Notes under the pieces: model-generated | Told to the model about the DNA's origin: nothing | What the model saw: only the letters and a program-made list of their open reading frames with translations | Databases searched by the model: none | Program-made: the position numbers and the translations under genes | From: Candidatus Thorarchaeota archaeon | GTDB taxonomy: Archaea; Asgardarchaeota; Thorarchaeia; Thorarchaeales; Thorarchaeaceae | Direction of reading: 5' to 3' | DNA: 56,239 nucleotides | Assembly: GCA_030612365.1 (NCBI GenBank) | Contig: JAUWOA010000003.1 | Location: 1-56,239 of the forward strand | Shown here: one piece after another, positions 1 through 56,239 of the stretch | Position numbering within the stretch: position 1 is the first letter of the stretch | How the letters are laid out: every line of letters begins with the position of its first letter

Positions 1-3
1 CTA

Positions 4-558
4 ATGGGCGTGAAACGGATTGTATTCCATGTCGGGACATACGGAGGGCTCATTCCTGAAGAGGCACATAAGGTCGTTAGAAGTGCGCTTCAGGAGGTCT
101 GGGAGAAAGCAGGGCATCTCGGCGAAGGAGCATACTTGGCTCCCGAGATTGCGGGCAAGATAAACGCGTATGGGTCAGTAGAAGAGATTGCCAAACTCTG
201 TGCAGAATCGGACGGCTTGATTCCAACGATTGACTGGGCGCATATGTATGCGCGCACACAGGGCAAGTGCAACGATAAACAGAGCTATCTGGAGATTCTT
301 GGCGCGTTTGAGGAGGCTCTTGGGTCTCAATTCGTTAATAACATGCATTTCCACATCAGTGGCATAATCTTCACGCAAGCAGGAGAGAAAGCCCACAGGC
401 CGCTCGGGGAGAAATGGGGGCCAGATATATTGCCCCTGATCGAGATAACCAAAGATGTGGGTTACAAGCCAACATTCATCTCGGAAACGCCAACCCCATT
501 GAAGGGAGCACTATATGCTAAGTTCCTACTGGAAGAGCTGGAGAAACACAAAGCATGA
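4..558 (+). CDS. nfo: Endonuclease IV (AP endonuclease family 2, TIM barrel), 5'-truncated by the window edge
   Basis: Motifs FHVG, TIDWAH, HFHISG and SETP match archaeal endonuclease IV. The frame is open to base 1, so the N-terminus probably lies upstream. Confidence 0.8.
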   Translation: MGVKRIVFHVGTYGGLIPEEAHKVVRSALQEVWEKAGHLGEGAYLAPEIAGKINAYGSVEEIAKLCAESDGLIPTIDWAHMYARTQGKCNDKQSYLEILGAFEEALGSQFVNNMHFHISGIIFTQAGEKAHRPLGEKWGPDILPLIEITKDVGYKPTFISETPTPLKGALYAKFLLEELEKHKA

Positions 559-1895
559 CTGAATACATTTTCATCCTGGGAAAGAACTGGCTCTTGAGCA
601 TTGCAGAGATGATTGTCTGCCTGAGGGACCAGAATCTGACTGCGCATGTCAATGACCACTCCAGGAATGCAGCCATTGTTGAGATTGATGAGCGCTTGAG
701 TGATTCTCAAGTTGTGGAGATTCAGGAGGCGCTTGGAGGCTGTTTCAAAATCGGTCGCGTAATCATCAAGTACGATCGGTCAGTCGCAGAGAGGGCGTTT
801 CCAAAGCAGGGGCGGCCGGTAAAGAAGTACAGGACCGAACTAATGCAGTGTCCTTGGATAGATCGCGTATGGCCATCTCCCAAGGGGAAGAAAATCAATT
901 TTGGAGTCAGCACATACCCAATGATGAACGTTGAATCAACTGTGAGTCTCAAGCGTTTGACTCTTGGATTGGATGAGTGGGCTAAGAGGAGGCTTCTGGC
1001 TCGCGGTGCAAGAAGAGCTGCCTACTACATCTATGAAGGACCTGATACCAGGAAAAAAGAGCGCCCTAATACAGCACTGTGGCCCCAGACAATCGCTCGA
1101 TACAACCTGTTGCGCCCCCCGAATGCAGAGGTACTCGCAGTGATTACTGAAGGAAATCTGTACATTGGAAAGACTGTGGTGGTGTACGACTCACGCCTTC
1201 AGCAATATCGGGATGAATCGAGGCCGCATATATCCCCCAAGACCAGCACGAGCCCAAAGCTCAGTAGGACCCTAATAACGCTCTCAGGCGCGAAACCAGG
1301 TGACACCATCTTGGATCCATTCTGCGGCTCGGGGACTCTGTTGATGGAAGCTGCAATCCTAGGTATGAAATGCATTGGGATAGACATTGATGGCGACGCC
1401 GTACAAGGTGCTAGGCTAAACCTGAGATGGCTAAGTTCGGATTTAGGAGAGAAACTCGATTTCCGAATTATGAAGGGCGATGCTCGCCGGGCCATGGAAG
1501 TTATTGGCAAACAGGTGGATGCAATCGCATTTGAGCCCATCTTAGGCCCGGTCTATACCAAGCGACCTGAGCGAAAAGACGCTGAAGAGAGCATCTTGGA
1601 GCTAACGAAATTGTACCGTGACTCCTTGAAAGGTATGGAACCATGTCTTGGACCGGACGGAAGGATAGCCATGACACTCCCCGTAATTAACACAACAAAG
1701 GGACAAGTCAGCATCGAGTTCGATCAGATAATCAAGGGGACAGACTTCGAGCTTATCAAGTTCCTTCCTCGAAAATCAATCAGAACTCAGTCAACGGATA
1801 AGCAGCTAGTGATTCGTCCCGAGCGTCGTACTCTGCCTGAAAGGAAGATGGGACAAGCAGTTGAGCGAACGATCATCATGCTTGGCAAACGCTAG
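555..1895 (+). CDS. trm11: tRNA (guanine-10-N2) methyltransferase, Trm11/TrmG10 family
   Basis: N-terminal YIFILGKNWLLSIAE, then SPKLSRTLITL and SAM motif ILDPFCGSGTLLMEAA. ATGA overlap with nfo. Confidence 0.85.
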   Translation: MTEYIFILGKNWLLSIAEMIVCLRDQNLTAHVNDHSRNAAIVEIDERLSDSQVVEIQEALGGCFKIGRVIIKYDRSVAERAFPKQGRPVKKYRTELMQCPWIDRVWPSPKGKKINFGVSTYPMMNVESTVSLKRLTLGLDEWAKRRLLARGARRAAYYIYEGPDTRKKERPNTALWPQTIARYNLLRPPNAEVLAVITEGNLYIGKTVVVYDSRLQQYRDESRPHISPKTSTSPKLSRTLITLSGAKPGDTILDPFCGSGTLLMEAAILGMKCIGIDIDGDAVQGARLNLRWLSSDLGEKLDFRIMKGDARRAMEVIGKQVDAIAFEPILGPVYTKRPERKDAEESILELTKLYRDSLKGMEPCLGPDGRIAMTLPVINTTKGQVSIEFDQIIKGTDFELIKFLPRKSIRTQSTDKQLVIRPERRTLPERKMGQAVERTIIMLGKR

Positions 1896-2764
1896 AAGAG
1901 ATAGCGAACAACATCATCTAGTATGCAGTACAGCTGCAGACGCTCGATGTCCCTCTTGACATATGGCATAGCATGGTCGAATATCATTTTTCTAAAGGCA
2001 GTCTGGGTGACAGTCCTACTTGTGGCGTCTGCCACGACCTGCAGCATCATCTCCAGACCCTGGCGAAGCACGCGATAATTGATCTTTGAAACGTCCAAAT
2101 GCAATATCTCTACACCGCTATCATCAATCTGGATTTCAGAGAGGATAGGGTCCAGTTCAAGCACTGGCTGGGCTAATTCGCGAATCTTCTTTGTTAGCTT
2201 GGTGCGAATCTTTTTTGGAGTCTTCACTCGTAAGATGGCACGAAACAGATGACTATACACAGCAAGGCAGTCCATCGCTTTGCCGGCAGTGAGAGACTCA
2301 TCGGTCGACTCGTATTGGGAAACCAGTTCTTCCACGTATTCCTCAAAGTGTTTGAATGCGCTTGTGGTGCCGTGCCAGCGCTTCAACATTGTGCTCACGT
2401 CAGAGTTCTTCGGCACCTCGTTTCGCATAAACTCTGCCAAGGCATACTCAAGGATAAATCGCATGTGCCCGAGTCGCGCCCCCTTGGAAACCACCATCAC
2501 AAAGAGAAGGAACTCATTCGCCACCCACACATAGCGGTTAGACTCTGTATCAATAGTCTGCAGCTCCTCGGACGACGCACGATCGATGAAGGTATGGGTA
2601 GCAGATAGGAAAGGCGCAATCAGGTCCATATCTATGTCGATGTTTGTGTAGGCTTTGGCAATCAAATTTCGACCTGACCCACGCTCTATTAGCCAGATTC
2701 CCTGAATAGCGCGCCGACCAGACATGACTACTTCTGTCTCCATATTTGAATCGAAATCGGGCAA
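1892..2764 (-). CDS. Longin-like domain protein with C-terminal helical region (start uncertain)
   Basis: Longin-type pattern: IQGIWLIERGSGRNLIAKAY, helix DLIAPFLSATHTF, strands RYVWVANEFLLFVMVVS, helix HMRFILEYALAEF. Confidence 0.6.
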   Translation of the reverse strand: MPDFDSNMETEVVMSGRRAIQGIWLIERGSGRNLIAKAYTNIDIDMDLIAPFLSATHTFIDRASSEELQTIDTESNRYVWVANEFLLFVMVVSKGARLGHMRFILEYALAEFMRNEVPKNSDVSTMLKRWHGTTSAFKHFEEYVEELVSQYESTDESLTAGKAMDCLAVYSHLFRAILRVKTPKKIRTKLTKKIRELAQPVLELDPILSEIQIDDSGVEILHLDVSKINYRVLRQGLEMMLQVVADATSRTVTQTAFRKMIFDHAMPYVKRDIERLQLYCILDDVVRYLF

Positions 2765-2801
2765 AATAAGCCTATATGCGATACTAGTAGCAGGTGACTC
2801 G

Positions 2802-2843
2802 TAAAAGAGAGGGGAGGGGGATTCGACGGTTAAGCCGAGTCCC
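2802..2843 (-). terminator. Possible terminator after tfb: imperfect hairpin plus pyrimidine tract
   Basis: Minus strand reads GGGACTCGGCTTAACCGTCGAATCCC followed by CCTCCCCTCTCTTTT. Confidence 0.3.
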
Positions 2844-2859
2844 TCTTGATATAGAGTTG

Positions 2860-3825
2860 TTACGAAGTTGAGATTCCTAATTTCTCAACCATTTCTTTGT
2901 AGCGATTCCTTACGGTAACTTCAGTGACTCGTGCAGTACGAGCAATCTCCAATTGTGTACGACGCGAACCTGTGAGGATGCTTGCAACATAGATCGCAGC
3001 AGCAGCCATCCCTTTCGGGTCCTTACCAATTGTGAGCCTCTGTTCGCGAGCCTGTTCAAGGATGTCAATCGCCTTCTTCTTGGCTGCACCAGGAAGATTG
3101 AGCTCAGTGCCAAACCTATGGACGAACTCAGCTGGTTTACTGAATGGCACCTTGAGGTTAAGGTATCGCAGGATAAGGCGTACGCACAGACTTAGCTCCT
3201 TGCGAGTGATGTGTATCTGATCGCATACTTCCTCCAAGGGTCTCGGGACCGTATGGATTCTGCAAGCCAGATAAAGTGAGGCTGCAATCATTCCGAGGAT
3301 TGTACGACCTCGGGTCAATCGCTTCCGCAGAGCTTTTCTGTAAAGTACAGCGGCGGTCTCTCGAATTGAGTAGGGGATACTCAGCTGAGAGCTTATCCGA
3401 TGGAGTTCCGTCATTGCAACCGCAAGATTTCGTTTGTCGGAGGAGTGAACCTTAGTACGGATTTGCCACTTGCGCAGCCTGTGAATCTGCGCTCTACGCG
3501 TTGAAGTCAGTTTCCGTCCGGATGCGTCAACATTCTGACGACCGATTATGGTCGTAAGACCCTGATCGAACTTACTCCAATCAGTTGGGCCACCCACGCG
3601 CTGACGACTGTTTTGTTCATCAGCAGTGAATGCGCGCCACTCAGGTCCTGTGTCAATCGAACGATCAGAAAGAACGAGTCCGCAGCTGGAACAGATGATT
3701 TCACCACGAGCTTTGTCAATATAGATTCTATCAGAACTGCAGGAGGTACAAATTTTGTTGGCCGTACTAATGTTATGCTCACGAGATTTCCTAGTCTTCT
3801 GCTGTTTACTGGCCAGTCGAATCAT
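2860..3825 (-). CDS. tfb: Transcription initiation factor IIB
   Basis: Zn ribbon CTSC...CSSCG, B-reader IDTGPEWRAF and two cyclin repeats ending RVTEVTVRNRYKE. Start moved to ATG 3825 because the longer ORF's N-terminus looks spurious. Confidence 0.97.
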   Translation of the reverse strand: MIRLASKQQKTRKSREHNISTANKICTSCSSDRIYIDKARGEIICSSCGLVLSDRSIDTGPEWRAFTADEQNSRQRVGGPTDWSKFDQGLTTIIGRQNVDASGRKLTSTRRAQIHRLRKWQIRTKVHSSDKRNLAVAMTELHRISSQLSIPYSIRETAAVLYRKALRKRLTRGRTILGMIAASLYLACRIHTVPRPLEEVCDQIHITRKELSLCVRLILRYLNLKVPFSKPAEFVHRFGTELNLPGAAKKKAIDILEQAREQRLTIGKDPKGMAAAAIYVASILTGSRRTQLEIARTARVTEVTVRNRYKEMVEKLGISTS

Positions 3826-4231
3826 CTCCCTGCGACAACCACCATTCAAGTGGAAGTCGCCATTAGAGCTATCGGTGATACCCATGTGGTATGTTCTTCC
3901 ACGGCGCATGGAGGAACGCTAGTTGGGACGCGGGACTAGTGAATCGTTCTCATTGAGAACGAGCATCTATGCCGAGATGAAAATGAATATAAGTCTGTTT
4001 ACCGATTACTCAAATATATAGTTGTTTATTGATTGTTATTTTGTCTTTGTGTTTGTATGAAACCATAATCTTCCAACCAATGCATGGATGTAATCGACCA
4101 AAAAGCAACCCCGGAATCAACATGAGCGGACATACGGAAACCCCAAGTAGCTCAATAATCACAGGCACGAGTAGCGTTTACTTTATGAAGAAACATAGGT
4201 CTGCCCTATACATCAAGAGGCGATACATAAA

Positions 4232-6151
4232 GTGAGTCCAACTCCGCAGACCAACAACCCTTGGAATGTCACAACGGATCTGGTTATCCAATTATTGGTC
4301 AAAGCGGCTTCAATCGACTCTGAAACAGTTCGAAAATACATTGAGATTCCTCCAGATCCGGACCTTGGTGACATTGCCAGCACAGTGTCATTCCTGCTGG
4401 CAAAGAAACTGAAGAAGAGTCCTGCTGTCATAGCTACCGAGATTGCCCAAAGCCTTGAGAAAGAGGTGAAGAAAGAACCCATGCTGGATCGGGTGCAAAC
4501 GAAAGGGCCCTACATCAATTTCTTCTTTGACAGCGGAGAATTCGCAAGGCTCGTTGTGAGCGCAATAGCCAAACTTGATTATAGATACGGCATGACTGAG
4601 GAGTTCAAGGGCACTCGGGCACTCATTGAATCCCCGGCAGTGAATCCCTCTAAGCCTTGGCACATAGGTCATGCACGCAATGCAATACTGGGCGATACTC
4701 TCGCAAACATCCTTGAGGCAGTGGGTTGCGAAGTTGTGAGAATCGACTACATCAACGATCTTGGGCTGCAGATTGCCCAGCTCACATGGAAGATTATGCA
4801 TGATGATGTGGATCTGGCAGAGGTTGATGAGAAGATGGACCACTTCTTGGGCCACCTCTATGTTGAAGTTCAGAAAATCGCAGAGAATGACAGTGACGTG
4901 GAAAACAAGATTCGAGAAATCACCCGTAGACTGGAAGATCTGAGCTCAGAAGAGGCCAAGCGGAGTGCTGAGATGGTCACCCTGTGTCTCAAGGCACAGT
5001 GCCAGACAGCATATCGTCTGGGCATCTACAAGAACTATCAGGTCTGGGAGAGCTCGATTGCACACAGTGGGCTCCTGCAAACTGCCAAGGATTTAATGTT
5101 GCAAACAGAGAACATCCTGACACTGACGGAGGGAGAGAAGAAGGGCTGCATCGTTGCGGACCTGGCCGCAATTGAGGAGTTCAAGGATATGAAGGACCCA
5201 CACAAGGTCCTGTTCAGGTCAGATGGAACACGGACATACACTGGAGCGGACGTCGCATTCCAGATGTGGAAATTTGGTATCATCAAGGACACATTTCATT
5301 ATGGCGTGTTCGAGGAGCAGGCGAACGGTGAGGATGTGTATAGGACAGCTTTGGATGGGGCGGACCGCAACCTAGGGAGATTCGATGTTGTCTACAATGT
5401 GATTGCATCTGCTCAAGCACACCCGCAGAGGTTAATCTACACCATACTGGATTTACTCGGACACCGCAAGCAGAGCCTTAACTCCCACCATGTTGCCTAC
5501 GAATTCGTGGGTCTAGAGGACGCAGACTTCTCTGGGAGAAAGGGGACCTGGATCGGGTACTCGACGGATGACGTCTTGGATAAGGCAACTGAACTCGCAA
5601 AGGAAGAGGTGGCGAAACGCAATCCTGATGAAAGCGACGAGTTCAAGGAAACTGTAGGTGCAAAGGTGGGCACTGGTGCAGTCAGATACTTCATGCTGAA
5701 GGCGTCACCCGACAGGAAAATTACATTCAGATGGGAAGAGGCGCTAGACTTCAACGGGGATGCTGCTCCCTATCTTCAGTATTCATTCGCAAGAGCACAG
5801 AGGATTCTCGAAAAGGCTAGGACGAAACCTGCTGGAACGGCGGAGTTGACATTGTTATCATCGGAAGCTGAGTTCGCGCTGGTGAAGGCAATAGCGAAGT
5901 TCCCTGAGGAGATTCTCGAAGTAGTGAGAGGACTGAAGAAGGATGTGTGGGGAACCAGCTTCAGCTCCAATAAAATCGCAGGATATTGCTACGAGTTGGC
6001 TACATTGTTTAGTAAGTTCTACGATTCCTGTCCAGTATTGAAAGCTGAGGCAGCGACTAGAGCGGCACGCCTGGAGCTAGTGATTGCATTCAGGATAACA
6101 ATGGGCAATTGTCTACGAGTTTTGGGCATTCCAGTTGTCGAGAGAATGTAG
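4232..6151 (+). CDS. argS: Arginine--tRNA ligase
   Basis: HIGH motif PAVNPSKPWHIGHARN, GPYINF, RSDGTRTY, FSGRKG and DALR region GDAAPYLQYSFAR; ends VVERM. Confidence 0.97.
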   Translation: MSPTPQTNNPWNVTTDLVIQLLVKAASIDSETVRKYIEIPPDPDLGDIASTVSFLLAKKLKKSPAVIATEIAQSLEKEVKKEPMLDRVQTKGPYINFFFDSGEFARLVVSAIAKLDYRYGMTEEFKGTRALIESPAVNPSKPWHIGHARNAILGDTLANILEAVGCEVVRIDYINDLGLQIAQLTWKIMHDDVDLAEVDEKMDHFLGHLYVEVQKIAENDSDVENKIREITRRLEDLSSEEAKRSAEMVTLCLKAQCQTAYRLGIYKNYQVWESSIAHSGLLQTAKDLMLQTENILTLTEGEKKGCIVADLAAIEEFKDMKDPHKVLFRSDGTRTYTGADVAFQMWKFGIIKDTFHYGVFEEQANGEDVYRTALDGADRNLGRFDVVYNVIASAQAHPQRLIYTILDLLGHRKQSLNSHHVAYEFVGLEDADFSGRKGTWIGYSTDDVLDKATELAKEEVAKRNPDESDEFKETVGAKVGTGAVRYFMLKASPDRKITFRWEEALDFNGDAAPYLQYSFARAQRILEKARTKPAGTAELTLLSSEAEFALVKAIAKFPEEILEVVRGLKKDVWGTSFSSNKIAGYCYELATLFSKFYDSCPVLKAEAATRAARLELVIAFRITMGNCLRVLGIPVVERM

Positions 6152-6152
6152 A

Positions 6153-7505
6153 CTATCCAGATGTAACCTTGGCAGATTCGACCACAATCGAGGGCGTCAC
6201 AACAGTTGACGTCACCCTAATGTCAGCCCCAATTCGATGAACCCTCTGAAGCAGGTCACGCATGTTGATGCCCACGAGAGTGTTCTTCACCGAATGTTCA
6301 ATCGCTCCGTCCTCAATGTAATGGCCTTCCATTACCATGGCGCTCAAATCGCCCGTCGTCATGTTTGGACGGTCTCCAGTATATCTAAGCAGGATGCCTT
6401 TCTTAATTTCGGAAACTAGGTCATCAAGGGTTCCTTTTCCAGGCGCTATGACAAGGTTGGAAGGCGAGATTGAAGGGAGTCCGGAGTAGGAGGGTCGACT
6501 TGCGTTTCCAGTGTTCTCCACCTGGTCCTTGTTGGCGGTATAGGAGTTATGCAGGATGTTCTTCAATACCCCACCGTGCAGAATCTGCATACGCTTTGTT
6601 GGAACCCCTTCAGCATCAAAAGATCGAGAGCCAATCCCACCAACTATATGAGAGTCATCCATGATACTGAGTGATTCTGAAGCAATCAACTCGCCCAGTG
6701 CGTCTGCTATGTACGAGCGCCCGTATTGAATCTCCTCAGCATTGATGGCACCTCCAAAACCGCCTCCAATGACAGTGCTCACCGCGAGAGGTGTGAGAAT
6801 GATGGGCATATCACCACCCTCAATTGTTCGACCGCCGAGATTGTTTACTGCACTGCGTCCTGCAGTGGAACCAACCCATTCAGGATCTATGCTTTTGAGG
6901 TTTCTAGATACCTGAAACTCGTAGCTTGAAGTCTGGTCATTATCGTCCTTGATTGTGGGAGAGCTGTTGATGAATATGGCTGCGGTTTCCACGGAACCGG
7001 AGATGCCAAGGGAGTTGACTATTGCTTTGATCCCGGCTGCCGCACTCAGCTGTGCTTCCACGGCAGTTTGCCTTGCATCAACTGCTTCATTTGTGGCATC
7101 GACAGTCCGCATAATCAGCTCTGCAGCTTCTTCAGACGAGAGTTTCTGGATTGCCGGGTCGAAGAGTCCCTTCACTGTGGGATAGATTCCGCTGTAGGAT
7201 GGTAATGTAACGAAGTCTGGGTCAGGCACCGATACCTTTGCGAGTTTAACGGACTTTGCGGCCGCCTCAAACAAATCCTCATCTTGAAGCGTGGTGACAT
7301 ATGCGAAGCCAACCCTGCCCGTCTTGACCACTGAACGGACACCACATCCTGCGTCCCTCTTCTCGGATGCACTCTTGATTGCATTATTCTCAACATCGAT
7401 TGTGAATGATCGTGACGTTGCTACATAGGCTTCCGCCTGACTTGCGCCAAGTTCTTCTGCCCTCCTAACGACCATCTCCCCAATCTCAAGAAGCCGCTGG
7501 TCCAA
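6153..7505 (-). CDS. tldE: TldE/PmbA non-catalytic subunit of the TldDE metalloprotease
   Basis: PmbA-type N-terminus (GASQAEAY), RSFDAEGVP, TGNASR, SPSNLVIAPG, TGDLS; no HExxxH. Probable TTG start at 7505, just after the tldD stop and a GGAGG. Confidence 0.88.
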   Translation of the reverse strand: MDQRLLEIGEMVVRRAEELGASQAEAYVATSRSFTIDVENNAIKSASEKRDAGCGVRSVVKTGRVGFAYVTTLQDEDLFEAAAKSVKLAKVSVPDPDFVTLPSYSGIYPTVKGLFDPAIQKLSSEEAAELIMRTVDATNEAVDARQTAVEAQLSAAAGIKAIVNSLGISGSVETAAIFINSSPTIKDDNDQTSSYEFQVSRNLKSIDPEWVGSTAGRSAVNNLGGRTIEGGDMPIILTPLAVSTVIGGGFGGAINAEEIQYGRSYIADALGELIASESLSIMDDSHIVGGIGSRSFDAEGVPTKRMQILHGGVLKNILHNSYTANKDQVENTGNASRPSYSGLPSISPSNLVIAPGKGTLDDLVSEIKKGILLRYTGDRPNMTTGDLSAMVMEGHYIEDGAIEHSVKNTLVGINMRDLLQRVHRIGADIRVTSTVVTPSIVVESAKVTSG

Positions 7506-7506
7506 C

Positions 7507-8892
7507 TTATGCACCTCCCACAGGAATTTCTCTAATCCGAGCATGAGGCCCACCAGCCATTTCTGGCACGGACTGTCCTGATTTTGCGCACGTGCCAGAT
7601 TCCATTGAAAAATCCTTGCCGATGGCATCTATCTTTGATAGCACTTCAAGAATCTGGCCAGCCATTGATACATCGCGGACAAGCTTTGTGAGCTCACCGT
7701 TTTCTATCATGTATCCATAGTTGGCTTGGAACATAAACTGACCTTTAGAAGGTACCGTGTAGCCGTAGTTATAACCGCATAACAAAAGTCCTCCATTTGT
7801 GTCTGAGATTAGTTCATCGACGTCCCAGTCACCAGGCTCCATGAAGGTGTTGCTCATACGAGGAAGGGGAGAATGCGTGAATGATTGAGCTCGAGCGGAC
7901 CCATTTGGTTCCATGTCAAGAAGAACAGCGGTTTCCAAACTATGCATCAACTCTGTCAGGATTCCATCTTTCACCAAGTTCCTTTTTCTTGTCTTGGTGC
8001 CTTCCCAATCGTATTCAAAGGACCCCCGCATACCTGGCAACGTTGGATCGTCTGTCAAGTTCAGGTGCTCAGGGCCCACCATCTTACCCACTTTATCCTC
8101 AAGAATAGTCGTGTGTGCGGGCCAGTTGTCTGCCTCAGATGCATGACCAAAGGCCTCATGAATCATCACGCCATTGAGAACAGGATCTAGGACTACATTA
8201 TAGGTGCCCCCCGCGGCGGCGACTGAAGATAGAAGGTCTACGGCAAGCTTTGCGGACTCCTCGCCAATGTGTTGGGACCGCTCCGTTTCCAAATCTTCGA
8301 ATCCCCCTCTTGTACCCATTGACTTGTAGCCACGTTGTCGATTAGTACCATCTTTCGCTGTTGTGATCGAAATAACAATTGGCAACGAATTCTCTAGGTG
8401 GACGCTCGTGCCAAGTGAGTTCGCAATGTAAAGCTCGGTGCATAGATCCCCATAGATAGTTCGAGTGTTGTGAATCCTGTCGTCAAAGTCACGTGCTTGG
8501 TCGTCAATCATCTTTGCGAAAGCAATCTTCTCCTCAAATGTTACATCCTGAAATGGCTTCTTGACCTTCAGTCTGACCTTGTCCTGGAAAGATGGCCCAT
8601 CAATCTCGAATCGCTTCGCTACCCTACCACGGGTTGCTAGCGCCAAGCGCGCAACAGATTCCCCGGTTTCGCGCATGCCTTTGGGTGTCAGATCAGTTGC
8701 CTGTCCAAAAGCCCAAGCACCATCAATGAATGCCCTAATTCCAGCGCCCTTTAGCCTCGAGGCGAGCGAACGCTTTGTAACACCATCGCTCAGCTCAATA
8801 ACTGTAGTGGTGGTATTCTCGATTCGAACGTCAGCAAACTTGGCGCCAACCTTGAGCACTGCTTCAATGGCAGCTTTGGCCGCATCTTCCAT
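7507..8892 (-). CDS. tldD: TldD metalloprotease subunit
   Basis: Intact IHEAFGHASEAD (HExxxH), YDWEG, PRMSNTFMEPG and C-terminal CAKSGQSVP. Confidence 0.93.
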   Translation of the reverse strand: MEDAAKAAIEAVLKVGAKFADVRIENTTTTVIELSDGVTKRSLASRLKGAGIRAFIDGAWAFGQATDLTPKGMRETGESVARLALATRGRVAKRFEIDGPSFQDKVRLKVKKPFQDVTFEEKIAFAKMIDDQARDFDDRIHNTRTIYGDLCTELYIANSLGTSVHLENSLPIVISITTAKDGTNRQRGYKSMGTRGGFEDLETERSQHIGEESAKLAVDLLSSVAAAGGTYNVVLDPVLNGVMIHEAFGHASEADNWPAHTTILEDKVGKMVGPEHLNLTDDPTLPGMRGSFEYDWEGTKTRKRNLVKDGILTELMHSLETAVLLDMEPNGSARAQSFTHSPLPRMSNTFMEPGDWDVDELISDTNGGLLLCGYNYGYTVPSKGQFMFQANYGYMIENGELTKLVRDVSMAGQILEVLSKIDAIGKDFSMESGTCAKSGQSVPEMAGGPHARIREIPVGGA

Positions 8893-9140
8893 AGTAATCG
8901 CTCCGGAGCATTTGCTCAGGCGCGGTATTGCGGTTTAACTAGTTTCTGATACGGAGTTTGTACTATTCGAGGCGCTCTCACGCCGAATCATGAATGACTG
9001 TGGACCTACAGTCGAATGGGGGTAAATATGTTCAGGAGCATCAATCTTCCTGCAACTGTTGCGGGTGTTTTGGGGATAATACACGAGTCTTTTTGGTCCG
9101 CGTGGACAAGGGAGATGGGCCATGGACCGGAGGTGCCCAG

Positions 9141-10715
9141 TTGACTGAGGAATCCTCAAACCGTATATGCAGAGCGTGCAAAAGCAAAGGTGCCACTCAC
9201 CTGTGTGAAGATTGTGGAGCAGTGCTCTGCTTGAATTGTCTTGAAACCAAGTCTACATCTTCATACGTATGCAAAGATTGCCATAGTATATTGGGCACTC
9301 CGTTGCCCGGGCAAAGGTTTGAGGAATGCAGTGACTGTGGGTCTAAGAATTTGAGTGTAGGTAGGCGAATGGAGGAGATATGTCCCGAGTGTCACTCGAC
9401 CCGCACCATCTTGGTAGATGTGAAGCAAAGGAGCATTGCACAAGAACTCAGGCAGGCAATCAACAGCTTGCTGTATGGCCACACAAAACTGAGAGAATTC
9501 AATAACAGATTGATTGGAGCAAAGCGCCTGCTCGTTTCCTTGAGAATGGCTAACTTCTTGCACTATAGGTGGCTGGATGACAAAATCCAGAGCACACAGG
9601 AAGAGCTACCTGCAATCAAGAACCGGATAGGAAACCAAGCGGATATGTTGGCCAGACAAATTGCAGCTGAAACAAAGGGTTTGATGAACACTGCCTCCTG
9701 GTCCGCCTCCCAGTTTCCGTTCATTGAAGGTGTTACAAACAGGGTCACGCATCTGGTCAACCAGTACAGGCACTCTGTGGACGAAGCATTGAGTGAAGCC
9801 GATCTTATCTTGAAGGACGTTACAAAGCAACTAGATGGATTGAACTATTACCGGTCACAGTTCTCCGGTTTCTACAAGCAAACGGAACTCTCAATCAACG
9901 AACTGCCTGTATGTGCGCTACCCAAAGTCAAAGTCACAGGAAGCGATTTCCTCAAGCATGACAAGGCAACTGGCACTCTCTTCATCACGAACAGGAGACT
10001 CGTCTTCATTGGGCAGACAGGTGTTGTTCGCAAAAAGACTGAGATTATCTTTGACTTCCCGCTTCTCTACCTGACCTCTATCGAGGAGGATGGTAGATTC
10101 AGGAAGAGAATGGTCCTGAAGATGAAACAAGGCGAAGTGAAAGTTTCCTGCAGTGAGCAGACGAAGAAAGTACTACCGGATTACGTCGAGATTGCCAAGA
10201 AGTTTGACAGGTATATGCAGACAGACCTGCAGAAGGTACGGAAACTGGAGCAGGTAAATGTCAACGTAAGCGACGTCAGACTCAGGATTGAAGACTTGAT
10301 CTATTCGTTGAATACGGGAAGGAATAGACCGAGATCCTGCATGACATACCCACAGACACCGGCTGGAGCGCACTATGCTGAGCCATCAAGTCCTCAACCG
10401 AGGTATGCCCACCGCGACTACGGAAGCTACCGTCAAGGGGCTCAATTCAAGGACTACCAGGAAAGGACAATTGATAGACGTGCATATCAGCAGTATCCAG
10501 GTGCAAGAGGCGAGATGGCGGCAGAGATTGAAACCCTCAGAAGAAACGCATCTTCTTTGGACAATGCATTACGTGATACTGTTCATCTCTTCAGGGGAGG
10601 AAAACTTGTTCCAGAGGATTTCATCAGACGGTACAAGGAACTGATGCGTGATTCATACTACACAAGAAAGGAAATCGAAAGACAGTCTTCAAGAGATGCG
10701 GGCTACTACAGGTAA
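9141..10715 (+). CDS. ESCRT-I-like protein: B-box/Zn fingers, helical region, GLUE/GRAM-like PH domain, Pro/Tyr-rich linker, Vps23/TSG101 steadiness box
   Basis: CRAC-x7-CEDC-x4-CLNC plus three more CxxC; GTLFITNRRLVF...LTSIEE; C-terminal LDNALRDTVHLFRGGKLVPEDFIRRYKELMRDSYYTRKEI resembles the steadiness box. Probable TTG start at 9141 after GGAGG (ORF track starts at 8994). Confidence 0.7.
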   Translation: MTEESSNRICRACKSKGATHLCEDCGAVLCLNCLETKSTSSYVCKDCHSILGTPLPGQRFEECSDCGSKNLSVGRRMEEICPECHSTRTILVDVKQRSIAQELRQAINSLLYGHTKLREFNNRLIGAKRLLVSLRMANFLHYRWLDDKIQSTQEELPAIKNRIGNQADMLARQIAAETKGLMNTASWSASQFPFIEGVTNRVTHLVNQYRHSVDEALSEADLILKDVTKQLDGLNYYRSQFSGFYKQTELSINELPVCALPKVKVTGSDFLKHDKATGTLFITNRRLVFIGQTGVVRKKTEIIFDFPLLYLTSIEEDGRFRKRMVLKMKQGEVKVSCSEQTKKVLPDYVEIAKKFDRYMQTDLQKVRKLEQVNVNVSDVRLRIEDLIYSLNTGRNRPRSCMTYPQTPAGAHYAEPSSPQPRYAHRDYGSYRQGAQFKDYQERTIDRRAYQQYPGARGEMAAEIETLRRNASSLDNALRDTVHLFRGGKLVPEDFIRRYKELMRDSYYTRKEIERQSSRDAGYYR

Positions 10716-10716
10716 G

Positions 10717-11340
10717 CTAAATGTCCAGCTCGCTCTCCAGAGACCTGATAGCTTCTTCAAGTTCATCTGTTTGACTGGCAGGTCTAGTGGCAGTCGAGGC
10801 TTCTGCTAACCCTGCCTCCTTGTCTATCTCCTGCATAGCAGAAGCCAAATCATCCGATGTAATCTCCGGCATCGTAGCATGAAATGCATCATCAGCGATA
10901 CCACTCTCGATTTCGAATTCCTCTAAGCGCTGAGCTATCTCATCGACATTCGCGACTACTTTCGTGGCATCGGTTGCATTTCCTAGCAACCCAAGGATCT
11001 TGGCGACCTCATCCATGGCGCGATTCGTCTTGGCAGCTGTCTGTGCACGGTTGACATGAGCAAGAATTTTGAGAATGTTGAGCCGCGACCTATCAACAGA
11101 AAGCGCATACCTACGAAACCTGATCATCTCAGTCGCATAGGTTCGATATGCGTCCACCTGACCGGCCTTACGTGCACGCACAGCCCTGCTCCTGGTTCCC
11201 CGCTCCTCCTTCTCGAGCTTGTTCCTCTGTCGTTCGAGCTGTTTCGCTATTATTCGCAGTTGGCTCTTGACTTCTCCAATGTCAGGTTTCTTCCGACCCC
11301 AAGAGAAAGCCTTTCTTATCGTACCCAAGTGCCTCACCAT
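10717..11340 (-). CDS. ESCRT-III subunit (Snf7 family, Vps2/24/46-like class)
   Basis: Basic N-terminal hairpin (QLRIIAKQLERQRNKLEKEE), acidic C-terminal half and MIM1-like end DELEEAIRSLESELDI. Start may be TTG 11328 after GGTGAGG. Confidence 0.9.
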   Translation of the reverse strand: MVRHLGTIRKAFSWGRKKPDIGEVKSQLRIIAKQLERQRNKLEKEERGTRSRAVRARKAGQVDAYRTYATEMIRFRRYALSVDRSRLNILKILAHVNRAQTAAKTNRAMDEVAKILGLLGNATDATKVVANVDEIAQRLEEFEIESGIADDAFHATMPEITSDDLASAMQEIDKEAGLAEASTATRPASQTDELEEAIRSLESELDI

Positions 11341-11522
11341 GTCCGCAGGTTGTGACCCAACAAACGGAGATGCAAATCTGCGTTTAAACTTTCGTAGCCC
11401 GGCTTTGGCGCTGAACCGAAGAGATGTTTCTCGGGGGAATGGTTGATTCTCAGTTGGTCAACAGCGAAAATAAAACACAGACATTCTTAATAGCTTACAG
11501 CACATCTCACACTTGATTTCGC

Positions 11523-12752
11523 ATGTCAGGATCAGGTAGCGACAGGCTAGATATTGGGCTCAAGAATCTGCTCGATAAAGCGATAGACTTGGACAATAGA
11601 GGGATGAAGAAAGAGGCATGTCAGTACTATCTGCGAGCCAGCAAGATTCTCATCAAACTCTCAAAGTCTACGTCTCTCCCTTCTGTTCGAAAGCATTACT
11701 TCAAACGAGCCCAGGAGTGCGTTGACAGAGTTCGATACCTCTCGGGAATCAAGAAGAAGGCACGTGGACCAGTTGATGGTCTGCAGACTCCCCCAAAGAG
11801 CGATATCGGAGCAATCGCTGAATCGACTGTTAGTAAGCGACCTGATGCCACTCCCGAGCCAGACGAAGATACCAAGAGACTCCAGGAGATGATTGCGGAT
11901 ACAATTGTCACAGAGCGCCCCAACGTCAATCTGTCCGAGGTCGCTGGTCTTGAGGATGCAAAACAAGCCATCTATGACGCGATACTGGCACCGATGAAAC
12001 ATCCTGAGTTATTCAAGGGAAAAGCAAGGCAGCCATGGAGAGGCATCCTATTGTATGGTCCAGCGGGATGTGGGAAGACATTGATAGCGAAAGCAGTTGC
12101 AGCTGAAGTCAACGCCACATTCTTCAACGTGTCAGCCGCCAATATAGTGAGCAAATGGCTTGGCGAATCTGAACGTCTAGTCATGAGCCTTTTCGAGATG
12201 GCAAGAAAGAACCAACCAGCAATAATTTTCATGGACGAGCTGGACTCGATTGGTGTTTCAAGATCCGGGGATGATGTTGGAGGCGAAAGGCGGCTAAAGA
12301 CTCAGTTGTTAACAGAGTTGCAGGGGCTCGCAAGCGACCAGAATGAGAGAATTACACTGATTGGCGCGACCAATCTCCCGTGGGAGTTGGACTTTGCTTT
12401 GAGGTCCCGTTTCGAGAAGCGAATCCATGTGCCACTACCAGATAAGAGAGCACGGAAAGAGATTTTCAAGATCCATATCGAAGATGTAGAGATAGCATCA
12501 GAAGTGGACTTCAAGGAGCTTGCGAGTCTTAGTGAGGGATACAGTGGAAGGGACATCGGCGTGGTCTGTAGAGAGGCGGCAATGGAGCCCATAAGGGACC
12601 TTCAAAAGACAGGGAGGATGGAAGAGGAAGCAGAGATACTGAACCTTCGCCCTGTTTCAAGAGAGGACTTTCTCGGAGCCATTGAGAATATCAGGCCAGC
12701 GACATCCCCAGAAGATATCAAGAAGTACATTGACTGGGCGGAGGGTTCGTAG
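11523..12752 (+). CDS. vps4: Vps4 AAA+ ATPase with N-terminal MIT domain
   Basis: MIT three-helix region (KAIDLDNRG...ACQYY), Walker A GPAGCGKT, pore loop SKWLGESE, Walker B FMDELD, GATNLPWELD and SEGYSGRDI. Confidence 0.96.
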   Translation: MSGSGSDRLDIGLKNLLDKAIDLDNRGMKKEACQYYLRASKILIKLSKSTSLPSVRKHYFKRAQECVDRVRYLSGIKKKARGPVDGLQTPPKSDIGAIAESTVSKRPDATPEPDEDTKRLQEMIADTIVTERPNVNLSEVAGLEDAKQAIYDAILAPMKHPELFKGKARQPWRGILLYGPAGCGKTLIAKAVAAEVNATFFNVSAANIVSKWLGESERLVMSLFEMARKNQPAIIFMDELDSIGVSRSGDDVGGERRLKTQLLTELQGLASDQNERITLIGATNLPWELDFALRSRFEKRIHVPLPDKRARKEIFKIHIEDVEIASEVDFKELASLSEGYSGRDIGVVCREAAMEPIRDLQKTGRMEEEAEILNLRPVSREDFLGAIENIRPATSPEDIKKYIDWAEGS

Positions 12753-12755
12753 GGC

Positions 12756-13484
12756 TTGGGTGTCAAAGAGCGACAACGAGAGAAGAAAGAGACAGAAAAA
12801 CCTGTCAAAGATGCGGCCGAGCCCTCGACGGTCATAGAGCAGACTACTGATAGTGATGATTCCGCACATATGCCAGATATTGTTGTTGAAGTGGATGAGG
12901 GGTCCAATGCAACTGACACTATCGATACTGCTGTCGTTGAACCAGAGCAAATAATGGACAATGAAGCGGCCGCCGTAACCGAAATCGTGCCGCGATGGGG
13001 GAACATTGGAGAAGCTGAGTGGATGTATAACATTCCCACGAGGTCGCAGGACCTGGTTCTCTGGGCTGAAGAATGGGGCGACTTCCTGCTTGAATGGACA
13101 GAGTTTGAGAAGATTCATGTTCTCTCTGTTTCAGCATTCATTTCTAAACCCCCATTCAAAGACATACTTGGGAAAGTCAAAGCCTTTAGATCAATCGGAG
13201 ACTCGCTAGTTAGGAAAGACGTTGCTGCATGGCTTGGTCGGAATAGTGAACAACTCAGAGTGTACTGGAGGCCACTGGGGGAGTGGGCGGATTTGGTCTA
13301 CAGATGGGCTCTGGACTCAGGCATACTTCGTCTCGATGTGAAGTCACTGGTCATCCAAAAAGCAGAGCAGGATTTCTCGAAACTTCCTGAAGAGGACATA
13401 CACAGGATAATGGCTCTACTTGTTGAGAGAGGATTTGCCGAGTGGGTTGATAAGAAAGCTGGAGCCATTGTTGTTAAAGTCTAA
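12756..13484 (+). CDS. vps25: ESCRT-II Vps25-like protein with acidic N-terminal extension
   Basis: LVLWAEEWGDFLLEW, then tandem winged-helix pattern (VYWRPLGEWADLVYRWA; IMALLVERGFAEW). Starts 3 nt after vps4. Confidence 0.85.
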   Translation: MGVKERQREKKETEKPVKDAAEPSTVIEQTTDSDDSAHMPDIVVEVDEGSNATDTIDTAVVEPEQIMDNEAAAVTEIVPRWGNIGEAEWMYNIPTRSQDLVLWAEEWGDFLLEWTEFEKIHVLSVSAFISKPPFKDILGKVKAFRSIGDSLVRKDVAAWLGRNSEQLRVYWRPLGEWADLVYRWALDSGILRLDVKSLVIQKAEQDFSKLPEEDIHRIMALLVERGFAEWVDKKAGAIVVKV

Positions 13485-13489
13485 TCGAT

Positions 13490-14248
13490 TCAGGCTTCGG
13501 AAGTGCCTCCGCTCTCTGGATCATCTCTTGATCTCAAACCCGGGAAGTAGTACCGTCCACCCGTGCTGAATCTGATATCGGCAACAGCCATGCCAGCATC
13601 CACTAGACTAGTAAGAACCTGACGAGCATGATCTTCTGACCACTTCAGGGTCATCATGACCTCTTCAATCGAAACGTACCCCTTCAAGGCCGCCATGTTA
13701 ATTACGTCAGATTGGTCTCGACGAAGCTCAAGGGGACGAAGCTCCACGACCTTCACGCCTCCTTTTAGCGTTCGTATGCCGGGTATTAGACCGTGTTCTG
13801 CGACTCGGTTCACTGCCTCGATAACATCACTGAAGCTTACTGACTTGAACTGAGGAAGTCGTTTAACCACCTCAACAATCAGCTCTGCGAGACCCATAAG
13901 TCCCTTCGAAGCGTGGACTGTAGCGACGTCAAGAATTGCCAGCCCAATGTAGTCATAGAACTCGTCAAGGGTGAGACCTTGTGGAACAGACCTCATGGAT
14001 TGAACAGACAGGTCCAACATGTTCATTGCGTTAGGAAAGCTTTCGGGAATTCTCTCGTGGTCAAGGAACCGATAGATATCCGTCCCGAGGCGCCTTAGCT
14101 CACCGATGTTGGACTTTACTTCTTGAACCAGTGCCTCCGATTCTCTCTCGAATGTCCGGATGTCTACCGCACCGAGGTCGTATATCATCTTCAGTTGGTC
14201 CAACGTGGCAATTGAAGCAAATATCTCGGTTTGAAGTCGCTCATGCAT
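13490..14248 (-). CDS. Fusion of Vps28 N-terminal head and Vps22/Vps36 (EAP30) winged helices
   Basis: C-terminal ELRRDQSDVINMAALKGYVSIEEVMMTLKWSEDHARQVLTSLVDAGMA closely matches SNF8/Vps22. N-terminal TEIFASIATLDQLKMIYDLGAVDIRTFERESEALVQEVK matches the Vps28 head. Confidence 0.8.
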   Translation of the reverse strand: MHERLQTEIFASIATLDQLKMIYDLGAVDIRTFERESEALVQEVKSNIGELRRLGTDIYRFLDHERIPESFPNAMNMLDLSVQSMRSVPQGLTLDEFYDYIGLAILDVATVHASKGLMGLAELIVEVVKRLPQFKSVSFSDVIEAVNRVAEHGLIPGIRTLKGGVKVVELRPLELRRDQSDVINMAALKGYVSIEEVMMTLKWSEDHARQVLTSLVDAGMAVADIRFSTGGRYYFPGLRSRDDPESGGTSEA

Positions 14249-14344
14249 CGGCTTGCATCCCTTCGTATATCTAGATAGCTGACTAAGCTGACAGAGCTAA
14301 GCTCTCGTTACTTGCTTTAAGACGGAGTATTATTCCAAGCATCA

Positions 14345-15703
14345 CTAAGGTGTTAATCTATCACGGTCCCGTGGAAGGAGCGTTGCCTCCCTTATGTTCG
14401 GGATGCCAAGCAGCTGCATCGTCAGACGCTCTACCCCCAGTCCAAGACCTCCATGAGGCGGAGCGCCATACTTGAACGGATCAAGGTAGAATGCGAATGC
14501 ATCAGGGTTGAAGCCCTTGGCCTTGAATCTCTCGACAAGTAAGTCATAGAGATGTATGCGCTGTCCTCCCGTTGTGATTTCCATGCCCTTGTATGTGAGG
14601 TCGAAACTCTCCGTCATGCCCTCGTCAGTTATACTGGGCATCGTATAGGCTGGCCTGAGCTCCAAAGGATAGTGTGTAATGAAGACCATGTCAGTACCGA
14701 ACTTTTCTGGGAACACCTTGCCAAGAATACGTTCAGCCTCTGGATCAAGATCATCCGTGATGGTCAGGTCTTTGCCAGCCTCATTAAGCAAGTCAACGGC
14801 TTCAGCATACTTGATTCGTTTGAATGGGAGCTTCGGCACCTCAATCTCTACTTCTAAAGTTTCGAGTTGCTCAGCCATGGCTTCTCGCGTCCTTGTGAAT
14901 GAATGGTGGAGCATGTTCTCCTCCATTTTCATGACATCGTCCACATCTCGAATCCAAGCCATCTCAAAGTCAAAGGACGTATACTCGTTGATGTGACGTC
15001 TCGTATTGTGCTTCTCGGCACGGAATACCGGGGCAATCTCGAAAACGCGACCAAAACCAGCAAGTAGCATCAGTTGTTTGTAGAACTGCGGACTCTGAGC
15101 TAGGTACGCTTTCTTCTCGAAGTACTTAACCTCGAAGAGGTTGGCGCCACCCTCGGTAGCTTCTGCCACAAGCTTCGGTGTATGGATCTCAACAAACCTG
15201 TTGTCTTCGAGATACTCCCGAGCAAATCGCACCAAGGAATGTTGAATCCAAAATATTGCGTTCACCGTTGGCTTCCGCAAGTCGAGAATCCGATGGTTCA
15301 ATCGTGTATCTAAGTCGATGTCCACTTTTCCTTCTACGACATCGATTGGTAGACGCTCAGCAGTGTTGATGATACGAATTCCTGTAGGAATGATTTCTGC
15401 GCCTGACGCTACCTGCTTCGCTGCAACGACCTTACCTCGGATTGCTAGAGCGTACTCTGGCTTGAGAGTCCCAGAGGTCTCAAAGACTTCTTCTGAAACC
15501 TTCTTCTGTGGAAGTGTAATCTGGACTGTGCCATATTCATCTCGAAGGACGATGAACTTGATTCGTCCCTTGTCTCTGAGGATGTGCATCCAACCCACTA
15601 GAGTTACGTCTTGTCCGTCAAGATCTGGACCAATTTGATTGCTGTAGTGGGTTCTGGTCCAATCATCAAGTGGTTCGACATCTGCTCTCTCGTAGAAATC
15701 CAT
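14345..15703 (-). CDS. aspS: Aspartate--tRNA ligase, archaeal type
   Basis: OB domain (VGWMHILRDKGRIKF), TRLNHRILDLR, LAQSPQFYKQ, FRAEKHNTRRH and GAPPHGGLGLGVER. Confidence 0.97.
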   Translation of the reverse strand: MDFYERADVEPLDDWTRTHYSNQIGPDLDGQDVTLVGWMHILRDKGRIKFIVLRDEYGTVQITLPQKKVSEEVFETSGTLKPEYALAIRGKVVAAKQVASGAEIIPTGIRIINTAERLPIDVVEGKVDIDLDTRLNHRILDLRKPTVNAIFWIQHSLVRFAREYLEDNRFVEIHTPKLVAEATEGGANLFEVKYFEKKAYLAQSPQFYKQLMLLAGFGRVFEIAPVFRAEKHNTRRHINEYTSFDFEMAWIRDVDDVMKMEENMLHHSFTRTREAMAEQLETLEVEIEVPKLPFKRIKYAEAVDLLNEAGKDLTITDDLDPEAERILGKVFPEKFGTDMVFITHYPLELRPAYTMPSITDEGMTESFDLTYKGMEITTGGQRIHLYDLLVERFKAKGFNPDAFAFYLDPFKYGAPPHGGLGLGVERLTMQLLGIPNIREATLLPRDRDRLTP

Positions 15704-15836
15704 AGGTCTCGCCTCGTTCTACAGTCTACCAACTCGGACCCTGCAGCATTATGAGGCTTTTGGAGAACAGATATTTCGGAACTAAAAAAAGAGAAAACGT
15801 GAACAGATTCGATGCTGCCCACGTTCCTGTAGTGAA

Positions 15837-16049
15837 TCACATAGGCGCCGAAACAAGCTCGAATACCTTCTCCCGCGCGTCCCTCTCATGCTCTTGCTCC
15901 TCAATGAGACCTAGGTCCTTCAATCGACTCAAACCATAGTTGACTGTTCTCGGAGGCAAGAATGTGCTACTGATTAGGTCTCGCCGGGACATCCGGCGCT
16001 TACCCTTAAGAAGCACGTACAGAAACTTCGCGGAAGGAGGTAGTGACAA
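15837..16049 (-). CDS. Small winged-HTH DNA-binding protein (archaeal MarR/TrmB-like)
   Basis: LPPSAKFLYVLL...LPPRTVNYGLSRLKDLGLIEE...DAREKVF fits the conserved archaeal small wHTH family. Confidence 0.8.
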   Translation of the reverse strand: MSLPPSAKFLYVLLKGKRRMSRRDLISSTFLPPRTVNYGLSRLKDLGLIEEQEHERDAREKVFELVSAPM

Positions 16050-16188
16050 GAACGAGCGTCTGGCAAACGTGATCCCACCTTAGAGTTGTTGCCATATCGT
16101 ATTGTACCTCCATTCTGTTTTGCTTAGCAAGAACGGATTTATAGATAAGCCTTAGCTTTCATTCTGTCCTGCAAAGAGGAGGAACTTT

Positions 16189-16842
16189 ATGTACTCATTT
16201 GGTAGCCTGAAGATTGAAGGTCACGCGGATGAGCCAGTTCCCAACACGCTCTACAGACAGAGAATTGAAACTGAACAGATGGCGATTGTCTTTCCGGGCT
16301 TTGGGTACACATGTCAAATGCCATTGCTCTTCTACTCAATAGAGGCGCTTCTGCAAAAGGGATTGAATGTGCTTACAGTGGAGTACAACTACTCAAGAGA
16401 TGCACAGTTTCGCGCACTATCAAAAGAAGAACAAATCGGGCGGCTGCATGCTGATGTGGAAGCGTCATATCGTGCCGCTCAGAATCAGGGATACACGGAG
16501 ATCGTCACCCTCATCGGAAAATCCCTAGGAACTCAAGCTATTGCGCATCTACTGAAACAACATTCAGAGTTGAAGAATGCGAAGATTGTCTGGCTCACTC
16601 CACTCATTAAAGACCAAAACTTACGTGAGCGAATTATGGATCATGAGGCGGGGAATCTTATCGCTATAGGCACAGCAGACCCATATTATGACGAGTATAT
16701 CTTAGCATCATTACAGTCCAATCCAAGGGTGAGTGTGGTCCTTATTGATGATGGCGACCATGGGCTTCAGGTTCAAGGTGACCTGAATCAATCCCTTAAA
16801 GCATTAAGCCGAGTCGTGGCATCTGTAACTCGGTTTCTTTAG
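16189..16842 (+). CDS. Alpha/beta hydrolase
   Basis: FPGFGY oxyanion segment, nucleophile elbow GKSLGT, GTADPY (Asp) and GDHGL (His). Confidence 0.85.
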   Translation: MYSFGSLKIEGHADEPVPNTLYRQRIETEQMAIVFPGFGYTCQMPLLFYSIEALLQKGLNVLTVEYNYSRDAQFRALSKEEQIGRLHADVEASYRAAQNQGYTEIVTLIGKSLGTQAIAHLLKQHSELKNAKIVWLTPLIKDQNLRERIMDHEAGNLIAIGTADPYYDEYILASLQSNPRVSVVLIDDGDHGLQVQGDLNQSLKALSRVVASVTRFL

Positions 16843-17137
16843 CGACTCGGCATCACGCAGGCGTGGTATTTCTTAATTTGTAAAATCGGTAAGTGTCGAG
16901 GAGTGGCCCTAATTCCATATTAGTTAAATAGCAGGCAATTACCGCATACGCATCCTTATGAGCCACCAAGAAAAAGGAGTTCCGAACTACGATGCACGTG
17001 TATCATGCTAGTAGAGAAGATGCAGTGGTGCTTTTCTTTAATTAACAGTTCACCATTTGCATGCTAAGCTTTCGCTTGTGAGTGACTCCTACTTGATGGC
17101 ATCAAGGGAAACGAAGAAAATTGAAAATGGAGTGCAA

Positions 17138-17473
17138 ATGAATATGGCTGACCTTAAAGAGATTAGCAAGATCCTTGTTATGCTTGGTGGTATCCTCGGT
17201 GTGATTTTCGGAATTCTGAAAGCTCTGTTAATCACCGGCTGGGGGTGGGTTAGTTTCCCGCTCCTCGCCCTAGGAGGCGTTGTCGAGGGAATAATCCTTA
17301 TCTTTGTTTCACTGATTGTGCTTGCCACGAGCGGAATTGTAAAGATCCCGGCCCTGAAGTTCGATAACAACTGGGTTATCCTGTTGATTCTAGGGATCGT
17401 GATGTGGATATTCGGCGGCGACTTGGGCTCAATCCTAGTCATAGTCGGCGCAATACTCCTTGTAGTCAAATAG
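17138..17473 (+). CDS. Small Gly-rich multi-pass membrane protein
   Basis: About four hydrophobic segments. Start placed at ATG 17138/17144 after GGAGTG. Resembles 19011..19379. Confidence 0.7.
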   Translation: MNMADLKEISKILVMLGGILGVIFGILKALLITGWGWVSFPLLALGGVVEGIILIFVSLIVLATSGIVKIPALKFDNNWVILLILGIVMWIFGGDLGSILVIVGAILLVVK

Positions 17474-17480
17474 GTAGGTT

Positions 17481-17527
17481 GCTCATGCCCCGCGTCCTGA
17501 ATGGGGCATGGGCCTCCTCTCTTTTTC
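17481..17527 (+). terminator. Hairpin plus T-tract terminator between convergent genes
   Basis: GCTCATGCCCC-(11 nt)-GGGGCATGGGC stem followed by CTCCTCTCTTTTT. Confidence 0.6.
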
Positions 17528-17574
17528 TTGGTTCAACTACATAGCGACCAGATGACTTACTGTTGCCGCGTGCG

Positions 17575-18936
17575 TTATACGCTCTGAGAGATCGCCTTAT
17601 CGAGCCGATCGATTACGTCATCTATCTCCTCGTTCGTGATGACATAGCTTGGAGTCAACCGTAGTGTGTTCAGTCCCGAACCAAGCACCCACAATTTCTG
17701 CTTTTGAACCGCATTCTTGACAACACGGTTTCTAATCTTGGGAGCTTTCTCCTTGGACTTCTTATCCTTCACGAATTCCACGCCAACCATCAGACCCATT
17801 CCGCGGACATCTCCAACGACTTCATGTTTGTCCTTGAGTTCCTTTAGTCGCTTCAACAGATAGGCACCCTTCTCAGCATTATTCTTGAGCAAATCTCCGT
17901 CCTCAATATGTTTGAGGACCCATAGCGATAGAAGCGCCATCTTGGGTTCTGCAGAGAAAGTTTCAGAATGACGAGTTGGGCCTGAGAACATCGGTGAAGG
18001 GCCAATCGATGCGCCCATCGGGTACCCCGCACCCAATGCCTTGCCCATCGACATGTAATCAGGGACAACATCATGATTCTCAATTGCGAACATCTTCCCA
18101 GTTCGGCCCATCCCCGCTTGAACCTCGTCCGATATGAAGAACCCACCGACATCTCGTGTAACCTCATACATCCCCTTTACTGCCTTCGCAGGAGGAACTA
18201 TGAGACCTCCCTCGCCGCATAGGGGCTCCATGACAGTGGCTGCGATGTCATTACCCTCCAATTGTAATGCGTACCGAAGCGCTTCAACGCACTCCAGATT
18301 ACAGTCCTCAACATTCTGACCATATGGACAACGGTAGCAGTATGGATAGAAGACTCGAATGACGTCGACACCTTGAGGATAGCCTGATTTGTGCTTGGAG
18401 TTGGAGGCTGTGAGCGCCATTGCATAGCCAGTTCGCCCATGGAAAGCAGGCCTGAAGCCTACGAACCTCTGTTTGCCTGATAGATCCATTGCAGATTTCA
18501 TGCAACCTTCGACTGCACGTCCACCTGAGGTCGTAAAGACAACTCGTCTCTTCTGATTGCCAGGTGCCATTTTACCAAGTTTCTCAGCAAGCAGAGTCTG
18601 CGGGATGCCGTCAAAGTCAGCGCCTGGAAACTCGCGCACAACATCATTAATACTGGCTTCGAAATCAAGGAGTGGTTTGTATCGCAGCCCGAAAGCCCGA
18701 ACTGCCACACCTCCGGTGACATCAAGATATTCCGTGCCCTCGATATCGTAGATTGTTGTTCCATGACCACGAGTATGGTCAAGACATCCGTAGACTTCAC
18801 GATCCTGTGTGGTGAGGGCTAAGCTCTCGGCACCACGCTTCTTCCAGTAATCGTTGGTCATTATTTCCTGCGATATGTCGTGAAACCCTAAGTCCTTGAT
18901 AATCTGAATATGCTTCTCGTCCATTACCACAACCAT
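17575..18936 (-). CDS. Class III PLP-dependent aminotransferase (GABA/ornithine-type or related racemase)
   Basis: YLDVTGGVAV, TTSGGRAVE, AFHGRT, MEPLCGEGG, FISDEVQAGMGRTG and PLP lysine in MGKALGAG. Confidence 0.93.
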   Translation of the reverse strand: MVVVMDEKHIQIIKDLGFHDISQEIMTNDYWKKRGAESLALTTQDREVYGCLDHTRGHGTTIYDIEGTEYLDVTGGVAVRAFGLRYKPLLDFEASINDVVREFPGADFDGIPQTLLAEKLGKMAPGNQKRRVVFTTSGGRAVEGCMKSAMDLSGKQRFVGFRPAFHGRTGYAMALTASNSKHKSGYPQGVDVIRVFYPYCYRCPYGQNVEDCNLECVEALRYALQLEGNDIAATVMEPLCGEGGLIVPPAKAVKGMYEVTRDVGGFFISDEVQAGMGRTGKMFAIENHDVVPDYMSMGKALGAGYPMGASIGPSPMFSGPTRHSETFSAEPKMALLSLWVLKHIEDGDLLKNNAEKGAYLLKRLKELKDKHEVVGDVRGMGLMVGVEFVKDKKSKEKAPKIRNRVVKNAVQKQKLWVLGSGLNTLRLTPSYVITNEEIDDVIDRLDKAISQSV

Positions 18937-19010
18937 CCTTGAAGCGACGGGCTAAGCCTAGCAATGCCTCATTATCTAATTTGTGATGAGGGCTAAGGAG
19001 TCCTTTGGTG

Positions 19011-19379
19011 TTACTTGCTGAACATCATCAGGAGCCCTGCAAGAAGAATCATGAATCCTGCAAGAGTGCCTATATTCGTCAGCCACGCGATGACGTCGAA
19101 CGTGAGATTGCCAACGATTATGATGATTGACAAGAATCCAAAAAGAGCAAGAAGGGCTCCGGATTTTCCCACCTTCCAAGACACAAAGCCACTAGCATCA
19201 AATGATAGGACAACCATCAGGATTAGAGCAATTCCTTGGATGAGAACAACAAGTCCGTTGATGTCACCACCTGAAAAGGTGTTGAAACCGCCAACGATCA
19301 TTTGTATTGCAAAATACGCTAGAACTATACCGCCAAGAACAGTGTATCCCTGTGCGGCGCCATCAGCCTTACAGCCCAT
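19011..19379 (-). CDS. Small Gly-rich multi-pass membrane protein
   Basis: About four hydrophobic segments; similar to 17138..17473. Confidence 0.7.
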   Translation of the reverse strand: MGCKADGAAQGYTVLGGIVLAYFAIQMIVGGFNTFSGGDINGLVVLIQGIALILMVVLSFDASGFVSWKVGKSGALLALFGFLSIIIIVGNLTFDVIAWLTNIGTLAGFMILLAGLLMMFSK

Positions 19380-19540
19380 CTCTATTATGTCTCCTTGGGG
19401 ACCAAGCCCCTTCCAGAAACTGCTATGATATCAGTACATAAACCGTTTGGATGAGTGCTGGATGTATTCCTCCCTGTAATACATAGGATTGTATTGCTGA
19501 TGTTCCAAGCTCGTATGACGTCGATATTAATTCGTAAGAG

Positions 19541-20413
19541 GTGGTCACTACGAGATATCCCACATACGAGGGAAACAAGAGTACTGAAAGACCCGTCCGA
19601 CTTGACAAGACTGAAGGGCATGTAGTCATAGAAGGGAGAGCGTATCCAGCCCGAGAGCTTGTAGAAGCACTCGCTCAGAGCGGATACACAGAGCTTCGAT
19701 CGGTTGGTGATGCTTTGGTGCTAGGTCGCCACCGGATCACGCCCATCTTCAAATCTGCAAAGGATAGAGCTATGGCATCCCTCTGTCATGGAAGCTTGGC
19801 TTTCTGCTGCCCGCTGTCAAAACGATGTGCTGAGAGAGATAGAGCTCTGGAAGTCCTAGGTCTCACCGTAGAAGAATATGAGAACCTGAAAGGCGATGCT
19901 CATTGCAGATTCATAGACGCTGCCAGAGGCCTTACATCGGCGGATGAGGAGCGCCCCCACAATGTTCGAGGCGCTACTGCAAACAGACCAGCAGTCGACA
20001 GAGGATACGGGTCGGATGACTATCGAAGAGACTTTGACAGGCGTGATAGCGCACGCCATCGAAGCGATGTTGAGTCTGCTTCAAGACGGGACTACGGATC
20101 CTATCGGAGCTCTAGTCATTCTGATCCCTACTCAGACCTGACCACAGCAATTCCATACTCTGAAAGCTGTCGCAAGGACAATCTGATGGATGAAATGCGT
20201 TCTAGTTCCTGTGACGTTTCAACCCAGTCTTCGTGTGGACGCAGAACAGATGAGGCGGTAGAAGGACTGGGTGCGTTGTTCATGCAGGGGGAACTAAGCC
20301 CATTCAATGATGATGCTAGAGATGACAGCTCGTCTCCTAGCTTCTGTTTCTCTTGCGGTCGAACGATAAGATTGGGAATCAAGGCTTGTCCCTATTGTGG
20401 AGCGACTCAGTGA
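19541..20413 (+). CDS. Protein with methanogenesis-marker-9-like Cys motif, Arg/Asp/Ser low-complexity linker and C-terminal double Zn ribbon
   Basis: LCHGSLAFCCPLSKRCAERDRALEVLGLTVEEYENLK; C-terminal FCFSCG...ACPYCG. Confidence 0.6.
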   Translation: MVTTRYPTYEGNKSTERPVRLDKTEGHVVIEGRAYPARELVEALAQSGYTELRSVGDALVLGRHRITPIFKSAKDRAMASLCHGSLAFCCPLSKRCAERDRALEVLGLTVEEYENLKGDAHCRFIDAARGLTSADEERPHNVRGATANRPAVDRGYGSDDYRRDFDRRDSARHRSDVESASRRDYGSYRSSSHSDPYSDLTTAIPYSESCRKDNLMDEMRSSSCDVSTQSSCGRRTDEAVEGLGALFMQGELSPFNDDARDDSSSPSFCFSCGRTIRLGIKACPYCGATQ

Positions 20414-20425
20414 TAGAAAGGGAAT

Positions 20426-21463
20426 CTAATAGTTACCAATGGCGCTCTCACGCCGCACAGGGTAATCCTTTGGATATCCGAAGCTTGTGACAAACCGGTC
20501 AATACCGACATCTTTGCCAAGTGCTTTCAACTCACGGAGTTGCTCTATGGAGCTCACACCCCAGCGGAAGAGAGACACGATACCTCCGCGCCGGGAGAAC
20601 TCCTTCACGAAATACATGCTTTCGACCAAGTCAGTGTATTCGGCTGTTCCGGGCGCTGGAATCACGGGGGACCACGGAAACAGGTTAATCATAAGACCGC
20701 CTGTTATCTCTCTTATCTTGGTGTAGTCATAACCGTAAGCCTTCTTGGCACCCTCAGTAAGCCCGCTCTCTGGATCAACCAGAACCTCAACAGAGATTCT
20801 TAGGGGTTTGAAACGGCTCCCCTCGTCCCCAATGAGACTATCTGCTGCGCTCTGTAAAACGCGAAGTCCTTGGAGTACCTTTTCAGTTCGCCATTCATGC
20901 CACTTATCATGGTAGTCTGGATTCTCTGTGAGATATCCATGAGTAAGCCGTGCAGGCTCTTGGTCCACAAGAGGTGCGAATTCCTTCCGACACCTGTCGC
21001 AGAAACAGAACTCATCTCTGATGAAACCTACACCAAAGAGGAGGATTTCGTCTATTGGATAAGCCCCGAGTTCCTTTACGATTTCTGCACCATACTCCCA
21101 GAACTCTTCACGATTCGGGCATATCTGATGTGGCATCGACTGGCCACTGGCAGTCATGGTCTGGTACTTCGGATCACGTGCAAACCACGCATCGGTGTAA
21201 AGGTCCATGCTCACAGCAGTGTGTATTTCCAGAGCTTCAGAAAGGGTGACCCATTCATCGAAAAATTCTGCGTACCCCTCCTCAACAGGTGCAGTCTTGC
21301 TCGGAAACTTCACGTGTCCGTTGGGCTCTTTGCCGACAATGCCAACCTCCCTCATATATGAGGCGTAAGTCGACATGAAGTCTCTTGCTGAAACATCTAT
21401 GTCTTCAGCTCTGAATAGTATCAGCGCCTTTTGCATGAGGAATTCTCTGATGTTTTGTTTCAT
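20426..21463 (-). CDS. Glycoside-hydrolase-like TIM-barrel protein (GHL10/GH42-like)
   Basis: ICPNREEFWEY...IVKEL...IDEILL followed by the Cys cluster FCFCDRCRKEF...WHEWR; no signal peptide. Confidence 0.6.
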   Translation of the reverse strand: MKQNIREFLMQKALILFRAEDIDVSARDFMSTYASYMREVGIVGKEPNGHVKFPSKTAPVEEGYAEFFDEWVTLSEALEIHTAVSMDLYTDAWFARDPKYQTMTASGQSMPHQICPNREEFWEYGAEIVKELGAYPIDEILLFGVGFIRDEFCFCDRCRKEFAPLVDQEPARLTHGYLTENPDYHDKWHEWRTEKVLQGLRVLQSAADSLIGDEGSRFKPLRISVEVLVDPESGLTEGAKKAYGYDYTKIREITGGLMINLFPWSPVIPAPGTAEYTDLVESMYFVKEFSRRGGIVSLFRWGVSSIEQLRELKALGKDVGIDRFVTSFGYPKDYPVRRESAIGNY

Positions 21464-21636
21464 GCTAGTATACCCCGTCAGTGATGCTCCAGATTTCTAT
21501 TGTCGGTTCCTCACTCTAGCGGTGGTCCAAGCTCGCTATAAGAATTTCCTAGAGGGACTATCAACGCGTGTGTTATTATATCCTCACTTCTCGACCGATA
21601 TTTCATATGACTGCAACAGCTCCTGTCGAATTATCA

Positions 21637-24447
21637 TCAAAAGAACTGGTCAAGGGTCGTGAATCCTAGAAGCTCCTCGAAATCGATACCCACCGAATCA
21701 AGTACCTGCCCGAAGACTGATCTCAGCGTGTCAGTGTATTTGTCCTTATCCAGCCAGTAGCTCTTTTCCTTTGCAAGCTCAATCGGCAATACGCCTCCAT
21801 TGCCCTTAGTCTTAATGTACTCAATTATTGTACCAGGTGAAACATCATGTCCAGCATCGTTGAGCATCTTGGCTGCGCGAACATGCTGAGGTGTTGTCTT
21901 CCCGTATTGATCGAGCTTCTTGGTCAACTGGACACGGAATGCCAGGTCTTCTGGAGTGAAGGAATCGGTTTTGCCCTCCAACCGGTCAATGGCAGTGTTT
22001 ACAATCTCACGGATCTCATCTTTTGCTGCTTCAAATCCTTCGAGATTGTCCACCTTGCTAAGTACTGTCAGCATCTCTTGAAACGCGGCCTGGATGAATC
22101 GAGGCGTGTTTCTCTTCTTGCCGCTTAAGCCTTTCACTTCAACGTATCCTGTGGAGTAGACGCCAATGTAGTTTTTCTTAAGTTCAGAAAGAGCGACGTA
22201 CTTGTAGGTTTTCTCCACTTCCAAGTCGATTCCAAGCGCCTCCTGAGACCACTTCACAAGCTCATCTTGCTGTTCCTTGGATGGATTATCCAGAAACACG
22301 GAGTCTGTATCCCCATATAGTACTCTTACACCCATAGACTCAGCTTTTTCTTTCGTTTTCATGATTGCATTTCGTCCATAGGCCGTTACGCTCTCAGCTG
22401 CCGGCATGCAAAACAGCTCAAAGTGTCGAGCCCCGGTGACACCATAAGACGCATTGAGATACACCTTGAGCGCCTTCTCAACGACGCCGTACCAAGTCCG
22501 GGTTCTCTCATCCAATGACTTATCCTTGCTCTTCGCCTTGAACCACATCACTCTGGTATCTCTGAAGAAGCCAATGATTTCACTGATCATGCCTGTACGC
22601 TTCTTGCAGGTCCAATGACCTGTTTCAGGAACTCTGTTGTCTGTCGCAACCCTGCATTCTTCGTGTGGGCAATCGACTGTTTCATAGCTGATGTTATGCT
22701 GCTTCATAATTGTCGGATACAGACTTGCAAAGTCAAGCACCGTGGCATTGAAGTGAACTCCCGCGATTGGGTCGATTACAATCGCGCCCTTGAAGGCCTT
22801 GTCCTTTATCATAGCCTCAGTGTGGGCTTCCGCAGATTTGGCAGCCTCTATGTCAGACTGTCGAGGAATCAGAGCCCCCCGAAAACGATGTTCTTGCCTG
22901 AATAGGGACTGAATCCAAGAGGAAATGCCTAGACGCGTCACATCCTCCATCGACAAGCGGGATATGCGCATCAACAAGACAATCAATCGGAGGAGTAGGT
23001 TATCATCGTATTTTGTCAGATTCAATGTTATGTTAGCGTCAAGCCAACAGTACTGTGCCAGCTCATAGTATGGAAGAGATGATATGTCAGTGGTGAGTTC
23101 GAGTTTTCCAACACCTAGAAGGCCTTTGGCAATCGTGTCCAAGTTAGCCCTATCATAAGCACCTGACATAGCATAGATTCTGATGGAGGGGTTCTTGAGG
23201 AACCTATAGAGATCCACGTGAATTCCGCTACGAAGGAATGCGGTGTCATTTGCACGATTCATTCTGATAGGGCAGTACGTATCCAGGTCGACCCTCAAGT
23301 GCCGCGCCCTATGATAGAGGTAGTTCAGATCGAAAGCATCTCCTACAAAAGTCAGAACAATCGGATAATCATTAATGACTTCGAATGCCTTCACAAGCAT
23401 CTCTGCTTCGTCATCAAAGTACACGATCTCGAGACCCTTTGGAAAATCATCCCTCTTCTTGCCTGTGGGATGTCCTTTTCGCCTGAGAACGAAACACCTG
23501 TTGTAACCTTCATTGTCGGAGAGACCAATTGCCGTGACCTTGTTGGGGGCCTTCGACACATCAGGCATTCTGTTCTTGACAGGAACATAAACCTCAATAT
23601 CTATGGCAATCCGCCTAATGTCAGGAACCTCGCCAAAGAACATGGGAGTATAGGTTTCGATAATTCTCTCAATACCCTCCGAACCCGGAATGGTTCTCTT
23701 GAACTCTTTCAGGGTGTTCTTATCAATCTCCGGGGGACTGGCCACAAGATTCCCATTCTCAATCTTGTAGATGAGACCAGAAACGAATTTCATATCGTAG
23801 GTGTACGTATGATGATATCGGATGTTGGCCTCCCAGGCATGATTCACTTCATCGATTCGCAAGCTCTCTCTCATCGAATCTGGGCGACCACCAATGCTGA
23901 GGGGATCATTAGCGATTACCTTGGTCATAGCGACCTGCTTGTCACTGAGCAAATTAGTGAGCTCAACTGCTTCGGTACGTATGAAACCAGGATGACGTCG
24001 AATTCCATTAATTTTCTCGACTTCCTGTTGCGACAGGTCAGTGTACATATACGGCTTGTGACCGCTATTATCAGTCCAGAAATGGATCTTCTTTGTTTCG
24101 GGGTTGTAGAGGCTAGCAATAGCCTTGTTCGTGTTTCTATCGTAGTCAATTGAAAGAAGGAACGAGGGGGGAAGATCATTTGGCATGTCACGGTAGCCAA
24201 CTTCGTGAGATTGTTTGACCTTGTCCACAGCTGCTATCTTCTTTTCTTTTCCATTATTAGGTGGAGTGGACTCAACGTTGTCTACGCGTTTAACACTTGC
24301 ATTGACGGGGGGGGTTCCGGAATGTGCGTCCTTCTTGACAATAGTATCTGACGTTACTTCTGCACTGGAATCTTCATGACCACCGAAGTAATCATCCAAA
24401 GTGGACTGATTTCCATCTTCAGGTTTCTCGTCATTCACCAAAGTCAC
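21637..24447 (-). CDS. polB1: Family B DNA polymerase, PolB1 (Dpo1-like)
   Basis: ExoI IAIDIEVY, ExoIII YCWLDA, DFASLYPT, KVYLNASYG and YGDTDS. N-terminal region resembles crenarchaeal PolB1 (DNSGHKPY, DPLSIG, WEANIRY). Confidence 0.95.
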   Translation of the reverse strand: MTLVNDEKPEDGNQSTLDDYFGGHEDSSAEVTSDTIVKKDAHSGTPPVNASVKRVDNVESTPPNNGKEKKIAAVDKVKQSHEVGYRDMPNDLPPSFLLSIDYDRNTNKAIASLYNPETKKIHFWTDNSGHKPYMYTDLSQQEVEKINGIRRHPGFIRTEAVELTNLLSDKQVAMTKVIANDPLSIGGRPDSMRESLRIDEVNHAWEANIRYHHTYTYDMKFVSGLIYKIENGNLVASPPEIDKNTLKEFKRTIPGSEGIERIIETYTPMFFGEVPDIRRIAIDIEVYVPVKNRMPDVSKAPNKVTAIGLSDNEGYNRCFVLRRKGHPTGKKRDDFPKGLEIVYFDDEAEMLVKAFEVINDYPIVLTFVGDAFDLNYLYHRARHLRVDLDTYCPIRMNRANDTAFLRSGIHVDLYRFLKNPSIRIYAMSGAYDRANLDTIAKGLLGVGKLELTTDISSLPYYELAQYCWLDANITLNLTKYDDNLLLRLIVLLMRISRLSMEDVTRLGISSWIQSLFRQEHRFRGALIPRQSDIEAAKSAEAHTEAMIKDKAFKGAIVIDPIAGVHFNATVLDFASLYPTIMKQHNISYETVDCPHEECRVATDNRVPETGHWTCKKRTGMISEIIGFFRDTRVMWFKAKSKDKSLDERTRTWYGVVEKALKVYLNASYGVTGARHFELFCMPAAESVTAYGRNAIMKTKEKAESMGVRVLYGDTDSVFLDNPSKEQQDELVKWSQEALGIDLEVEKTYKYVALSELKKNYIGVYSTGYVEVKGLSGKKRNTPRFIQAAFQEMLTVLSKVDNLEGFEAAKDEIREIVNTAIDRLEGKTDSFTPEDLAFRVQLTKKLDQYGKTTPQHVRAAKMLNDAGHDVSPGTIIEYIKTKGNGGVLPIELAKEKSYWLDKDKYTDTLRSVFGQVLDSVGIDFEELLGFTTLDQFF

Positions 24448-24546
24448 TCACCCCATAGGTTGGCTATTAAGTCCTGATAAGCACTTCCAATGAACCAGAA
24501 ATACATTCCGAGCAGTTCATATGAGAAGCCACCCTTTTGCGGGTCC

Positions 24547-24984
24547 ATGGTGCGCTCACTCACTACTGAAGCGAAACGCGTTATCTTCGCGCGCATGGAG
24601 CCAGGCGAGGACATCTTAAAGACGATTGAGGCCGTTTCTTCGGAACATGGCGTTCGAGCAGGTCAACTGACGTTGATAGGAGCAGTATCAATAGCTTGTC
24701 TGGGGTTTTTTGATAGAGAGAGCATGGAATACAAGACTTACACTGTGGACAAAGACCTTGAAGTTGTGTCATGCATGGGAAACATCGCATCCACACAAGA
24801 GGGGGGGCTCATTGTACATGCTCACATGGTTGTCGCGGATCAAGACGGTAAGTGCTATGGAGGCCATCTAATGCCGGGGTGTGAAGTTTCCGTCACAATG
24901 GAATTGATCATCACGGAACTGGACGAAGATGTTGGGCGAGCCAGAGATGAAGCGACCGGCCTGAATCTGCTCGATATCAAATAG
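24547..24984 (+). CDS. PPC/DUF296 domain protein
   Basis: RMEPGEDIL, LIGAVS, VSCMGNI and VHAHMVVADQDGKCYGGHL. Start placed at ATG 24547. Confidence 0.9.
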   Translation: MVRSLTTEAKRVIFARMEPGEDILKTIEAVSSEHGVRAGQLTLIGAVSIACLGFFDRESMEYKTYTVDKDLEVVSCMGNIASTQEGGLIVHAHMVVADQDGKCYGGHLMPGCEVSVTMELIITELDEDVGRARDEATGLNLLDIK

Positions 24985-25000
24985 AATCTTAGACTACTCA

Positions 25001-25450
25001 TTATTTCGAACCAAGCAAGTCAGTAGATGCCCGGATAATCTGGGCAACGCTATCAAGCTCATCGCGTGGAGCCATCTCTTCACGGTAGTCGTCTGGAAAT
25101 AGGAATCCGAATCTATCGCCTTCGTTTCGGGGTATCACGTGGACATGTAGATGGGGAACCTCTTGTCCCGCGCCAACCCCATTGGCAATTACATTGATTA
25201 TGCCATCTGGTTCAAATGCTGAGTGCACCTTGCGGTTCAACTCCGCTAGACGCGCACCAAGACGTTTGGCGATTTTGGCATCAACATCCAGCATGTTCAC
25301 ATAGTGCTGCTTTGGAATCAATAAGCAGTGTCCTTTGCTAATGGGAAATATGTCCATGAAGGCCATCGTGAATTTGTCTTCGAAAATGATAGATGCGGGT
25401 ATCTCACCACGAACTATCTTGCAGAAAAGGCAGGATTCATTGTCGCCCAT
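25001..25450 (-). CDS. HIT family nucleotide hydrolase
   Basis: CLFCKIVRGEIP, GHCLLIPKQH and HIT motif VPHLHVHVIPR. Start placed at ATG 25450. Confidence 0.93.
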   Translation of the reverse strand: MGDNESCLFCKIVRGEIPASIIFEDKFTMAFMDIFPISKGHCLLIPKQHYVNMLDVDAKIAKRLGARLAELNRKVHSAFEPDGIINVIANGVGAGQEVPHLHVHVIPRNEGDRFGFLFPDDYREEMAPRDELDSVAQIIRASTDLLGSK

Positions 25451-25567
25451 ATTAATCACTGATTGCGGGAGATTGAAATAAACTGTTCGAAATTCGTGTA
25501 AAGACACGCGCACAAGCCTCATTAGCGCACAGCCCATAATCTCAACTTACTTCACAGGTGGTTCCAG

Positions 25568-26728
25568 TTGAGCAGAAGAATGAAGGTATTCTTTGACCAA
25601 ACACAGAACGAACGTGGGAGACTAGACACTACATATTCTACACTTGGCAATCTGCTCACAGACAATGATTTCGATGTAGAACCATATACAGAGTTCATGA
25701 TACTAGCCAAGAATATCAAAACTGCAGAAGTGTTGGTCTTTGGATGCCCAAACAGTTCCAAGCTGCGGCCTGCAGAGATAGATGTTCTGACGAATTATGT
25801 AAAAGCTGGCGGTGGACTATTCCTGCTCTCACTGTCGGGCGGCGACCGCGGCCTAATGAATAATCTCAGCAAGCTGTCCAAGACCTTTGGCATTGAGTTC
25901 GATAATACAGCTGTAAAGGATGAGAGAAGCAATGACGGTTTGCCCACAATGCCGTTTGTCAGCAATCTCACTGCACATCCATGCACTGAAGATGCTCAAG
26001 ACCTTCTATACCCGTCTGGGTGTTCACTGAAGGTGTCAGGGAGCGCAGTGGTATTGGCTGCCACATCTGATATGGCGGACCCAGCAAATCAACCCGTAAT
26101 CGCAGCTGTCGAATACGGGAAGGGGCGAGTCATCTGCTCCGGCAGCTATGAAATATTCCGAAAAGGGGGCGGGCTAAAGCATGCAGGAAACAAGACATTC
26201 GCAATCAATGCCATAAAATGGCTCAGTGGAGATGTCAGACTAGCCAAACCAAGCAAGGTTGCCAAGGCCAAAAAAGGTACGGCCGCTGCAGAAGTGTCAC
26301 CTGCAAAGCTCGATGAGATGGAGGGCGCTCTTCGAAGGCTCGTCAATGCGGTATTTGACCTGCAGAAAGACATAGGAAAAGTAGGAGAGCAAGTCACAAG
26401 AGTCGACAGTAACGTGGAGATGCTGCGCAACCAATTCCAAGATTTTGCAGAAAAGACGCAACAGCAGTTTGGAGTAATGATACCAACCAAGCAATTCAAG
26501 ACTCTAGAAGAGAATCAAGAAGTAGATTTGCAGGCGGACATCAAGGCACTCCAGCGAGAAGTCAAGTCTATACAACAGCTGAAAGATCACATCAAACAAA
26601 GGCACTCCTCCGGAATAATGGCGGAGGAAACCTATGATGAACAAGTCAAGAAACTCGATACTCGTCTGACAAACTTGAAGAAGCATCTAAAAGGGAAGAA
26701 GAAAGAACTGAAGGAGATCGGGCAATAG
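25568..26728 (+). CDS. Signal-less GIFT (GldG/IFT52-like) domain protein with C-terminal coiled coil
   Basis: VFFDQTQNE, LVFGCPNSSKLRPAEIDVLTNYVKAGGGLFLL, NNLSKLSKTFGIEF, GKGRVICSGS, FAINAIKWL; then heptad repeats. Confidence 0.7.
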   Translation: MSRRMKVFFDQTQNERGRLDTTYSTLGNLLTDNDFDVEPYTEFMILAKNIKTAEVLVFGCPNSSKLRPAEIDVLTNYVKAGGGLFLLSLSGGDRGLMNNLSKLSKTFGIEFDNTAVKDERSNDGLPTMPFVSNLTAHPCTEDAQDLLYPSGCSLKVSGSAVVLAATSDMADPANQPVIAAVEYGKGRVICSGSYEIFRKGGGLKHAGNKTFAINAIKWLSGDVRLAKPSKVAKAKKGTAAAEVSPAKLDEMEGALRRLVNAVFDLQKDIGKVGEQVTRVDSNVEMLRNQFQDFAEKTQQQFGVMIPTKQFKTLEENQEVDLQADIKALQREVKSIQQLKDHIKQRHSSGIMAEETYDEQVKKLDTRLTNLKKHLKGKKKELKEIGQ

Positions 26729-26731
26729 TTT

Positions 26732-28351
26732 TCACGCGTTGTCTGCCGAGTGCTCATTGATCTGTGCTTCATTCAGATAGCAATCAAATGTAGCGAATAT
26801 TCCGCGGTGGATTGCGACGAGATTTGTCGTGATGTCTTCGAGAATTAGCGAAACACGTGGTAGTCGACCACTGAACCGCTTAGCAATGTATCTCCCTGGA
26901 GCCTTAACGAAGGACCAGAACGTGCCAACCTTATCAGCAAGGGCGTAACCAACGAGAATCAGGATGACGCTGAAAAGGTAGATGTTTCGGGGAGGGATGA
27001 GTATCATAAGACTGAGAGCAATCGGCAGCCAAAGCATGGACAGTGAGAATGGTACTGTTTCGTCACTATTTGTGACCATCTGCGCAGACGAAAATATTGA
27101 GAAAAAGGGAGCAAATAGAGTGAAGTAGTACTTGTAAACGCCGCGAGGCCCTGTTATATGAACCCAAAGCAGCATTATCATTGTGAGCAACAGTAGACGA
27201 CGAAGGTAGAAATTCTTCTTGTCACCATCTTTCTTCTGTAGGAACATGAAACCAGCAATGAGAGTCGCACCGAACCAGAGTAAGAAGCCGTAGTATACAA
27301 GCCCATCTAGTACCTGTGCAAGCACGGGCATGCCTACAACTACTGCTAGAATCTGAAGCCGCATCGGGCTTCCATAGCCAGGAGGGTCTGTTAGTGACAC
27401 AAGAGGAAAGCCTCCCATGGCCAAACGCATATTGATCAACATATTTGGCTGCGCTAAGAAGAATGGGAAGATGATAGCTCCAGCAAAGGCGAAGACGATT
27501 AGGACGCTAATCATGAACTGGCGAATATCAAGGGGCTCCGCAATACGTTCCAAGAAACCCTTCGCTCTCTCTGCGGTAGATGAAATTATCCTAGAGGAAT
27601 ACTGCGTCCTCAAAATCAAGTAAATGACAAGCGGAATACCCAAGAACCACGCAATCTGTTTGAATAGTGCTCCTGTCACAATGAGTAGCGTTGCAGTATC
27701 ACGCTTGCCCTTGGTGAGCATGTAGAAGCCTGAGAAAAAGAAGAAGATGAACGGTGCTGTGTTCAGCCACACAAAGGTGGTATGGTACAGAACATTGGGA
27801 TTCATGAGGTAGGTGAAAGCGGCGACTTCGCCAACTCGTCTGTTACCCGACAGCTGCTTGGCAATTCCATATACCGGCAAAGCCGTGAGGTACCCAAAGA
27901 TTGCGAGAAGAAGACCAATTCCCCAGCCATCCACCGGAATCATAAGACCGATAGCATACAAAACGGCAGTAAGTGGGGGGAAGATGTAGGCTCCATTTTC
28001 ATTAACAAACCCATCTAGTTCAATATACCCGAACCCGGGACTGTAGGGCATCACACCTCTGAGCATGTTGTTGCCCCAATGGAAGTAGTAGAACGAATAA
28101 TCCGTGTAGCCCTCGAATTGGTACACCAAAGTGTAGCCGAAAATGTCGAGTTCTCCGTTTCCGAGCCAGACACCACGAGACCTCCAGAAACTGGAGCTGG
28201 TGAAATCAACTACAGCAGCATGAAAAACCTGACTCCAAACAAGACCGGCGAAACAAAGAATGAGTATCAAGACTGCATTCTCAAGCAAGAAACGTAGTCC
28301 ACGCACAGCCCATGAAAATAGAACCCGTTCAGCTCGTTTGGCAAGGCGCAT
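26732..28351 (-). CDS. GT-C fold membrane glycosyltransferase (GT87/PIG-M-like)
   Basis: Many TM helices; DYSFYY...PY and YIFPPL luminal motifs; LFKQIAW; YKYYF. Confidence 0.7.
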   Translation of the reverse strand: MRLAKRAERVLFSWAVRGLRFLLENAVLILILCFAGLVWSQVFHAAVVDFTSSSFWRSRGVWLGNGELDIFGYTLVYQFEGYTDYSFYYFHWGNNMLRGVMPYSPGFGYIELDGFVNENGAYIFPPLTAVLYAIGLMIPVDGWGIGLLLAIFGYLTALPVYGIAKQLSGNRRVGEVAAFTYLMNPNVLYHTTFVWLNTAPFIFFFFSGFYMLTKGKRDTATLLIVTGALFKQIAWFLGIPLVIYLILRTQYSSRIISSTAERAKGFLERIAEPLDIRQFMISVLIVFAFAGAIIFPFFLAQPNMLINMRLAMGGFPLVSLTDPPGYGSPMRLQILAVVVGMPVLAQVLDGLVYYGFLLWFGATLIAGFMFLQKKDGDKKNFYLRRLLLLTMIMLLWVHITGPRGVYKYYFTLFAPFFSIFSSAQMVTNSDETVPFSLSMLWLPIALSLMILIPPRNIYLFSVILILVGYALADKVGTFWSFVKAPGRYIAKRFSGRLPRVSLILEDITTNLVAIHRGIFATFDCYLNEAQINEHSADNA

Positions 28352-28427
28352 GATGCAAAGGCTGCTAAAACCTCTGAATAATGTTTGTGATTGGAGAAAG
28401 AACCAGACTCATGTATTAATCGAATCG

Positions 28428-30515
28428 TTACATGAGAAGTTTCGCAGTGGCAGATGATCCACTCTTGGAAACCAAGATGGCGGGTACACTATCCCAGCCT
28501 TGAATGTCGGTGTGCGTTATCAGCAAGATTTGTTCGAAGCTCTGGTCGTTCACCAAGTTACTAACAACAGAGGCTCTGCGGTTCTTGTCAAGGCCTCCAA
28601 GCGGTTCGTCAAGCATAACACATCGAATCCGAGGAGCTATCGAGGGACTGTCCCTTAGCGGCCGAATAGAGCTCATCGTCCTACTAATTCCTAGACGAAG
28701 TCCTAGGCTAACGGCAGTTCTGTCACCAAAGCTCAGTTGTGTTGTTTTCTTCGTGGCATTGTCTCGCTGATCGTGTATTTTCAATGCCAATCCCGCGCCA
28801 GAGCGCCCTTTCGCAGCCGTCGGAACTAAATCAATTCCAGTATATTGATTGTTTGTAAACGCGCGAACGTATTCGTTCGTAGCACCCCTGATAATACCCA
28901 ACAGCCGCTTTTGCACCACGTAATCAGCCACAAAACCGCTAACTAGTTTTAATCTAACATATTTGGTATGCTCGTTCAGACTCCTCAACGAATCCATCTC
29001 TGCACCAAGCTCACGCATCTTCACGGATTTGGCATCTAATTCCTTAATGGCGCCTTGCTCCCTGTCGATGAGTTTTCTAAAGGAATCGCATTGGCCCACG
29101 ATTTCACCGAGCTTCGTGGAGAGGACATCAAGCCTTCGTTGAAGATCAAGAACACTCTTCCCTCCATGCTTCTTGAGGAGCGACTCAATGCTAGTCACCC
29201 CAGCCTTCTTGATAGCGTCCAAGAGCTTCGCTTGCTGCTTCTCAAGGCGTTTCTCGGCTTTATCAACATCCTTCTGTTTCTCTTTGATACGGCACACAGC
29301 ATCATGCGCCCTGGAAATATCAGACAAGTGTTCCTTGACACCACTGATCTCATCTGATACCTCCACACGACGAATCTTGAGTGTCTTGGCCTTTTCTTCG
29401 TCCTGTTTCAGTACCTGCCGGTATTCTACCAGCAGATTCTCACGCTCTTCGACGGAAAGAGGCTTTGCGCAGGTTGGACATTCAGCGACGCCTGAATCGT
29501 CATCTACGGAAACACCTTCAAGAGTCACTACCTTCTCACTGAGGTCCTTTTTGGCCGCATCGATTGCTCCCAGCTCGCGGTCAACTTCGGTTGTTTCTGT
29601 TTCGAGTTTCTTGCGACTGACCTCATATCGCTTGGCTTCCTTCTTGAGAATTTTCAGACGTGCTTGTACAACTTCAGTTTCAGCTGATGAAAGACCAGCA
29701 TCTGCAACGTCAGAGTCCCGATAACGCATGCTTGAGTTATGGTCACGCTCTTTTCTCTCGCCTTCTTGAGTTAGGGCGCGTATTGCCTCAAGACCTTCAG
29801 GATCAGGCATTTCCTTCAGATGGTCCTTGATCTCGCCAGCTTCTGCTTCGTTGCTTTTGAAACTGTGTTCATAATCCTCTATTCTTATCTTTGTATCATT
29901 GATCTGTTCCGCGATATGCTCAGGACGAATGTAATCGTCTTCAAGCCCTCTAATCTGGGCTTCAAGGTCCAACTCGAAGCTCTTCAGATGATCTGACATT
30001 TTGTCCAATAGCTCAATGTTGTATATCCTCACTATGAGGTTTCTTAGCACGGAGGGAGTGGCATTGGCGATTAGAGCCACTTCCCCTTGGCGAACCAGCA
30101 ACGTGTTCAAGGCTTGCTGCAGATCAAGGTTCAGAATCTGCAGGAGTTCATTGCTCACAGATTTGCTCTTATCTGCAAGACGCTTCCATGCATCCCCTGT
30201 CCGTGTGTACAAAACAACAGCCATTCCTTTGGCAGAACTATAGGACCGGTCCATTTTGTACCGAGTCCCAGCAACCTCGAAAACTAAGACCGCCTTGCAC
30301 CAAGTTGATGTGAAACTGACGAGTTCATCATTGGTAAGACCAACAGCATCAGGCCCCCACAAAGTCCATAGTATTCCTTCGAATATTGAAGACTTCCCAG
30401 TCGAGTTCGGACCCCGGATGAGTATCAGTCCTCCAGGCAGTTCGCCCTCTCCCTCAGGGAGCTCGAGGTCTCGAAATGGCTTGAAGTTCTTCAATTCGAG
30501 ACGAAGTAGTTTCAC
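28428..30515 (-). CDS. rad50: Rad50/SbcC ABC-ATPase, short, with Zn hook
   Basis: LKNFKPF, Walker A GPNSTGKSS, central CPTC hook within coiled coil, signature LSFGD, Walker B/D-loop LDEPLGGLD and H-loop ITH. Overlaps mre11. Confidence 0.88.
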   Translation of the reverse strand: MKLLRLELKNFKPFRDLELPEGEGELPGGLILIRGPNSTGKSSIFEGILWTLWGPDAVGLTNDELVSFTSTWCKAVLVFEVAGTRYKMDRSYSSAKGMAVVLYTRTGDAWKRLADKSKSVSNELLQILNLDLQQALNTLLVRQGEVALIANATPSVLRNLIVRIYNIELLDKMSDHLKSFELDLEAQIRGLEDDYIRPEHIAEQINDTKIRIEDYEHSFKSNEAEAGEIKDHLKEMPDPEGLEAIRALTQEGERKERDHNSSMRYRDSDVADAGLSSAETEVVQARLKILKKEAKRYEVSRKKLETETTEVDRELGAIDAAKKDLSEKVVTLEGVSVDDDSGVAECPTCAKPLSVEERENLLVEYRQVLKQDEEKAKTLKIRRVEVSDEISGVKEHLSDISRAHDAVCRIKEKQKDVDKAEKRLEKQQAKLLDAIKKAGVTSIESLLKKHGGKSVLDLQRRLDVLSTKLGEIVGQCDSFRKLIDREQGAIKELDAKSVKMRELGAEMDSLRSLNEHTKYVRLKLVSGFVADYVVQKRLLGIIRGATNEYVRAFTNNQYTGIDLVPTAAKGRSGAGLALKIHDQRDNATKKTTQLSFGDRTAVSLGLRLGISRTMSSIRPLRDSPSIAPRIRCVMLDEPLGGLDKNRRASVVSNLVNDQSFEQILLITHTDIQGWDSVPAILVSKSGSSATAKLLM

Positions 30516-31825
30516 CCAGATTCCTCCTTCGAAATCGTGTCCAGAGTGATCTTCTCCCCACTGCGTCCAACTGTAATCTCAAGAGCACGCACTGCAATTC
30601 GAGTTAATGTTTCAGGGTCGTACTTCTCGTCGAGTGATAGCGTTTCTAGATAAGTCTTGAAATCCTCCTCGGGGTCTTCGATAAGATACTCGGATTCTAT
30701 CTCAGGGTATGCTGCTTCATCATGGTCGATTTCGCGACGTCTTGTTGTCCATACAAGCTGCACGATGTTATACTCGGAGTCCTGTGATAAGATCTTCATA
30801 CGAAATGATTCCATTGCGAGGCTAAGGTCGAACCCACTGATTCTCGAAGACCCGCCTTTGAAGACTAGTCGCACTCGTGCGGCAGTAGCCGAGTCCCACG
30901 GCCCCTTCAGATTTTTCTCGTTGAACAATGATTCTATCCTTTGAACGATAGATTCAACTGTATCATCGGCCTCTATTGCAATCTTCTCGGTGTAAACAGG
31001 CCGTGCAAAATTGATGTGGTGCGGAGTGACTATCGGAACCTTTCCACTCTCAATGTCAACTACAAGGAATCCTTTCTCATGTCGAATTTCATCAAACCTC
31101 CACCGCTCTGGAGAACCAGCGTACCACGCATTCTTTGCATGCTTGTGCTGATGATGGTCGTGACCTAATGCGATGTAGTCATATCCCATGCTGAAGATTG
31201 CTGGTTGAAGGCTACGATCAATGTCCATTCCGTGTGCTACTGCAATAGATGGGCGATCAGAATCCGGAAGCTGGTGAGTTGTGATCCAGTCGTTGAAGGC
31301 AGTTACTGCGCCAGCAGATTCGAGAACGTTGTACTCGATGAAAGGAAAACAATAGACATTCAGTTTCTCGTATGAACGCACGAGTGGTTTTCCTTCCCGG
31401 AAAGCAAGCTTCATCTCCTGTTGTGTAGCCACATCCAGACCGGGAATTGCCATCTTCAGGCTATCAAGAAATGACACCTCAAGATTCCGGTATATGCCGT
31501 GATTGCCCTCCAGTATCAGAACAGGTATGCTGGTTTTCTCAATGAATCTCTTTAGCACGGTAATGACTGTTTCTCTCGCAACAACAGGAGGTTGAGTAGG
31601 GTTGCCCTCCCAAGGTTGATTATAGAGGTCTCCAGAATGGACCACAATATCAACCGGCGGATCAAGCTCGGCTATCCTGGTAAACAGCTCTGAGAAACGC
31701 TCGTAGAAGTCGTTCTCGAGGACTCTGGTGCGCATCTCAACTGCCCAGATGTTATGTCTAACACCTTCTCGAGGCTTTGTGCCAAGATGGGTATCAGAAA
31801 TATGAGCAACTCTTACAGTCATCAC
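30512..31825 (-). CDS. mre11: Mre11/SbcD nuclease
   Basis: HISDTHLG, HSGDLY, LEGNHG, VAHG, ALGHDH and YAGSPER. Confidence 0.88.
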   Translation of the reverse strand: MMTVRVAHISDTHLGTKPREGVRHNIWAVEMRTRVLENDFYERFSELFTRIAELDPPVDIVVHSGDLYNQPWEGNPTQPPVVARETVITVLKRFIEKTSIPVLILEGNHGIYRNLEVSFLDSLKMAIPGLDVATQQEMKLAFREGKPLVRSYEKLNVYCFPFIEYNVLESAGAVTAFNDWITTHQLPDSDRPSIAVAHGMDIDRSLQPAIFSMGYDYIALGHDHHQHKHAKNAWYAGSPERWRFDEIRHEKGFLVVDIESGKVPIVTPHHINFARPVYTEKIAIEADDTVESIVQRIESLFNEKNLKGPWDSATAARVRLVFKGGSSRISGFDLSLAMESFRMKILSQDSEYNIVQLVWTTRRREIDHDEAAYPEIESEYLIEDPEEDFKTYLETLSLDEKYDPETLTRIAVRALEITVGRSGEKITLDTISKEESG

Positions 31826-31833
31826 TCTACTCC

Positions 31834-33603
31834 TCAGAGAATGTGTTTCTCTCTCTTCTTGCTGGACTTCTTGCTCTTGTACTTGTCCTTATCGCGTTCG
31901 AAGATTGTATCAAACAACGGAATCTTGACAGGTAATGGCAGCTCTCGATATGAGGCAGTCAGCAATGCCTCACCTCGCGCCATCACTCGGAATTCATTCT
32001 CAAATCCAGAGATGTTAACACTTGCGTTATCGATGCACGCCCTAATCTCACGTTCATTGCCCATCCGCAGGTTAATTTCCGTATTCATCTGACTGAGAAT
32101 CACATTATCAAGTACGCTCACTTGTTGACTTACAACTAGGAGTCCAATATTGAATTTCCGTCCTTGCCTTGAGATATCCTTGAATACGGAACGTCCCTTC
32201 ATGAGTTCGGGATTGAGGATTGAAGGAGCCTCCTCTACTGTAATCTGAATGACCGGTAGATTACGCGGATTTTTCACCTCAGTAGAGTCACTTACCCCTC
32301 CACGACCATAGAAACTCCGAGCCATTTTCTTAACTCGACTGAAGAAGGATTTCGGTAGCCGCATCTGCCCTTGCTTTTCGAAATCTCCCAAGTTACCACT
32401 ACTTTTCACAGCTCGCCTCATGTCAGACAAGGTTCGGGTAACCACAGTTGTCAGGAGGAATTGTTCAGTGTCGCTCATCAAGCTTGTGTTCACGACTAGA
32501 ATGCGACCAGTTTCCATCGCCTCATAGATGTCATCAAGAATTGACGTTCCATCCTTGATGAATATCGGGGAACGCTTCAAGAATCGGAGCCTCCGCTGGA
32601 CTGCGCTCATTGTCCCCTTGGGTGTAGACATCCCTTCGGGTTCGTCTTCCATTTCAAGTATCTCAGCAATCCAGTCCTCATTCTTAGCCGCATACATAGC
32701 ATCAATGAATGAATTCATCTGGGGCGTGAATTCAGTGATAGAGTACAAATCCCGTGGTTGAATTTCATTCCACTTGACTCTGATTTCCTTGGCGTACTTC
32801 TTTACGTCCCGCGGCGTGGCTCTCAAGTGTGTTGTCAGGTAGTAGAAGTTCCCTAGGACCTCTGACCTAAGCGTTGGACTCATGGCTTCTACTATGTGGT
32901 GAATTCCGTATTTGTCCACGCCCTTGGCGAATTCATCATGCGGGTCGATACAGAAGGCAGATATCCGAAGCACCTCACCATCAGGGTTTGTGTTTGCCTC
33001 GATATTGGTGTCAATCAATGATTTGATGAGAACCATCATGAGATTGCTCTTTCCAGAGCCTGTTGAACCGAATATCCCAACGTGCATGGGCAGAAACTTG
33101 GAGGGAATCATCACAGGCACATCAAGAGTTGCTTCGCCTACTTGGAGGTCTCCAACATACATCTCACCGCTGGTCTGAGATTCAAGCATCGTGCTTACGA
33201 TGGAGTCTGATATTCCGCGCTTTGGTCTGTACACAGACGCAAGATGATCGGGCAAACGGCGTGGAGAACGAAACACCCACTTATTATCAATACACTCTGC
33301 GTAGCCAAGCATTCGGCCCTGTACGTCCAAAAGCATGTTGCGCTCAATCCCCGAGAGATACGCGTCGCCTTCTACCATGAGGGTGCTAGCAACACGGCTC
33401 ATGTCATCTACTTGCCGCAGATAGTTCTGGAGGCCTAGAACGCGGAAGAAAAAGACCCTCTCATGACCATCACGCGTTGAAGTAATCATGAATATCTCGC
33501 CGACACTAATGTCGCGATTACTTCCCATTATTTCTAGGTTAGTCTGGTTGCCCACACCAACTTTTCCGAATAGTTCGCCTAGATTGTCTTTGTTGAACAT
33601 CAT
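31834..33603 (-). CDS. herA: HerA helicase/translocase
   Basis: HAS-barrel-like N-terminus, HVGIFGSTGSGKS, TVEEAP and RQGRKFNIGLLVVSQQ. Confidence 0.9.
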   Translation of the reverse strand: MMFNKDNLGELFGKVGVGNQTNLEIMGSNRDISVGEIFMITSTRDGHERVFFFRVLGLQNYLRQVDDMSRVASTLMVEGDAYLSGIERNMLLDVQGRMLGYAECIDNKWVFRSPRRLPDHLASVYRPKRGISDSIVSTMLESQTSGEMYVGDLQVGEATLDVPVMIPSKFLPMHVGIFGSTGSGKSNLMMVLIKSLIDTNIEANTNPDGEVLRISAFCIDPHDEFAKGVDKYGIHHIVEAMSPTLRSEVLGNFYYLTTHLRATPRDVKKYAKEIRVKWNEIQPRDLYSITEFTPQMNSFIDAMYAAKNEDWIAEILEMEDEPEGMSTPKGTMSAVQRRLRFLKRSPIFIKDGTSILDDIYEAMETGRILVVNTSLMSDTEQFLLTTVVTRTLSDMRRAVKSSGNLGDFEKQGQMRLPKSFFSRVKKMARSFYGRGGVSDSTEVKNPRNLPVIQITVEEAPSILNPELMKGRSVFKDISRQGRKFNIGLLVVSQQVSVLDNVILSQMNTEINLRMGNEREIRACIDNASVNISGFENEFRVMARGEALLTASYRELPLPVKIPLFDTIFERDKDKYKSKKSSKKREKHIL

Positions 33604-33616
33604 CTATCATCTCGTG

Positions 33617-34909
33617 TCAAAGATTGTAGTCTTCCCGAAGAGGAACTGCCCTCCGGGGGTCCTGATTACTTGCACGAAGTATATCCCGGTATACTTCACG
33701 CGCAAGCCCAAGGTCCTCATAACTGAGCTTACATGCCTCGTGGGCGAGAGCTAATGCCACTGGATAGCCGTACCACCTTGCGTCCCTAGACATGAACTCT
33801 AGATCACGAAAGAGCTGTTTCTCATTCGCTCTTGTTGTTACGGGGTCGCCACGTACGAAGATGTTCTTGAGCCACCAGATTCGATCGAAATCAATTCGCG
33901 AGGGCCTGTTGTCTCGTGAGAAGCTGAACAGGTATGGCACCGCAAGTCTTGGCGGGATGTATGTCCTGTCAGTGTAGATGTGAAGACCTCCATTCGAATC
34001 ATTCTTTGACGGTAGCAGACAGAACCATTTCGCCTCCGCGCCGAACATGTCTGCGGCCATATTCGCAATCCTGTGTGCAAATGGTATCGTGTGATTTTTG
34101 CTCACAGCACAAAGAATGACTCCTTTGTTTCGTGCCAAGCTGCAGAGCTCTCTCAGCATGAAACCGCCTGGCATCGAGGGGTATTTGAGAACGTAGTGCA
34201 TGAAGACACTCATTGCACCATCAATCAGAATATACTTTGGCTCGAACTGGCTAGTGAGAATTTTTCTGATAGCGGCGTATTCTGATACTTTTCTGAGTTC
34301 ATCATGGACCACGGGGTTGGTGAGGTATCCAGCCCTTGAAATGAGAGAAACCATATTCTCTAGTTTGGATTTGTGGCGAGCAAAGTCAGTGCTGTCCAAG
34401 TCAGAGAACGATTTGATTTGGGGCCCTAGTTCATCTCGGAAGAAATGCATCACAAAGTCAGTTGGGTCCTTATTGGGATAGATGTTCGCCAGGCTTTCAG
34501 CCATCTTGTTCTTTGCATCGTGGCGTACGCTGGAGTGCCAATGCATATCGAGATGGGGTTGTTCTCCAAGTTCGGCTTCCATAGCCGCTCGTTCCATTAT
34601 CGAAAACGGGGAACCTTTCTGTGTGTTAGTGTCAAGTATCACGGTTGCGGTGCTTAGCAGATGGATGCGTATATCATCCAGCATGCCAAAGTTCTCAGTC
34701 CCAGATCCGTCAACAGCTGCAACGAGGAAGTCCTCATCTAGTACAATATCAGCCGGGTAAGACTCCACGGTATCAAGGAGGTCCTTCTTGATCCTCTCCT
34801 CGTCCTTGGCGAACTCTTCCTCATCCCGACGGTCTTGCTGGTTCTGAATATCTTCAAGAACTGTCCTTAGTAGTTTCCTGAACTTATCGGTGAGAATCTT
34901 CTCGAGCAT
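33617..34909 (-). CDS. nurA: NurA 5'-3' nuclease
   Basis: AAVDGS, ILIDGAM, CAVSK and GYPVALALAHEACK. Start placed at ATG 34909 after GAGGGG. Confidence 0.85.
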   Translation of the reverse strand: MLEKILTDKFRKLLRTVLEDIQNQQDRRDEEEFAKDEERIKKDLLDTVESYPADIVLDEDFLVAAVDGSGTENFGMLDDIRIHLLSTATVILDTNTQKGSPFSIMERAAMEAELGEQPHLDMHWHSSVRHDAKNKMAESLANIYPNKDPTDFVMHFFRDELGPQIKSFSDLDSTDFARHKSKLENMVSLISRAGYLTNPVVHDELRKVSEYAAIRKILTSQFEPKYILIDGAMSVFMHYVLKYPSMPGGFMLRELCSLARNKGVILCAVSKNHTIPFAHRIANMAADMFGAEAKWFCLLPSKNDSNGGLHIYTDRTYIPPRLAVPYLFSFSRDNRPSRIDFDRIWWLKNIFVRGDPVTTRANEKQLFRDLEFMSRDARWYGYPVALALAHEACKLSYEDLGLAREVYRDILRASNQDPRRAVPLREDYNL

Positions 34910-35464
34910 CAAACCCCTCTTTTCTAATTGGCAAACAAGCATTCAAACGACTGCCACTGTTCAGTGTGGATGCAATCATAAAAAGATAGCACTCTGAATG
35001 CTTGAGTCAATGAGGGTGTGTAACAGCTGCAGAAAACCTGTACAAAGCTAGACATCTCTTAGACGAATAGCGAATCGAAGACCCTTTTTTGTAGGTGTTA
35101 ATATACTCCAGAGAGGGACCTGTACATGTTGTGTCAATCTAGGACGAAAACCAAGTCCAAGGATGACTCTACCGTCAGTTGGCCGGGACGTAAAATGCCC
35201 GTGGAGAAGACGTAAGACTTGTCGCAAATCCAGTAGGATCTGCAGAGCAGACCTCGATGAAGCAGGAACCGAACATCAGTTCAGGACCTTGATGTCTAGG
35301 ATTGTCTAGGTTTCGGGTAACGGCAATACCTGCGTAATATCACCAGTAGCCAATACTGAAATTTGCTTGTGCGGAATTATCTTTTAAGGACAGACCGCAA
35401 CGAGTCCTCTGTAGCAAGTATTCTGGCTAAATGGTAACTTAGCGAAGCGACGGGAAGTGCTTGA

Positions 35465-36160
35465 TTGCTGAAACTCACATACTTCGGCCATACGACATTC
35501 GTCCTGGAGTCCAAGGACATCACACTCCTGCTGAACCCAGGGATTTGGAATGGCGAACCCGTTGTACCTGAAGACATTGACGTGAGAATCATTGTGGCGA
35601 CAAACCGTGACGATGACTCTGTAGGAAATGCCGCTGAAATTGCAGCCAATGCCAAGGCTTGGTTCCTAGGAAACGAGGAAACAGTTGAGAAGGTCAAGTC
35701 TCAGGGCGGAAAATCTTGGTTGCTTCATACACTCAAGGCTGAAACAACCTATGAGACCCCTGGCCTAAAGATTAGTGCCTACTCCCTTCAGAAGAAGGAC
35801 TCCACGTCTGGTGAGAGGTACGAGAACCTTGGACTCTATATCGAGATGGGCGGCATGAAGATCGGCTATCTTGGTGATAGTGTAGTGCAAGGTCCATTCG
35901 GTGAATTCGAGATGGATGTTCTCATTGCTCCCATAGGGGGCGGAGAGGTGTTCGAGGTAAAAGACGCGGTCAGTCTATGCCTAGACGCCAAACCCAGGAT
36001 TGGCATCCCTGTAAGGTGGACTTCATTAGATCAACCATCGAATTTCGCGAAGTATGTATCCCAATTCGGACAGGGAGTTATACCCGTAGTCATGGAGCAT
36101 GATCAAGTCCTAGAGATTCATTGGGCTGCAGGCAACGAGTTTAGACATGCATTATCCTAA
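35465..36160 (+). CDS. Metallo-beta-lactamase-fold protein (UPF0173-like) with degenerate metal site
   Basis: KLTYFGHTTF and IGYLGDS fit the fold. THxHxDH is replaced by TNRDDDS and the final IPxH by IPVR. Confidence 0.8.
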   Translation: MLKLTYFGHTTFVLESKDITLLLNPGIWNGEPVVPEDIDVRIIVATNRDDDSVGNAAEIAANAKAWFLGNEETVEKVKSQGGKSWLLHTLKAETTYETPGLKISAYSLQKKDSTSGERYENLGLYIEMGGMKIGYLGDSVVQGPFGEFEMDVLIAPIGGGEVFEVKDAVSLCLDAKPRIGIPVRWTSLDQPSNFAKYVSQFGQGVIPVVMEHDQVLEIHWAAGNEFRHALS

Positions 36161-36220
36161 TCCATTCGCTGAGCTGCTCTTTGAGCGGAATACGCATTCG
36201 AGAGGTTAAGAGAAAGACAA

Positions 36221-38011
36221 GTGGGTGAGTCGCGATTGAGCGAGCACAAAACTGTAAACATTGACTTAGAAGAAAGCGAAAACATCACACTAGGCGGAAA
36301 AAGTGGCCTTGACCATATAGACGTTTCAGGCGTTCTAAAAGTGACCAACCCATCGGATCGATGTAGGATATGGAACGTCAAGGTCCACCTAGGTGAAACT
36401 GGCAAAGGCACTGGCCTTCGGAAGAAAACGCTTCCTGGGGGAGAGATTGATGCTGATGGAAAGTGGGAAACATACTACACGATTGGTGTAAAAGATCCAC
36501 TCCTCACACTCACTGAGGTTTATGACACGTGTAGTAGTGTTGAAGCTGAAGAGCCTCAATGGGCCTATGTCTTTGACACGGATAATCCAATCAAGATAAC
36601 AATCCAGTTGAAGAATAACTCAGGCGGACAGATTGACAATATTTTATTGAACAAGACTATTCCTCCAGAGCTCTCCGACATCACCATCGAGAGCGTGTCA
36701 TCAGGAGTGGCTGAGTTTGATGAGGGTACCAGTCAGGTTGTGTGGAAGGACTTCATGATCTACCCTGAGGAAAGCTCCACTCTGGTTGTGACTGCGATTG
36801 GCAAGGTTGATGACGTCAAGTCTAAAGTAGCCGGTGAAATAGTTGTAACCTATAGAGCCGAGGAACAGCAGCGCTCGGGAATAGATCCGGATTTGACCGC
36901 ATTGACAGAATTCCTCACAGGAATCGAGAACGCCGAAACCGAGCCAAATCACTGGGAATGCACACTAGAGTGTTCCAATGAAAGTGATTTAATGATACGA
37001 CTTGACAAGGCAGCAGTGTTCTTAGTTCCAGAGGGTGGTGGTAAGAAAGAGCTAAAGATAGACGAGAACCCTGCGTTTGAGATGGCGCCCGGTCAAGATT
37101 GGAGCGCAAAGTTTGACATTGAGAGCAAGTCGCCGCCGAAATGCAGCCAAGATGTCATCTATACCCCCATGAAAATTGTCACAAAAAGGGTGCTAGGAAC
37201 GGTCGAGAAGACTGCACAGATTATCCCAGTAGCACGAATTGAATACACGAAAGTCTTCGAACCCTCTGCCGTAGACAGCTTTGATAAAACGCCCGTTGAG
37301 GTCACAATTGAAATCACCAACAATGGCTCTGCAAAACTGAACGAGATTCTTGTGGTGGATAATCTTCCTGATGATGTAATGCCTCCTCTAAAGGAGCATA
37401 TCTCTGCCTGGATTCGTGGGAAGGAGTACACTGGCAAGCTTGAGTTTACCAAAGAACCGAATAACCAAGACCCAGAAACCGCACATAAGCTCACATTTGG
37501 GATAAGTAATCTCAAGGATTCCGTAGGAGAACTTGCCCCTGGCGAGAGCGTGAAGATCAACTATGCCATAATGGCATGGAAGAGTAGGCCTGAGAAAGAG
37601 TATCCCAGTCCAATACTATGCTCTGCCAATACGCACCCCGCAGGACTAATGGCCACAGTAGCTAGTGAAGACCACAAGCTGGATATCATATACAAGAAGA
37701 GGAGTATCTCAACGAAGAAGGCGATAAACAAGGGTGCGGACGCCGGGGAGTATGTTGTTGTGCTCGTTGTTGAGAATCGAGGCGAGGTGACTGCGGAGAA
37801 CGTGGTCGTAACGGATTGGATACCAGCTGGATTTGAATATGTGTCAGTGGACCCTGAGGAACTAGTACCCAGAGTAAAACCAGCCCGCAAAGGCAGCAAT
37901 GTCACGTGGACCTTCACCCGGATGAACCCGGGCGAAAAGAAGAGAATCAGATTATCTGTAAGCGGTGAAGGCGAATATGAACGCCGTGAACCCCAAGTGA
38001 CATCTGATTAA
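36221..38011 (+). CDS. Cytoplasmic mu-homology-domain (adaptor medium subunit-like) protein with extra Ig-like/DUF11 repeats
   Basis: VNIDLEESENITL...DVSG, SGVAEFDEGTSQVVW and IVVTYRAEEQQRSGI match AP-mu/delta-COP MHD spacing; two or three more beta-sandwich repeats; no signal peptide or TM. Confidence 0.65.
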   Translation: MGESRLSEHKTVNIDLEESENITLGGKSGLDHIDVSGVLKVTNPSDRCRIWNVKVHLGETGKGTGLRKKTLPGGEIDADGKWETYYTIGVKDPLLTLTEVYDTCSSVEAEEPQWAYVFDTDNPIKITIQLKNNSGGQIDNILLNKTIPPELSDITIESVSSGVAEFDEGTSQVVWKDFMIYPEESSTLVVTAIGKVDDVKSKVAGEIVVTYRAEEQQRSGIDPDLTALTEFLTGIENAETEPNHWECTLECSNESDLMIRLDKAAVFLVPEGGGKKELKIDENPAFEMAPGQDWSAKFDIESKSPPKCSQDVIYTPMKIVTKRVLGTVEKTAQIIPVARIEYTKVFEPSAVDSFDKTPVEVTIEITNNGSAKLNEILVVDNLPDDVMPPLKEHISAWIRGKEYTGKLEFTKEPNNQDPETAHKLTFGISNLKDSVGELAPGESVKINYAIMAWKSRPEKEYPSPILCSANTHPAGLMATVASEDHKLDIIYKKRSISTKKAINKGADAGEYVVVLVVENRGEVTAENVVVTDWIPAGFEYVSVDPEELVPRVKPARKGSNVTWTFTRMNPGEKKRIRLSVSGEGEYERREPQVTSD

Positions 38012-38033
38012 TCAATCACGTGCATCCTATCAA

Positions 38034-38061
38034 CAGGTTGGGGGTCGGATTCCCCCACCTG
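38034..38061. terminator. GC hairpin between convergent genes
   Basis: CAGGTTGGGGG-TCGGATT-CCCCCACCTG with a one-base bulge. Confidence 0.5.
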
Positions 38062-38077
38062 CCTTTCAAGTCTACGT

Positions 38078-38434
38078 CTATCCGCGGCTATTCTCAAAAT
38101 CGCGAATTTCCTTTCGTGTTGAGTCCAGAAACTCATCAATGTCCTGCAATAGTGTATGATCTACATCTTCTGCGCGTTGCGTATCAAGCGTATACAGAAC
38201 CTTGAATCCCTTCAGTGTTGCATGGATGGCGTTCGAAATTTCAAGGATTGCACTACTCAAATCTCGGTTATCCATTTCGTCTTTTCCATGCTCATACACA
38301 AAGTCGTAAGCACCTCTCACAGCCTTGAAGCCAAGTTCAAGCAGCTTTTGCAAAACCAAAGAGGGAGATGCACCTTCACTATAGAACCAAACTGAAACAC
38401 GTGTCACATAGCGTGTCATGACCAAGAACCCCAA
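38078..38434 (-). CDS. Conserved archaeal hypothetical protein
   Basis: SEGASPSLV...LGFKAVRGAYDFVY pattern; co-oriented 36 nt after raSEA. Confidence 0.6.
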   Translation of the reverse strand: MGFLVMTRYVTRVSVWFYSEGASPSLVLQKLLELGFKAVRGAYDFVYEHGKDEMDNRDLSSAILEISNAIHATLKGFKVLYTLDTQRAEDVDHTLLQDIDEFLDSTRKEIRDFENSRG

Positions 38435-38469
38435 GCTTTCGGAACGAAGCCATTGTCATTCGGTTTGCT

Positions 38470-39582
38470 TTAAGCCTTTCCGACTGAATTCCTGCGACTG
38501 CGTGAGTGGATGAGCAAAGAGATATCCTCGTGATCGAGTACATGATGCCACTGACGCTTGCAGTCACAATCCAGTGAGTCAAACACAGAAACGTCTTGAT
38601 GAATTGAGAACTCTCGGATAGCGCTTGTTATGGATTCGTCACAAAGACCACAATTGTGTGCGCCGCGAGGCTTCCCTGCGGCAACTGGATCACAGAGGAT
38701 GTTGACCGAGCTTCCTGCTTTGACCCAAGCAGCTCTTAGAACACTCAAGACGGTCCACAACCAAGGAGGGCGGTATTGTTCTTTCCGCCAGAGGCGCTCA
38801 ACAAGCGTGTATTTCTGGATATTAATGGGATTCATAGAAACTGTTGATACGCCCAAGCTGGCGGCGTCTTCAATGGTTTTGACGGCATCTAGGAGTGCGT
38901 CCCTCTCCGTCAGAAAGGGAGGCTTCAAGAGAACATAGGCGCGCACTCCAATATCGTATTCCTTGGCGGTTGCTACTGAGTCCTTGAAGGTGCCAAGGCT
39001 AAATCCCTTATTGATACAGATTGACCGAACAGCATCATTTGAGCTCTCAAGACCAATCCCAAGTTCTACTTCACGAGACCCCAAGATGTCACGCGTTTCA
39101 CGCATAGACTCGGGCGTCACATATTCAGGTCGTGACTCAATGACAACTTCTTGAATTCGCTCGTCCTTTGCAATTCGTGCGAGTATCTTATCCCGAACAT
39201 CAGCTGGTATCTCGGTAGTGTCGAAGAAGCTCCCGCTCGTATAGATCTTTACAGAAAGAGGCGTCGATTCATTAGCCAAATCCAAGAGAGCATCATCAAA
39301 CTGCTGTAGCAGTTCATCAGTTGTCGGACTGCGTTCATCGCCATCTAGCAGGTAGCTGCACATCGTGCAACCCCCTGAGTCACCGCGGGCATGAGAACAT
39401 CCAACCGTCCCCAATACGACTGCCAGTGCCATGCCAACCTCGTTCCCAATTCTTGCAGGTGCAATCCATTTGGCTGAGGGTTTCTTGGGGTTTCGTCTGC
39501 GTCGCTTTGTCACTGAAGTGCCACGAGCTTTGATTGTTGAATCTACAATGATGGATTCAAGCTGGTCAATGATATCGCTCAT
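38470..39582 (-). CDS. raSEA: Archaeosine biosynthesis radical SAM enzyme RaSEA
   Basis: GCSH...GGCTMCSY, KIYTSGSFFD, ESRPEYV, IGLES, LLKPPFLTE, YRPPWLW and GAHNCG; next to arcS. Confidence 0.9.
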   Translation of the reverse strand: MSDIIDQLESIIVDSTIKARGTSVTKRRRRNPKKPSAKWIAPARIGNEVGMALAVVLGTVGCSHARGDSGGCTMCSYLLDGDERSPTTDELLQQFDDALLDLANESTPLSVKIYTSGSFFDTTEIPADVRDKILARIAKDERIQEVVIESRPEYVTPESMRETRDILGSREVELGIGLESSNDAVRSICINKGFSLGTFKDSVATAKEYDIGVRAYVLLKPPFLTERDALLDAVKTIEDAASLGVSTVSMNPINIQKYTLVERLWRKEQYRPPWLWTVLSVLRAAWVKAGSSVNILCDPVAAGKPRGAHNCGLCDESITSAIREFSIHQDVSVFDSLDCDCKRQWHHVLDHEDISLLIHSRSRRNSVGKA

Positions 39583-39588
39583 TTCGTG

Positions 39589-41478
39589 TCACTTCACCTT
39601 GTGCCGCACTGAAACTGCTTGGCCTTTCTTGAAAACGCACATCTCACGCCCAGACATCTCGCTCCGACCCACAGCAATGACCTCGTCTTGGTTGTTCAAC
39701 ACAATTACCTCATCGCCAGGACGTATCCCGGAATCGGCCTCGTTGATTCCTACTGCGAAGACAGAGCCGCCCTCCAGTTTGCGCCCCTCAAATCGCACCC
39801 AGTAGCGGTGAAGTGGAATCAGCCGGCGTCCGCCATCAAGCGTAAGCGAAAGGGAGCCACTGTCACCGATGAATGCACATGTCTGTTCCTTGTCGACTCT
39901 GCACACAACCATTCTGTATAGCTTTCCTCCAAGTTTGGCTCCATCAGGCACAAGTGCTTCGCCAGCCCCTTGCCCGAATTGGTAGTCTGCAGTAGCACGC
40001 AGGGTGTCTTCGAAGAGGGCGGGGGGACCGCCTTTCAAGGAGAGAACTTCACGCATATCTTCCAGCACATTCTGCAGTGACTGTAGAGAATCGAAACTCG
40101 AAGGTGAGTGCTGATCGGTCGTGTACACAATGGTTTGATTTACACGATCCTCTGCACTCTTCACAACATCGAGATAGCCACCCGAAACGTGTGCCACAAC
40201 CACAACAGGCTCGGTAAACTTCTGGAGATGTGTCACAAGAGCATCAGCTGCAATTTCGGTTTCCTCGGTATCCCAGTCCCCAGTCACTGGAATATCATAA
40301 TACGCAGCAGGATACAGCCGCTCTAATTCTCTTGGAATCACTCCCAGAGGAGAGGTCAAAATAACTTCGGCCACTGAAGAACGTGTAGTCCCAATTGAGT
40401 GCTCTATTGCCTTAATGAAGCGCTGATGAGACTTGGATTCTGAATATGGCTTTCGAGCAGAACACGGGAGGAGTACAATGAGTTTCTTATGCTCAGGAGG
40501 CGTGTATCTGGATGCTAGGCAATCCCGGAAGCGTTTCACTGTGGGTGAATTATAGGATTCGGGACCTATCAGGGACAGGTTGGTTTGACCCGATGTCGGC
40601 GTGAACTCTTCAAGAAAAGCGAATAGCGACCTGTCTAACATTCTCAGCAGAGACGTTGCAGCGGTGCTTGAATGTACCATTGATTCAACGAGCCATCTCA
40701 ACCGTCCTAAACGCAAGGATTGGAGGCTCTCGGATAAAATGGATTGGTAGGTGTTCAGATTGTGACGCAACAACACTGCATAAAGCTCATCTCTGCTTAG
40801 TTTTCGAAGGTCTCCATAATCTGCACACGCGACGCACGAACAAGTCCTTGGAAGAATCCTGCCTGTGACTGATTCCTCCGAGAGAGTCCAAAGACGTACC
40901 CCTCTCGAGGCCGCTTCAATTGCATATCCCAGATCAAACACATCAAAGCCCAAATAGAAGAGGAAGGGGACCGAAGAGGGGGAGATTCTACCAAGTGCAA
41001 TGGCTAACCAGTCGATTGGTAGCATTGTCCGCTTGCTAAGCGCGCTGTAGTCATGTGGTCCAAGCCACCCATCGAAAGTTACAGATGCAGCCCTGACCCC
41101 TAAGGAAGAGAATTTTGTCAGTATTGATGCAAGTTTCTCAGAATCAAATTGCTGGGGGATTCTAGCAATCAAGCGAGAAGGTTCTACCTTGCCTTGAACT
41201 TCATCTATGAAACGTAGCTGATTTTCTAGCACTATCTCAGCTGCTTCCGCGCCGAGAAACGAAACAGCAGGGAACGAGGGTAAGAGGAGCGAATCATCTT
41301 CGCGAACGCCTGACATGAGTGACTTCGAATCATGAATTGGCGAGGGAACGGCAAGGATCGTGGGTCCATCTACGGGGTTATCGTTTCTGCCAAGAGTTGC
41401 ATATCCCATGATGGATTCGGTGTTAGGGGGACCAACCAAAAACGGAGTCTGAACCTTTGTGGAACCCATCTTGTACAC
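39589..41478 (-). CDS. arcS: Archaeosine synthase ArcS (TGT-like, DUF5591 and PUA domains)
   Basis: CSCVAC, HN motif, LLPCSARKPYSESKSH, TSPLGVIPRELE, YPAAYYDIPVTGDW, ADYQFG and C-terminal PUA (IRPGDEV). Confidence 0.9.
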   Translation of the reverse strand: MYKMGSTKVQTPFLVGPPNTESIMGYATLGRNDNPVDGPTILAVPSPIHDSKSLMSGVREDDSLLLPSFPAVSFLGAEAAEIVLENQLRFIDEVQGKVEPSRLIARIPQQFDSEKLASILTKFSSLGVRAASVTFDGWLGPHDYSALSKRTMLPIDWLAIALGRISPSSVPFLFYLGFDVFDLGYAIEAASRGVRLWTLSEESVTGRILPRTCSCVACADYGDLRKLSRDELYAVLLRHNLNTYQSILSESLQSLRLGRLRWLVESMVHSSTAATSLLRMLDRSLFAFLEEFTPTSGQTNLSLIGPESYNSPTVKRFRDCLASRYTPPEHKKLIVLLPCSARKPYSESKSHQRFIKAIEHSIGTTRSSVAEVILTSPLGVIPRELERLYPAAYYDIPVTGDWDTEETEIAADALVTHLQKFTEPVVVVAHVSGGYLDVVKSAEDRVNQTIVYTTDQHSPSSFDSLQSLQNVLEDMREVLSLKGGPPALFEDTLRATADYQFGQGAGEALVPDGAKLGGKLYRMVVCRVDKEQTCAFIGDSGSLSLTLDGGRRLIPLHRYWVRFEGRKLEGGSVFAVGINEADSGIRPGDEVIVLNNQDEVIAVGRSEMSGREMCVFKKGQAVSVRHKVK

Positions 41479-41547
41479 GCCAACTCTTGCGGGCCCATCA
41501 TGACCGCGTCCAATGAGAAACTCTGTTATGCTCTCTCACCTCTCAGA

Positions 41548-44271
41548 CTACACAACTGGCTGGTAACTAGTGTATCCCTTCGTATCCACACTGGTTTCAA
41601 TCTTCTCAAGGATTTGCTTCACACTCTCAAGGGCACCTGCTTTGAATAATGGTCGGTTGTTGTTACCACATTGATATGAGTACGTGCATTGAGGACAGCC
41701 ATCCACAGTCCTGCAATCGCACGTTTCCAAGATGGTTTCTGTCCTTCTAAAGGCTTCATCCAATCTTGAGAAAAGCAACTTGGATGCACCAGTTCCTCCT
41801 GGGCTTCCATCGTAAACAAAGATTATCCCGGAGTCCCCCATCGAAACACCTCCAATCTCGCGGGTGCTCCCGCCCGTTAGCATATCACTGGACTCGATCA
41901 CGACATGCTCCAACGCATGGAATGCGCCCCCATAGAGCTGGGCTGGATCCAGCCTTGGACCCTTAGAATCCTTCATCGTACCTTCAATGTATTCGTTTGC
42001 GGTTTTCGTTGGCTTGGGGGCTGTAAATGCAAAGCCTCGCGTGATATACTTGTAGACGATCGATTCAGGCAAATCAAAGCTTCCGATGCTTCTTCCAGTC
42101 CGTGTTTCCTTCTTGACATATCCATAGACAGTCTGGGTCATCTCAAGACTGCAATACACGGCGTTGAGTCCCAGAATCTTTCGTTCTTCAATTACACTTA
42201 GGATTTCGGGCATAAATGAATACAATGGGCGAGTGTAGTATGTCCGGTCTTGCATGGAAGCGACTGTGGCTCTCCCGAAGCCCGGAACATATTTGAAGTC
42301 AACAGAAAGGAAGTTCTTCCCACCGTGAAGGTAGATTGCTCCAGGATGTAGACTCTGAGCGGCCATGGGCATGGATCGATCCCCAAGCGTTTTCTTCCCC
42401 AGCTTAATCTGAACAGTATCGCCAATACCTCGGATACTGTAGCCCCTCCAAGCCTTTCGTGCCTTCTCCGAATCGACTACTCCAACACTGCCTTTTTCAC
42501 TGATATGTAGTAAGCCATCCCGCTCAAGGGTTTCCATGATTTTGAGTTGTTGCGGGAAATGCGATGTGTTTAACTTACCACTCATGGCTGCAGCGATAAG
42601 CTGGTAGTATCCAACTATTTCATTCCCAGGTTCCATGTAAGCAGAATCAACATCTGTGAAATACTTCTCGGGCTGATTCCTGTAGTAGGATGATATCGGG
42701 TCATTCTCCCGTAGGGCAAGTATCGCTACACTCTCCTGACCCATTCTTCCTGCACGACCTATGCGCTGTGTGAGTCGTGTAATTGAAGTTATCATACTGA
42801 CCACACTGTCAAGGTGACCGATATCCACCCCTAGCTCCAAAGTTGGTGTGGAAACTAGAACAGGTAATCTGCCAGCTTTGAATTCAGTTTCCACTTGGCT
42901 GCGATACTTCTTAGTAAGCCCTGCCCTGTGGACCATCGACTTGATTCCGAGGTCATTGATGAGTATGTTTAGAACCTCAGCCTCGGAATGCGTGTTACCA
43001 AAGACCAGAGTCTTGAACCCGCCGCTCTGCAGGGTTCGCACAATACCCGCAATCATACTGTATTTGCTGCGTTCCCCCGGGTAGTACATCATGAAATGGA
43101 TTGGCCCACGTTTGGCGGTAGCTGACTCCACAAGGTGCACATCCCCGTCGAAGACTTGTTCAGCGAACTCCTTCGGGTTCGCGATTGTAGCAGAGGCACC
43201 TATCTTTTGGAACTGGCCTGCTTCCAGCTCAAGTCGTTTCAAGATATAGTAAACATTGGCGCCCATCGATCCTGTGTAAAGATGAATCTCGTCAAGAACC
43301 ACGTATTTCACTGTGTGGAGCAAAGGCACCAACCTAGAACGATCCCATCCAAGATGATAGTGAAGTATGTCAGGGTTCGTGAGTAATATGTCTGGAGGGC
43401 GCTCGTATATCCGACTCCGCCGAGATTGTGAAACGTCCCCATCGAATACAGCCACAGTTAACCCCGAAGCTTCGCATACCCCCTTGATCTTGCTGTACTG
43501 GTCTTTTGCCAGTGCTTTTGTTGGGTATAACAGCAAAGCCCGAACACCCGGACTCATGAAGGCCTCTTGCACTGTGATAACAAGACTCCTCACGATAGGC
43601 AAAATGAAAGCCTCGGTCTTCCCCTGTGCTGTAGGAGCGGAAATGACTACATCATTACCCTTCAAGATTGAATTGTACACTTCTTCTTGAAAGCGATATA
43701 GCTGCTTGATTCCCTTTGCTTGAAGGTGCTCTTTGAGCCGGGTCGGTATCTTGAGACTGTCTACTTGACAACCGTACTCCGCATCGCTTTGTGGCATATA
43801 GCGATAAGTGACAAGGTAATCGTTCCCAATGGTGACCAAAGCACGAACTTCATCCTTGAGAGTTTCGAGATTGGAGCCTCCATCTTCTACAAGCTTTTGA
43901 ATCTCCGTCCGTGATTGGACAGGAGCACGACTTGGCAGGGACTTGCGTGTTGCACGAGGCCGACCATCTGTTATGCTGTCAGGCGTTGTGGATGTACGTG
44001 GAGATCCTTTCGACTCCCCTGCGGAAATGCGTCCGGTCCGGATTGCTTTCGTGTATGCCTCGTATGCATCGAACAGATCCTTGTTCCTGCCATCAACAAG
44101 TATCTCTGCATCGCAGGAGTAGCACCGCACTGTCCAGATGTGACCTCCCTTCCTGATGTCTAGTGTGGAGCCACACTTTGGGCAATGAAGAACGGGCACT
44201 GACTTAACCACCTGGAATACAGACCCCGTCTGATTTCCTCTTATCAAACTTTGGCACTGAATGCAATTCAC
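41548..44271 (-). CDS. SF2 DEAH helicase with DUF1998 (Hrq1/MrfA-like) and N-terminal Zn ribbon
   Basis: APTAQGKT, YPTKALAKDQ, DEIH, SAT, TPTLELGVDIG, QRIGRAGR; C-terminal HALEH, YDGSPGGTG and CDC...GCPQC...QCGNNN. Confidence 0.92.
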   Translation of the reverse strand: MNCIQCQSLIRGNQTGSVFQVVKSVPVLHCPKCGSTLDIRKGGHIWTVRCYSCDAEILVDGRNKDLFDAYEAYTKAIRTGRISAGESKGSPRTSTTPDSITDGRPRATRKSLPSRAPVQSRTEIQKLVEDGGSNLETLKDEVRALVTIGNDYLVTYRYMPQSDAEYGCQVDSLKIPTRLKEHLQAKGIKQLYRFQEEVYNSILKGNDVVISAPTAQGKTEAFILPIVRSLVITVQEAFMSPGVRALLLYPTKALAKDQYSKIKGVCEASGLTVAVFDGDVSQSRRSRIYERPPDILLTNPDILHYHLGWDRSRLVPLLHTVKYVVLDEIHLYTGSMGANVYYILKRLELEAGQFQKIGASATIANPKEFAEQVFDGDVHLVESATAKRGPIHFMMYYPGERSKYSMIAGIVRTLQSGGFKTLVFGNTHSEAEVLNILINDLGIKSMVHRAGLTKKYRSQVETEFKAGRLPVLVSTPTLELGVDIGHLDSVVSMITSITRLTQRIGRAGRMGQESVAILALRENDPISSYYRNQPEKYFTDVDSAYMEPGNEIVGYYQLIAAAMSGKLNTSHFPQQLKIMETLERDGLLHISEKGSVGVVDSEKARKAWRGYSIRGIGDTVQIKLGKKTLGDRSMPMAAQSLHPGAIYLHGGKNFLSVDFKYVPGFGRATVASMQDRTYYTRPLYSFMPEILSVIEERKILGLNAVYCSLEMTQTVYGYVKKETRTGRSIGSFDLPESIVYKYITRGFAFTAPKPTKTANEYIEGTMKDSKGPRLDPAQLYGGAFHALEHVVIESSDMLTGGSTREIGGVSMGDSGIIFVYDGSPGGTGASKLLFSRLDEAFRRTETILETCDCRTVDGCPQCTYSYQCGNNNRPLFKAGALESVKQILEKIETSVDTKGYTSYQPVV

Positions 44272-44364
44272 AGTCTCAAGTCGGCGTCACAATGGTTAAC
44301 CTTATATGCGGTTGTGTAATCAGCATGCACAACCGACCCGCAGTGGTCAGGAAGATGATTAGTA

Positions 44365-44724
44365 ATGGTTGAAGATGTTAACTCCAACGAATTGGCACAA
44401 TTGATAGGCGATAACAAGGTAGTCTTTGTTGATTGTCACGCAGTTTGGTGTCAGCCCTGCAAAATCCTTGGTCCCATCTTGGAAGAGCTCGATGAGAAGT
44501 TTCAAGACAAGGGTCTGAAAGTCGTCAAGATCGATGTGGATCAAAACAGGGAATTCAGTGCAGAAAATCAGATTTCAGGAGTTCCTAGTGTACTTGTATA
44601 CAGCGAAGGCAAACGTGTGGTGTTTGACGACGGCAGCGGACGAAAGATGGACAAACTCGTAGGTGTAATGCCGCACGAGGTCTACGACCAGATTGCTGAG
44701 AATCTTCTAGCCGAAGCGGCATAG
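44365..44724 (+). CDS. trxA: Thioredoxin
   Basis: WCQPC active site, KIDVDQN and cis-Pro loop GVPS. Confidence 0.92.
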   Translation: MVEDVNSNELAQLIGDNKVVFVDCHAVWCQPCKILGPILEELDEKFQDKGLKVVKIDVDQNREFSAENQISGVPSVLVYSEGKRVVFDDGSGRKMDKLVGVMPHEVYDQIAENLLAEAA

Positions 44725-44734
44725 GTGAATATCA

Positions 44735-44806
44735 GAGTCCCCCCCGAATCTCACTCTCTCTCACTACTCTCTCTCTCACTTCGGGGGGTACTCCTCCTTC
44801 TTTTTC
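44735..44806 (+). terminator. Long-loop hairpin plus T-tract between the thioredoxin genes
   Basis: GAGTCCCCCCCGAA / TTCGGGGGGTACTC 14-bp stem with one mismatch, 31-nt CT-rich loop, then CTCCTTCTTTTT. Confidence 0.55.
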
Positions 44807-44885
44807 GAACAGCCCTCAACCCACTGGGGACTAGGAACATTATTAGGTGCTTCAATTTCCGGACATCGAAACGGAGTGAACTTCA

Positions 44886-45248
44886 TTGGTGAATGATGTT
44901 ACCCCAGATGTTATCGAGAAAACAATCAATGAAACCAAGCTCCTGTTTGTAGACTGTTGGGCGCCTTGGTGCAAACCTTGCCTAGCATTGGGGCCGATAT
45001 TGGATGAGATTGATCAGAAATATGCTGACAATCCAGATGTTCGATTCTTAAAGATCAATACACAGATTCATCATGAGTTCGCTGCTAAGCAAAACCTCTA
45101 CGCCATACCCTGTGTACTCGTCTACTTTAATGGAGAACCAGCCAAGTTTGAGCTTCTTCGTGGTAATAAGAAAGAGGTTACAGATCGTCTGATAGGTACT
45201 AGGCCAGCAGAGCATTACGAGAACGTGATTAGGCAGCTCATGGAATAG
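44886..45248 (+). CDS. trxA: Thioredoxin (tandem paralog)
   Basis: VDCWAPWCKPC active site and AIPC cis-Pro loop. Confidence 0.92.
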   Translation: MVNDVTPDVIEKTINETKLLFVDCWAPWCKPCLALGPILDEIDQKYADNPDVRFLKINTQIHHEFAAKQNLYAIPCVLVYFNGEPAKFELLRGNKKEVTDRLIGTRPAEHYENVIRQLME

Positions 45249-45312
45249 GCTCCGTTCCAACTCCATTGTTTTATTAGAGAAGACAGCCGGTTCTAAGCTA
45301 ACGCATAGCGAG

Positions 45313-45846
45313 GTGACAGACTTACCGATTCTTCCTTTTGGCGATAAGACTCCGAAAATCGATACGAAAGCTTACGTAAGCCCGCAGGCGACCATTGTGG
45401 GCGATGTTGAGATTGGTGCGCAAGCAAGCATATGGCCAGGTGCAGTAATACGCGGCGACCAAGCTTCAGTCAGAATTGGAGAGAGCTCCTGCATTCAGGA
45501 TAGTGTGGTAATACATGCACACACCGAGGATAATCCAGCCATCATTGGCAATCTCACGGTTGTAGGCACAGCATCAGTTTTGCATGGAGTCTACATCGGC
45601 GACATGGCAAGCATAGGTGAAGGGTGTGTCATCTTTGATGGCGCAACACTCGGAGAAGGCGTAAGACTTGCACCCGGCAGCATTGTGCCGGCAAACGTGG
45701 TTATTCCTCCCAGGAGTGCGAACTCCGGAGCCCCGGCAGCCCAGATTCGCGACTTGTCCAGAGATGAAGTTGAAAAGCAATCAGCAAGGGCAGAAACAAT
45801 TGCTCAAGTATTCCAGAAACTGCGAGTATGGCAGCAACTCGTTTAG
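45313..45846 (+). CDS. Gamma-carbonic-anhydrase-like hexapeptide repeat protein (YrdA/PaaY-like)
   Basis: IVGDVEIG, IWPGAVIRGD, IQDSVVIH and LHG; one Zn-ligand His appears replaced by Thr. Confidence 0.88.
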   Translation: MTDLPILPFGDKTPKIDTKAYVSPQATIVGDVEIGAQASIWPGAVIRGDQASVRIGESSCIQDSVVIHAHTEDNPAIIGNLTVVGTASVLHGVYIGDMASIGEGCVIFDGATLGEGVRLAPGSIVPANVVIPPRSANSGAPAAQIRDLSRDEVEKQSARAETIAQVFQKLRVWQQLV

Positions 45847-45928
45847 AATACATGGTTTCTCGCGATGACCCTTGGCCCAAAGCAACGGATGTAGTTTGCA
45901 TCGTCTCAACAAAGCAGAAAAAAGGCTA

Positions 45929-46006
45929 TGGCGGGACCGCCCAGATTCGAACTGGGGATAACCAACTCCGCAAGCTGGTGCCTTATCCATGCTAGACTAC
46001 GGCCCC
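45929..46006 (-). tRNA. tRNA-Arg(GCG), CCA encoded
   Basis: Acceptor GGGGCCG/CGGTCCC, anticodon arm CCAGC-TTGCGGA-GTTGG, T arm CCCAG-TTCGAAT-CTGGG, ends GCCA. Confidence 0.97.
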
Positions 46007-46112
46007 GTTCGCGAAAACTCTAAATTGTCTTAAAGATTCTTCGCTATTGTGCATAGTAGAGAATCACGCTGACGTGACTCTAGGTGCCGTATCTGAACTC
46101 CCTTGGCTGCCC

Positions 46113-46343
46113 TCATGCCACTGGAACGCGGATTAGGTTCACAACTGCCTTGCCATTTAGCTTGGTGATACTCAGAGTGTGATCTGATGTCTGAAGGATG
46201 AAACTTTCTCCTTCATCTAGGTTGTCAAGCACGTTACGCCCCAGAGGCCCATTCAGGTAATTTGTGAACCTGACTACAACCCGACTGGTGGGTGTCTTGA
46301 TCTCTTCAACGGCGTTCATTGTTAGAAACCTCAGTTCGGTCAT
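46113..46343 (-). CDS. Small hypothetical protein between the tRNA-Arg genes
   Basis: 76-aa ORF filling the inter-tRNA gap, protein-like composition; no motif recognised. Confidence 0.5.
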   Translation of the reverse strand: MTELRFLTMNAVEEIKTPTSRVVVRFTNYLNGPLGRNVLDNLDEGESFILQTSDHTLSITKLNGKAVVNLIRVPVA

Positions 46344-46406
46344 CCGTGCCCCTATTGGGCTTTTAAACTACAATCGAATTGCTTGATTAATGAGGAGGAG
46401 GAATTG

Positions 46407-46484
46407 TGGCGGGACCGCCCGGATTCGAACCGGGGATGACCAACTCCGGAGGCTGGTGCCTTATCCATGCTAGACTACGGCCCC
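46407..46484 (-). tRNA. tRNA-Arg(CCG), CCA encoded
   Basis: Same cloverleaf; anticodon arm CCAGC-CTCCGGA-GTTGG, T arm CCCGG-TTCGAAT-CCGGG. Confidence 0.97.
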
Positions 46485-46567
46485 AAGCCCCACAGACGCA
46501 CTCTCTTTAAATCGTTTGCTCAGAAAACCTCATCTGGTAATTAAGAACGAGTTCAAATAGAGAGCCG

Positions 46568-47083
46568 CTATACTAACTGCTTCTTGTTTACTAACCACCA
46601 AGCGCCACGCTTACCCTTGATAATGCCCTTCCTATGCATCACTATCTCCACACCCAAGATGGATTTTGCTCTCTCATTGATCTTGTCCAAGCGATCGAGT
46701 ATCGTTCGGCGTTTTCCTTGACTTCCTGTTAGAGCCAGTGCGAGTTCAGGTGTTGTAGCACCTTCATGTTGTAGGAAGTATGCAAGGAGTTTGCGATCAA
46801 GGTCATCTCGGCAGACTTTCGTTTTTGTCAGATCATTCAACTCGTCAAGGTATACGCTGGTCGACTGCTCAGTTTCAAGATGCTCCACCCTTGTCTTCAG
46901 TTGATCAATCTCTTCGGCGAGTTCCATCAACATCGGGGGCAATTCCTCATCAAGCTTCCAGAGGATTGCATCCTTAATGAACCGCTGGCGGCCATTGGCC
47001 CCAGCAAGCTCATCTATGAGGTCCAGTGTTTTCTGATCTAACCGAATACGGATGCTGACAGATGCATTGCTTTTCTTAGTCAT
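46568..47083 (-). CDS. Putative regulator: ribbon-helix-helix, coiled coil and winged-HTH-like domain
   Basis: SVSIRIRLDQKTLDLIDELAG..GRQRFIKDAI (RHH); DDLDRKLLAYFLQHEGATTPELALAL (wHTH). Start placed at ATG 47083. Confidence 0.65.
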   Translation of the reverse strand: MTKKSNASVSIRIRLDQKTLDLIDELAGANGRQRFIKDAILWKLDEELPPMLMELAEEIDQLKTRVEHLETEQSTSVYLDELNDLTKTKVCRDDLDRKLLAYFLQHEGATTPELALALTGSQGKRRTILDRLDKINERAKSILGVEIVMHRKGIIKGKRGAWWLVNKKQLV

Positions 47084-47229
47084 CGCCCGACACCGCACGT
47101 ATCTGTGCCTTGATAGACACAGCAATTGATGCGCTTGACCGAGAAAAAAGGCTTGCCCTAGGCCATGCTATCAAGCGCCCGACACAGTTATAACATCAAC
47201 TTCGAGGGACTCGCAAAGATTACCCTTCG

Positions 47230-47625
47230 GTGTGGAAAATGGTAAATAAGACGAAGGCTCTAGAGCGTGAGAGGACGCGACGGATTAAGTCACAGAACTC
47301 TGGACAAGTGGATCTCAAGCAAATGAGAAGACTCCGCAGAGTTAGAACCAAGTTCTGGACCTCCAAGAAGAAAGCTGCTGTTCTGGGCGAGAAGGTTCCG
47401 CGTGAGCAGCCAAAGGCAGAGAAGAAAGAGAAAAGGAAGAAGAAAAAAGAGCCTGAGCTTGAAGTCATCGAGAAGAAGCCTGAAGTCGAGGAAGTAGGTG
47501 AACTCGATGAGTTGTACACTTACGAAGAGGAGATTGAAGAGGAGTCTACTGAATCCAAGGAGAAGCCTGAGATCGAGGAAGTAGATGATGTGCCTCTCGA
47601 GACAGAGGAGAACTCCGAAACCTAA
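47230..47625 (+). CDS. Highly charged low-complexity hypothetical protein
   Basis: Arg/Lys-rich N-terminal half and Glu-rich C-terminal half; purine-rich coding bias and AT-rich upstream motif. Confidence 0.6.
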   Translation: MWKMVNKTKALERERTRRIKSQNSGQVDLKQMRRLRRVRTKFWTSKKKAAVLGEKVPREQPKAEKKEKRKKKKEPELEVIEKKPEVEEVGELDELYTYEEEIEEESTESKEKPEIEEVDDVPLETEENSET

Positions 47626-47740
47626 AATCAGCGATTCTATTGAAGAGATGTTTCACGAATAATACCAGTGGACAGTTCTGAAACATCTGAGAGAATAGCT
47701 TATCTATGGCATTGCTGTCATTGGGGACTGTTGGTCTCCC

Positions 47741-50164
47741 ATGAAACCGTGGAAAATATCTATTCTACTGCTGTTTCTTTTAGCCTCAGTGTCACTATGG
47801 CCAGCGCTATCCAGTGGCCCTGCTAACGTGCTGATTGAAGCAAGTGTACCCCATAGGACCGCTCAGACATTTTCATCCGCTAACATCCTCGTCAACGAGC
47901 ACCATACCAGAAACGCGTCTGATATGTGGACTCCTGGTAATGCATCGATGTTTGGCTGGCTCTTAATGGAGCACGGCTACAATGTTTCAAACAACTGGGA
48001 TGCGCCGCTGGACTCAGGGATTCTGGATGATTACGATGTGCTCTGCCTTTTTTTCCCAATGATACCATTGACGACGGGGGAAGTGACTGCAGTACATAAT
48101 TTCGTGAGCGCCGGCGGAGGACTTCTCATGGTGGGTGTGGATTACACCTCATACGGATGGGGGTACACTGCCGCCAACCTTAATCCGATATCAGAAACAT
48201 ACGGAATTACCTTTCATGAGGATAGATGGTTGGGTAAAGTCCTAGAGAGCGAAGGCCAGTTCGTAGACCATCATCTGACGTATGACATCAGCTCATTCAA
48301 CTCTGACTGTGACCAGCTGAAGGGTTGTTCTATTACAGTGAGTAGCCCGGCTACATCAATTGCGACCAACCATAAGGATGAGGATATACTCGCAATTGCT
48401 GAACCAGGGAGCGGAAGAGTTGTAGCTGTAGGTTCGGCGGCGCCTTTCATTATCTATCGGCATGGCGCCAGCTGGCAAATTGAACCGGATGACCACTTCC
48501 AATTTTCCCTCAATGTTATTGACTGGCTGACCGGGAACGAGGAGAGAAAGGTAGACCCCCCCGAGAAGGCGATAATCAAGGTCGGTTCTGGACCATCGCT
48601 CAATAGCTCAGAGATAGAAGAGTATGCCGTCTTCAACGGCGTCTATCATGACCACACAACCTACAGTGATGGACGGGACACACCACTGAATATGATGATT
48701 AGGAGCCTTGAGGTTGCTATCGACTTCTTTGTAGTTACTGACCACTCCTACGATCGTGATGCCGGGAACGGCATATACGGAGGGCTAAAGGTCAAGGAAT
48801 ACGCTGACCTGTACGATCTTGACTGTTCGATTTTTGTTGGATCTGAGTTGTCCAGCGTACCACACACAGTCGGATTTCCGCTCTATGAGCAAATCATTAC
48901 GGCCAACACACAGGAGGCAGTAGACGAAATCCACAGTCAAGGCGCAATGGCAGTATTTGCACATCCCACTATAGGTCCAGCATACGCTCCGGTTTGGGAG
49001 GCTTTCGATGACTATGGGTATGATTCATTTGAGGTGGATAATACAGGCTACTTCCATGCCTTAGGTGAATCGTGCTACTTCAGGCCGTTTATGGCAGGTA
49101 ATGACGGTCACTCTGTGCCAAACCATGGCCTTATCAGAAATGTGGTGTTCGTAGAGAACCCTTCAGGGCCAGATGGAACACTCTCAGCCTACGACATAAT
49201 CGATGCAGTCATGGACAGAAGGGTTGTCATCCTTGATAAGATAAACGGGCTTATTTTCGGACAAGGAGTCTGGGTTGACCGATACCTCCAACTCTGGGAT
49301 GAGGCTGAGATTGCAATCGAGAATGCACGAACTCAGATTGAACAATTGGAGGATGAGGGGACCAATGTTGGCTTATCAAGGCTATATCTGAGCGATGCGG
49401 AGAACTCTCTTACGTGGTGGAATCCATCTCGCGCATTGAGGGCTGTTGCAGATGCAGTTTCAGAAACAGTGCTAGGATTGGATCTCACTCTGACCGCTCC
49501 CAGCTTAGGGGTGGTGAACCCTAATAGCAACGTCAACGTGACCATCAACCTAACAAATAGGCTTGATGTGGACGTTCAGTTCAATGTCACTCCATTTGGC
49601 TACACATCACTGATCTTCGATGAGTTATCAGCGGTGATTCAAGTCGGTCCGGAGTCCACTTCAACTACTTCAATAACCGCAACTACGACAAGCTTCGGTT
49701 ATACGAAAGTAGTCTTCAATTTGAAGGACTTCAACACGCCTGTGGAGCTTCATCCTGTAACACTCACTGTTGGCGGCCTTGTTTCGAATGTGACCGTGAT
49801 TACTGAGGACGAGGATGAGGGCTACTTCATTCGCATCCGTCTTCTAAGAAACAAGCTAGATGCACGCATGATTAGCTCTGCAATTATCCAGTATGACAAT
49901 GGCACTGGAGAAGATGTGATTCCCCTTGAGAACTATGGGGACAGTTACGGCATATCATTCGGACCTTTCACGACGAATGCGGCAACGATAACCTACATGA
50001 TTAATGTGACAGACATCCTTGGAAATGTATTCAGTATCGAAGGTGTCATCAACGAGGATGCTCCTGTGCCTCCGATTGGCGACATTTGGCAGTCCATGTT
50101 AATTGGAGGCGGGCTGGTCGCAGTACTCGTTGTTGCATTGGTCGTTGCAAAGAGGAGGAAGTGA
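47741..50164 (+). CDS. Cell-surface protein: signal peptide, GIFT/GldG domain, PHP metallohydrolase, Ig-like domain, C-terminal TM anchor
   Basis: Signal peptide MKPWKISILLL; NFVSAGGGLL; PHP ligands HDHTTYSDG, VTDH, GSE, AHP, GNDGH; TM ending KRRK. Confidence 0.8.
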   Translation: MKPWKISILLLFLLASVSLWPALSSGPANVLIEASVPHRTAQTFSSANILVNEHHTRNASDMWTPGNASMFGWLLMEHGYNVSNNWDAPLDSGILDDYDVLCLFFPMIPLTTGEVTAVHNFVSAGGGLLMVGVDYTSYGWGYTAANLNPISETYGITFHEDRWLGKVLESEGQFVDHHLTYDISSFNSDCDQLKGCSITVSSPATSIATNHKDEDILAIAEPGSGRVVAVGSAAPFIIYRHGASWQIEPDDHFQFSLNVIDWLTGNEERKVDPPEKAIIKVGSGPSLNSSEIEEYAVFNGVYHDHTTYSDGRDTPLNMMIRSLEVAIDFFVVTDHSYDRDAGNGIYGGLKVKEYADLYDLDCSIFVGSELSSVPHTVGFPLYEQIITANTQEAVDEIHSQGAMAVFAHPTIGPAYAPVWEAFDDYGYDSFEVDNTGYFHALGESCYFRPFMAGNDGHSVPNHGLIRNVVFVENPSGPDGTLSAYDIIDAVMDRRVVILDKINGLIFGQGVWVDRYLQLWDEAEIAIENARTQIEQLEDEGTNVGLSRLYLSDAENSLTWWNPSRALRAVADAVSETVLGLDLTLTAPSLGVVNPNSNVNVTINLTNRLDVDVQFNVTPFGYTSLIFDELSAVIQVGPESTSTTSITATTTSFGYTKVVFNLKDFNTPVELHPVTLTVGGLVSNVTVITEDEDEGYFIRIRLLRNKLDARMISSAIIQYDNGTGEDVIPLENYGDSYGISFGPFTTNAATITYMINVTDILGNVFSIEGVINEDAPVPPIGDIWQSMLIGGGLVAVLVVALVVAKRRK

Positions 50165-51222
50165 ACACGGAGGACGGTGAAACCATCGAGATTCAGATTG
50201 ATTTGCCTAAGCAATCCCCTGCAAGGCGGCTCTATGAGGTCAGATTCCTTATTCTGACTCTGCTGCTTCTAGGCCTGATTCTCTGGTTTCACGTCAATGT
50301 CCCTACTTTCAATCTCTCACTCTTCACCAGGGTTTTTGCCGGTATTTTCTTCGGTTCATTGATCTACCTTCTGCTTGGCATTGTCATTGGCAGCATAGTG
50401 AAGGTATACGTACCACTCGACTCTGTGATGCTAAGAATTGCAAAGCATGAACGTGCCGGAGTAGTACTGGGGTCGCTCATGGGGGTATTTATCCCTGTGT
50501 GCACTTGTGGCCTTCTACCCATCTTCTCTACGCTTGTTGAACAAAAAATGCCTAAACGTGCAGCATATGCATTCCTGTTCTCTGCACCAGCAGCAAATCC
50601 AATAGTCTTTGTTGTAACGGCGTCCGTATTCGGACTACAGTTGGCCATTATTCGTACGGTGTCAATGATAGTGTTGGGAATCATTGGAGGTATACTTCTT
50701 GACATTCTACACGATGGACCGATACTCTCTGAGAGAGTCGGACTCGAAAAGACGATTATTGGCGGTCGAGCATTCGGACAATCAGAGGATGTAGAACAGG
50801 TTGTTTCAAACCCGCTTCAAGTGCTTTGGGACATTGGTGAGGAAACCTTGGAGGTTGGCAAGTACTACGTGTTCGCAGTCACCATCTTGACTTTTCTTGT
50901 TGCAGTTCTTGACCAAGCCCTATTCTTTGATTTCTTCACGAGTAGCCTAATCTCCGTGCCAGTTGGGGCGCTCATGGGTGTTCTGTTCTGCCTCTGTCCA
51001 ACAGCAGACCCACCCATTGGCAAGACCTTTCAAGATCTTGGATTGAGCACGGGAGGCTTAGTATCGTTCTTTCTCGCAGGTCCTTTGCTAGGAATGGCTT
51101 ACGTGGGCATGATGTTTGGATACTTGAACAAGAAGATGATTTTCGCCTATCTGTTTCTCTCCGCAATACTAATCTTGGCAACCGGCTATTTCGTAAATGG
51201 TCTTGCAGGGGTGTTGCTGTGA
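50161..51222 (+). CDS. DUF318/ArsP-type permease (YcgR-like)
   Basis: Multi-TM with PVCTCGLLP, AFLFSAPAANP, LCPTADPP and FFLAGP. GTG start overlaps the upstream TGA (GTGA). Confidence 0.88.
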   Translation: MNTEDGETIEIQIDLPKQSPARRLYEVRFLILTLLLLGLILWFHVNVPTFNLSLFTRVFAGIFFGSLIYLLLGIVIGSIVKVYVPLDSVMLRIAKHERAGVVLGSLMGVFIPVCTCGLLPIFSTLVEQKMPKRAAYAFLFSAPAANPIVFVVTASVFGLQLAIIRTVSMIVLGIIGGILLDILHDGPILSERVGLEKTIIGGRAFGQSEDVEQVVSNPLQVLWDIGEETLEVGKYYVFAVTILTFLVAVLDQALFFDFFTSSLISVPVGALMGVLFCLCPTADPPIGKTFQDLGLSTGGLVSFFLAGPLLGMAYVGMMFGYLNKKMIFAYLFLSAILILATGYFVNGLAGVLL

Positions 51223-51908
51223 AGCCTGTTGGAACGAGAGCCAATCACGGTTGGTTACTGATTGCCCTAGGCGTAACTATCCTCATATTTCGGATTCAGT
51301 TCGACACTCTGATGTCGCTAATCAACGGACCAATCCTCTTGTTTGCGGGGATAGCTGTAGTTGTGGGGCAATATCGTGATCCAGAAGCAAGAACATGTCA
51401 GGTATGTGCGGCAACTTCAAGCGAAAGCAAGATGGGGTTCAAGATGTCTGCAATCCCCCTCATCCTACCCATTATACTGCTTATCATCACGCCAATGATT
51501 GTGGTTGACGTTACACATAGTGACGACTGGATAAACGATGTTGTAGGAGAGAAATATTTCGACGAGATTCCAGAGAACAGAACGGCAACGAACCTCTTCG
51601 AACTCACCAATTTCGGTGAGAAGTACAATGGTCTTTTTGTTGAAGTTAATGTCAGTATCCTTCAAAGACGAATGGATGGATTCCAGATGCACCAGTACGT
51701 TCCACTGTGTACATGTTGTCCTCCAGTCGAAGTAACAATGTGGGTCTACTTCTCCGTTGATCCCAATCCGGACGATATTTTCATTGTTGAAGAGGCTGAG
51801 CTTGGAAAGACCGAACTTTATCTTGTGATAGGTCAGTTCTACTTCGATGCGGAACAAAACTTCGCGTCCCTGCTACTAATACATATGGAGCCTCTAGAGG
51901 AATCCTGA
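51219..51908 (+). CDS. DUF1980/YcgQ-like membrane partner of the permease
   Basis: Three N-terminal TM segments, then an OB-like domain with CTCC motif; GTGA overlap with the permease. Confidence 0.6.
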   Translation: MKPVGTRANHGWLLIALGVTILIFRIQFDTLMSLINGPILLFAGIAVVVGQYRDPEARTCQVCAATSSESKMGFKMSAIPLILPIILLIITPMIVVDVTHSDDWINDVVGEKYFDEIPENRTATNLFELTNFGEKYNGLFVEVNVSILQRRMDGFQMHQYVPLCTCCPPVEVTMWVYFSVDPNPDDIFIVEEAELGKTELYLVIGQFYFDAEQNFASLLLIHMEPLEES

Positions 51909-51978
51909 CTATCCATGGAAAAGGATATGACGGCCAAGTCGAAGAGTTCTTCAGCAAGAGGTTTCCCTCAATCGCAGT

Positions 51979-52821
51979 TTGGTGTTGAGCATGACTACTC
52001 TTCGGGACATTGTGAAGTACCTCAAGGATATCGCGCCACAGGAGTTCACCTTTCAGGGCCGTGAGAGTCGGGTTGAGGTTGGACCTCAGACTGAGAGAGA
52101 TCAAGTAAAGACCACCATAAACAGAGTCACCATAGCCACATACGCTTCTGCAAAGATTGTTGCGACGGCATCGCAAAGCAAGGCGAATCTGCTTGTCACA
52201 CACAGGCCTCTATTTCCGTTTGCGGTAGATCGTCTCACAGGCTTAGATCTCATCCGAGCCAGACTCCTAGCCAAGAACTACATCTCGGCTTATGTGATTG
52301 GGAGCGCCTGGATTGGTGTAGAGGGGGGTCTTAGTGACAGTCTTGTGGAATCTCTCGACCTAAGCAATGTGCGTGAGTTCATGACCTATGGGGACTACGA
52401 TCAGCTGGTCCCGATTGGAAGAGAATGTGAACCACCTAGTGCGATGAACCACTCTCGTCTAGTCAACTATGTGGCAGAGAAACTGAACATTGACACAGTC
52501 TTGTTTGCGGGAGACTTGGATAATGATGTCGGGAGGATACTTGTGAGCCCAGGCTTTTACATTGATATGCCAGAAATCCTCAGTGCCAAACAGCAAGACA
52601 TTGGAACTATTGTCACAGGCGAACTATCACCGGAGATTAGATTGCTTGCAAAAGAGGAGAACCTAAACACAATTGAGCTAGGCGCATTCGTGTCAGAAGA
52701 GCCTGGAATGAAGCGGTTAAGACATCAACTAAGCCTAGAGATACCAGAGTTGAACATTGAGTTTGTGGAGTCTGCACCACTTGCCAAGGCGCTTAGACCA
52801 TACAGCGAAGACATGAAATAG
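51979..52821 (+). CDS. NIF3/YbgI-family protein with degenerate metal site
   Basis: LKDIAP...GPQ, NLLVTHRPLF, IGRECE, ILVSPG, IVTGE and IELGAFVSEEPG; several canonical His/Asp ligands missing. Confidence 0.8.
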   Translation: MVLSMTTLRDIVKYLKDIAPQEFTFQGRESRVEVGPQTERDQVKTTINRVTIATYASAKIVATASQSKANLLVTHRPLFPFAVDRLTGLDLIRARLLAKNYISAYVIGSAWIGVEGGLSDSLVESLDLSNVREFMTYGDYDQLVPIGRECEPPSAMNHSRLVNYVAEKLNIDTVLFAGDLDNDVGRILVSPGFYIDMPEILSAKQQDIGTIVTGELSPEIRLLAKEENLNTIELGAFVSEEPGMKRLRHQLSLEIPELNIEFVESAPLAKALRPYSEDMK

Positions 52822-52825
52822 TGCT

Positions 52826-53707
52826 CTAGAGACGTCGTATCATCACGACATTCTTGTTTCGAGGACACCCCACATGTTGCGCAACCGGATTGCACTTCGT
52901 TCTCATTATGTGAACTACTGGACAAATTGGCTCAAACTCTGTCAATGATTCGAAGTTGCCCATCCCTTTAGCCACAATAAGCTCCGCTGACAAGAATCGC
53001 TGCTTGAATTCGCTAGAGCTGCGTTCAAGGTTGACGCCTATGGCTGCAGCTCCTGTGTCGATAACTTCGTCCGCATATTTGGAGAGTTTCACCTCGACTG
53101 CATCCATCACTGTGGCATCATTCAGGATTGGGCCTCCCTTCACAACTGCAACCACTTTTGGCCCAACCTTCCTGATTTCATCTATCAGGATGATATCAAG
53201 AACAACCTCTCCGGCATTATCCATCAGGTAGAGGACTTCCTCTGTGTTCTCACATAACTCTCGGAACTCGTTTACTTGATCGATTACCAGATCAGTTTCA
53301 ACATTCGCGATTATGTGTTTGAGTTCATCGAGGCTAAAGTCCCGCCCCGATACATCAAACTCAATCGCATTTGCTGCTGCGGCAATCAAAGCGGCCATTC
53401 TAAATCTTGAGTGGGAATCTCCTGCTTCTTCGACCAATGCTCTTAACTCAGGTAAAATCCCAAGAGCCATCTCATTAGACTCGTGCTTGAGCTCCTTGTA
53501 CGGATCTTTTCCGGTCATTCTCTGAACTAGAAGGTCTCTATCAGTTCCGATATTGGATGGTACTGACTCGTTATTGAAATTCTCACCTAGGAACTTCAGC
53601 ATCTCTGCTACGACCTGCATCTGAAGTTCTGGATCATCTGTAGCAAGCTTGACTTGATTAATAGCTCTCTCAAGTAAGCAGTGCGCACATTCGAGCGTGA
53701 CTTTCAT
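52826..53707 (-). CDS. ARMT1/DUF89 damage-control phosphatase
   Basis: ECAHC, DPYKELK, ANAIEF, YLMDNAGEVVLD, PILNDA, IVAKGMGNFESL and RTKCNPVA. Confidence 0.92.
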   Translation of the reverse strand: MKVTLECAHCLLERAINQVKLATDDPELQMQVVAEMLKFLGENFNNESVPSNIGTDRDLLVQRMTGKDPYKELKHESNEMALGILPELRALVEEAGDSHSRFRMAALIAAAANAIEFDVSGRDFSLDELKHIIANVETDLVIDQVNEFRELCENTEEVLYLMDNAGEVVLDIILIDEIRKVGPKVVAVVKGGPILNDATVMDAVEVKLSKYADEVIDTGAAAIGVNLERSSSEFKQRFLSAELIVAKGMGNFESLTEFEPICPVVHIMRTKCNPVAQHVGCPRNKNVVMIRRL

Positions 53708-53763
53708 TGCAATCCCCGTTTTCAGTCGCCCTGAGGACTCATGTATTAAATGACTGGAACCGG

Positions 53764-54447
53764 CTATTTCAGAAGTGGTTCAACAAGACCTCTAAGAACA
53801 TCTCCCGGTTTATCCGATTTGGCAACAGCGGAAGCAAGAAGAACACCTTGGGCACCCAGTCTGATTGATGCCACCACGTCATCACCAGTGCTGATTCCCG
53901 CCCCACATAAAATTGTAACATTCTCGTTTACAACTCGAATTTGATCTACGGTGCCGCTGATTACTTCGGGTTGTGCTTGTGTCACCGAGATACCTGTGCC
54001 AATGAGCTCTGGGGGTTCGACAGCGATTGCAGAAGGATTCAGCGCTGCCGCTGCAACACTCACAAGTGGATTGTTTGTGCAAACTATTGTGTAGAGGCCA
54101 AGAGTTTCAGCCTTGCGGATTGCATCTTCTATGTCAGCCAACTGCATTCTTTTCTCTGAGTGATTGATTAGAGTGCCCGAGCATCCGGACTCCACAAGGG
54201 TTTCACCAAGCACATGGCCTGTGTAACGTCCTGGGTCACCCGGGTCTAGATGTTGAGAGAATACGGGAATGTCAACAGCGAGGCTTACTCTATAGATGTC
54301 AGGTATTTGCGGAGCGACAACCACAGAAACACCACTCTCTTTGGAAACCGTTTCGCACGTCTTCGCAAGAGCCACAGCTCTCTCGCCGGTGGCCTGCGGA
54401 TATGTCTTAAAATTCACAGCGACAACTGGTAGGTCGATCTTGACCAT
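53764..54447 (-). CDS. tpiA: Triosephosphate isomerase, archaeal type
   Basis: VNFKTY, HTGH-like YTGH, INHSEKR, AVEPPELIGTG, LCGAGIS and GVLLAS. Confidence 0.97.
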   Translation of the reverse strand: MVKIDLPVVAVNFKTYPQATGERAVALAKTCETVSKESGVSVVVAPQIPDIYRVSLAVDIPVFSQHLDPGDPGRYTGHVLGETLVESGCSGTLINHSEKRMQLADIEDAIRKAETLGLYTIVCTNNPLVSVAAAALNPSAIAVEPPELIGTGISVTQAQPEVISGTVDQIRVVNENVTILCGAGISTGDDVVASIRLGAQGVLLASAVAKSDKPGDVLRGLVEPLLK

Positions 54448-54456
54448 AGTACTCTT

Positions 54457-54495
54457 CCTCCCGAGCTGCTAAGCTCGCGCCTTCAGCGGTGGAGG
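54457..54495 (-). promoter_or_regulatory. Possible structured tpiA leader that pairs with the SD sequence
   Basis: Minus strand CCTCC-AC-CGC(TGAAG)GCG-CGAGC(TTAGCA)GCTCG-GGAGG, 9 nt before the ATG; TTAATA about 20 nt upstream of the structure. Confidence 0.35.
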
Positions 54496-54581
54496 TCGAG
54501 GGGGTTATGTCTATTAAGCTTGCTACCTTGAGGGATTTCTCGGAAATATGAGCGGTGGGTTCGTGCTCCAGGCGGGACCTG

Positions 54582-55133
54582 TTATCTAGTCATGCCGATT
54601 AGGAGCTTGAGCAGAGGCACTCGGGCGTAACCTCTCCGATTCAGCCCATTAACATCTTTTCGGAGCTCAATCTTGACGAACTTGCTAGCTTCGGGGTTCT
54701 TGTAGTATTTCATATAGAAACCTTGGAACTCCGTAAAAGTGGAAGCCCCAAGTAAATCCCCTACAGCATCATTCCCAATACGAATGTAGACATCTTCATC
54801 TGGCACAGCGCCTGTTCCGAACTCCACTTCACCCTTGGCTTTCTTGGCAAACCAAAATCGCTCGCCCATTGCCATGAACTCGAGGAAGAACTCATCAGTG
54901 CCCTCGAGACCTGCTGAGATATCAGGGTCATCAAACATGTACTTGAAACGGTCTGTCAATGATGTGTGGTAAGGAATTGTGCCCGCTTCGACTGGTGCAT
55001 CTTCTGCTTCTTCCGCAAGCTCAGCTTCAGTTTCACCCTCGATTTCCTCGGGTGTTTCCTCGGGGGTTGGACTCTTAGCCTTGGCGTCCTTCTCGTCGTC
55101 CTTTTTTCTCCCAAAGATTCGTCTCATAACCAT
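54582..55133 (-). CDS. SCP2-like lipid-carrier-fold protein with acidic N-terminal linker
   Basis: Pattern FFLEF...ERFWF..KAKGEVEFGTGAVPDEDVYIRIG.DAVGDLL resembles SCP2. Confidence 0.5.
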   Translation of the reverse strand: MVMRRIFGRKKDDEKDAKAKSPTPEETPEEIEGETEAELAEEAEDAPVEAGTIPYHTSLTDRFKYMFDDPDISAGLEGTDEFFLEFMAMGERFWFAKKAKGEVEFGTGAVPDEDVYIRIGNDAVGDLLGASTFTEFQGFYMKYYKNPEASKFVKIELRKDVNGLNRRGYARVPLLKLLIGMTR

Positions 55134-55267
55134 CGTTGTTCTGGCTCCTAATTGTAATGAACATTCCAGAGGAACTGAACTTGCACATCAAGGATATGTC
55201 CTGCGCTGAGCCCCACTGGTCATAGGTCCTTCTCGTTTCAGAACTAAAAAGCGTAGCTCGGAGGTAC

Positions 55268-55504
55268 TTATTGATTGGGCGTCTGATTCGGCGTCGGAAC
55301 CTCAATGACACCATCCATCTTCTCAAGCATTGCCACTAAAGGCAGAGCGTTGGATTGCTTTCGATGGCCCCAAAGCTCATCCATCAGAAGGTCACGGACG
55401 GCGATTCGAATCACTTCGGAACGGTTAGGGTACATTAGCTTCTTGATGAGCTTGTCCATGCCCTCTACGTAGGATTCTGGTAAGCATATCGTTACTACTC
55501 TCAA
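55268..55504 (-). CDS. CopG/NikR-like ribbon-helix-helix regulator
   Basis: RVVTICLPESYVEGMDKLIKKLMYPNRSEVIRIAVRDLL. TTG start at 55504; the upstream part of the 159-aa ORF is spurious. Confidence 0.85.
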   Translation of the reverse strand: MRVVTICLPESYVEGMDKLIKKLMYPNRSEVIRIAVRDLLMDELWGHRKQSNALPLVAMLEKMDGVIEVPTPNQTPNQ

Positions 55505-55770
55505 GCTACTTTGCACCGAATAGCTGTTGGATGCGAATCTAAAGAAGGGGTGTCTGATACGGGTGTGTATTGGGATAATACTAAGTGAGAGTGTAGGACT
55601 GAAGAGCAATCCCGCCAAACTGCTCGCCGCGCTCCAGCACTTCGTGAGCCTCCTTGACGTACCCTTTGTGGCATCCAAAGAAGTAAAAGATAGCGAGCCG
55701 GATTCACAGAATAGCGATTGGCCAGGTGTCGACAAGAGTGGCACCAAATGGTCAGGGATAGGTTAGAACC

Positions 55771-55998
55771 ATGGGAAAAGGCAAAGCCGGGAAGGTCAAG
55801 GCCAGTCATATTCTGGTGGACAAGCACAGCAAGGCTGTCGAGATAATACGCAAGATTGCTGAAGGTGAGGACTTCGCGAAGATGGCACGGGGGCATAGCA
55901 GCTGCCCATCAAGAAAGAAAGGCGGAGATCTCGGATTCTTTGGCAAGGGTCAGATGGTAAGTGAGTTTGAAAAGGCAACCTTCACCCTTAGTGTGGGG
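55771..55998 (+). pseudogene. ppiC: Parvulin (PpiC) peptidyl-prolyl isomerase truncated at its C-terminus
   Basis: [20 protein letters not shown] and [22 protein letters not shown]. The expected final V-K-T-x-F-G-Y-H-I-I strands are absent in all three frames after 55998. Confidence 0.8.
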
Positions 55999-56239
55999 TT
56001 TCAACAGTGGAAGCATTTAATCCCACTCAATACCATACATTGGCAGGCGAACCATCATTAAATTAGCTAATTGGGCATGAAAAAACAGAATTGATTATAA
56101 AACAGCCTATCGTCTATTTCGTTCTGGTAAATTCCCAAGACCCACTGAACAGTAATCAACAGTGGAGCTTTTATACTCAAATGTGGACAAAAAGGTGTCG
56201 CCGCCAGTTAGACGGAGACTCTAAACGCCTGTGGAGAGG
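55997..56239 (+). mobile_element. Non-autonomous, internally deleted IS607-family element (tnpA 5' remnant joined to tnpB 3' remnant), running off the window
   Basis: 56057-56152 reads IKLANWA*KNRIDYKTAYRLFRSGKFPRPTEQ (IS607 TnpA MerR-like HTH). 56197-56238 reads VAAS*TETLNACGE (typical TnpB tail). The junction with ppiC lies at a GG run. Confidence 0.75.

Follow-up and report, generated by a model that had tools for sequence, protein, structure and literature searches.

An ESCRT gene cluster conserved in Thorarchaeota

The window, by which we mean the whole stretch of 56,239 nucleotides analysed, comes from a Thorarchaeota MAG that is 88% complete. At positions 9141-14248 it holds five adjacent ESCRT genes, all present where the initial annotation had placed a contiguous set of five. 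The genes and the one spacer of note are as follows.

9141..10715, plus strand: Znr_CC_PH_SB protein, 524 aa from TTG 9141; orthologue of ThorAB25_08990 ('SB'); family cog.011556
10717..11340, minus strand: ESCRT-IIIA, a Vps2/24/46-like Snf7 protein, 207 aa; Snf7 E 4.7e-11, 43.1 bits; orthologue of ThorAB25_09000 ('ESCRT3A')
11341..11522, no strand: ESCRT-IIIA/Vps4 spacer, 182 bp, divergent intergenic, from the gene layout
11523..12752, plus strand: Vps4 AAA ATPase, 409 aa; MIT E 1.7e-6, AAA E 1.7e-39, Vps4_C E 1.4e-6
12756..13484, plus strand: Vps25, 242 aa; PF05871 E 1.4e-12, 48.5 bits; orthologue of ThorAB25_09020
13490..14248, minus strand: Vps28N-Vps22 fusion, 252 aa; orthologue of ThorAB25_09030

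The order and orientation of the five genes were identical in 9/9 related Thorarchaeota loci, and the cluster was also kept in a sister-family genome (G108). Judging from the gene layout, the divergent spacer presumably holds promoters; the Vps25 start lies 3 nt past the Vps4 stop. The Pfam matches confirmed the earlier assignments of ESCRT-III, Vps4 and Vps25, and the CdvC model also matched Vps4 (E 2.5e-81). The N-terminal ~100 residues of Vps25 are acidic and of low complexity, and the C-terminal DELEEAIRSLESEL of ESCRT-IIIA looks like a MIM1 motif. The single ESCRT-IIIB orthologue of the genome lies outside the locus (C103:10643-11380, E 1.4e-98), just as ESCRT-IIIB lies away from the cluster in Thorarchaeota AB_25 (ThorAB25_07240).

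The locus is real and was read correctly by the initial annotation, but the architecture, which had been thought possibly new, is already known: the cluster, both of its unusual proteins and the absence of ubiquitin have been published (PMC9192718, PMC10936438). Hatano 2022 (PMC9192718, Supplementary Data 1) carried out yeast two-hybrid assays on the orthologous five genes ThorAB25_08990-09030, which have the same domain architectures as those of the window although AB_25 belongs to a different genus. Thor Vps22 interacted with itself, and in the Asgards that they tested Vps25 was linked to ESCRT-IIIB and Vps4 to ESCRT-III. They suggested the steadiness-box protein as a partner of the Vps28 module and described Thorarchaeota as seemingly without ubiquitin. 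Makarova 2024 (PMC10936438) defined the Znr_CC_PH_SB family (cog.011556), in which Zn ribbons, coiled coil, PH domain and steadiness box occur in one protein and in the same order as in the window, and proposed that Znr_PH_CC_SB belongs to ESCRT-I and that its PH domain binds the membrane. Their Vps28N/SB-fused Vps22 (cog.002769/KXH75178.1) starts, as here, with a Vps28 N-domain and continues with two winged helices; their domain calls agree with ours, and their families do not differ in kind from the window proteins. Typical Thor homologues are about 55% identical to the window's ZnPHSB protein and about 72% to its Vps22, and the motif LFASIATLDQLKK is common to the Vps22 N-termini of the window and ThorAB25.

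Domains of the Znr_CC_PH_SB protein

The frame of the first gene is open from ATG 8994 (573 aa), a further 49 codons upstream, in the window's genus; in 17 of 19 aligned homologues the start lies at or downstream of TTG 9141. The AlphaFold2 model of the protein (pLDDT 83.5), together with Pfam, Foldseek and alignment to Asgard Vps23, upheld the Zn, PH and steadiness-box calls that had been made from the translation.

9174..9395, plus strand: Zn-binding region, residues ~12-85; B-box-like cross-brace and Zn ribbon; zf-B_box E 0.0016 (Pfam)
9414..9860, plus strand: three long helices, coiled-coil or stalk-like, residues 92-240 (AlphaFold2)
9906..10214, plus strand: PH/GLUE/GRAM-like domain, residues 256-358 (AlphaFold2 fold, Foldseek, Pfam bPH_3 E 0.035)
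10344..10436, plus strand: disordered linker, residues ~402-432 (pLDDT < 50, variable alignment columns)
10506..10709, plus strand: C-terminal helical hairpin, Vps23/Vps37-type steadiness box, residues 456-523

The Zn-binding region has conserved Cys/His columns, with Cys63, Cys66, Cys81 and Cys84 invariant in 72 homologues, and forms beta strands (20-91) in the model. The helices that follow (92-136, 143-177 and 189-240) were modelled at a pLDDT of about 90-98. The PH domain has seven strands and then a C-terminal helix, and its Foldseek matches were DH-PH proteins, the Lam6 PH-like domain and the GLUE domain of EAP45/Vps36 (2hth_B, E 9.7e-4, TM-target 0.58).

The two helices of the hairpin (456-485 and 491-523) had a pLDDT > 90. 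Among 19 orthologous hairpin pieces, Pfam Vps23_core matched 10 (best E 5.5e-5) and Mod_r/Vps37 matched six, including the window's own, for which Mod_r was the only Pfam match (E 0.084); the Vps23_core call for the window hairpin is therefore made because its orthologues match that model. The hairpin also matched the Odin Vps23 steadiness box in BLASTP (E 0.002), and a search of the PDB with its profile found no Vps23 structure. There is a single steadiness box in the whole genome.

If the locus were a Cdv-like machine for cell division rather than for sorting or budding, this protein would be CdvA-like, a membrane anchor that would recruit ESCRT-III at the division site. Division of TACK archaea by ESCRT-III/Vps4 and the lack of a cargo tag in the Thor lineage are consistent with such a role, as are the HHpred similarity of the steadiness-box hairpin to CdvA and the Thermoproteales proteins that resemble CdvA and have a Zn ribbon and a coiled coil (Makarova 2024, PMC10936438). 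However, ESCRT-II (Vps22 and Vps25) and a Vps28 head characterise the sorting branch, not Cdv systems. FtsZ is generally kept by Asgards, which also counts against division, and we consider this role unlikely.

A Vps28 head domain fused to Vps22

The protein at the other end of the cluster is composed of two parts.

14009..14248, minus strand: Vps28 N-terminal (head) domain, residues 1-80 (BLASTP, Pfam on orthologues)
13547..13969, minus strand: Vps22 tandem winged-helix core, residues 94-234 (PF04157, Foldseek)

The EAP30/Vps22 model (PF04157) spans residues 75-224 (E 1.5e-13, 51.4 bits), so that about 75 N-terminal residues fall outside it, and the top Foldseek matches were human and yeast Vps22 (3cuq_A, E 6.5e-9; 1u5t_A, E 1.6e-6). 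Residues 5-79 matched residues 37-111 of Odin Vps28 (BLASTP, E 1e-8) and the Vps28 part of HeimAB125_14070, a UEV-Vps23-Vps28 fusion (E 3e-8), and Pfam VPS28 matched 19 of 22 orthologous N-terminal pieces; the fusion and its Vps28 match, both noted initially, are thus borne out. A profile of the N-terminal piece matched yeast Vps28 N-domain structures weakly (E 0.12-0.25), and an AlphaFold2 model places hairpin helices at residues 2-24 and 30-53.

The N-terminal ~80 residues might instead be the native helical domain of Vps22, in which case there would be no ESCRT-I/II fusion. N-terminal helices do occur in eukaryotic Vps22, Foldseek aligned the protein with human Vps22 (3cuq_A) over 228 columns, and the window's own N-terminal piece gave no VPS28 match in Pfam. 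Against this stand the Odin and Heimdall BLASTP matches, the Pfam matches in orthologues, the unrelated N-termini of Loki, Heimdall and Odin Vps22, and the 99% HHpred assignment of residues 1-70 of Thor Vps22 KXH75178.1 to the VPS28 N-terminal domain (Makarova 2024 Table S3, PMC10936438). In addition, the profile of the N-terminal piece gave one match per non-Thor genome, and among the matches listed these lay mostly in frames of 204-237 aa or 469-490 aa, Vps28-sized or UEV-Vps23-Vps28-sized and not Vps22-sized, whereas in Thor the domain sits in frames of 246-323 aa. The BLASTP, Pfam and frame-size results effectively refute a native Vps22 N-terminus, to which we assign hardly any probability.

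The Vps28 head is single in the genome, since Odin and Heimdall Vps28 queries matched the Vps22 gene only. A weak VPS28 match at 46784-46951 was rejected as a chance match.

Ubiquitin, E2 and the fusion among Asgard genomes

Searches for ubiquitin, E2 (UQ_con), UEV and other Vps28 found none in the window or the rest of the genome. The absence first described for the window thus extends to the genome and the Thor order, and two of the genes that the initial annotation had thought might otherwise do this job, a canonical UEV-Vps23 and a stand-alone Vps28, were not found elsewhere in the genome. Among 301 Asgard genomes, ubiquitin was present in 0/78 of the Thor order versus 204/223 of the others, and the Vps28N-Vps22 fusion occurred throughout the Thor order. 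The E2 fold, surveyed with UQ_con, was found in 1/87 Thor-order genomes (below the cut-off) as compared with 73/87 other Asgards. BAR-Vps28-like fusions have been reported for Thorarchaeia; none was found in this 88% complete genome, and such a protein, if present, could add a further partner.

The Zn/PH/SB family, by comparison, is pan-Asgard. It occurs in about 130 non-Thor genomes, at least 128 of which also carry ubiquitin, and it does not serve as a Thor-specific stand-in for UEV-Vps23; the Thor-specific traits are limited to the fusion and to the loss of ubiquitin, UEV and the Vps28 C-domain. Other Asgards have the family alongside ubiquitin, UEV-Vps23 and a stand-alone Vps28, so that its ancestral role may lie inside a ubiquitin pathway.

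In several non-Thor Asgards no more than about 8-16 kb separates the gene from ubiquitin and Vps28, a proximity that would fit Zn ribbons or a PH/GLUE domain that read a non-ubiquitin beta-grasp tag of the SAMP/Urm1 type, making sorting independent of ubiquitin genes yet still tag-dependent. The genome encodes four ThiS/Urm1-type proteins ending in GG, one of them above the Urm1 cut-off (29.8 bits); moreover, in eukaryotes ubiquitin is bound by the GLUE domain of Vps36 and its Zn fingers (PMC10936438), and Foldseek relates the PH domain to the GLUE domain of EAP45, a ubiquitin binder. However, the ThiS/Urm1 genes lie on other contigs, and in most archaea proteins of this type act in sulfur transfer; neither an E2 nor a UEV reader was found in the genome, and the Zn modules resemble B-box and Zn-ribbon types, not NZF. 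Such tag reading therefore seems improbable to us.

A proposed ESCRT-I/II bridge and its relation to known systems

With a probability of roughly 0.7, we read the locus as Thorarchaeota's conserved, standard ESCRT membrane-remodelling cluster with a reduced upstream adaptor set. We propose that the Znr_CC_PH_SB protein, likely an ESCRT-I-like membrane or cargo adaptor, would be held at the membrane by its PH (GLUE/GRAM-like) domain, and its C-terminal hairpin would serve as an element of the ESCRT-I headpiece. The hairpin would pack against the Vps28 head, a plausible pairing that would give a covalently bridged ESCRT-I/II; with the head and Vps22 in one chain, the eukaryotic bridge to Vps36, the Vps28 C-domain, would not be needed. 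Vps22 would dimerise and bind Vps25, which would nucleate ESCRT-IIIB to copolymerise with the locus-encoded ESCRT-IIIA, and the Vps4 MIT domain would bind ESCRT-III tails and remodel the polymer, ESCRT-III and Vps4 being the presumed engine of membrane scission. Without ubiquitin, E2 and UEV in the Thor lineage, selection of cargo or site cannot use the ubiquitin-UEV route that eukaryotes and the remaining Asgards have; recruitment through lipid and Zn fingers is a candidate substitute.

Eukaryotic ESCRT-I/II (Vps23-Vps28-Vps37-Mvb12; Vps22-Vps36-Vps25x2) shares with the window system the steadiness-box hairpin, the Vps28 head, the Vps22/Vps25 winged helices, a PH/GLUE-like lipid module with Zn fingers, and downstream ESCRT-III/Vps4. 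The window system differs in having no UEV, ubiquitin, Vps37, Mvb12, Vps36 or Vps28 C-terminal bundle, in carrying the PH and Zn modules on the steadiness-box protein rather than on Vps36, and in the covalent joining of Vps28 head to Vps22. Re-fusion of ESCRT-I modules is common in Asgards; in the ubiquitin-binding systems of Heimdall and Odin the homologous Vps28 head still has its C-domain and is fused to, or paired with, UEV-Vps23 on the upstream side, whereas the head in the window, from a ubiquitin-less lineage, is joined on the downstream side to ESCRT-II. To the published account our survey adds that, of the 301 Asgard genomes, only those of the Thor order carry this fusion, and that its distribution coincides with the absence of ubiquitin and E2.

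Results

Five neighbouring genes fill positions 9141-14248, and gene layout and Pfam searches together confirmed the initial annotation, which had placed five ESCRT genes there.

Genes of the ESCRT locus
9141-10715, plus strand: Zn/PH/steadiness-box gene (from gene layout)
10717-11340, minus strand: ESCRT-III gene (Snf7, 43.1 bits)
11523-12752, plus strand: Vps4 gene (MIT, AAA and Vps4_C)
12756-13484, plus strand: Vps25 gene (PF05871, 48.5 bits)
13490-14248, minus strand: Vps28N-Vps22 gene (PF04157, EAP30/Vps22, 51.4 bits, residues 75-224)

Intergenic gaps were 1-5 nt (3 nt from the Vps4 stop to the Vps25 start), except between the divergently oriented ESCRT-III and Vps4 genes, which are 182 bp apart. 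Pfam named four of the five products, with scores above or near the curated cut-offs. The ESCRT-III protein has the Snf7 core of the superfamily (PF03357; cut-off 27.3) and is visibly orthologous to ThorAB25_09000 (ESCRT-IIIA, Vps2-24-46-like) of Thorarchaeota AB_25, with which it has an N-terminal motif in common. Vps4 combines an N-terminal MIT domain (E 1.7e-6; 28.5 bits, slightly below the 30-bit cut-off), a single AAA+ domain (E 1.7e-39; 135.7 bits) and the Vps4_C oligomerisation helix (E 1.4e-6; 28.6 bits against a cut-off of 21.3), and Vps25 has the tandem winged-helix fold of that ESCRT-II subunit (cut-off 27). The order and orientation of the five genes are kept in nine related loci of public genomes, seven of them labelled Candidatus Thorarchaeota, over which identity to the product of the first gene (the 9141 protein) falls from 95% to 53%. 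The host assembly comprises 2.32 Mb in 188 contigs and is 88% complete.

The reading frame of the 9141 protein opens at an ATG at 8994, yet in the alignment 17 of 19 homologues have their start at the TTG at 9141 or further downstream, so that this codon, chosen in the initial annotation, is the likelier start. The 49 codons upstream of this family-wide start (8994-9140) stay open within the genus, giving frames of 557-573 amino acids in four congeners, and the stretch has a CNCCGC motif. In Pfam the protein gave weak matches only, to zf-B_box (E 0.0016) and a bacterial PH domain (E 0.035). The AlphaFold2 model (pLDDT 83.5) predicts a Cys-rich beta region (residues 20-91) followed by three long helices (92-240), a PH fold (256-358), further helices to residue 392, a disordered linker (402-432) and a confident terminal hairpin (456-523). 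Cys63, Cys66, Cys81 and Cys84 are invariant across 72 homologues. Foldseek retrieved PH domains, among them the GLUE domain of EAP45/Vps36 (2hth_B, E 9.7e-4); the chain has a PH/GLUE-like fold but lacks the two winged helices that accompany this domain in Vps36. Among 19 orthologues, Vps23_core matched the hairpin in 10 (best E 5.5e-5) and Vps37/Mod_r in 6; the copy in the window is one of these 6, with Mod_r (E 0.084) as its sole Pfam match. Compared directly with the steadiness box of Odin Vps23, the hairpin gave E 0.002, and it carries a conserved FIRRY motif. A steadiness-box profile run against the PDB found no Vps23 structure. At the level of the family the hairpin appears to be a Vps23/TSG101-type steadiness box; for the single window sequence this assignment, drawn from profiles and a predicted fold, is weak. 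The N-terminus consists of Zn ribbons where Vps23/TSG101 has its ubiquitin-binding UEV domain. Zn ribbons, coiled coil, PH domain and C-terminal steadiness box in one chain are the architecture of the Asgard family Znr_CC_PH_SB (cog.011556).

In the model of the last gene product (the 13490 protein; pLDDT 79.6), helices 2-24 and 30-53 make up an N-terminal hairpin, after which come short helices, a disordered segment (82-88) and two winged helices. The winged helices form the EAP30 tandem core and resemble Vps22 more closely than Vps36: Foldseek placed chains of human and yeast Vps22 at the top (3cuq_A, E 6.5e-9; 1u5t_A, E 1.6e-6), and Vps36 chains lower (1.2e-5 and weaker). The N-terminal hairpin could in principle be the native helical domain of Vps22. 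We rejected this possibility, as residues 5-79 align with the head of Odin Vps28 (37-111; E 1e-8) and with the Vps28 part (276-349) of a Heimdall UEV-Vps23-Vps28 fusion (E 3e-8), and Pfam VPS28 matches 19 of 22 orthologous N-terminal pieces. A Vps28N profile run against the PDB did reach four yeast Vps28 N-domain structures, weakly (E 0.12-0.25) and below ferritin noise; taken singly, neither this PDB search nor that with the steadiness-box profile is informative. The protein has the head domain with which Vps28 joins the ESCRT-I headpiece, with an ASIATLDQL motif, and this is the only Vps28-like sequence in the genome. The C-terminal four-helix bundle by which Vps28 contacts ESCRT-II was found neither in this protein, where winged helices follow from residue ~80, nor, one chance match aside, anywhere in the genome. 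Because the chain passes from the head directly into the winged helices of Vps22 without a Vps28 C-domain, we regard it as a Vps28-head module and not as a Vps28 orthologue. Profiles, alignments, models and Foldseek results for the 9141 and 13490 proteins together bear out all domain calls of the initial annotation.

The chance match, a putative stand-alone Vps28 C-domain at 46784-46951 (ORF 46568-47125, minus strand), was rejected: Pfam prefers PhoU_div (VPS28 E 0.11), none of at least 120 homologues is annotated VPS28, and Asgard Vps28 queries did not retrieve it with jackhmmer. The ORF belongs to a family of ~173 amino acids conserved throughout Thorarchaeota, with weak Pfam matches only (PhoU_div, RHH, VPS28), which in other Thorarchaeota genomes shares the wider ESCRT neighbourhood (for example, BAJATHORv1_10470 compared with BAJATHORv1_10428-10432).

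Six-frame scans of the whole genome for ubiquitin (PF00240), UQ_con (PF00179) and UEV (PF05743) gave no true match; with VPS28 included, such scans returned only chance-level matches (E about 0.2). Jackhmmer searches of the genome with three Asgard ubiquitins and Odin Vps23 found nothing. The proposal that the locus operates without a ubiquitin branch and without a stand-alone Vps28 was therefore upheld for this genome, in which we did not find an Asgard- or eukaryote-type pathway of ubiquitin, E1/E2 and UEV reader. The genome does encode four small beta-grasp proteins of the ThiS family that end in GG, at C50:36112-36360 (minus), C51:12819-13103 (minus), C101:4815-5129 (minus) and C118:7696-8016 (plus), one of which passes the Urm1 cut-off (29.8 bits). 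In a genome without ubiquitin these may serve as modifiers of the SAMP/Urm1 type or carry sulfur. Consequently, independence of ubiquitin is supported, but the system may still depend on another modifier.

Among 301 Asgard genomes, 78 of them from the order Thorarchaeales, ubiquitin was detected in 204 genomes and in none of the 78. UQ_con gave a single match, under the cut-off, in 87 Thorarchaeales genomes, compared with 73 of 87 genomes from other Asgards, and for both models the matches in other Asgards served as positive controls. The UEV model likewise gave 0 of 87 in the order, a result of little weight as this model had no positive control and matched nothing anywhere; absence of the E2 fold from the order rests on the UQ_con scan.

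The Vps28N profile had exactly one match in 70 of 77 genomes of the family Thorarchaeaceae, in fusion-sized frames of 246-323 amino acids, and the single sister-family genome (G108) has a 265-amino-acid Vps28N-Vps22 gene adjoining Vps25 and Vps4. Outside the order, in contrast, the matching frames were 204-237 amino acids (the size of stand-alone Vps28) or 469-490 (as expected for a UEV-Vps23-Vps28 fusion of the Heimdall type), with a few of ~300-320. From these sizes we concluded that the Vps28N-Vps22 fusion is specific to the order, which is also the group that lacks ubiquitin and E2. The Zn/PH/steadiness-box family, on the other hand, occurs across the Asgards, in 74 of 77 Thorarchaeaceae genomes and about 130 others, at least 128 of which also carry ubiquitin; in several of the latter (for example, G029 contig C17, G118 contig C69 and G067 contig C8) ubiquitin and Vps28 are found no more than about 8-16 kb from the gene. 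This spread and this proximity indicate that the protein is an ancestral Asgard component and not a Thorarchaeales replacement for UEV-Vps23.

Further proteins were noted. An ESCRT-IIIB (Vps20/32/60-like) gene, orthologous to ThorAB25_07240 (E 1.4e-98), lies apart from the main locus at C103:10643-11380 (minus), as in Thorarchaeota AB_25. The Vps22 of the locus has a single paralogue in this genome, a protein of ~780 amino acids at C117:22454-25000 (plus), whose C-terminal ~185 residues are EAP30 winged helices (E 1.5e-6) preceded by a long region without Pfam matches that includes a Lys/Glu/Arg-rich, coiled-coil-like stretch. In the window, 25568-26728 (plus) encodes a cytoplasmic protein in which an IFT52-type GIFT domain (PF23355, E 8.9e-16) precedes a long coiled coil, and 36221-38011 (plus) a 596-amino-acid protein that carries DUF11 Ig-like repeats at its C-terminus (E 1.6e-15) and weakly matches the adaptor-complex mu-homology domain (PF00928, E 4.2e-4, under the cut-off). 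In Thorarchaeia, BAR domains frequently occur in fusion with Vps28 (Eme et al. 2023), and such a fusion, KXH73277.1, is also listed in Table S3 of Makarova et al. (2024, PMC10936438). Searches of the present genome for it (a PF03997 scan, two profiles and jackhmmer) detected none, and neither of two marginal matches, C23:3154-3756 and C129:11832-14552, looks like such a fusion; the gene may be missing from the 88%-complete assembly or too divergent for these searches.

Discussion

The five genes are evident orthologues of ThorAB25_08990 (steadiness box), 09000 (ESCRT-IIIA), 09010 (Vps4), 09020 (Vps25) and 09030 (Vps22), listed by Hatano et al. (2022, PMC9192718), who also reported that true ubiquitin homologues are seemingly missing in Thorarchaeota and suggested that the steadiness-box protein pairs with a Vps28 module. 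Makarova et al. (2024) described the Znr_CC_PH_SB family as ancestral in Asgards and as a probable part of ESCRT-I whose PH domain associates with the membrane, noted Vps22 fused to a steadiness box, and in Table S3 assigned residues 1-70 of a Thorarchaeota Vps22 (KXH75178.1) to the VPS28 N-terminal domain (PF03997, 99%). The cluster, the domain fusions and the lack of ubiquitin were thus already published, contrary to the idea that a re-assorted ESCRT-I/II design was new here. The observation itself was confirmed; its interpretation is partly supported, namely as regards the domain logic and the missing ubiquitin.

The most probable assembly would begin with the Zn/PH/steadiness-box protein anchored on the membrane by its PH domain, its terminal hairpin packing on the Vps28 head that in Thorarchaeales is covalently tied to Vps22. 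A Vps22 dimer would bind Vps25, Vps25 would nucleate ESCRT-IIIB, the ESCRT-IIIA of the locus would copolymerise with it, and Vps4 would take up MIM-like tails and remodel the polymer. Several of these links are supported by the yeast two-hybrid data of Hatano et al. (2022), in which Thorarchaeota Vps22 interacted with itself, and Vps25 with ESCRT-IIIB and Vps4 with ESCRT-III across the Asgards tested. We infer that the hairpin contacts the Vps28 head, that the PH domain binds lipid and that the Zn ribbons have a role. A broader evolutionary reading, to which we assign a probability of roughly 0.4, would make Thorarchaeota a case of rewiring by natural experiment: when the lineage lost ubiquitin, E2, UEV-Vps23 and the C-domain of Vps28, or if it never acquired them, the head of Vps28 was joined to Vps22 and the pan-Asgard Zn/PH/steadiness-box protein then became the sole ESCRT-I element, leaving a three-protein adaptor (this protein, Vps28N-Vps22 and Vps25) that would recruit ESCRT-III by direct lipid and Zn-finger recognition, free of any modifier.

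The window itself mainly provides one more genome with a known ESCRT locus. What the present analysis adds is the order-wide survey, which connects the fusion with a lack of ubiquitin and E2 and shows the Zn/PH/steadiness-box family to be pan-Asgard; the one-to-one match between fusion and ubiquitin loss across Thorarchaeales is not explicit in the literature cited here. Among prokaryotes, Asgard ESCRT systems offer the nearest models for the origin of eukaryotic ubiquitin-directed membrane trafficking, and a lineage that has ESCRT-I, -II and -III but no ubiquitin reveals which components of the machinery function in the absence of the tag. With Vps28N and Vps22 covalently linked, the adaptor is minimal and lends itself readily to reconstitution.

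Follow-up and report, generated by a model that had tools for sequence, protein, structure and literature searches.

The Vps22 protein of Thorarchaeia is a fusion in which the tandem winged-helix core of Vps22/SNF8 is preceded by a complete Vps28 N-terminal domain and a short disordered linker, with the N-domain taking the place of the canonical Vps22 N-terminal helices. We analyzed it in a window of 56,239 nucleotides (the window being the whole stretch of DNA under study) from a Candidatus Thorarchaeota genome that is 88% complete. The same architecture occurs across the Thorarchaeia class, and the fusion is the sole detectable Vps28-like sequence in the source genome. Considered jointly, the evidence makes it likely that Thorarchaeia possess a Vps22 form with a Vps28 N-domain in place of its helices, that this form originated through a deletion in place, and that its N-terminal hairpin docks adaptor proteins. 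Asgard ESCRT proteins serve as study models for the assembly of the eukaryotic pathway, which leads from ubiquitin to ESCRT-I, -II, and -III. A lineage that hard-wires an ESCRT-I headpiece element to ESCRT-II, without ubiquitin, UEV-Vps23, or the Vps28 C-terminal domain (CTD), would indicate that the modules of this pathway can be re-joined.

The gene, its parts, and its ESCRT neighbors in the window are as follows.

13490..14248, (-) strand: Vps28N-Vps22 fusion gene, 252 aa plus stop, ATG at 14248 (ORF list)
14000..14239, (-) strand: Vps28 N-terminal domain, residues 4-83 (hhalign, phmmer, PDB profile search, AF2/Foldseek)
13976..13999, (-) strand: fusion junction linker, residues 84-91 (low pLDDT, variable orthologue alignment columns)
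13535..13975, (-) strand: Vps22/SNF8 tandem winged-helix core, residues 92-238 (Pfam, phmmer, Foldseek, hhalign)
12756..13484, (+) strand: Vps25, an ESCRT-II subunit (Pfam ESCRT-II PF05871, E=1.4e-12)
11523..12752, (+) strand: Vps4 AAA ATPase with MIT, AAA, and Vps4_C domains (Pfam)
10717..11340, (-) strand: ESCRT-III, Snf7 family (Pfam Snf7, E=4.7e-11)
8994..10715, (+) strand: Zn-ribbon/coiled-coil/PH-like protein with a C-terminal helical hairpin (weak Pfam B-box, bPH_3, and Zn_Ribbon matches)

The fusion gene and vps25 are convergent with 5 nt between their stop codons, and an aspartyl-tRNA synthetase gene precedes the fusion ORF on the same strand. The adjacency of vps25, itself a likeness to canonical Vps22/SNF8/EAP30, is a conserved arrangement, and the five-gene cluster composed of the Zn-ribbon/PH, ESCRT-III, Vps4, Vps25, and fusion genes is kept across Thor genera. 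Full-length orthologues of the fusion protein in Thorarchaeota MAGs range from 245 to 277 aa.

A Vps28 N-terminal domain joined to a Vps22 core

The Vps28 N-terminal domain, which is of the steadiness-box type, is complete and spans residues 4-83. A Pfam scan of residues 1-90 alone returned no VPS28 match at E<=10, since the sensitivity of a single sequence is too low, and profile methods were therefore needed. By phmmer, these residues scored at most 46 bits against 30 non-Thor Asgard Vps28 proteins, with query residues 2-78 aligned to Vps28 residues 20-96, while BLASTP identity to non-Thor Asgard Vps28 was no higher than 37% over 65 residues. The pattern common to both groups is ELYxxIATLDxL ... 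G.D...F...E+I...FP.A. When the Thor Vps22 N-terminal region was represented as a profile, hhalign matched it to Asgard Vps28 over residues 4-83 with a probability of 99.3% (E=1.1e-20), but to canonical Vps22 with a probability of just 2.6%. Compared with metazoan VPS28, the probability was 36% (P=3.8e-4), which is attributable to the poor diversity of a metazoan-only VPS28 alignment (Neff ~2). Even so, query residue 6 was aligned to human residue 39, the same gapless register that the earlier note had drawn by eye for residues ~6-45. The link to eukaryotic Vps28 is instead provided by the control comparison of Asgard with metazoan Vps28 (hhalign probability of 98.6%), together with the PDB profile search and Foldseek. 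Among all PDB sequences, the five best matches to the Thor profile were the Vps28 N-domain chains 2F6M_B, 2P22_B, 2F66_B, 2CAZ_B, and 6VME_E. Furthermore, 18 of 27 orthologues match Pfam VPS28 at E<=1, and the sister-family orthologue at locus L003 exceeds the Pfam cut-off (26.9 bits vs 24.5).

The predicted fold is in agreement with these results. The AlphaFold2 model of residues 1-91 (pLDDT 85.9, pTM 0.73) contains the features of the Vps28 N-terminal headpiece domain, namely a helical hairpin (H2-24/H30-53, pLDDT >90) followed by three short helices (58-78), and each of its 12 best Foldseek matches in the PDB is a Vps28-N chain from an ESCRT-I headpiece or core structure. The first ten of these (2F6M, 6VME, and 2CAZ Vps28 chains) align over 81-83 columns with a query TM of 0.64-0.75 and an rmsd of 1.5-3.4 A, whereas ranks 11 and 12 (2P22_B and 2F66_B) are weaker (TM 0.55-0.56), with Vps23-C hairpins coming next. 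The N-domain motif E-[IL]-[FY]-A-S-I-A-T-L-D-Q-L is evidently under strong constraint, as A11, I13, A14, T15, L16, and D17 are unvarying in 27 orthologues. The domain is also Vps28-type rather than a generic steadiness box, since the Vps23 steadiness-box profile matches Asgard Vps28-N with an hhalign probability of 96% and the Thor N-domain with only 2.7%. In both sequence and predicted fold, the Thor N-domain thus resembles Vps28 (PF03997; 2F6M_B, 2CAZ_B, 6VME_E). The difference is that the fusion lacks the Vps28 C-terminal four-helix bundle, because the Asgard Vps28 HMM covers just positions 22-101 of 218; the earlier note had reported this bundle missing. In eukaryotes, the N-domain helical-hairpin module builds the ESCRT-I headpiece, while the C-terminal four-helix bundle contacts Vps36 of ESCRT-II.

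The remainder of the protein contains the two tandem winged-helix domains that characterize Vps22/SNF8. Pfam EAP30 (PF04157) matches residues 75-224 (E=1.5e-13; 51.4 bits, cut-off 26.8), and in a phmmer search of the PDB, residues 92-238 pair with 91-239 of human SNF8 (3CUQ_A, E=1.3e-17; also 2ZME_A). This alignment includes both motif pairs, DEFYDYIGLAILDV/GDFYYELGVQIIEV and KWSEDHARQVL/KWETERARQVL, by which the earlier note had recognized SNF8/Vps22 at residues ~92-240. The hhalign match to canonical Asgard and eukaryotic Vps22 has an E value of 9e-39, and the core is ~27-44% identical to the canonical Asgard and human proteins. The full-length AlphaFold2 model, which is based upon 27 orthologues, has a mean pLDDT of 77.9 and places the winged helices at ~94-170 (wH1) and ~177-234 (wH2), with a pTM of 0.40 and an interdomain geometry that is not predicted. 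Its best Foldseek matches in the PDB are 3CUQ_A, 2ZME_A, and 1U5T_A, all three being Vps22 chains from ESCRT-II of human or yeast. The separate profile and AlphaFold comparisons that the earlier note had recommended assign the N-terminal third of the protein to Vps28 and the C-terminal two thirds to Vps22.

No N-terminal helical region of the canonical Vps22 type is present. The EAP30 match begins at profile position 63, leaving positions 1-62 unmatched, and in the Thor form generally the match starts no earlier than position 49-63. By contrast, Vps22 of eukaryotes and other Asgard lineages (P0125, P0145, and P0197) is matched over positions 2-218. The Vps22 helices have therefore been replaced rather than supplemented. 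Compared with canonical Vps22/SNF8/EAP30 (3CUQ_A, 1U5T_A), the Thor form lacks both the N-terminal basic helix, a loss already pointed out by the earlier note, and the helical domain, which in ESCRT-II pack against Vps36 and bind membrane. Between the two halves, pLDDT falls below 50 at residues 82-88, and the alignment columns at ~84-91 are variable, contain indels, and are poorly conserved among orthologues. A short disordered linker thus joins the Vps28 N-domain to the winged-helix core.

Relation to known Asgard ESCRT fusions

Although the earlier note implied that this architecture was new, it has been described previously. In the archaeal ESCRT survey of Makarova et al. (2024, mBio; PMC10936438), Asgard Vps22 (cog.002769) is reported as fused to a steadiness box, and Table S3 of that study annotates residues 1-70 of the Thorarchaeota Vps22 KXH75178.1 as PF03997, ‘VPS28 protein (N-terminal domain - SB)’, with an HHpred probability of 99%. 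The gene in the window does not differ in kind from this Asgard ‘SB-Vps22’ (Vps22#, cog.002769): it belongs to the same lineage and likewise encodes a Vps28-N module directly before Vps22 winged helices, within an ESCRT cluster. Given this earlier publication, the value of the present analysis lies in confirmation and detail. To the description of Makarova et al. (2024) it adds that the N-domain is Vps28-type rather than Vps23-type, that it is the only Vps28-like sequence of Thor genomes throughout the class, and that the Vps22 helices were replaced rather than supplemented, while gene order in other lineages suggests a deletion in place.

A second known case of neighboring Asgard ESCRT genes merged into one polypeptide is the Heimdallarchaeial UEV-Vps23-Vps28 fusion (Hatano et al. 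2022; PMC9192718). In that fusion, both of the merged subunits belong to ESCRT-I and the Vps28 CTD is retained, whereas the Thor fusion spans the boundary separating ESCRT-I from ESCRT-II and has lost the CTD. Two non-Thor Asgard loci in our set (L036 and L043) contain 470-aa frames composed of a Vps23-like part and a full Vps28, corresponding to the Heimdall-type ESCRT-I fusion.

Possible function and partners of the fusion

A covalent bridge linking ESCRT-I to ESCRT-II, the function proposed by the earlier note, is plausible. The winged-helix core would bind Vps25, encoded next door, which would in turn recruit ESCRT-III and Vps4, and the core might pair either with itself or with a 781-aa EAP30 paralogue. 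At the N-terminus, the Vps28 hairpin would dock onto the hairpins of upstream adaptor proteins, for which the best candidate would be the Zn-ribbon/PH/hairpin protein of the same five-gene cluster. In this manner, ESCRT-II could acquire a covalent tether to cargo or membrane recognition modules that does not depend on the eukaryotic Vps28-CTD:Vps36 contact. Two published interactions are relevant here: Thor Vps22 self-interacts in yeast two-hybrid assays (Hatano et al. 2022; PMC9192718) and a free steadiness-box protein of Loki binds Vps22 (PMC9192718).

The ‘ESCRT-I’ that would be bridged in this way is not canonical. Neither a Vps23/UEV homologue (full-length Asgard Vps23 HMM) nor a significant steadiness-box partner (SB-only Vps23 HMM; best E=0.077, unconvincing) was found in the source genome; ubiquitin, moreover, is reported to be absent from Thorarchaeota (PMC9192718). 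The missing Vps23/UEV agrees with published statements that Thorarchaeia are devoid of both UEV-Vps23 and ubiquitin. The Zn-ribbon protein is a candidate steadiness-box partner of the Znr_CC_PH_SB type of Makarova et al. (2024). Across Thor genera, a distance of 2.5-3.5 kb separates its gene from vps22, and its C-terminal hairpin is strongly conserved (motif LVPEDFIRRYKxLMRDSY), with weak similarity to both the Mod_r steadiness-box region (E=0.078) and the Asgard Vps23 steadiness box (hhalign of the C-terminal profile, P=2.8e-4). Its orthologues align only from ~residue 45, which places its true start probably near that residue, downstream of 8994.

We would tentatively go one step further and propose, with somewhat less than an even degree of belief, that the deletion collapsed the ESCRT-I/ESCRT-II boundary in Thorarchaeia, such that the hybrid is the only Vps28 headpiece element and assembles directly with non-ubiquitin adaptors, namely the Zn-ribbon/PH/hairpin protein and perhaps a BAR protein that has a Vps28-CTD-like segment. 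If so, Thorarchaeia would operate a ubiquitin-independent, two-tier ESCRT pathway, and the fusion would be a natural demonstration that a covalent linker can replace the Vps28-CTD:Vps36 contact. In addition, the lineage provides a simple recombinant system with which Vps28 N-domain binding can be probed.

The strongest competing explanation accepts the fusion as real, but would have the Vps28-type hairpin substitute structurally for the lost Vps22 helical domain, mediating Vps22 homodimerization or pairing with the 781-aa EAP30 paralogue in an ESCRT-II-like complex, with no role in an ESCRT-I headpiece. The hairpin does correspond to the canonical helical region in position and approximate length, with query residue 92 aligned to residue 91 of human SNF8, and the yeast two-hybrid self-interaction of Thor Vps22 (PMC9192718), as well as the lack of Vps23/UEV and of a significant steadiness-box partner in the source genome, would all be in keeping with such a role. 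However, the residues conserved in the fusion (ELYxxIATLDxL, G.D..F, and FP.A) are those of free Asgard Vps28, which suggests that the ancestral binding surface has been retained, and the hairpin-bearing Zn-ribbon/PH protein stays in the cluster across the class. We consider purely structural replacement unlikely, albeit the most serious of the alternatives. The N-hairpin keeps the conserved residues of free Vps28, which is most simply read as continued packing against partner hairpins, and this docking role is the one we prefer.

Probable origin of the fusion

In at least 50 genomes outside of Thorarchaeia, which represent a dozen or more families, vps22 is immediately preceded by vps28 in the same orientation. 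At locus L024, ~4 nt separate the end of vps28 from vps22, and vps25 has the convergent orientation that it also has in the window; at locus L031, the gene order is vps23-vps28-94aa ORF-vps22. The fusion probably arose in place by a deletion between such adjacent, co-directional vps28 and vps22 genes, which would have removed the Vps28 C-terminal domain along with the Vps22 N-terminal helices.

The reverse scenario, in which the fused form is ancestral and the separate genes of other Asgard lineages and eukaryotes arose by gene fission, would equally be expected to leave adjacent, co-directional vps28 and vps22 as its remnant in most lineages. Fission would, however, require that the C-terminal bundle of Vps28 and the N-terminal helices of Vps22, both of which are common to eukaryotes and more than 12 Asgard families, were gained independently, and current Asgard trees already indicate that Thorarchaeia are nested among lineages with separate genes. 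As the fusion is confined to one class, we regard an ancestral fusion as very unlikely and favor deletion in place.

Distribution and authenticity of the fusion

The identity of the N-terminal region can be assessed in both directions. A non-Thor Asgard Vps28 HMM searched against the 18,672 six-frame ORFs of the source genome yielded one significant match, which is the fusion ORF (E=4e-14). Conversely, an HMM of the Thor Vps22 N-terminus matches every Vps28 in 30 non-Thor loci, with E values from 1e-13 to 4e-22, and none of the neighboring Vps22 proteins in the same 30 loci. These results leave a negligible probability that no fusion exists and that residues 1-90 are merely fast-evolving helices of a normal Vps22, resembling Vps28 through generic hairpin similarity. 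The N-terminal region is indeed equal in length to that of human SNF8 and, as a single sequence, it has no Pfam VPS28 match; yet the profile comparisons described above separate it from canonical Vps22 (2.6%) as well as from the Vps23 steadiness box (2.7%), making the match specific to Vps28 (99.3%, E=1e-20), and the structural alignment spans 81-83 of 91 residues and extends beyond the hairpin. We take this explanation as already refuted.

As for distribution, which the earlier note had singled out for checking, a non-Thor Vps28 profile matches 74 of 81 Thorarchaeia genomes, including 23 of the 24 high-quality ones. There is a single match per genome, except for one genome with two. All of these matches are limited to the N-domain (~14-94 of 210) and lie inside a Vps22-sized frame (246-323 aa where complete), and wherever a genome is listed in both the Vps28-profile and the vps22 search, the former match lies within the coordinates of the latter. 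In the same 81 genomes, the profile search found no stand-alone Vps28, including its C-terminal bundle. Canonical Vps28 of 205-235 aa, as identified by Pfam VPS28, is encoded in 128 of 201 genomes sampled from the phylum and in none of the Thor family. The Vps22 proteins of two non-Thor genomes, for which the BLAST alignments started from residue 18-19, were checked for a Vps28-like N-terminus, but their N-termini are canonical.

An assembly chimera or a gene-calling artefact merging two genes, a possibility raised by the earlier note, can be dismissed with near certainty and is already refuted: nothing in its favor was found apart from a junction that is a low-complexity, low-confidence linker, while the uninterrupted frame is shared by 137 clusters of full-length homologues, in part encoded on contigs as long as 3.16 Mb, and recurs in 74 independent genomes.

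Other ESCRT-like proteins in the source genome

Outside of the window, two additional proteins are of interest as potential components of the same pathway. The 781-aa EAP30/Vps22-36-like paralogue mentioned above is encoded at 22454-25003 (+) of contig C117 and has orthologues of 780-860 aa in other Thor genomes. Its C-terminal winged-helix tandem matches Pfam EAP30 over residues 574-757 (E=1.5e-6) and follows a long stretch of unknown function. The match starts from profile position 33, meaning that more of the canonical helical region is retained than in the fusion, and the paralogue is therefore a possible Vps36-like partner of the fusion protein.

The second is a 410-aa coiled-coil/BAR-like protein encoded at 11830-13062 (-) of contig C94, which probably corresponds to the thorarchaeial ‘Vps28-BAR’ fusion of Eme et al. 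(2023). Its orthologues weakly match Pfam VPS28 (22-25 bits) and BAR. We rejected these proteins as canonical Vps28, given an hhalign probability of 0.4% against Asgard Vps28. A weak signal to residues 144-217 of metazoan VPS28, which is the CTD (hhalign P=3e-4), implies that the function of the Vps28 CTD may survive elsewhere in the genome, and this is a caveat to its loss from the fusion. Separately, contig C137 contains an ORF of ~118 aa at 15739-16113 (+) that may be a free-standing hairpin protein; it has a C-terminal helix-G-helix and a sub-threshold match to the Vps28-N HMM (E=0.044).

Pfam VPS28/Vps23_core matches at 46784-46951 (-) (E=0.18) and on contig C47 (E=0.34) are at chance level. 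The former is located in a 185-aa ORF of the window (46568-47125, (-) strand), the only Pfam VPS28 ‘hit’ of the genome, which involves the C-terminal part of the profile and was judged to be due to chance because control bacteria also matched in the same search; the best Pfam match of this ORF is PhoU_div (E=0.003). Also in the window, 6153-8892 (-) encodes a tandem pair of TldD/PmbA-family metallopeptidase genes, for which the mechanical ORF calls overlap by ~120 nt (7507-7628), which makes it probable that the second gene was assigned a wrong upstream start.

Follow-up and report, generated by a model that had tools for sequence, protein, structure and literature searches.

The window (the whole stretch of 56,239 nucleotides that was analysed, contig C56 of a Thorarchaeota genome) carries near its end ppiC, a parvulin gene with a broken reading frame. 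The frame is recognisable as parvulin up to ...FTLSVG, and after GTGGGG (55993-55998) the sequence is unrelated; past the break the frame adds 20 unrelated codons before it stops at 56061. This breakpoint was the starting point of the original prediction, and both its position and the change of frame were verified by direct reading. The full gene comprises 96 codons and is split after codon 76 (GGG, 55996-55998) and before codon 77, the inserted sequence beginning at 55999 with TTTCAACAGTGGAAGC... The missing 20 codons, which were expected to resume downstream after a GG, were found on another contig (C150:141-203), directly behind the terminal GG of the element. The sequence there reads GCAATGACCAGAGACCCTGTGAAGACCAAATTCGGTTATCACATAATAAAACGAACTGCATAG and encodes AMTRDPVKTKFGYHIIKRTA*. 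The joined ppiC protein of 96 amino acids is matched as a whole-protein domain by Pfam Rotamase_3 (PF13616, 7.6e-23) and Rotamase (PF00639, 1.3e-21), and it is 91-96% identical across all 96 residues to the uninterrupted genes of the five same-genus genomes having the region. No other parvulin and no intact ppiC were found in the assembly (188 contigs, 88% complete), just the two ppiC halves. The last 20 residues missing from the interrupted open reading frame form the C-terminal strand with the conserved FGYH histidine, and the host strain appears to be without a working parvulin.

The contig stops 241 bp into the element. The first 38 bases of C150 repeat the end of the window, and 102 more follow (C150:39-140) up to ...GTTTCGGGCAACGG; the element thus has a total length of 343 bp (241 bp on C56 plus 102 bp on C150). 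The link between the two contigs is this 38-nt overlap, which is common to a further contig, C108, as well; C150 was picked as the continuation because it alone completes ppiC. The joined flanks are identical base for base to the empty-site DNA of a same-genus genome, G003 (CTTAGTGTGGGGGCAATGAC / GTGTGGGGGCAATG). At the DNA level an empty ppiC site also exists in G001 and G006, each with one base different, and the empty-site sequence in the relatives is GTGTGGG(G/A)GCAATG. No target-site duplication was found at the ppiC insertion when the joined flanks were compared with the empty site in G003. Since the joined flanks represent an intact same-genus ppiC without duplication, the 343 bp are an insert at GG. 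The insertion into a parvulin gene at GG, as originally proposed, thus finds its counterpart in three same-genus genomes with an uninterrupted site, of which one (G003) equals the joined flanks.

Anatomy of the element and its parent type

Table 1 Features of the interrupted ppiC gene, of the inserted element and of a second miniature element in the window
Feature	Position	Strand	Evidence
ppiC 5' part (codons 1-76)	55771..55998	+	ORF list
Target motif GGGG, holding the GG crossover dinucleotide; presumed transposon-adjacent motif (TAM), consensus 5'-RGGG	55995..55998	+	Left flanks at about 34 junctions
Left end, non-coding; terminal motif TTTCAACAGTGG and A/T-rich box ATTTAAT before the former tnpA start	55999..56056	+	Homology of copies starts exactly here
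Decayed IS607 serine-recombinase TnpA N-terminus, 33 codons	56057..56155	+	tblastn with G012 TnpA residues 1-43
Left-end 11-mer TCAACAGTGGA, recurring inside the element	56156..56166	+	Direct reading; former tnpA codons 35-38
A/T box TTTTATAC	56169-56176	+	-
Decayed tnpB 3' end overlapping the start of an omega-RNA-like right-end module	56179..56239	+	Alignment to G012 tnpB and the C69 tnpB remnant
Second miniature element, family C, 307 bp, intergenic	35017..35323	+	blastn, alignment, sequence reading

Four further copies share the start of homology at 55999 (C154:640 and C78:26647 in this genome, C65 and C109 in G004). With a slash marking the element boundary, the left ends of an autonomous element in the relative G012 and of the tnpA elements on C145 and C84 are of the same type, GGG/T..CAA(A)CAG. 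The A/T-rich box of the left end may have served as a promoter.

In the tnpA remnant ATT replaces ATG at 56057, and the frame reads IKLANWA*KNRIDYKTAYRLFRSGKFPRPTEQ* with a TGA at 56078 and a TAA at 56153. Residues 1-43 of the G012 TnpA match 56057-56185 with 58% identity over 43 residues (tblastn, E=5e-11; E=1.2e-11 in a repeat search), the weak similarity extending to about 56185. The tnpB remnant consists of a leftover of the last zinc-finger CxxC, AAATGTGGAC, followed by VAAS*TETLNACGE; this frame (GTCGCCGCCAGT TAG ACG...) starts at 56197 and runs to the contig end at 56239, which cuts it. On the full copy on C154 residues 364-402 of the G012 TnpB are matched with E=6e-6 (tblastn). Compared with the parent, the tnpB tail carries a further deletion of 37 nt. 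Altogether the element retains about 33-43 tnpA codons and about 20 tnpB codons, all of them dead. The stop-masked remnant peptides gave no Pfam or NCBIfam match; because they are too short for these models, homology was taken from tblastn with the intact relative. The decayed TnpA start with its ATT and its TGA and TAA stops, and the TnpB tail behind it, thus both hold as they had been read from the letters at the outset, coordinates included.

The 11-mer TCAACAGTGGA, which had been noticed at 56001 and again at 56156, does occur on direct reading at 56001-56011 and 56156-56166. The chance of such a recurrence within 343 bp is about 0.014 by a back-of-envelope estimate, and the internal 11-mer is kept in all copies of the same family (family A, see below) in three genomes, including shorter variants in G001. 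The motif CAACAGTGGA is present at the left end, in the former tnpA codons 35-38 and, inverted, at the far boundary of the C145 and C84 tnpA elements; it could be a TnpA binding sub-site.

With the 343-bp sequence as query, a locus was found in G012, a genome of a different genus of the same family, in which the tnpA-head and right-end parts lie 1.8 kb apart. This locus is an intact element of 1,859 bp with tnpA and tnpB, its left flank and end reading GGG/TTAACAACAGTAG... and its right end ...GTTTCGGGCAACGG. TnpA (190 aa, starting with MKLSDWARKHGIDYKTAYRLYRSGNLPRPTEQLATG...) reaches 186 bits on NF033518 (IS607 family transposase; cut-off 110), TnpB (409 aa, ending in ...DRDLNAANNLVAASWTETQNACGEDTRL...) reaches 338 bits as RNA-guided TnpB (guided_TnpB; cut-off 100), and the Pfam domains agree for both proteins. 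The layout of the parent type is a left end, a serine-recombinase tnpA, tnpB and a right end with an omega RNA. In G012 the element was inserted after AGAGGG and splits a galactose-1-phosphate uridylyltransferase-like gene (locus L027, contig C57 of G012, 166-849 and 2861-3523, minus strand). Aligned to the G012 element, the insert in ppiC corresponds to its left end, followed by about the first 40 codons of TnpA, the final CxxC of TnpB with its tail, and the right end. The original prediction of a tnpA head fused to a tnpB tail is thereby borne out, and the search that it proposed for copies and an autonomous parent returned further copies and, as the parent type, this 1,859-bp element.

The features of the IS607 family are found here in three respects. 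The helix-turn-helix serine-recombinase TnpA is represented by the homology of 56057-56185 to a TnpA scoring on NF033518. Insertion takes place at GG without duplication, as given by the empty site in G003, and across copies the right ends read CAACGG and the left flanks GG. Furthermore, a tnpB with an overlapping omega RNA is recognised by the TnpB tail, which lies upstream of the module in the intact TnpB genes of G012, G004 and G001. The ends (TTTCAACAG... and ...GGGCAACGG) do not form inverted repeats, and the target site is not duplicated; the strict definition of a MITE does not apply, and the element is miniature and non-autonomous in the loose sense only. We consider it very probable that the 343 bp are what internal deletion has left of an IS607-family insertion sequence, a non-autonomous derivative inserted at GG in the sole parvulin gene.

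Three other explanations for the locus have to be weighed against this reading. The contig end might be chimeric, as the original prediction had itself considered, and ppiC might really be intact in the organism: the contig end falls in a repeat, the right half of the element is borrowed from another contig, and the 38-nt overlap is present on two contigs, C150 and C108. However, the junction between ppiC and the left end lies 241 bp inside C56 and, beyond GGG, has no sequence in common with the other copies, so that it is not an assembly chimera. The junction between the right end and ppiC was assembled independently on C150, the flanks give the exact orthologous sequence, and the assembly is without an intact ppiC; practically no weight is left for such an artefact. 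It is also highly improbable that the insert is spliced, as an IStron-like group I intron or an archaeal bulge-helix-bulge intron, with parvulin still being produced. IS607 elements with fused group I introns do exist (bioRxiv 10.1101/2023.11.20.567912), but no Rfam intron family was found at a permissive threshold in the scanned part of the window (34800-56239), the co-folded junctions are without a bulge-helix-bulge and their pairing varies between copies, and the autonomous parent consists of tnpA, tnpB and short ends only. An IS200/IS605-type PATE, mobilised by a Y1 tyrosine transposase, would have a described precedent in PATEs carrying omega RNAs (PMC10055086), and of the two models IS200_TnpB and IS607_TnpB the former gives the parent TnpB a slightly better score. 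Against this very unlikely origin stand the retained transposase head, a serine recombinase which scores as IS607 transposase, the serine-recombinase gene of the autonomous parent, and the ends themselves, which abut GG on the left and end in GG on the right without a subterminal hairpin-plus-TTAC-type target. The remaining serious rival to an IS607 derivative with a retained use touches the function of the element and not its identity.

Miniature families and the right-end RNA module

Bases 55999-56239 of the window recur in the genome as a full copy (C154:640-982, 98% identical) and as a left half (C78:26647-26808), and contigs C150, C108 and C164 each have a right part of the element at one end. 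About 20 sequences in the genome are related to the final 145 nt of the element, with 71-80% identity; all of them end in GTTTCGGGCAACGG, with unrelated sequence beyond. The copies fall into three families. Family A (343 bp) contains the ppiC copy, those on C154, C108 and C164 and the half copy on C78; family B (about 280 bp) has seven copies in this genome and family C (307-318 bp) six, one of them being the second element in the window. The left ends are of a single type, GGG/TTTCAACAGTGG in family A, GGG/TATGCAACAGCTGCC in family B and GGG/TATGTAACAGCTGCAG in family C. Family B comprises the left end, the upstream or promoter region and the first six tnpB codons joined to the tnpB tail, and its source is a tnpB-only element of 1,326 bp, intact in sister species. 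At least two deletion lineages hence have traceable origins, one in a parent with tnpA and tnpB and one in a tnpB-only parent. The tetranucleotide that precedes the element, compared over about 34 junctions from this genome and related ones, is AGGG or, less often, GGGG, and the element itself terminates in ACGG.

The family C element of the window is located between a gene ending at 34942 (minus strand) and a gene starting at 35465. Its left flank is GAGGG, its right end ...GGGTAACGG, and its right-end RNA module is complete. On C78 (locus L003) the truncated copy stops inside the internal motif, between TCAAC and AGTGGA. The empty site of this copy was sought without success in the relatives: in G006 a single contig carries both flanks at a distance of 226 kb, and in other relatives they are found on different contigs, so that the copy marks a site of rearrangement or broken synteny.

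For the right-end module, RNAalifold predicted six helices on 18 copies. A covariance model built from those copies (R1) finds the module in 22 of the 61 genomes of the taxonomic family, with at most 37 per genome and 21 in this one. The window contains a match at 35165-35323 with 157.8 bits, and 56194-56239 correspond to model positions 1-46, the 3' side being cut off. Among 48 distinct copies 96.7% of the cells are standard pairs and 13 pairs are changed on both sides, in an alignment that was fitted to the model, which biases towards pairing, and with copies that are mutually related. In the controls none of 500 shuffles was as high, and slid partners were paired to 27-53%. The single-sequence fold of the ppiC copy is only modestly stable (z = -1.7). 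In all copies conservation ends exactly at CAACGG, and the flanking sequences are unrelated. What the element keeps is thus a putative scaffold for an omega RNA, about 150 nt long and conserved in structure, and this conservation stops exactly at the element boundary. Kept ends and a kept omega-RNA scaffold had been suspected from the ppiC copy; every module ends in GTTTCGGGCAACGG, and the compensatory changes extend across the 48 distinct copies.

One hairpin of the module is variable: at least four versions of it differ entirely in sequence, and all of them pair. The versions (C164, C126, C12, C163 and C56b) ignore the left-end families; C164, for example, belongs to family A and has the hairpin of C126, a family C copy. 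This distribution suggests that recombination or conversion between elements may have taken place. In an Rfam search (E<=1) of 34800-56239, which includes the complete module at 35165-35323, no RNA family was matched besides two tRNAs, and RAGATH-18, a family linked to IS607 TnpB, was not among the matches. The two tRNA genes (RF00005) lie at 45932-46006 and 46410-46484 on the minus strand, with 52.5 and 51.8 bits.

Partners in trans and possible function

No intact tnpB of the element's family was found in the assembly, where only a 3' half exists (C69, residues 208-401); intact TnpB proteins of the family, 400-409 aa in length, are encoded in four genomes of the same genus (G001, G003, G004 and G006), one of them being a 404-aa protein on contig C141 of G004. 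This genome has about 20 miniature copies to one tnpB gene, and such copies are numerous across the genus. The cognate type of TnpA is absent from the whole genus of the window's genome and was found intact only in another genus (G012 and G043). The sole intact IS607 TnpA here (C145:175-828, encoded on the minus strand) reaches 190 bits on NF033518, and C84 carries a frameshifted copy. Both lie behind a left end of the form GGG/TT(T/G)CAAACAGCT and are only 38-41% identical to the cognate type, which leaves a cross-mobilisation of the element by the C145 enzyme no more than a possibility. The surrounding regions (C145:1-900 and C84:480-1345) are tnpA-only IS607-type elements of about 915 bp, bounded by GGG/TT(T/G)CAAACAG and CCACTGTTGCAGAAAG/CCC. 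Their ends resemble imperfect inverted repeats, each next to GGG, which is unusual for IS607, and the omega-RNA module is not nearby. Matches to PF07282 (TnpB zinc-ribbon) without PF01385 occur on C17, C102, C140, C182, C13, C59 and C91, in frames of 558-753 aa; they were weighed as candidate users of the guide RNAs and set aside.

The most likely mode of action of the element would be as follows. An IS607 TnpA acting in trans would excise it as a circle, which would integrate at RGGG sites through the GG core. Transcription might start from a retained tnpA or tnpB promoter or reach the element by read-through out of ppiC. The transcript would be an omega RNA whose guide would comprise the 16-20 nt to the right of the element, here GCAATGACCAGAGACC... 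of ppiC. With this RNA a TnpB supplied in trans could cut the empty allele, i.e. RGGG plus target, and recombination would restore the element, while the ACGG end of the element would shield the occupied site from cutting. The TAM of the matching TnpB is accordingly predicted to be RGGG and the self motif ACGG.

The element might instead be an inert fossil, a real IS607 deletion derivative which is now immobile and untranscribed and whose scaffold is a leftover of the deletion with no present use. This is the less likely view of its state, although a serious one. The assembly lacks an intact matching tnpB, a cognate tnpA is missing from both the assembly and the genus, and what remains of tnpA and tnpB is decayed. 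The identity along families B and C is without a clear excess conservation of the RNA part, and per-segment identity in these families did not separate a selected from an inherited RNA part; the RNA structure could be a legacy of the protein-coding parents and not a product of selection in the miniature copies. However, family-A copies within the genome are 98-100% identical at different loci, and the ppiC site is empty in all five same-genus genomes, which points to recent movement. In addition, intact TnpB with the same tail exists in sister species, and three independent deletion lineages (families A, B and C) all keep about 150 nt of the right end, where about 60 bp are enough for excision in a model system. 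Because a right end of this length exceeds the expected need of excision, it fits a retention of the guide RNA. That guide-RNA retention is what the miniature elements are selected for is put forward as a tentative proposal, somewhat short of an even chance. If it is true, three lineages would have converged on a left end, a native promoter, a complete omega-RNA scaffold and a right end. The elements would then be parasites of two enzymes of their relatives, the transposase and the RNA-guided homing nuclease. Each copy would carry a guide to its own empty site, and an Asgard archaeon would in this way possess a natural and distributed library of guide RNAs.

Comparison with known systems

IS607 families are composed of a serine-recombinase TnpA and a TnpB with an omega RNA at the right end, as for example IS607 of Helicobacter pylori. 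The element described here shares with IS607 and CboIStron the N-terminal helix-turn-helix of TnpA, a TnpB tail lying over the guide-RNA scaffold and the insertion at GG without duplication. CboIStron, an IS607-family element of Clostridium botulinum, integrates at GG with a preference for TGGG, which is also the TAM of its TnpB; its omega RNA has UCGG as its last bases, and it is the G at -3 by which self and target are told apart (bioRxiv 10.1101/2023.11.20.567912). Similarly, in the Thorarchaeota element the NGGG of the left flank is both the target and the presumed TAM, and the NCGG of the right end is predicted to allow a distinction of self by G versus C at -3. Unlike CboIStron, it encodes no functional protein, has RGGG and ACGG in place of TGGG and TCGG, contains no intron and resides in an Asgard host. 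The RGGG/ACGG pair gives a predicted TAM and a predicted self-avoidance rule for the matching TnpB.

For CboIStron, excision was found to need 40 bp of the left end and 60 bp of the right end, and a gene-less mini-IS is excised by TnpA in trans and gives TnpB a working omega RNA in trans (bioRxiv 10.1101/2023.11.20.567912). The same architecture, ends without tnpA and tnpB, is encountered here in a natural element. The CboIStron mini-IS is a laboratory construct of 581 plus 221 bp that includes the group I intron, whereas the deletion in the present elements is natural, took place at least three times and left 280-343 bp. The ppiC insertion is hence a natural counterpart of such constructs, for which the two junctions, the empty site and the parent element are all available. 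Several deletion lineages are seen here to converge on a design of ends plus guide RNA in an Asgard archaeon. In a literature search no natural IS607-derived equivalents and no description of the element's family in Asgard archaea were found, which is not proof of absence.

Protein-less PATE-like elements of IS200/IS605 often encode omega RNAs that are used in trans (Meers et al. 2023, PMC10055086). Like these, the present element is protein-less and multi-copy, keeps its ends and a guide-RNA scaffold and relies on TnpA and TnpB encoded elsewhere. However, PATEs have hairpin ends and are mobilised in single-stranded form by a Y1 tyrosine transposase; the element here has serine-recombinase-type ends and visible pieces of both genes. 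The idea of protein-less elements which keep an omega RNA is thereby extended from IS605 to IS607 and to Asgard archaea. The covariance model marks dozens of copies per Thorarchaeota genome which, without it, would be taken for pseudogenes or for peculiar gaps between genes. With the classical MITEs of Archaea and Bacteria the elements have in common that they are small, non-coding and multi-copy, arose by internal deletion of an insertion sequence and are found in genes as well as in intergenic regions. They differ from them in having neither terminal inverted repeats nor a target-site duplication and in carrying a structured RNA module.
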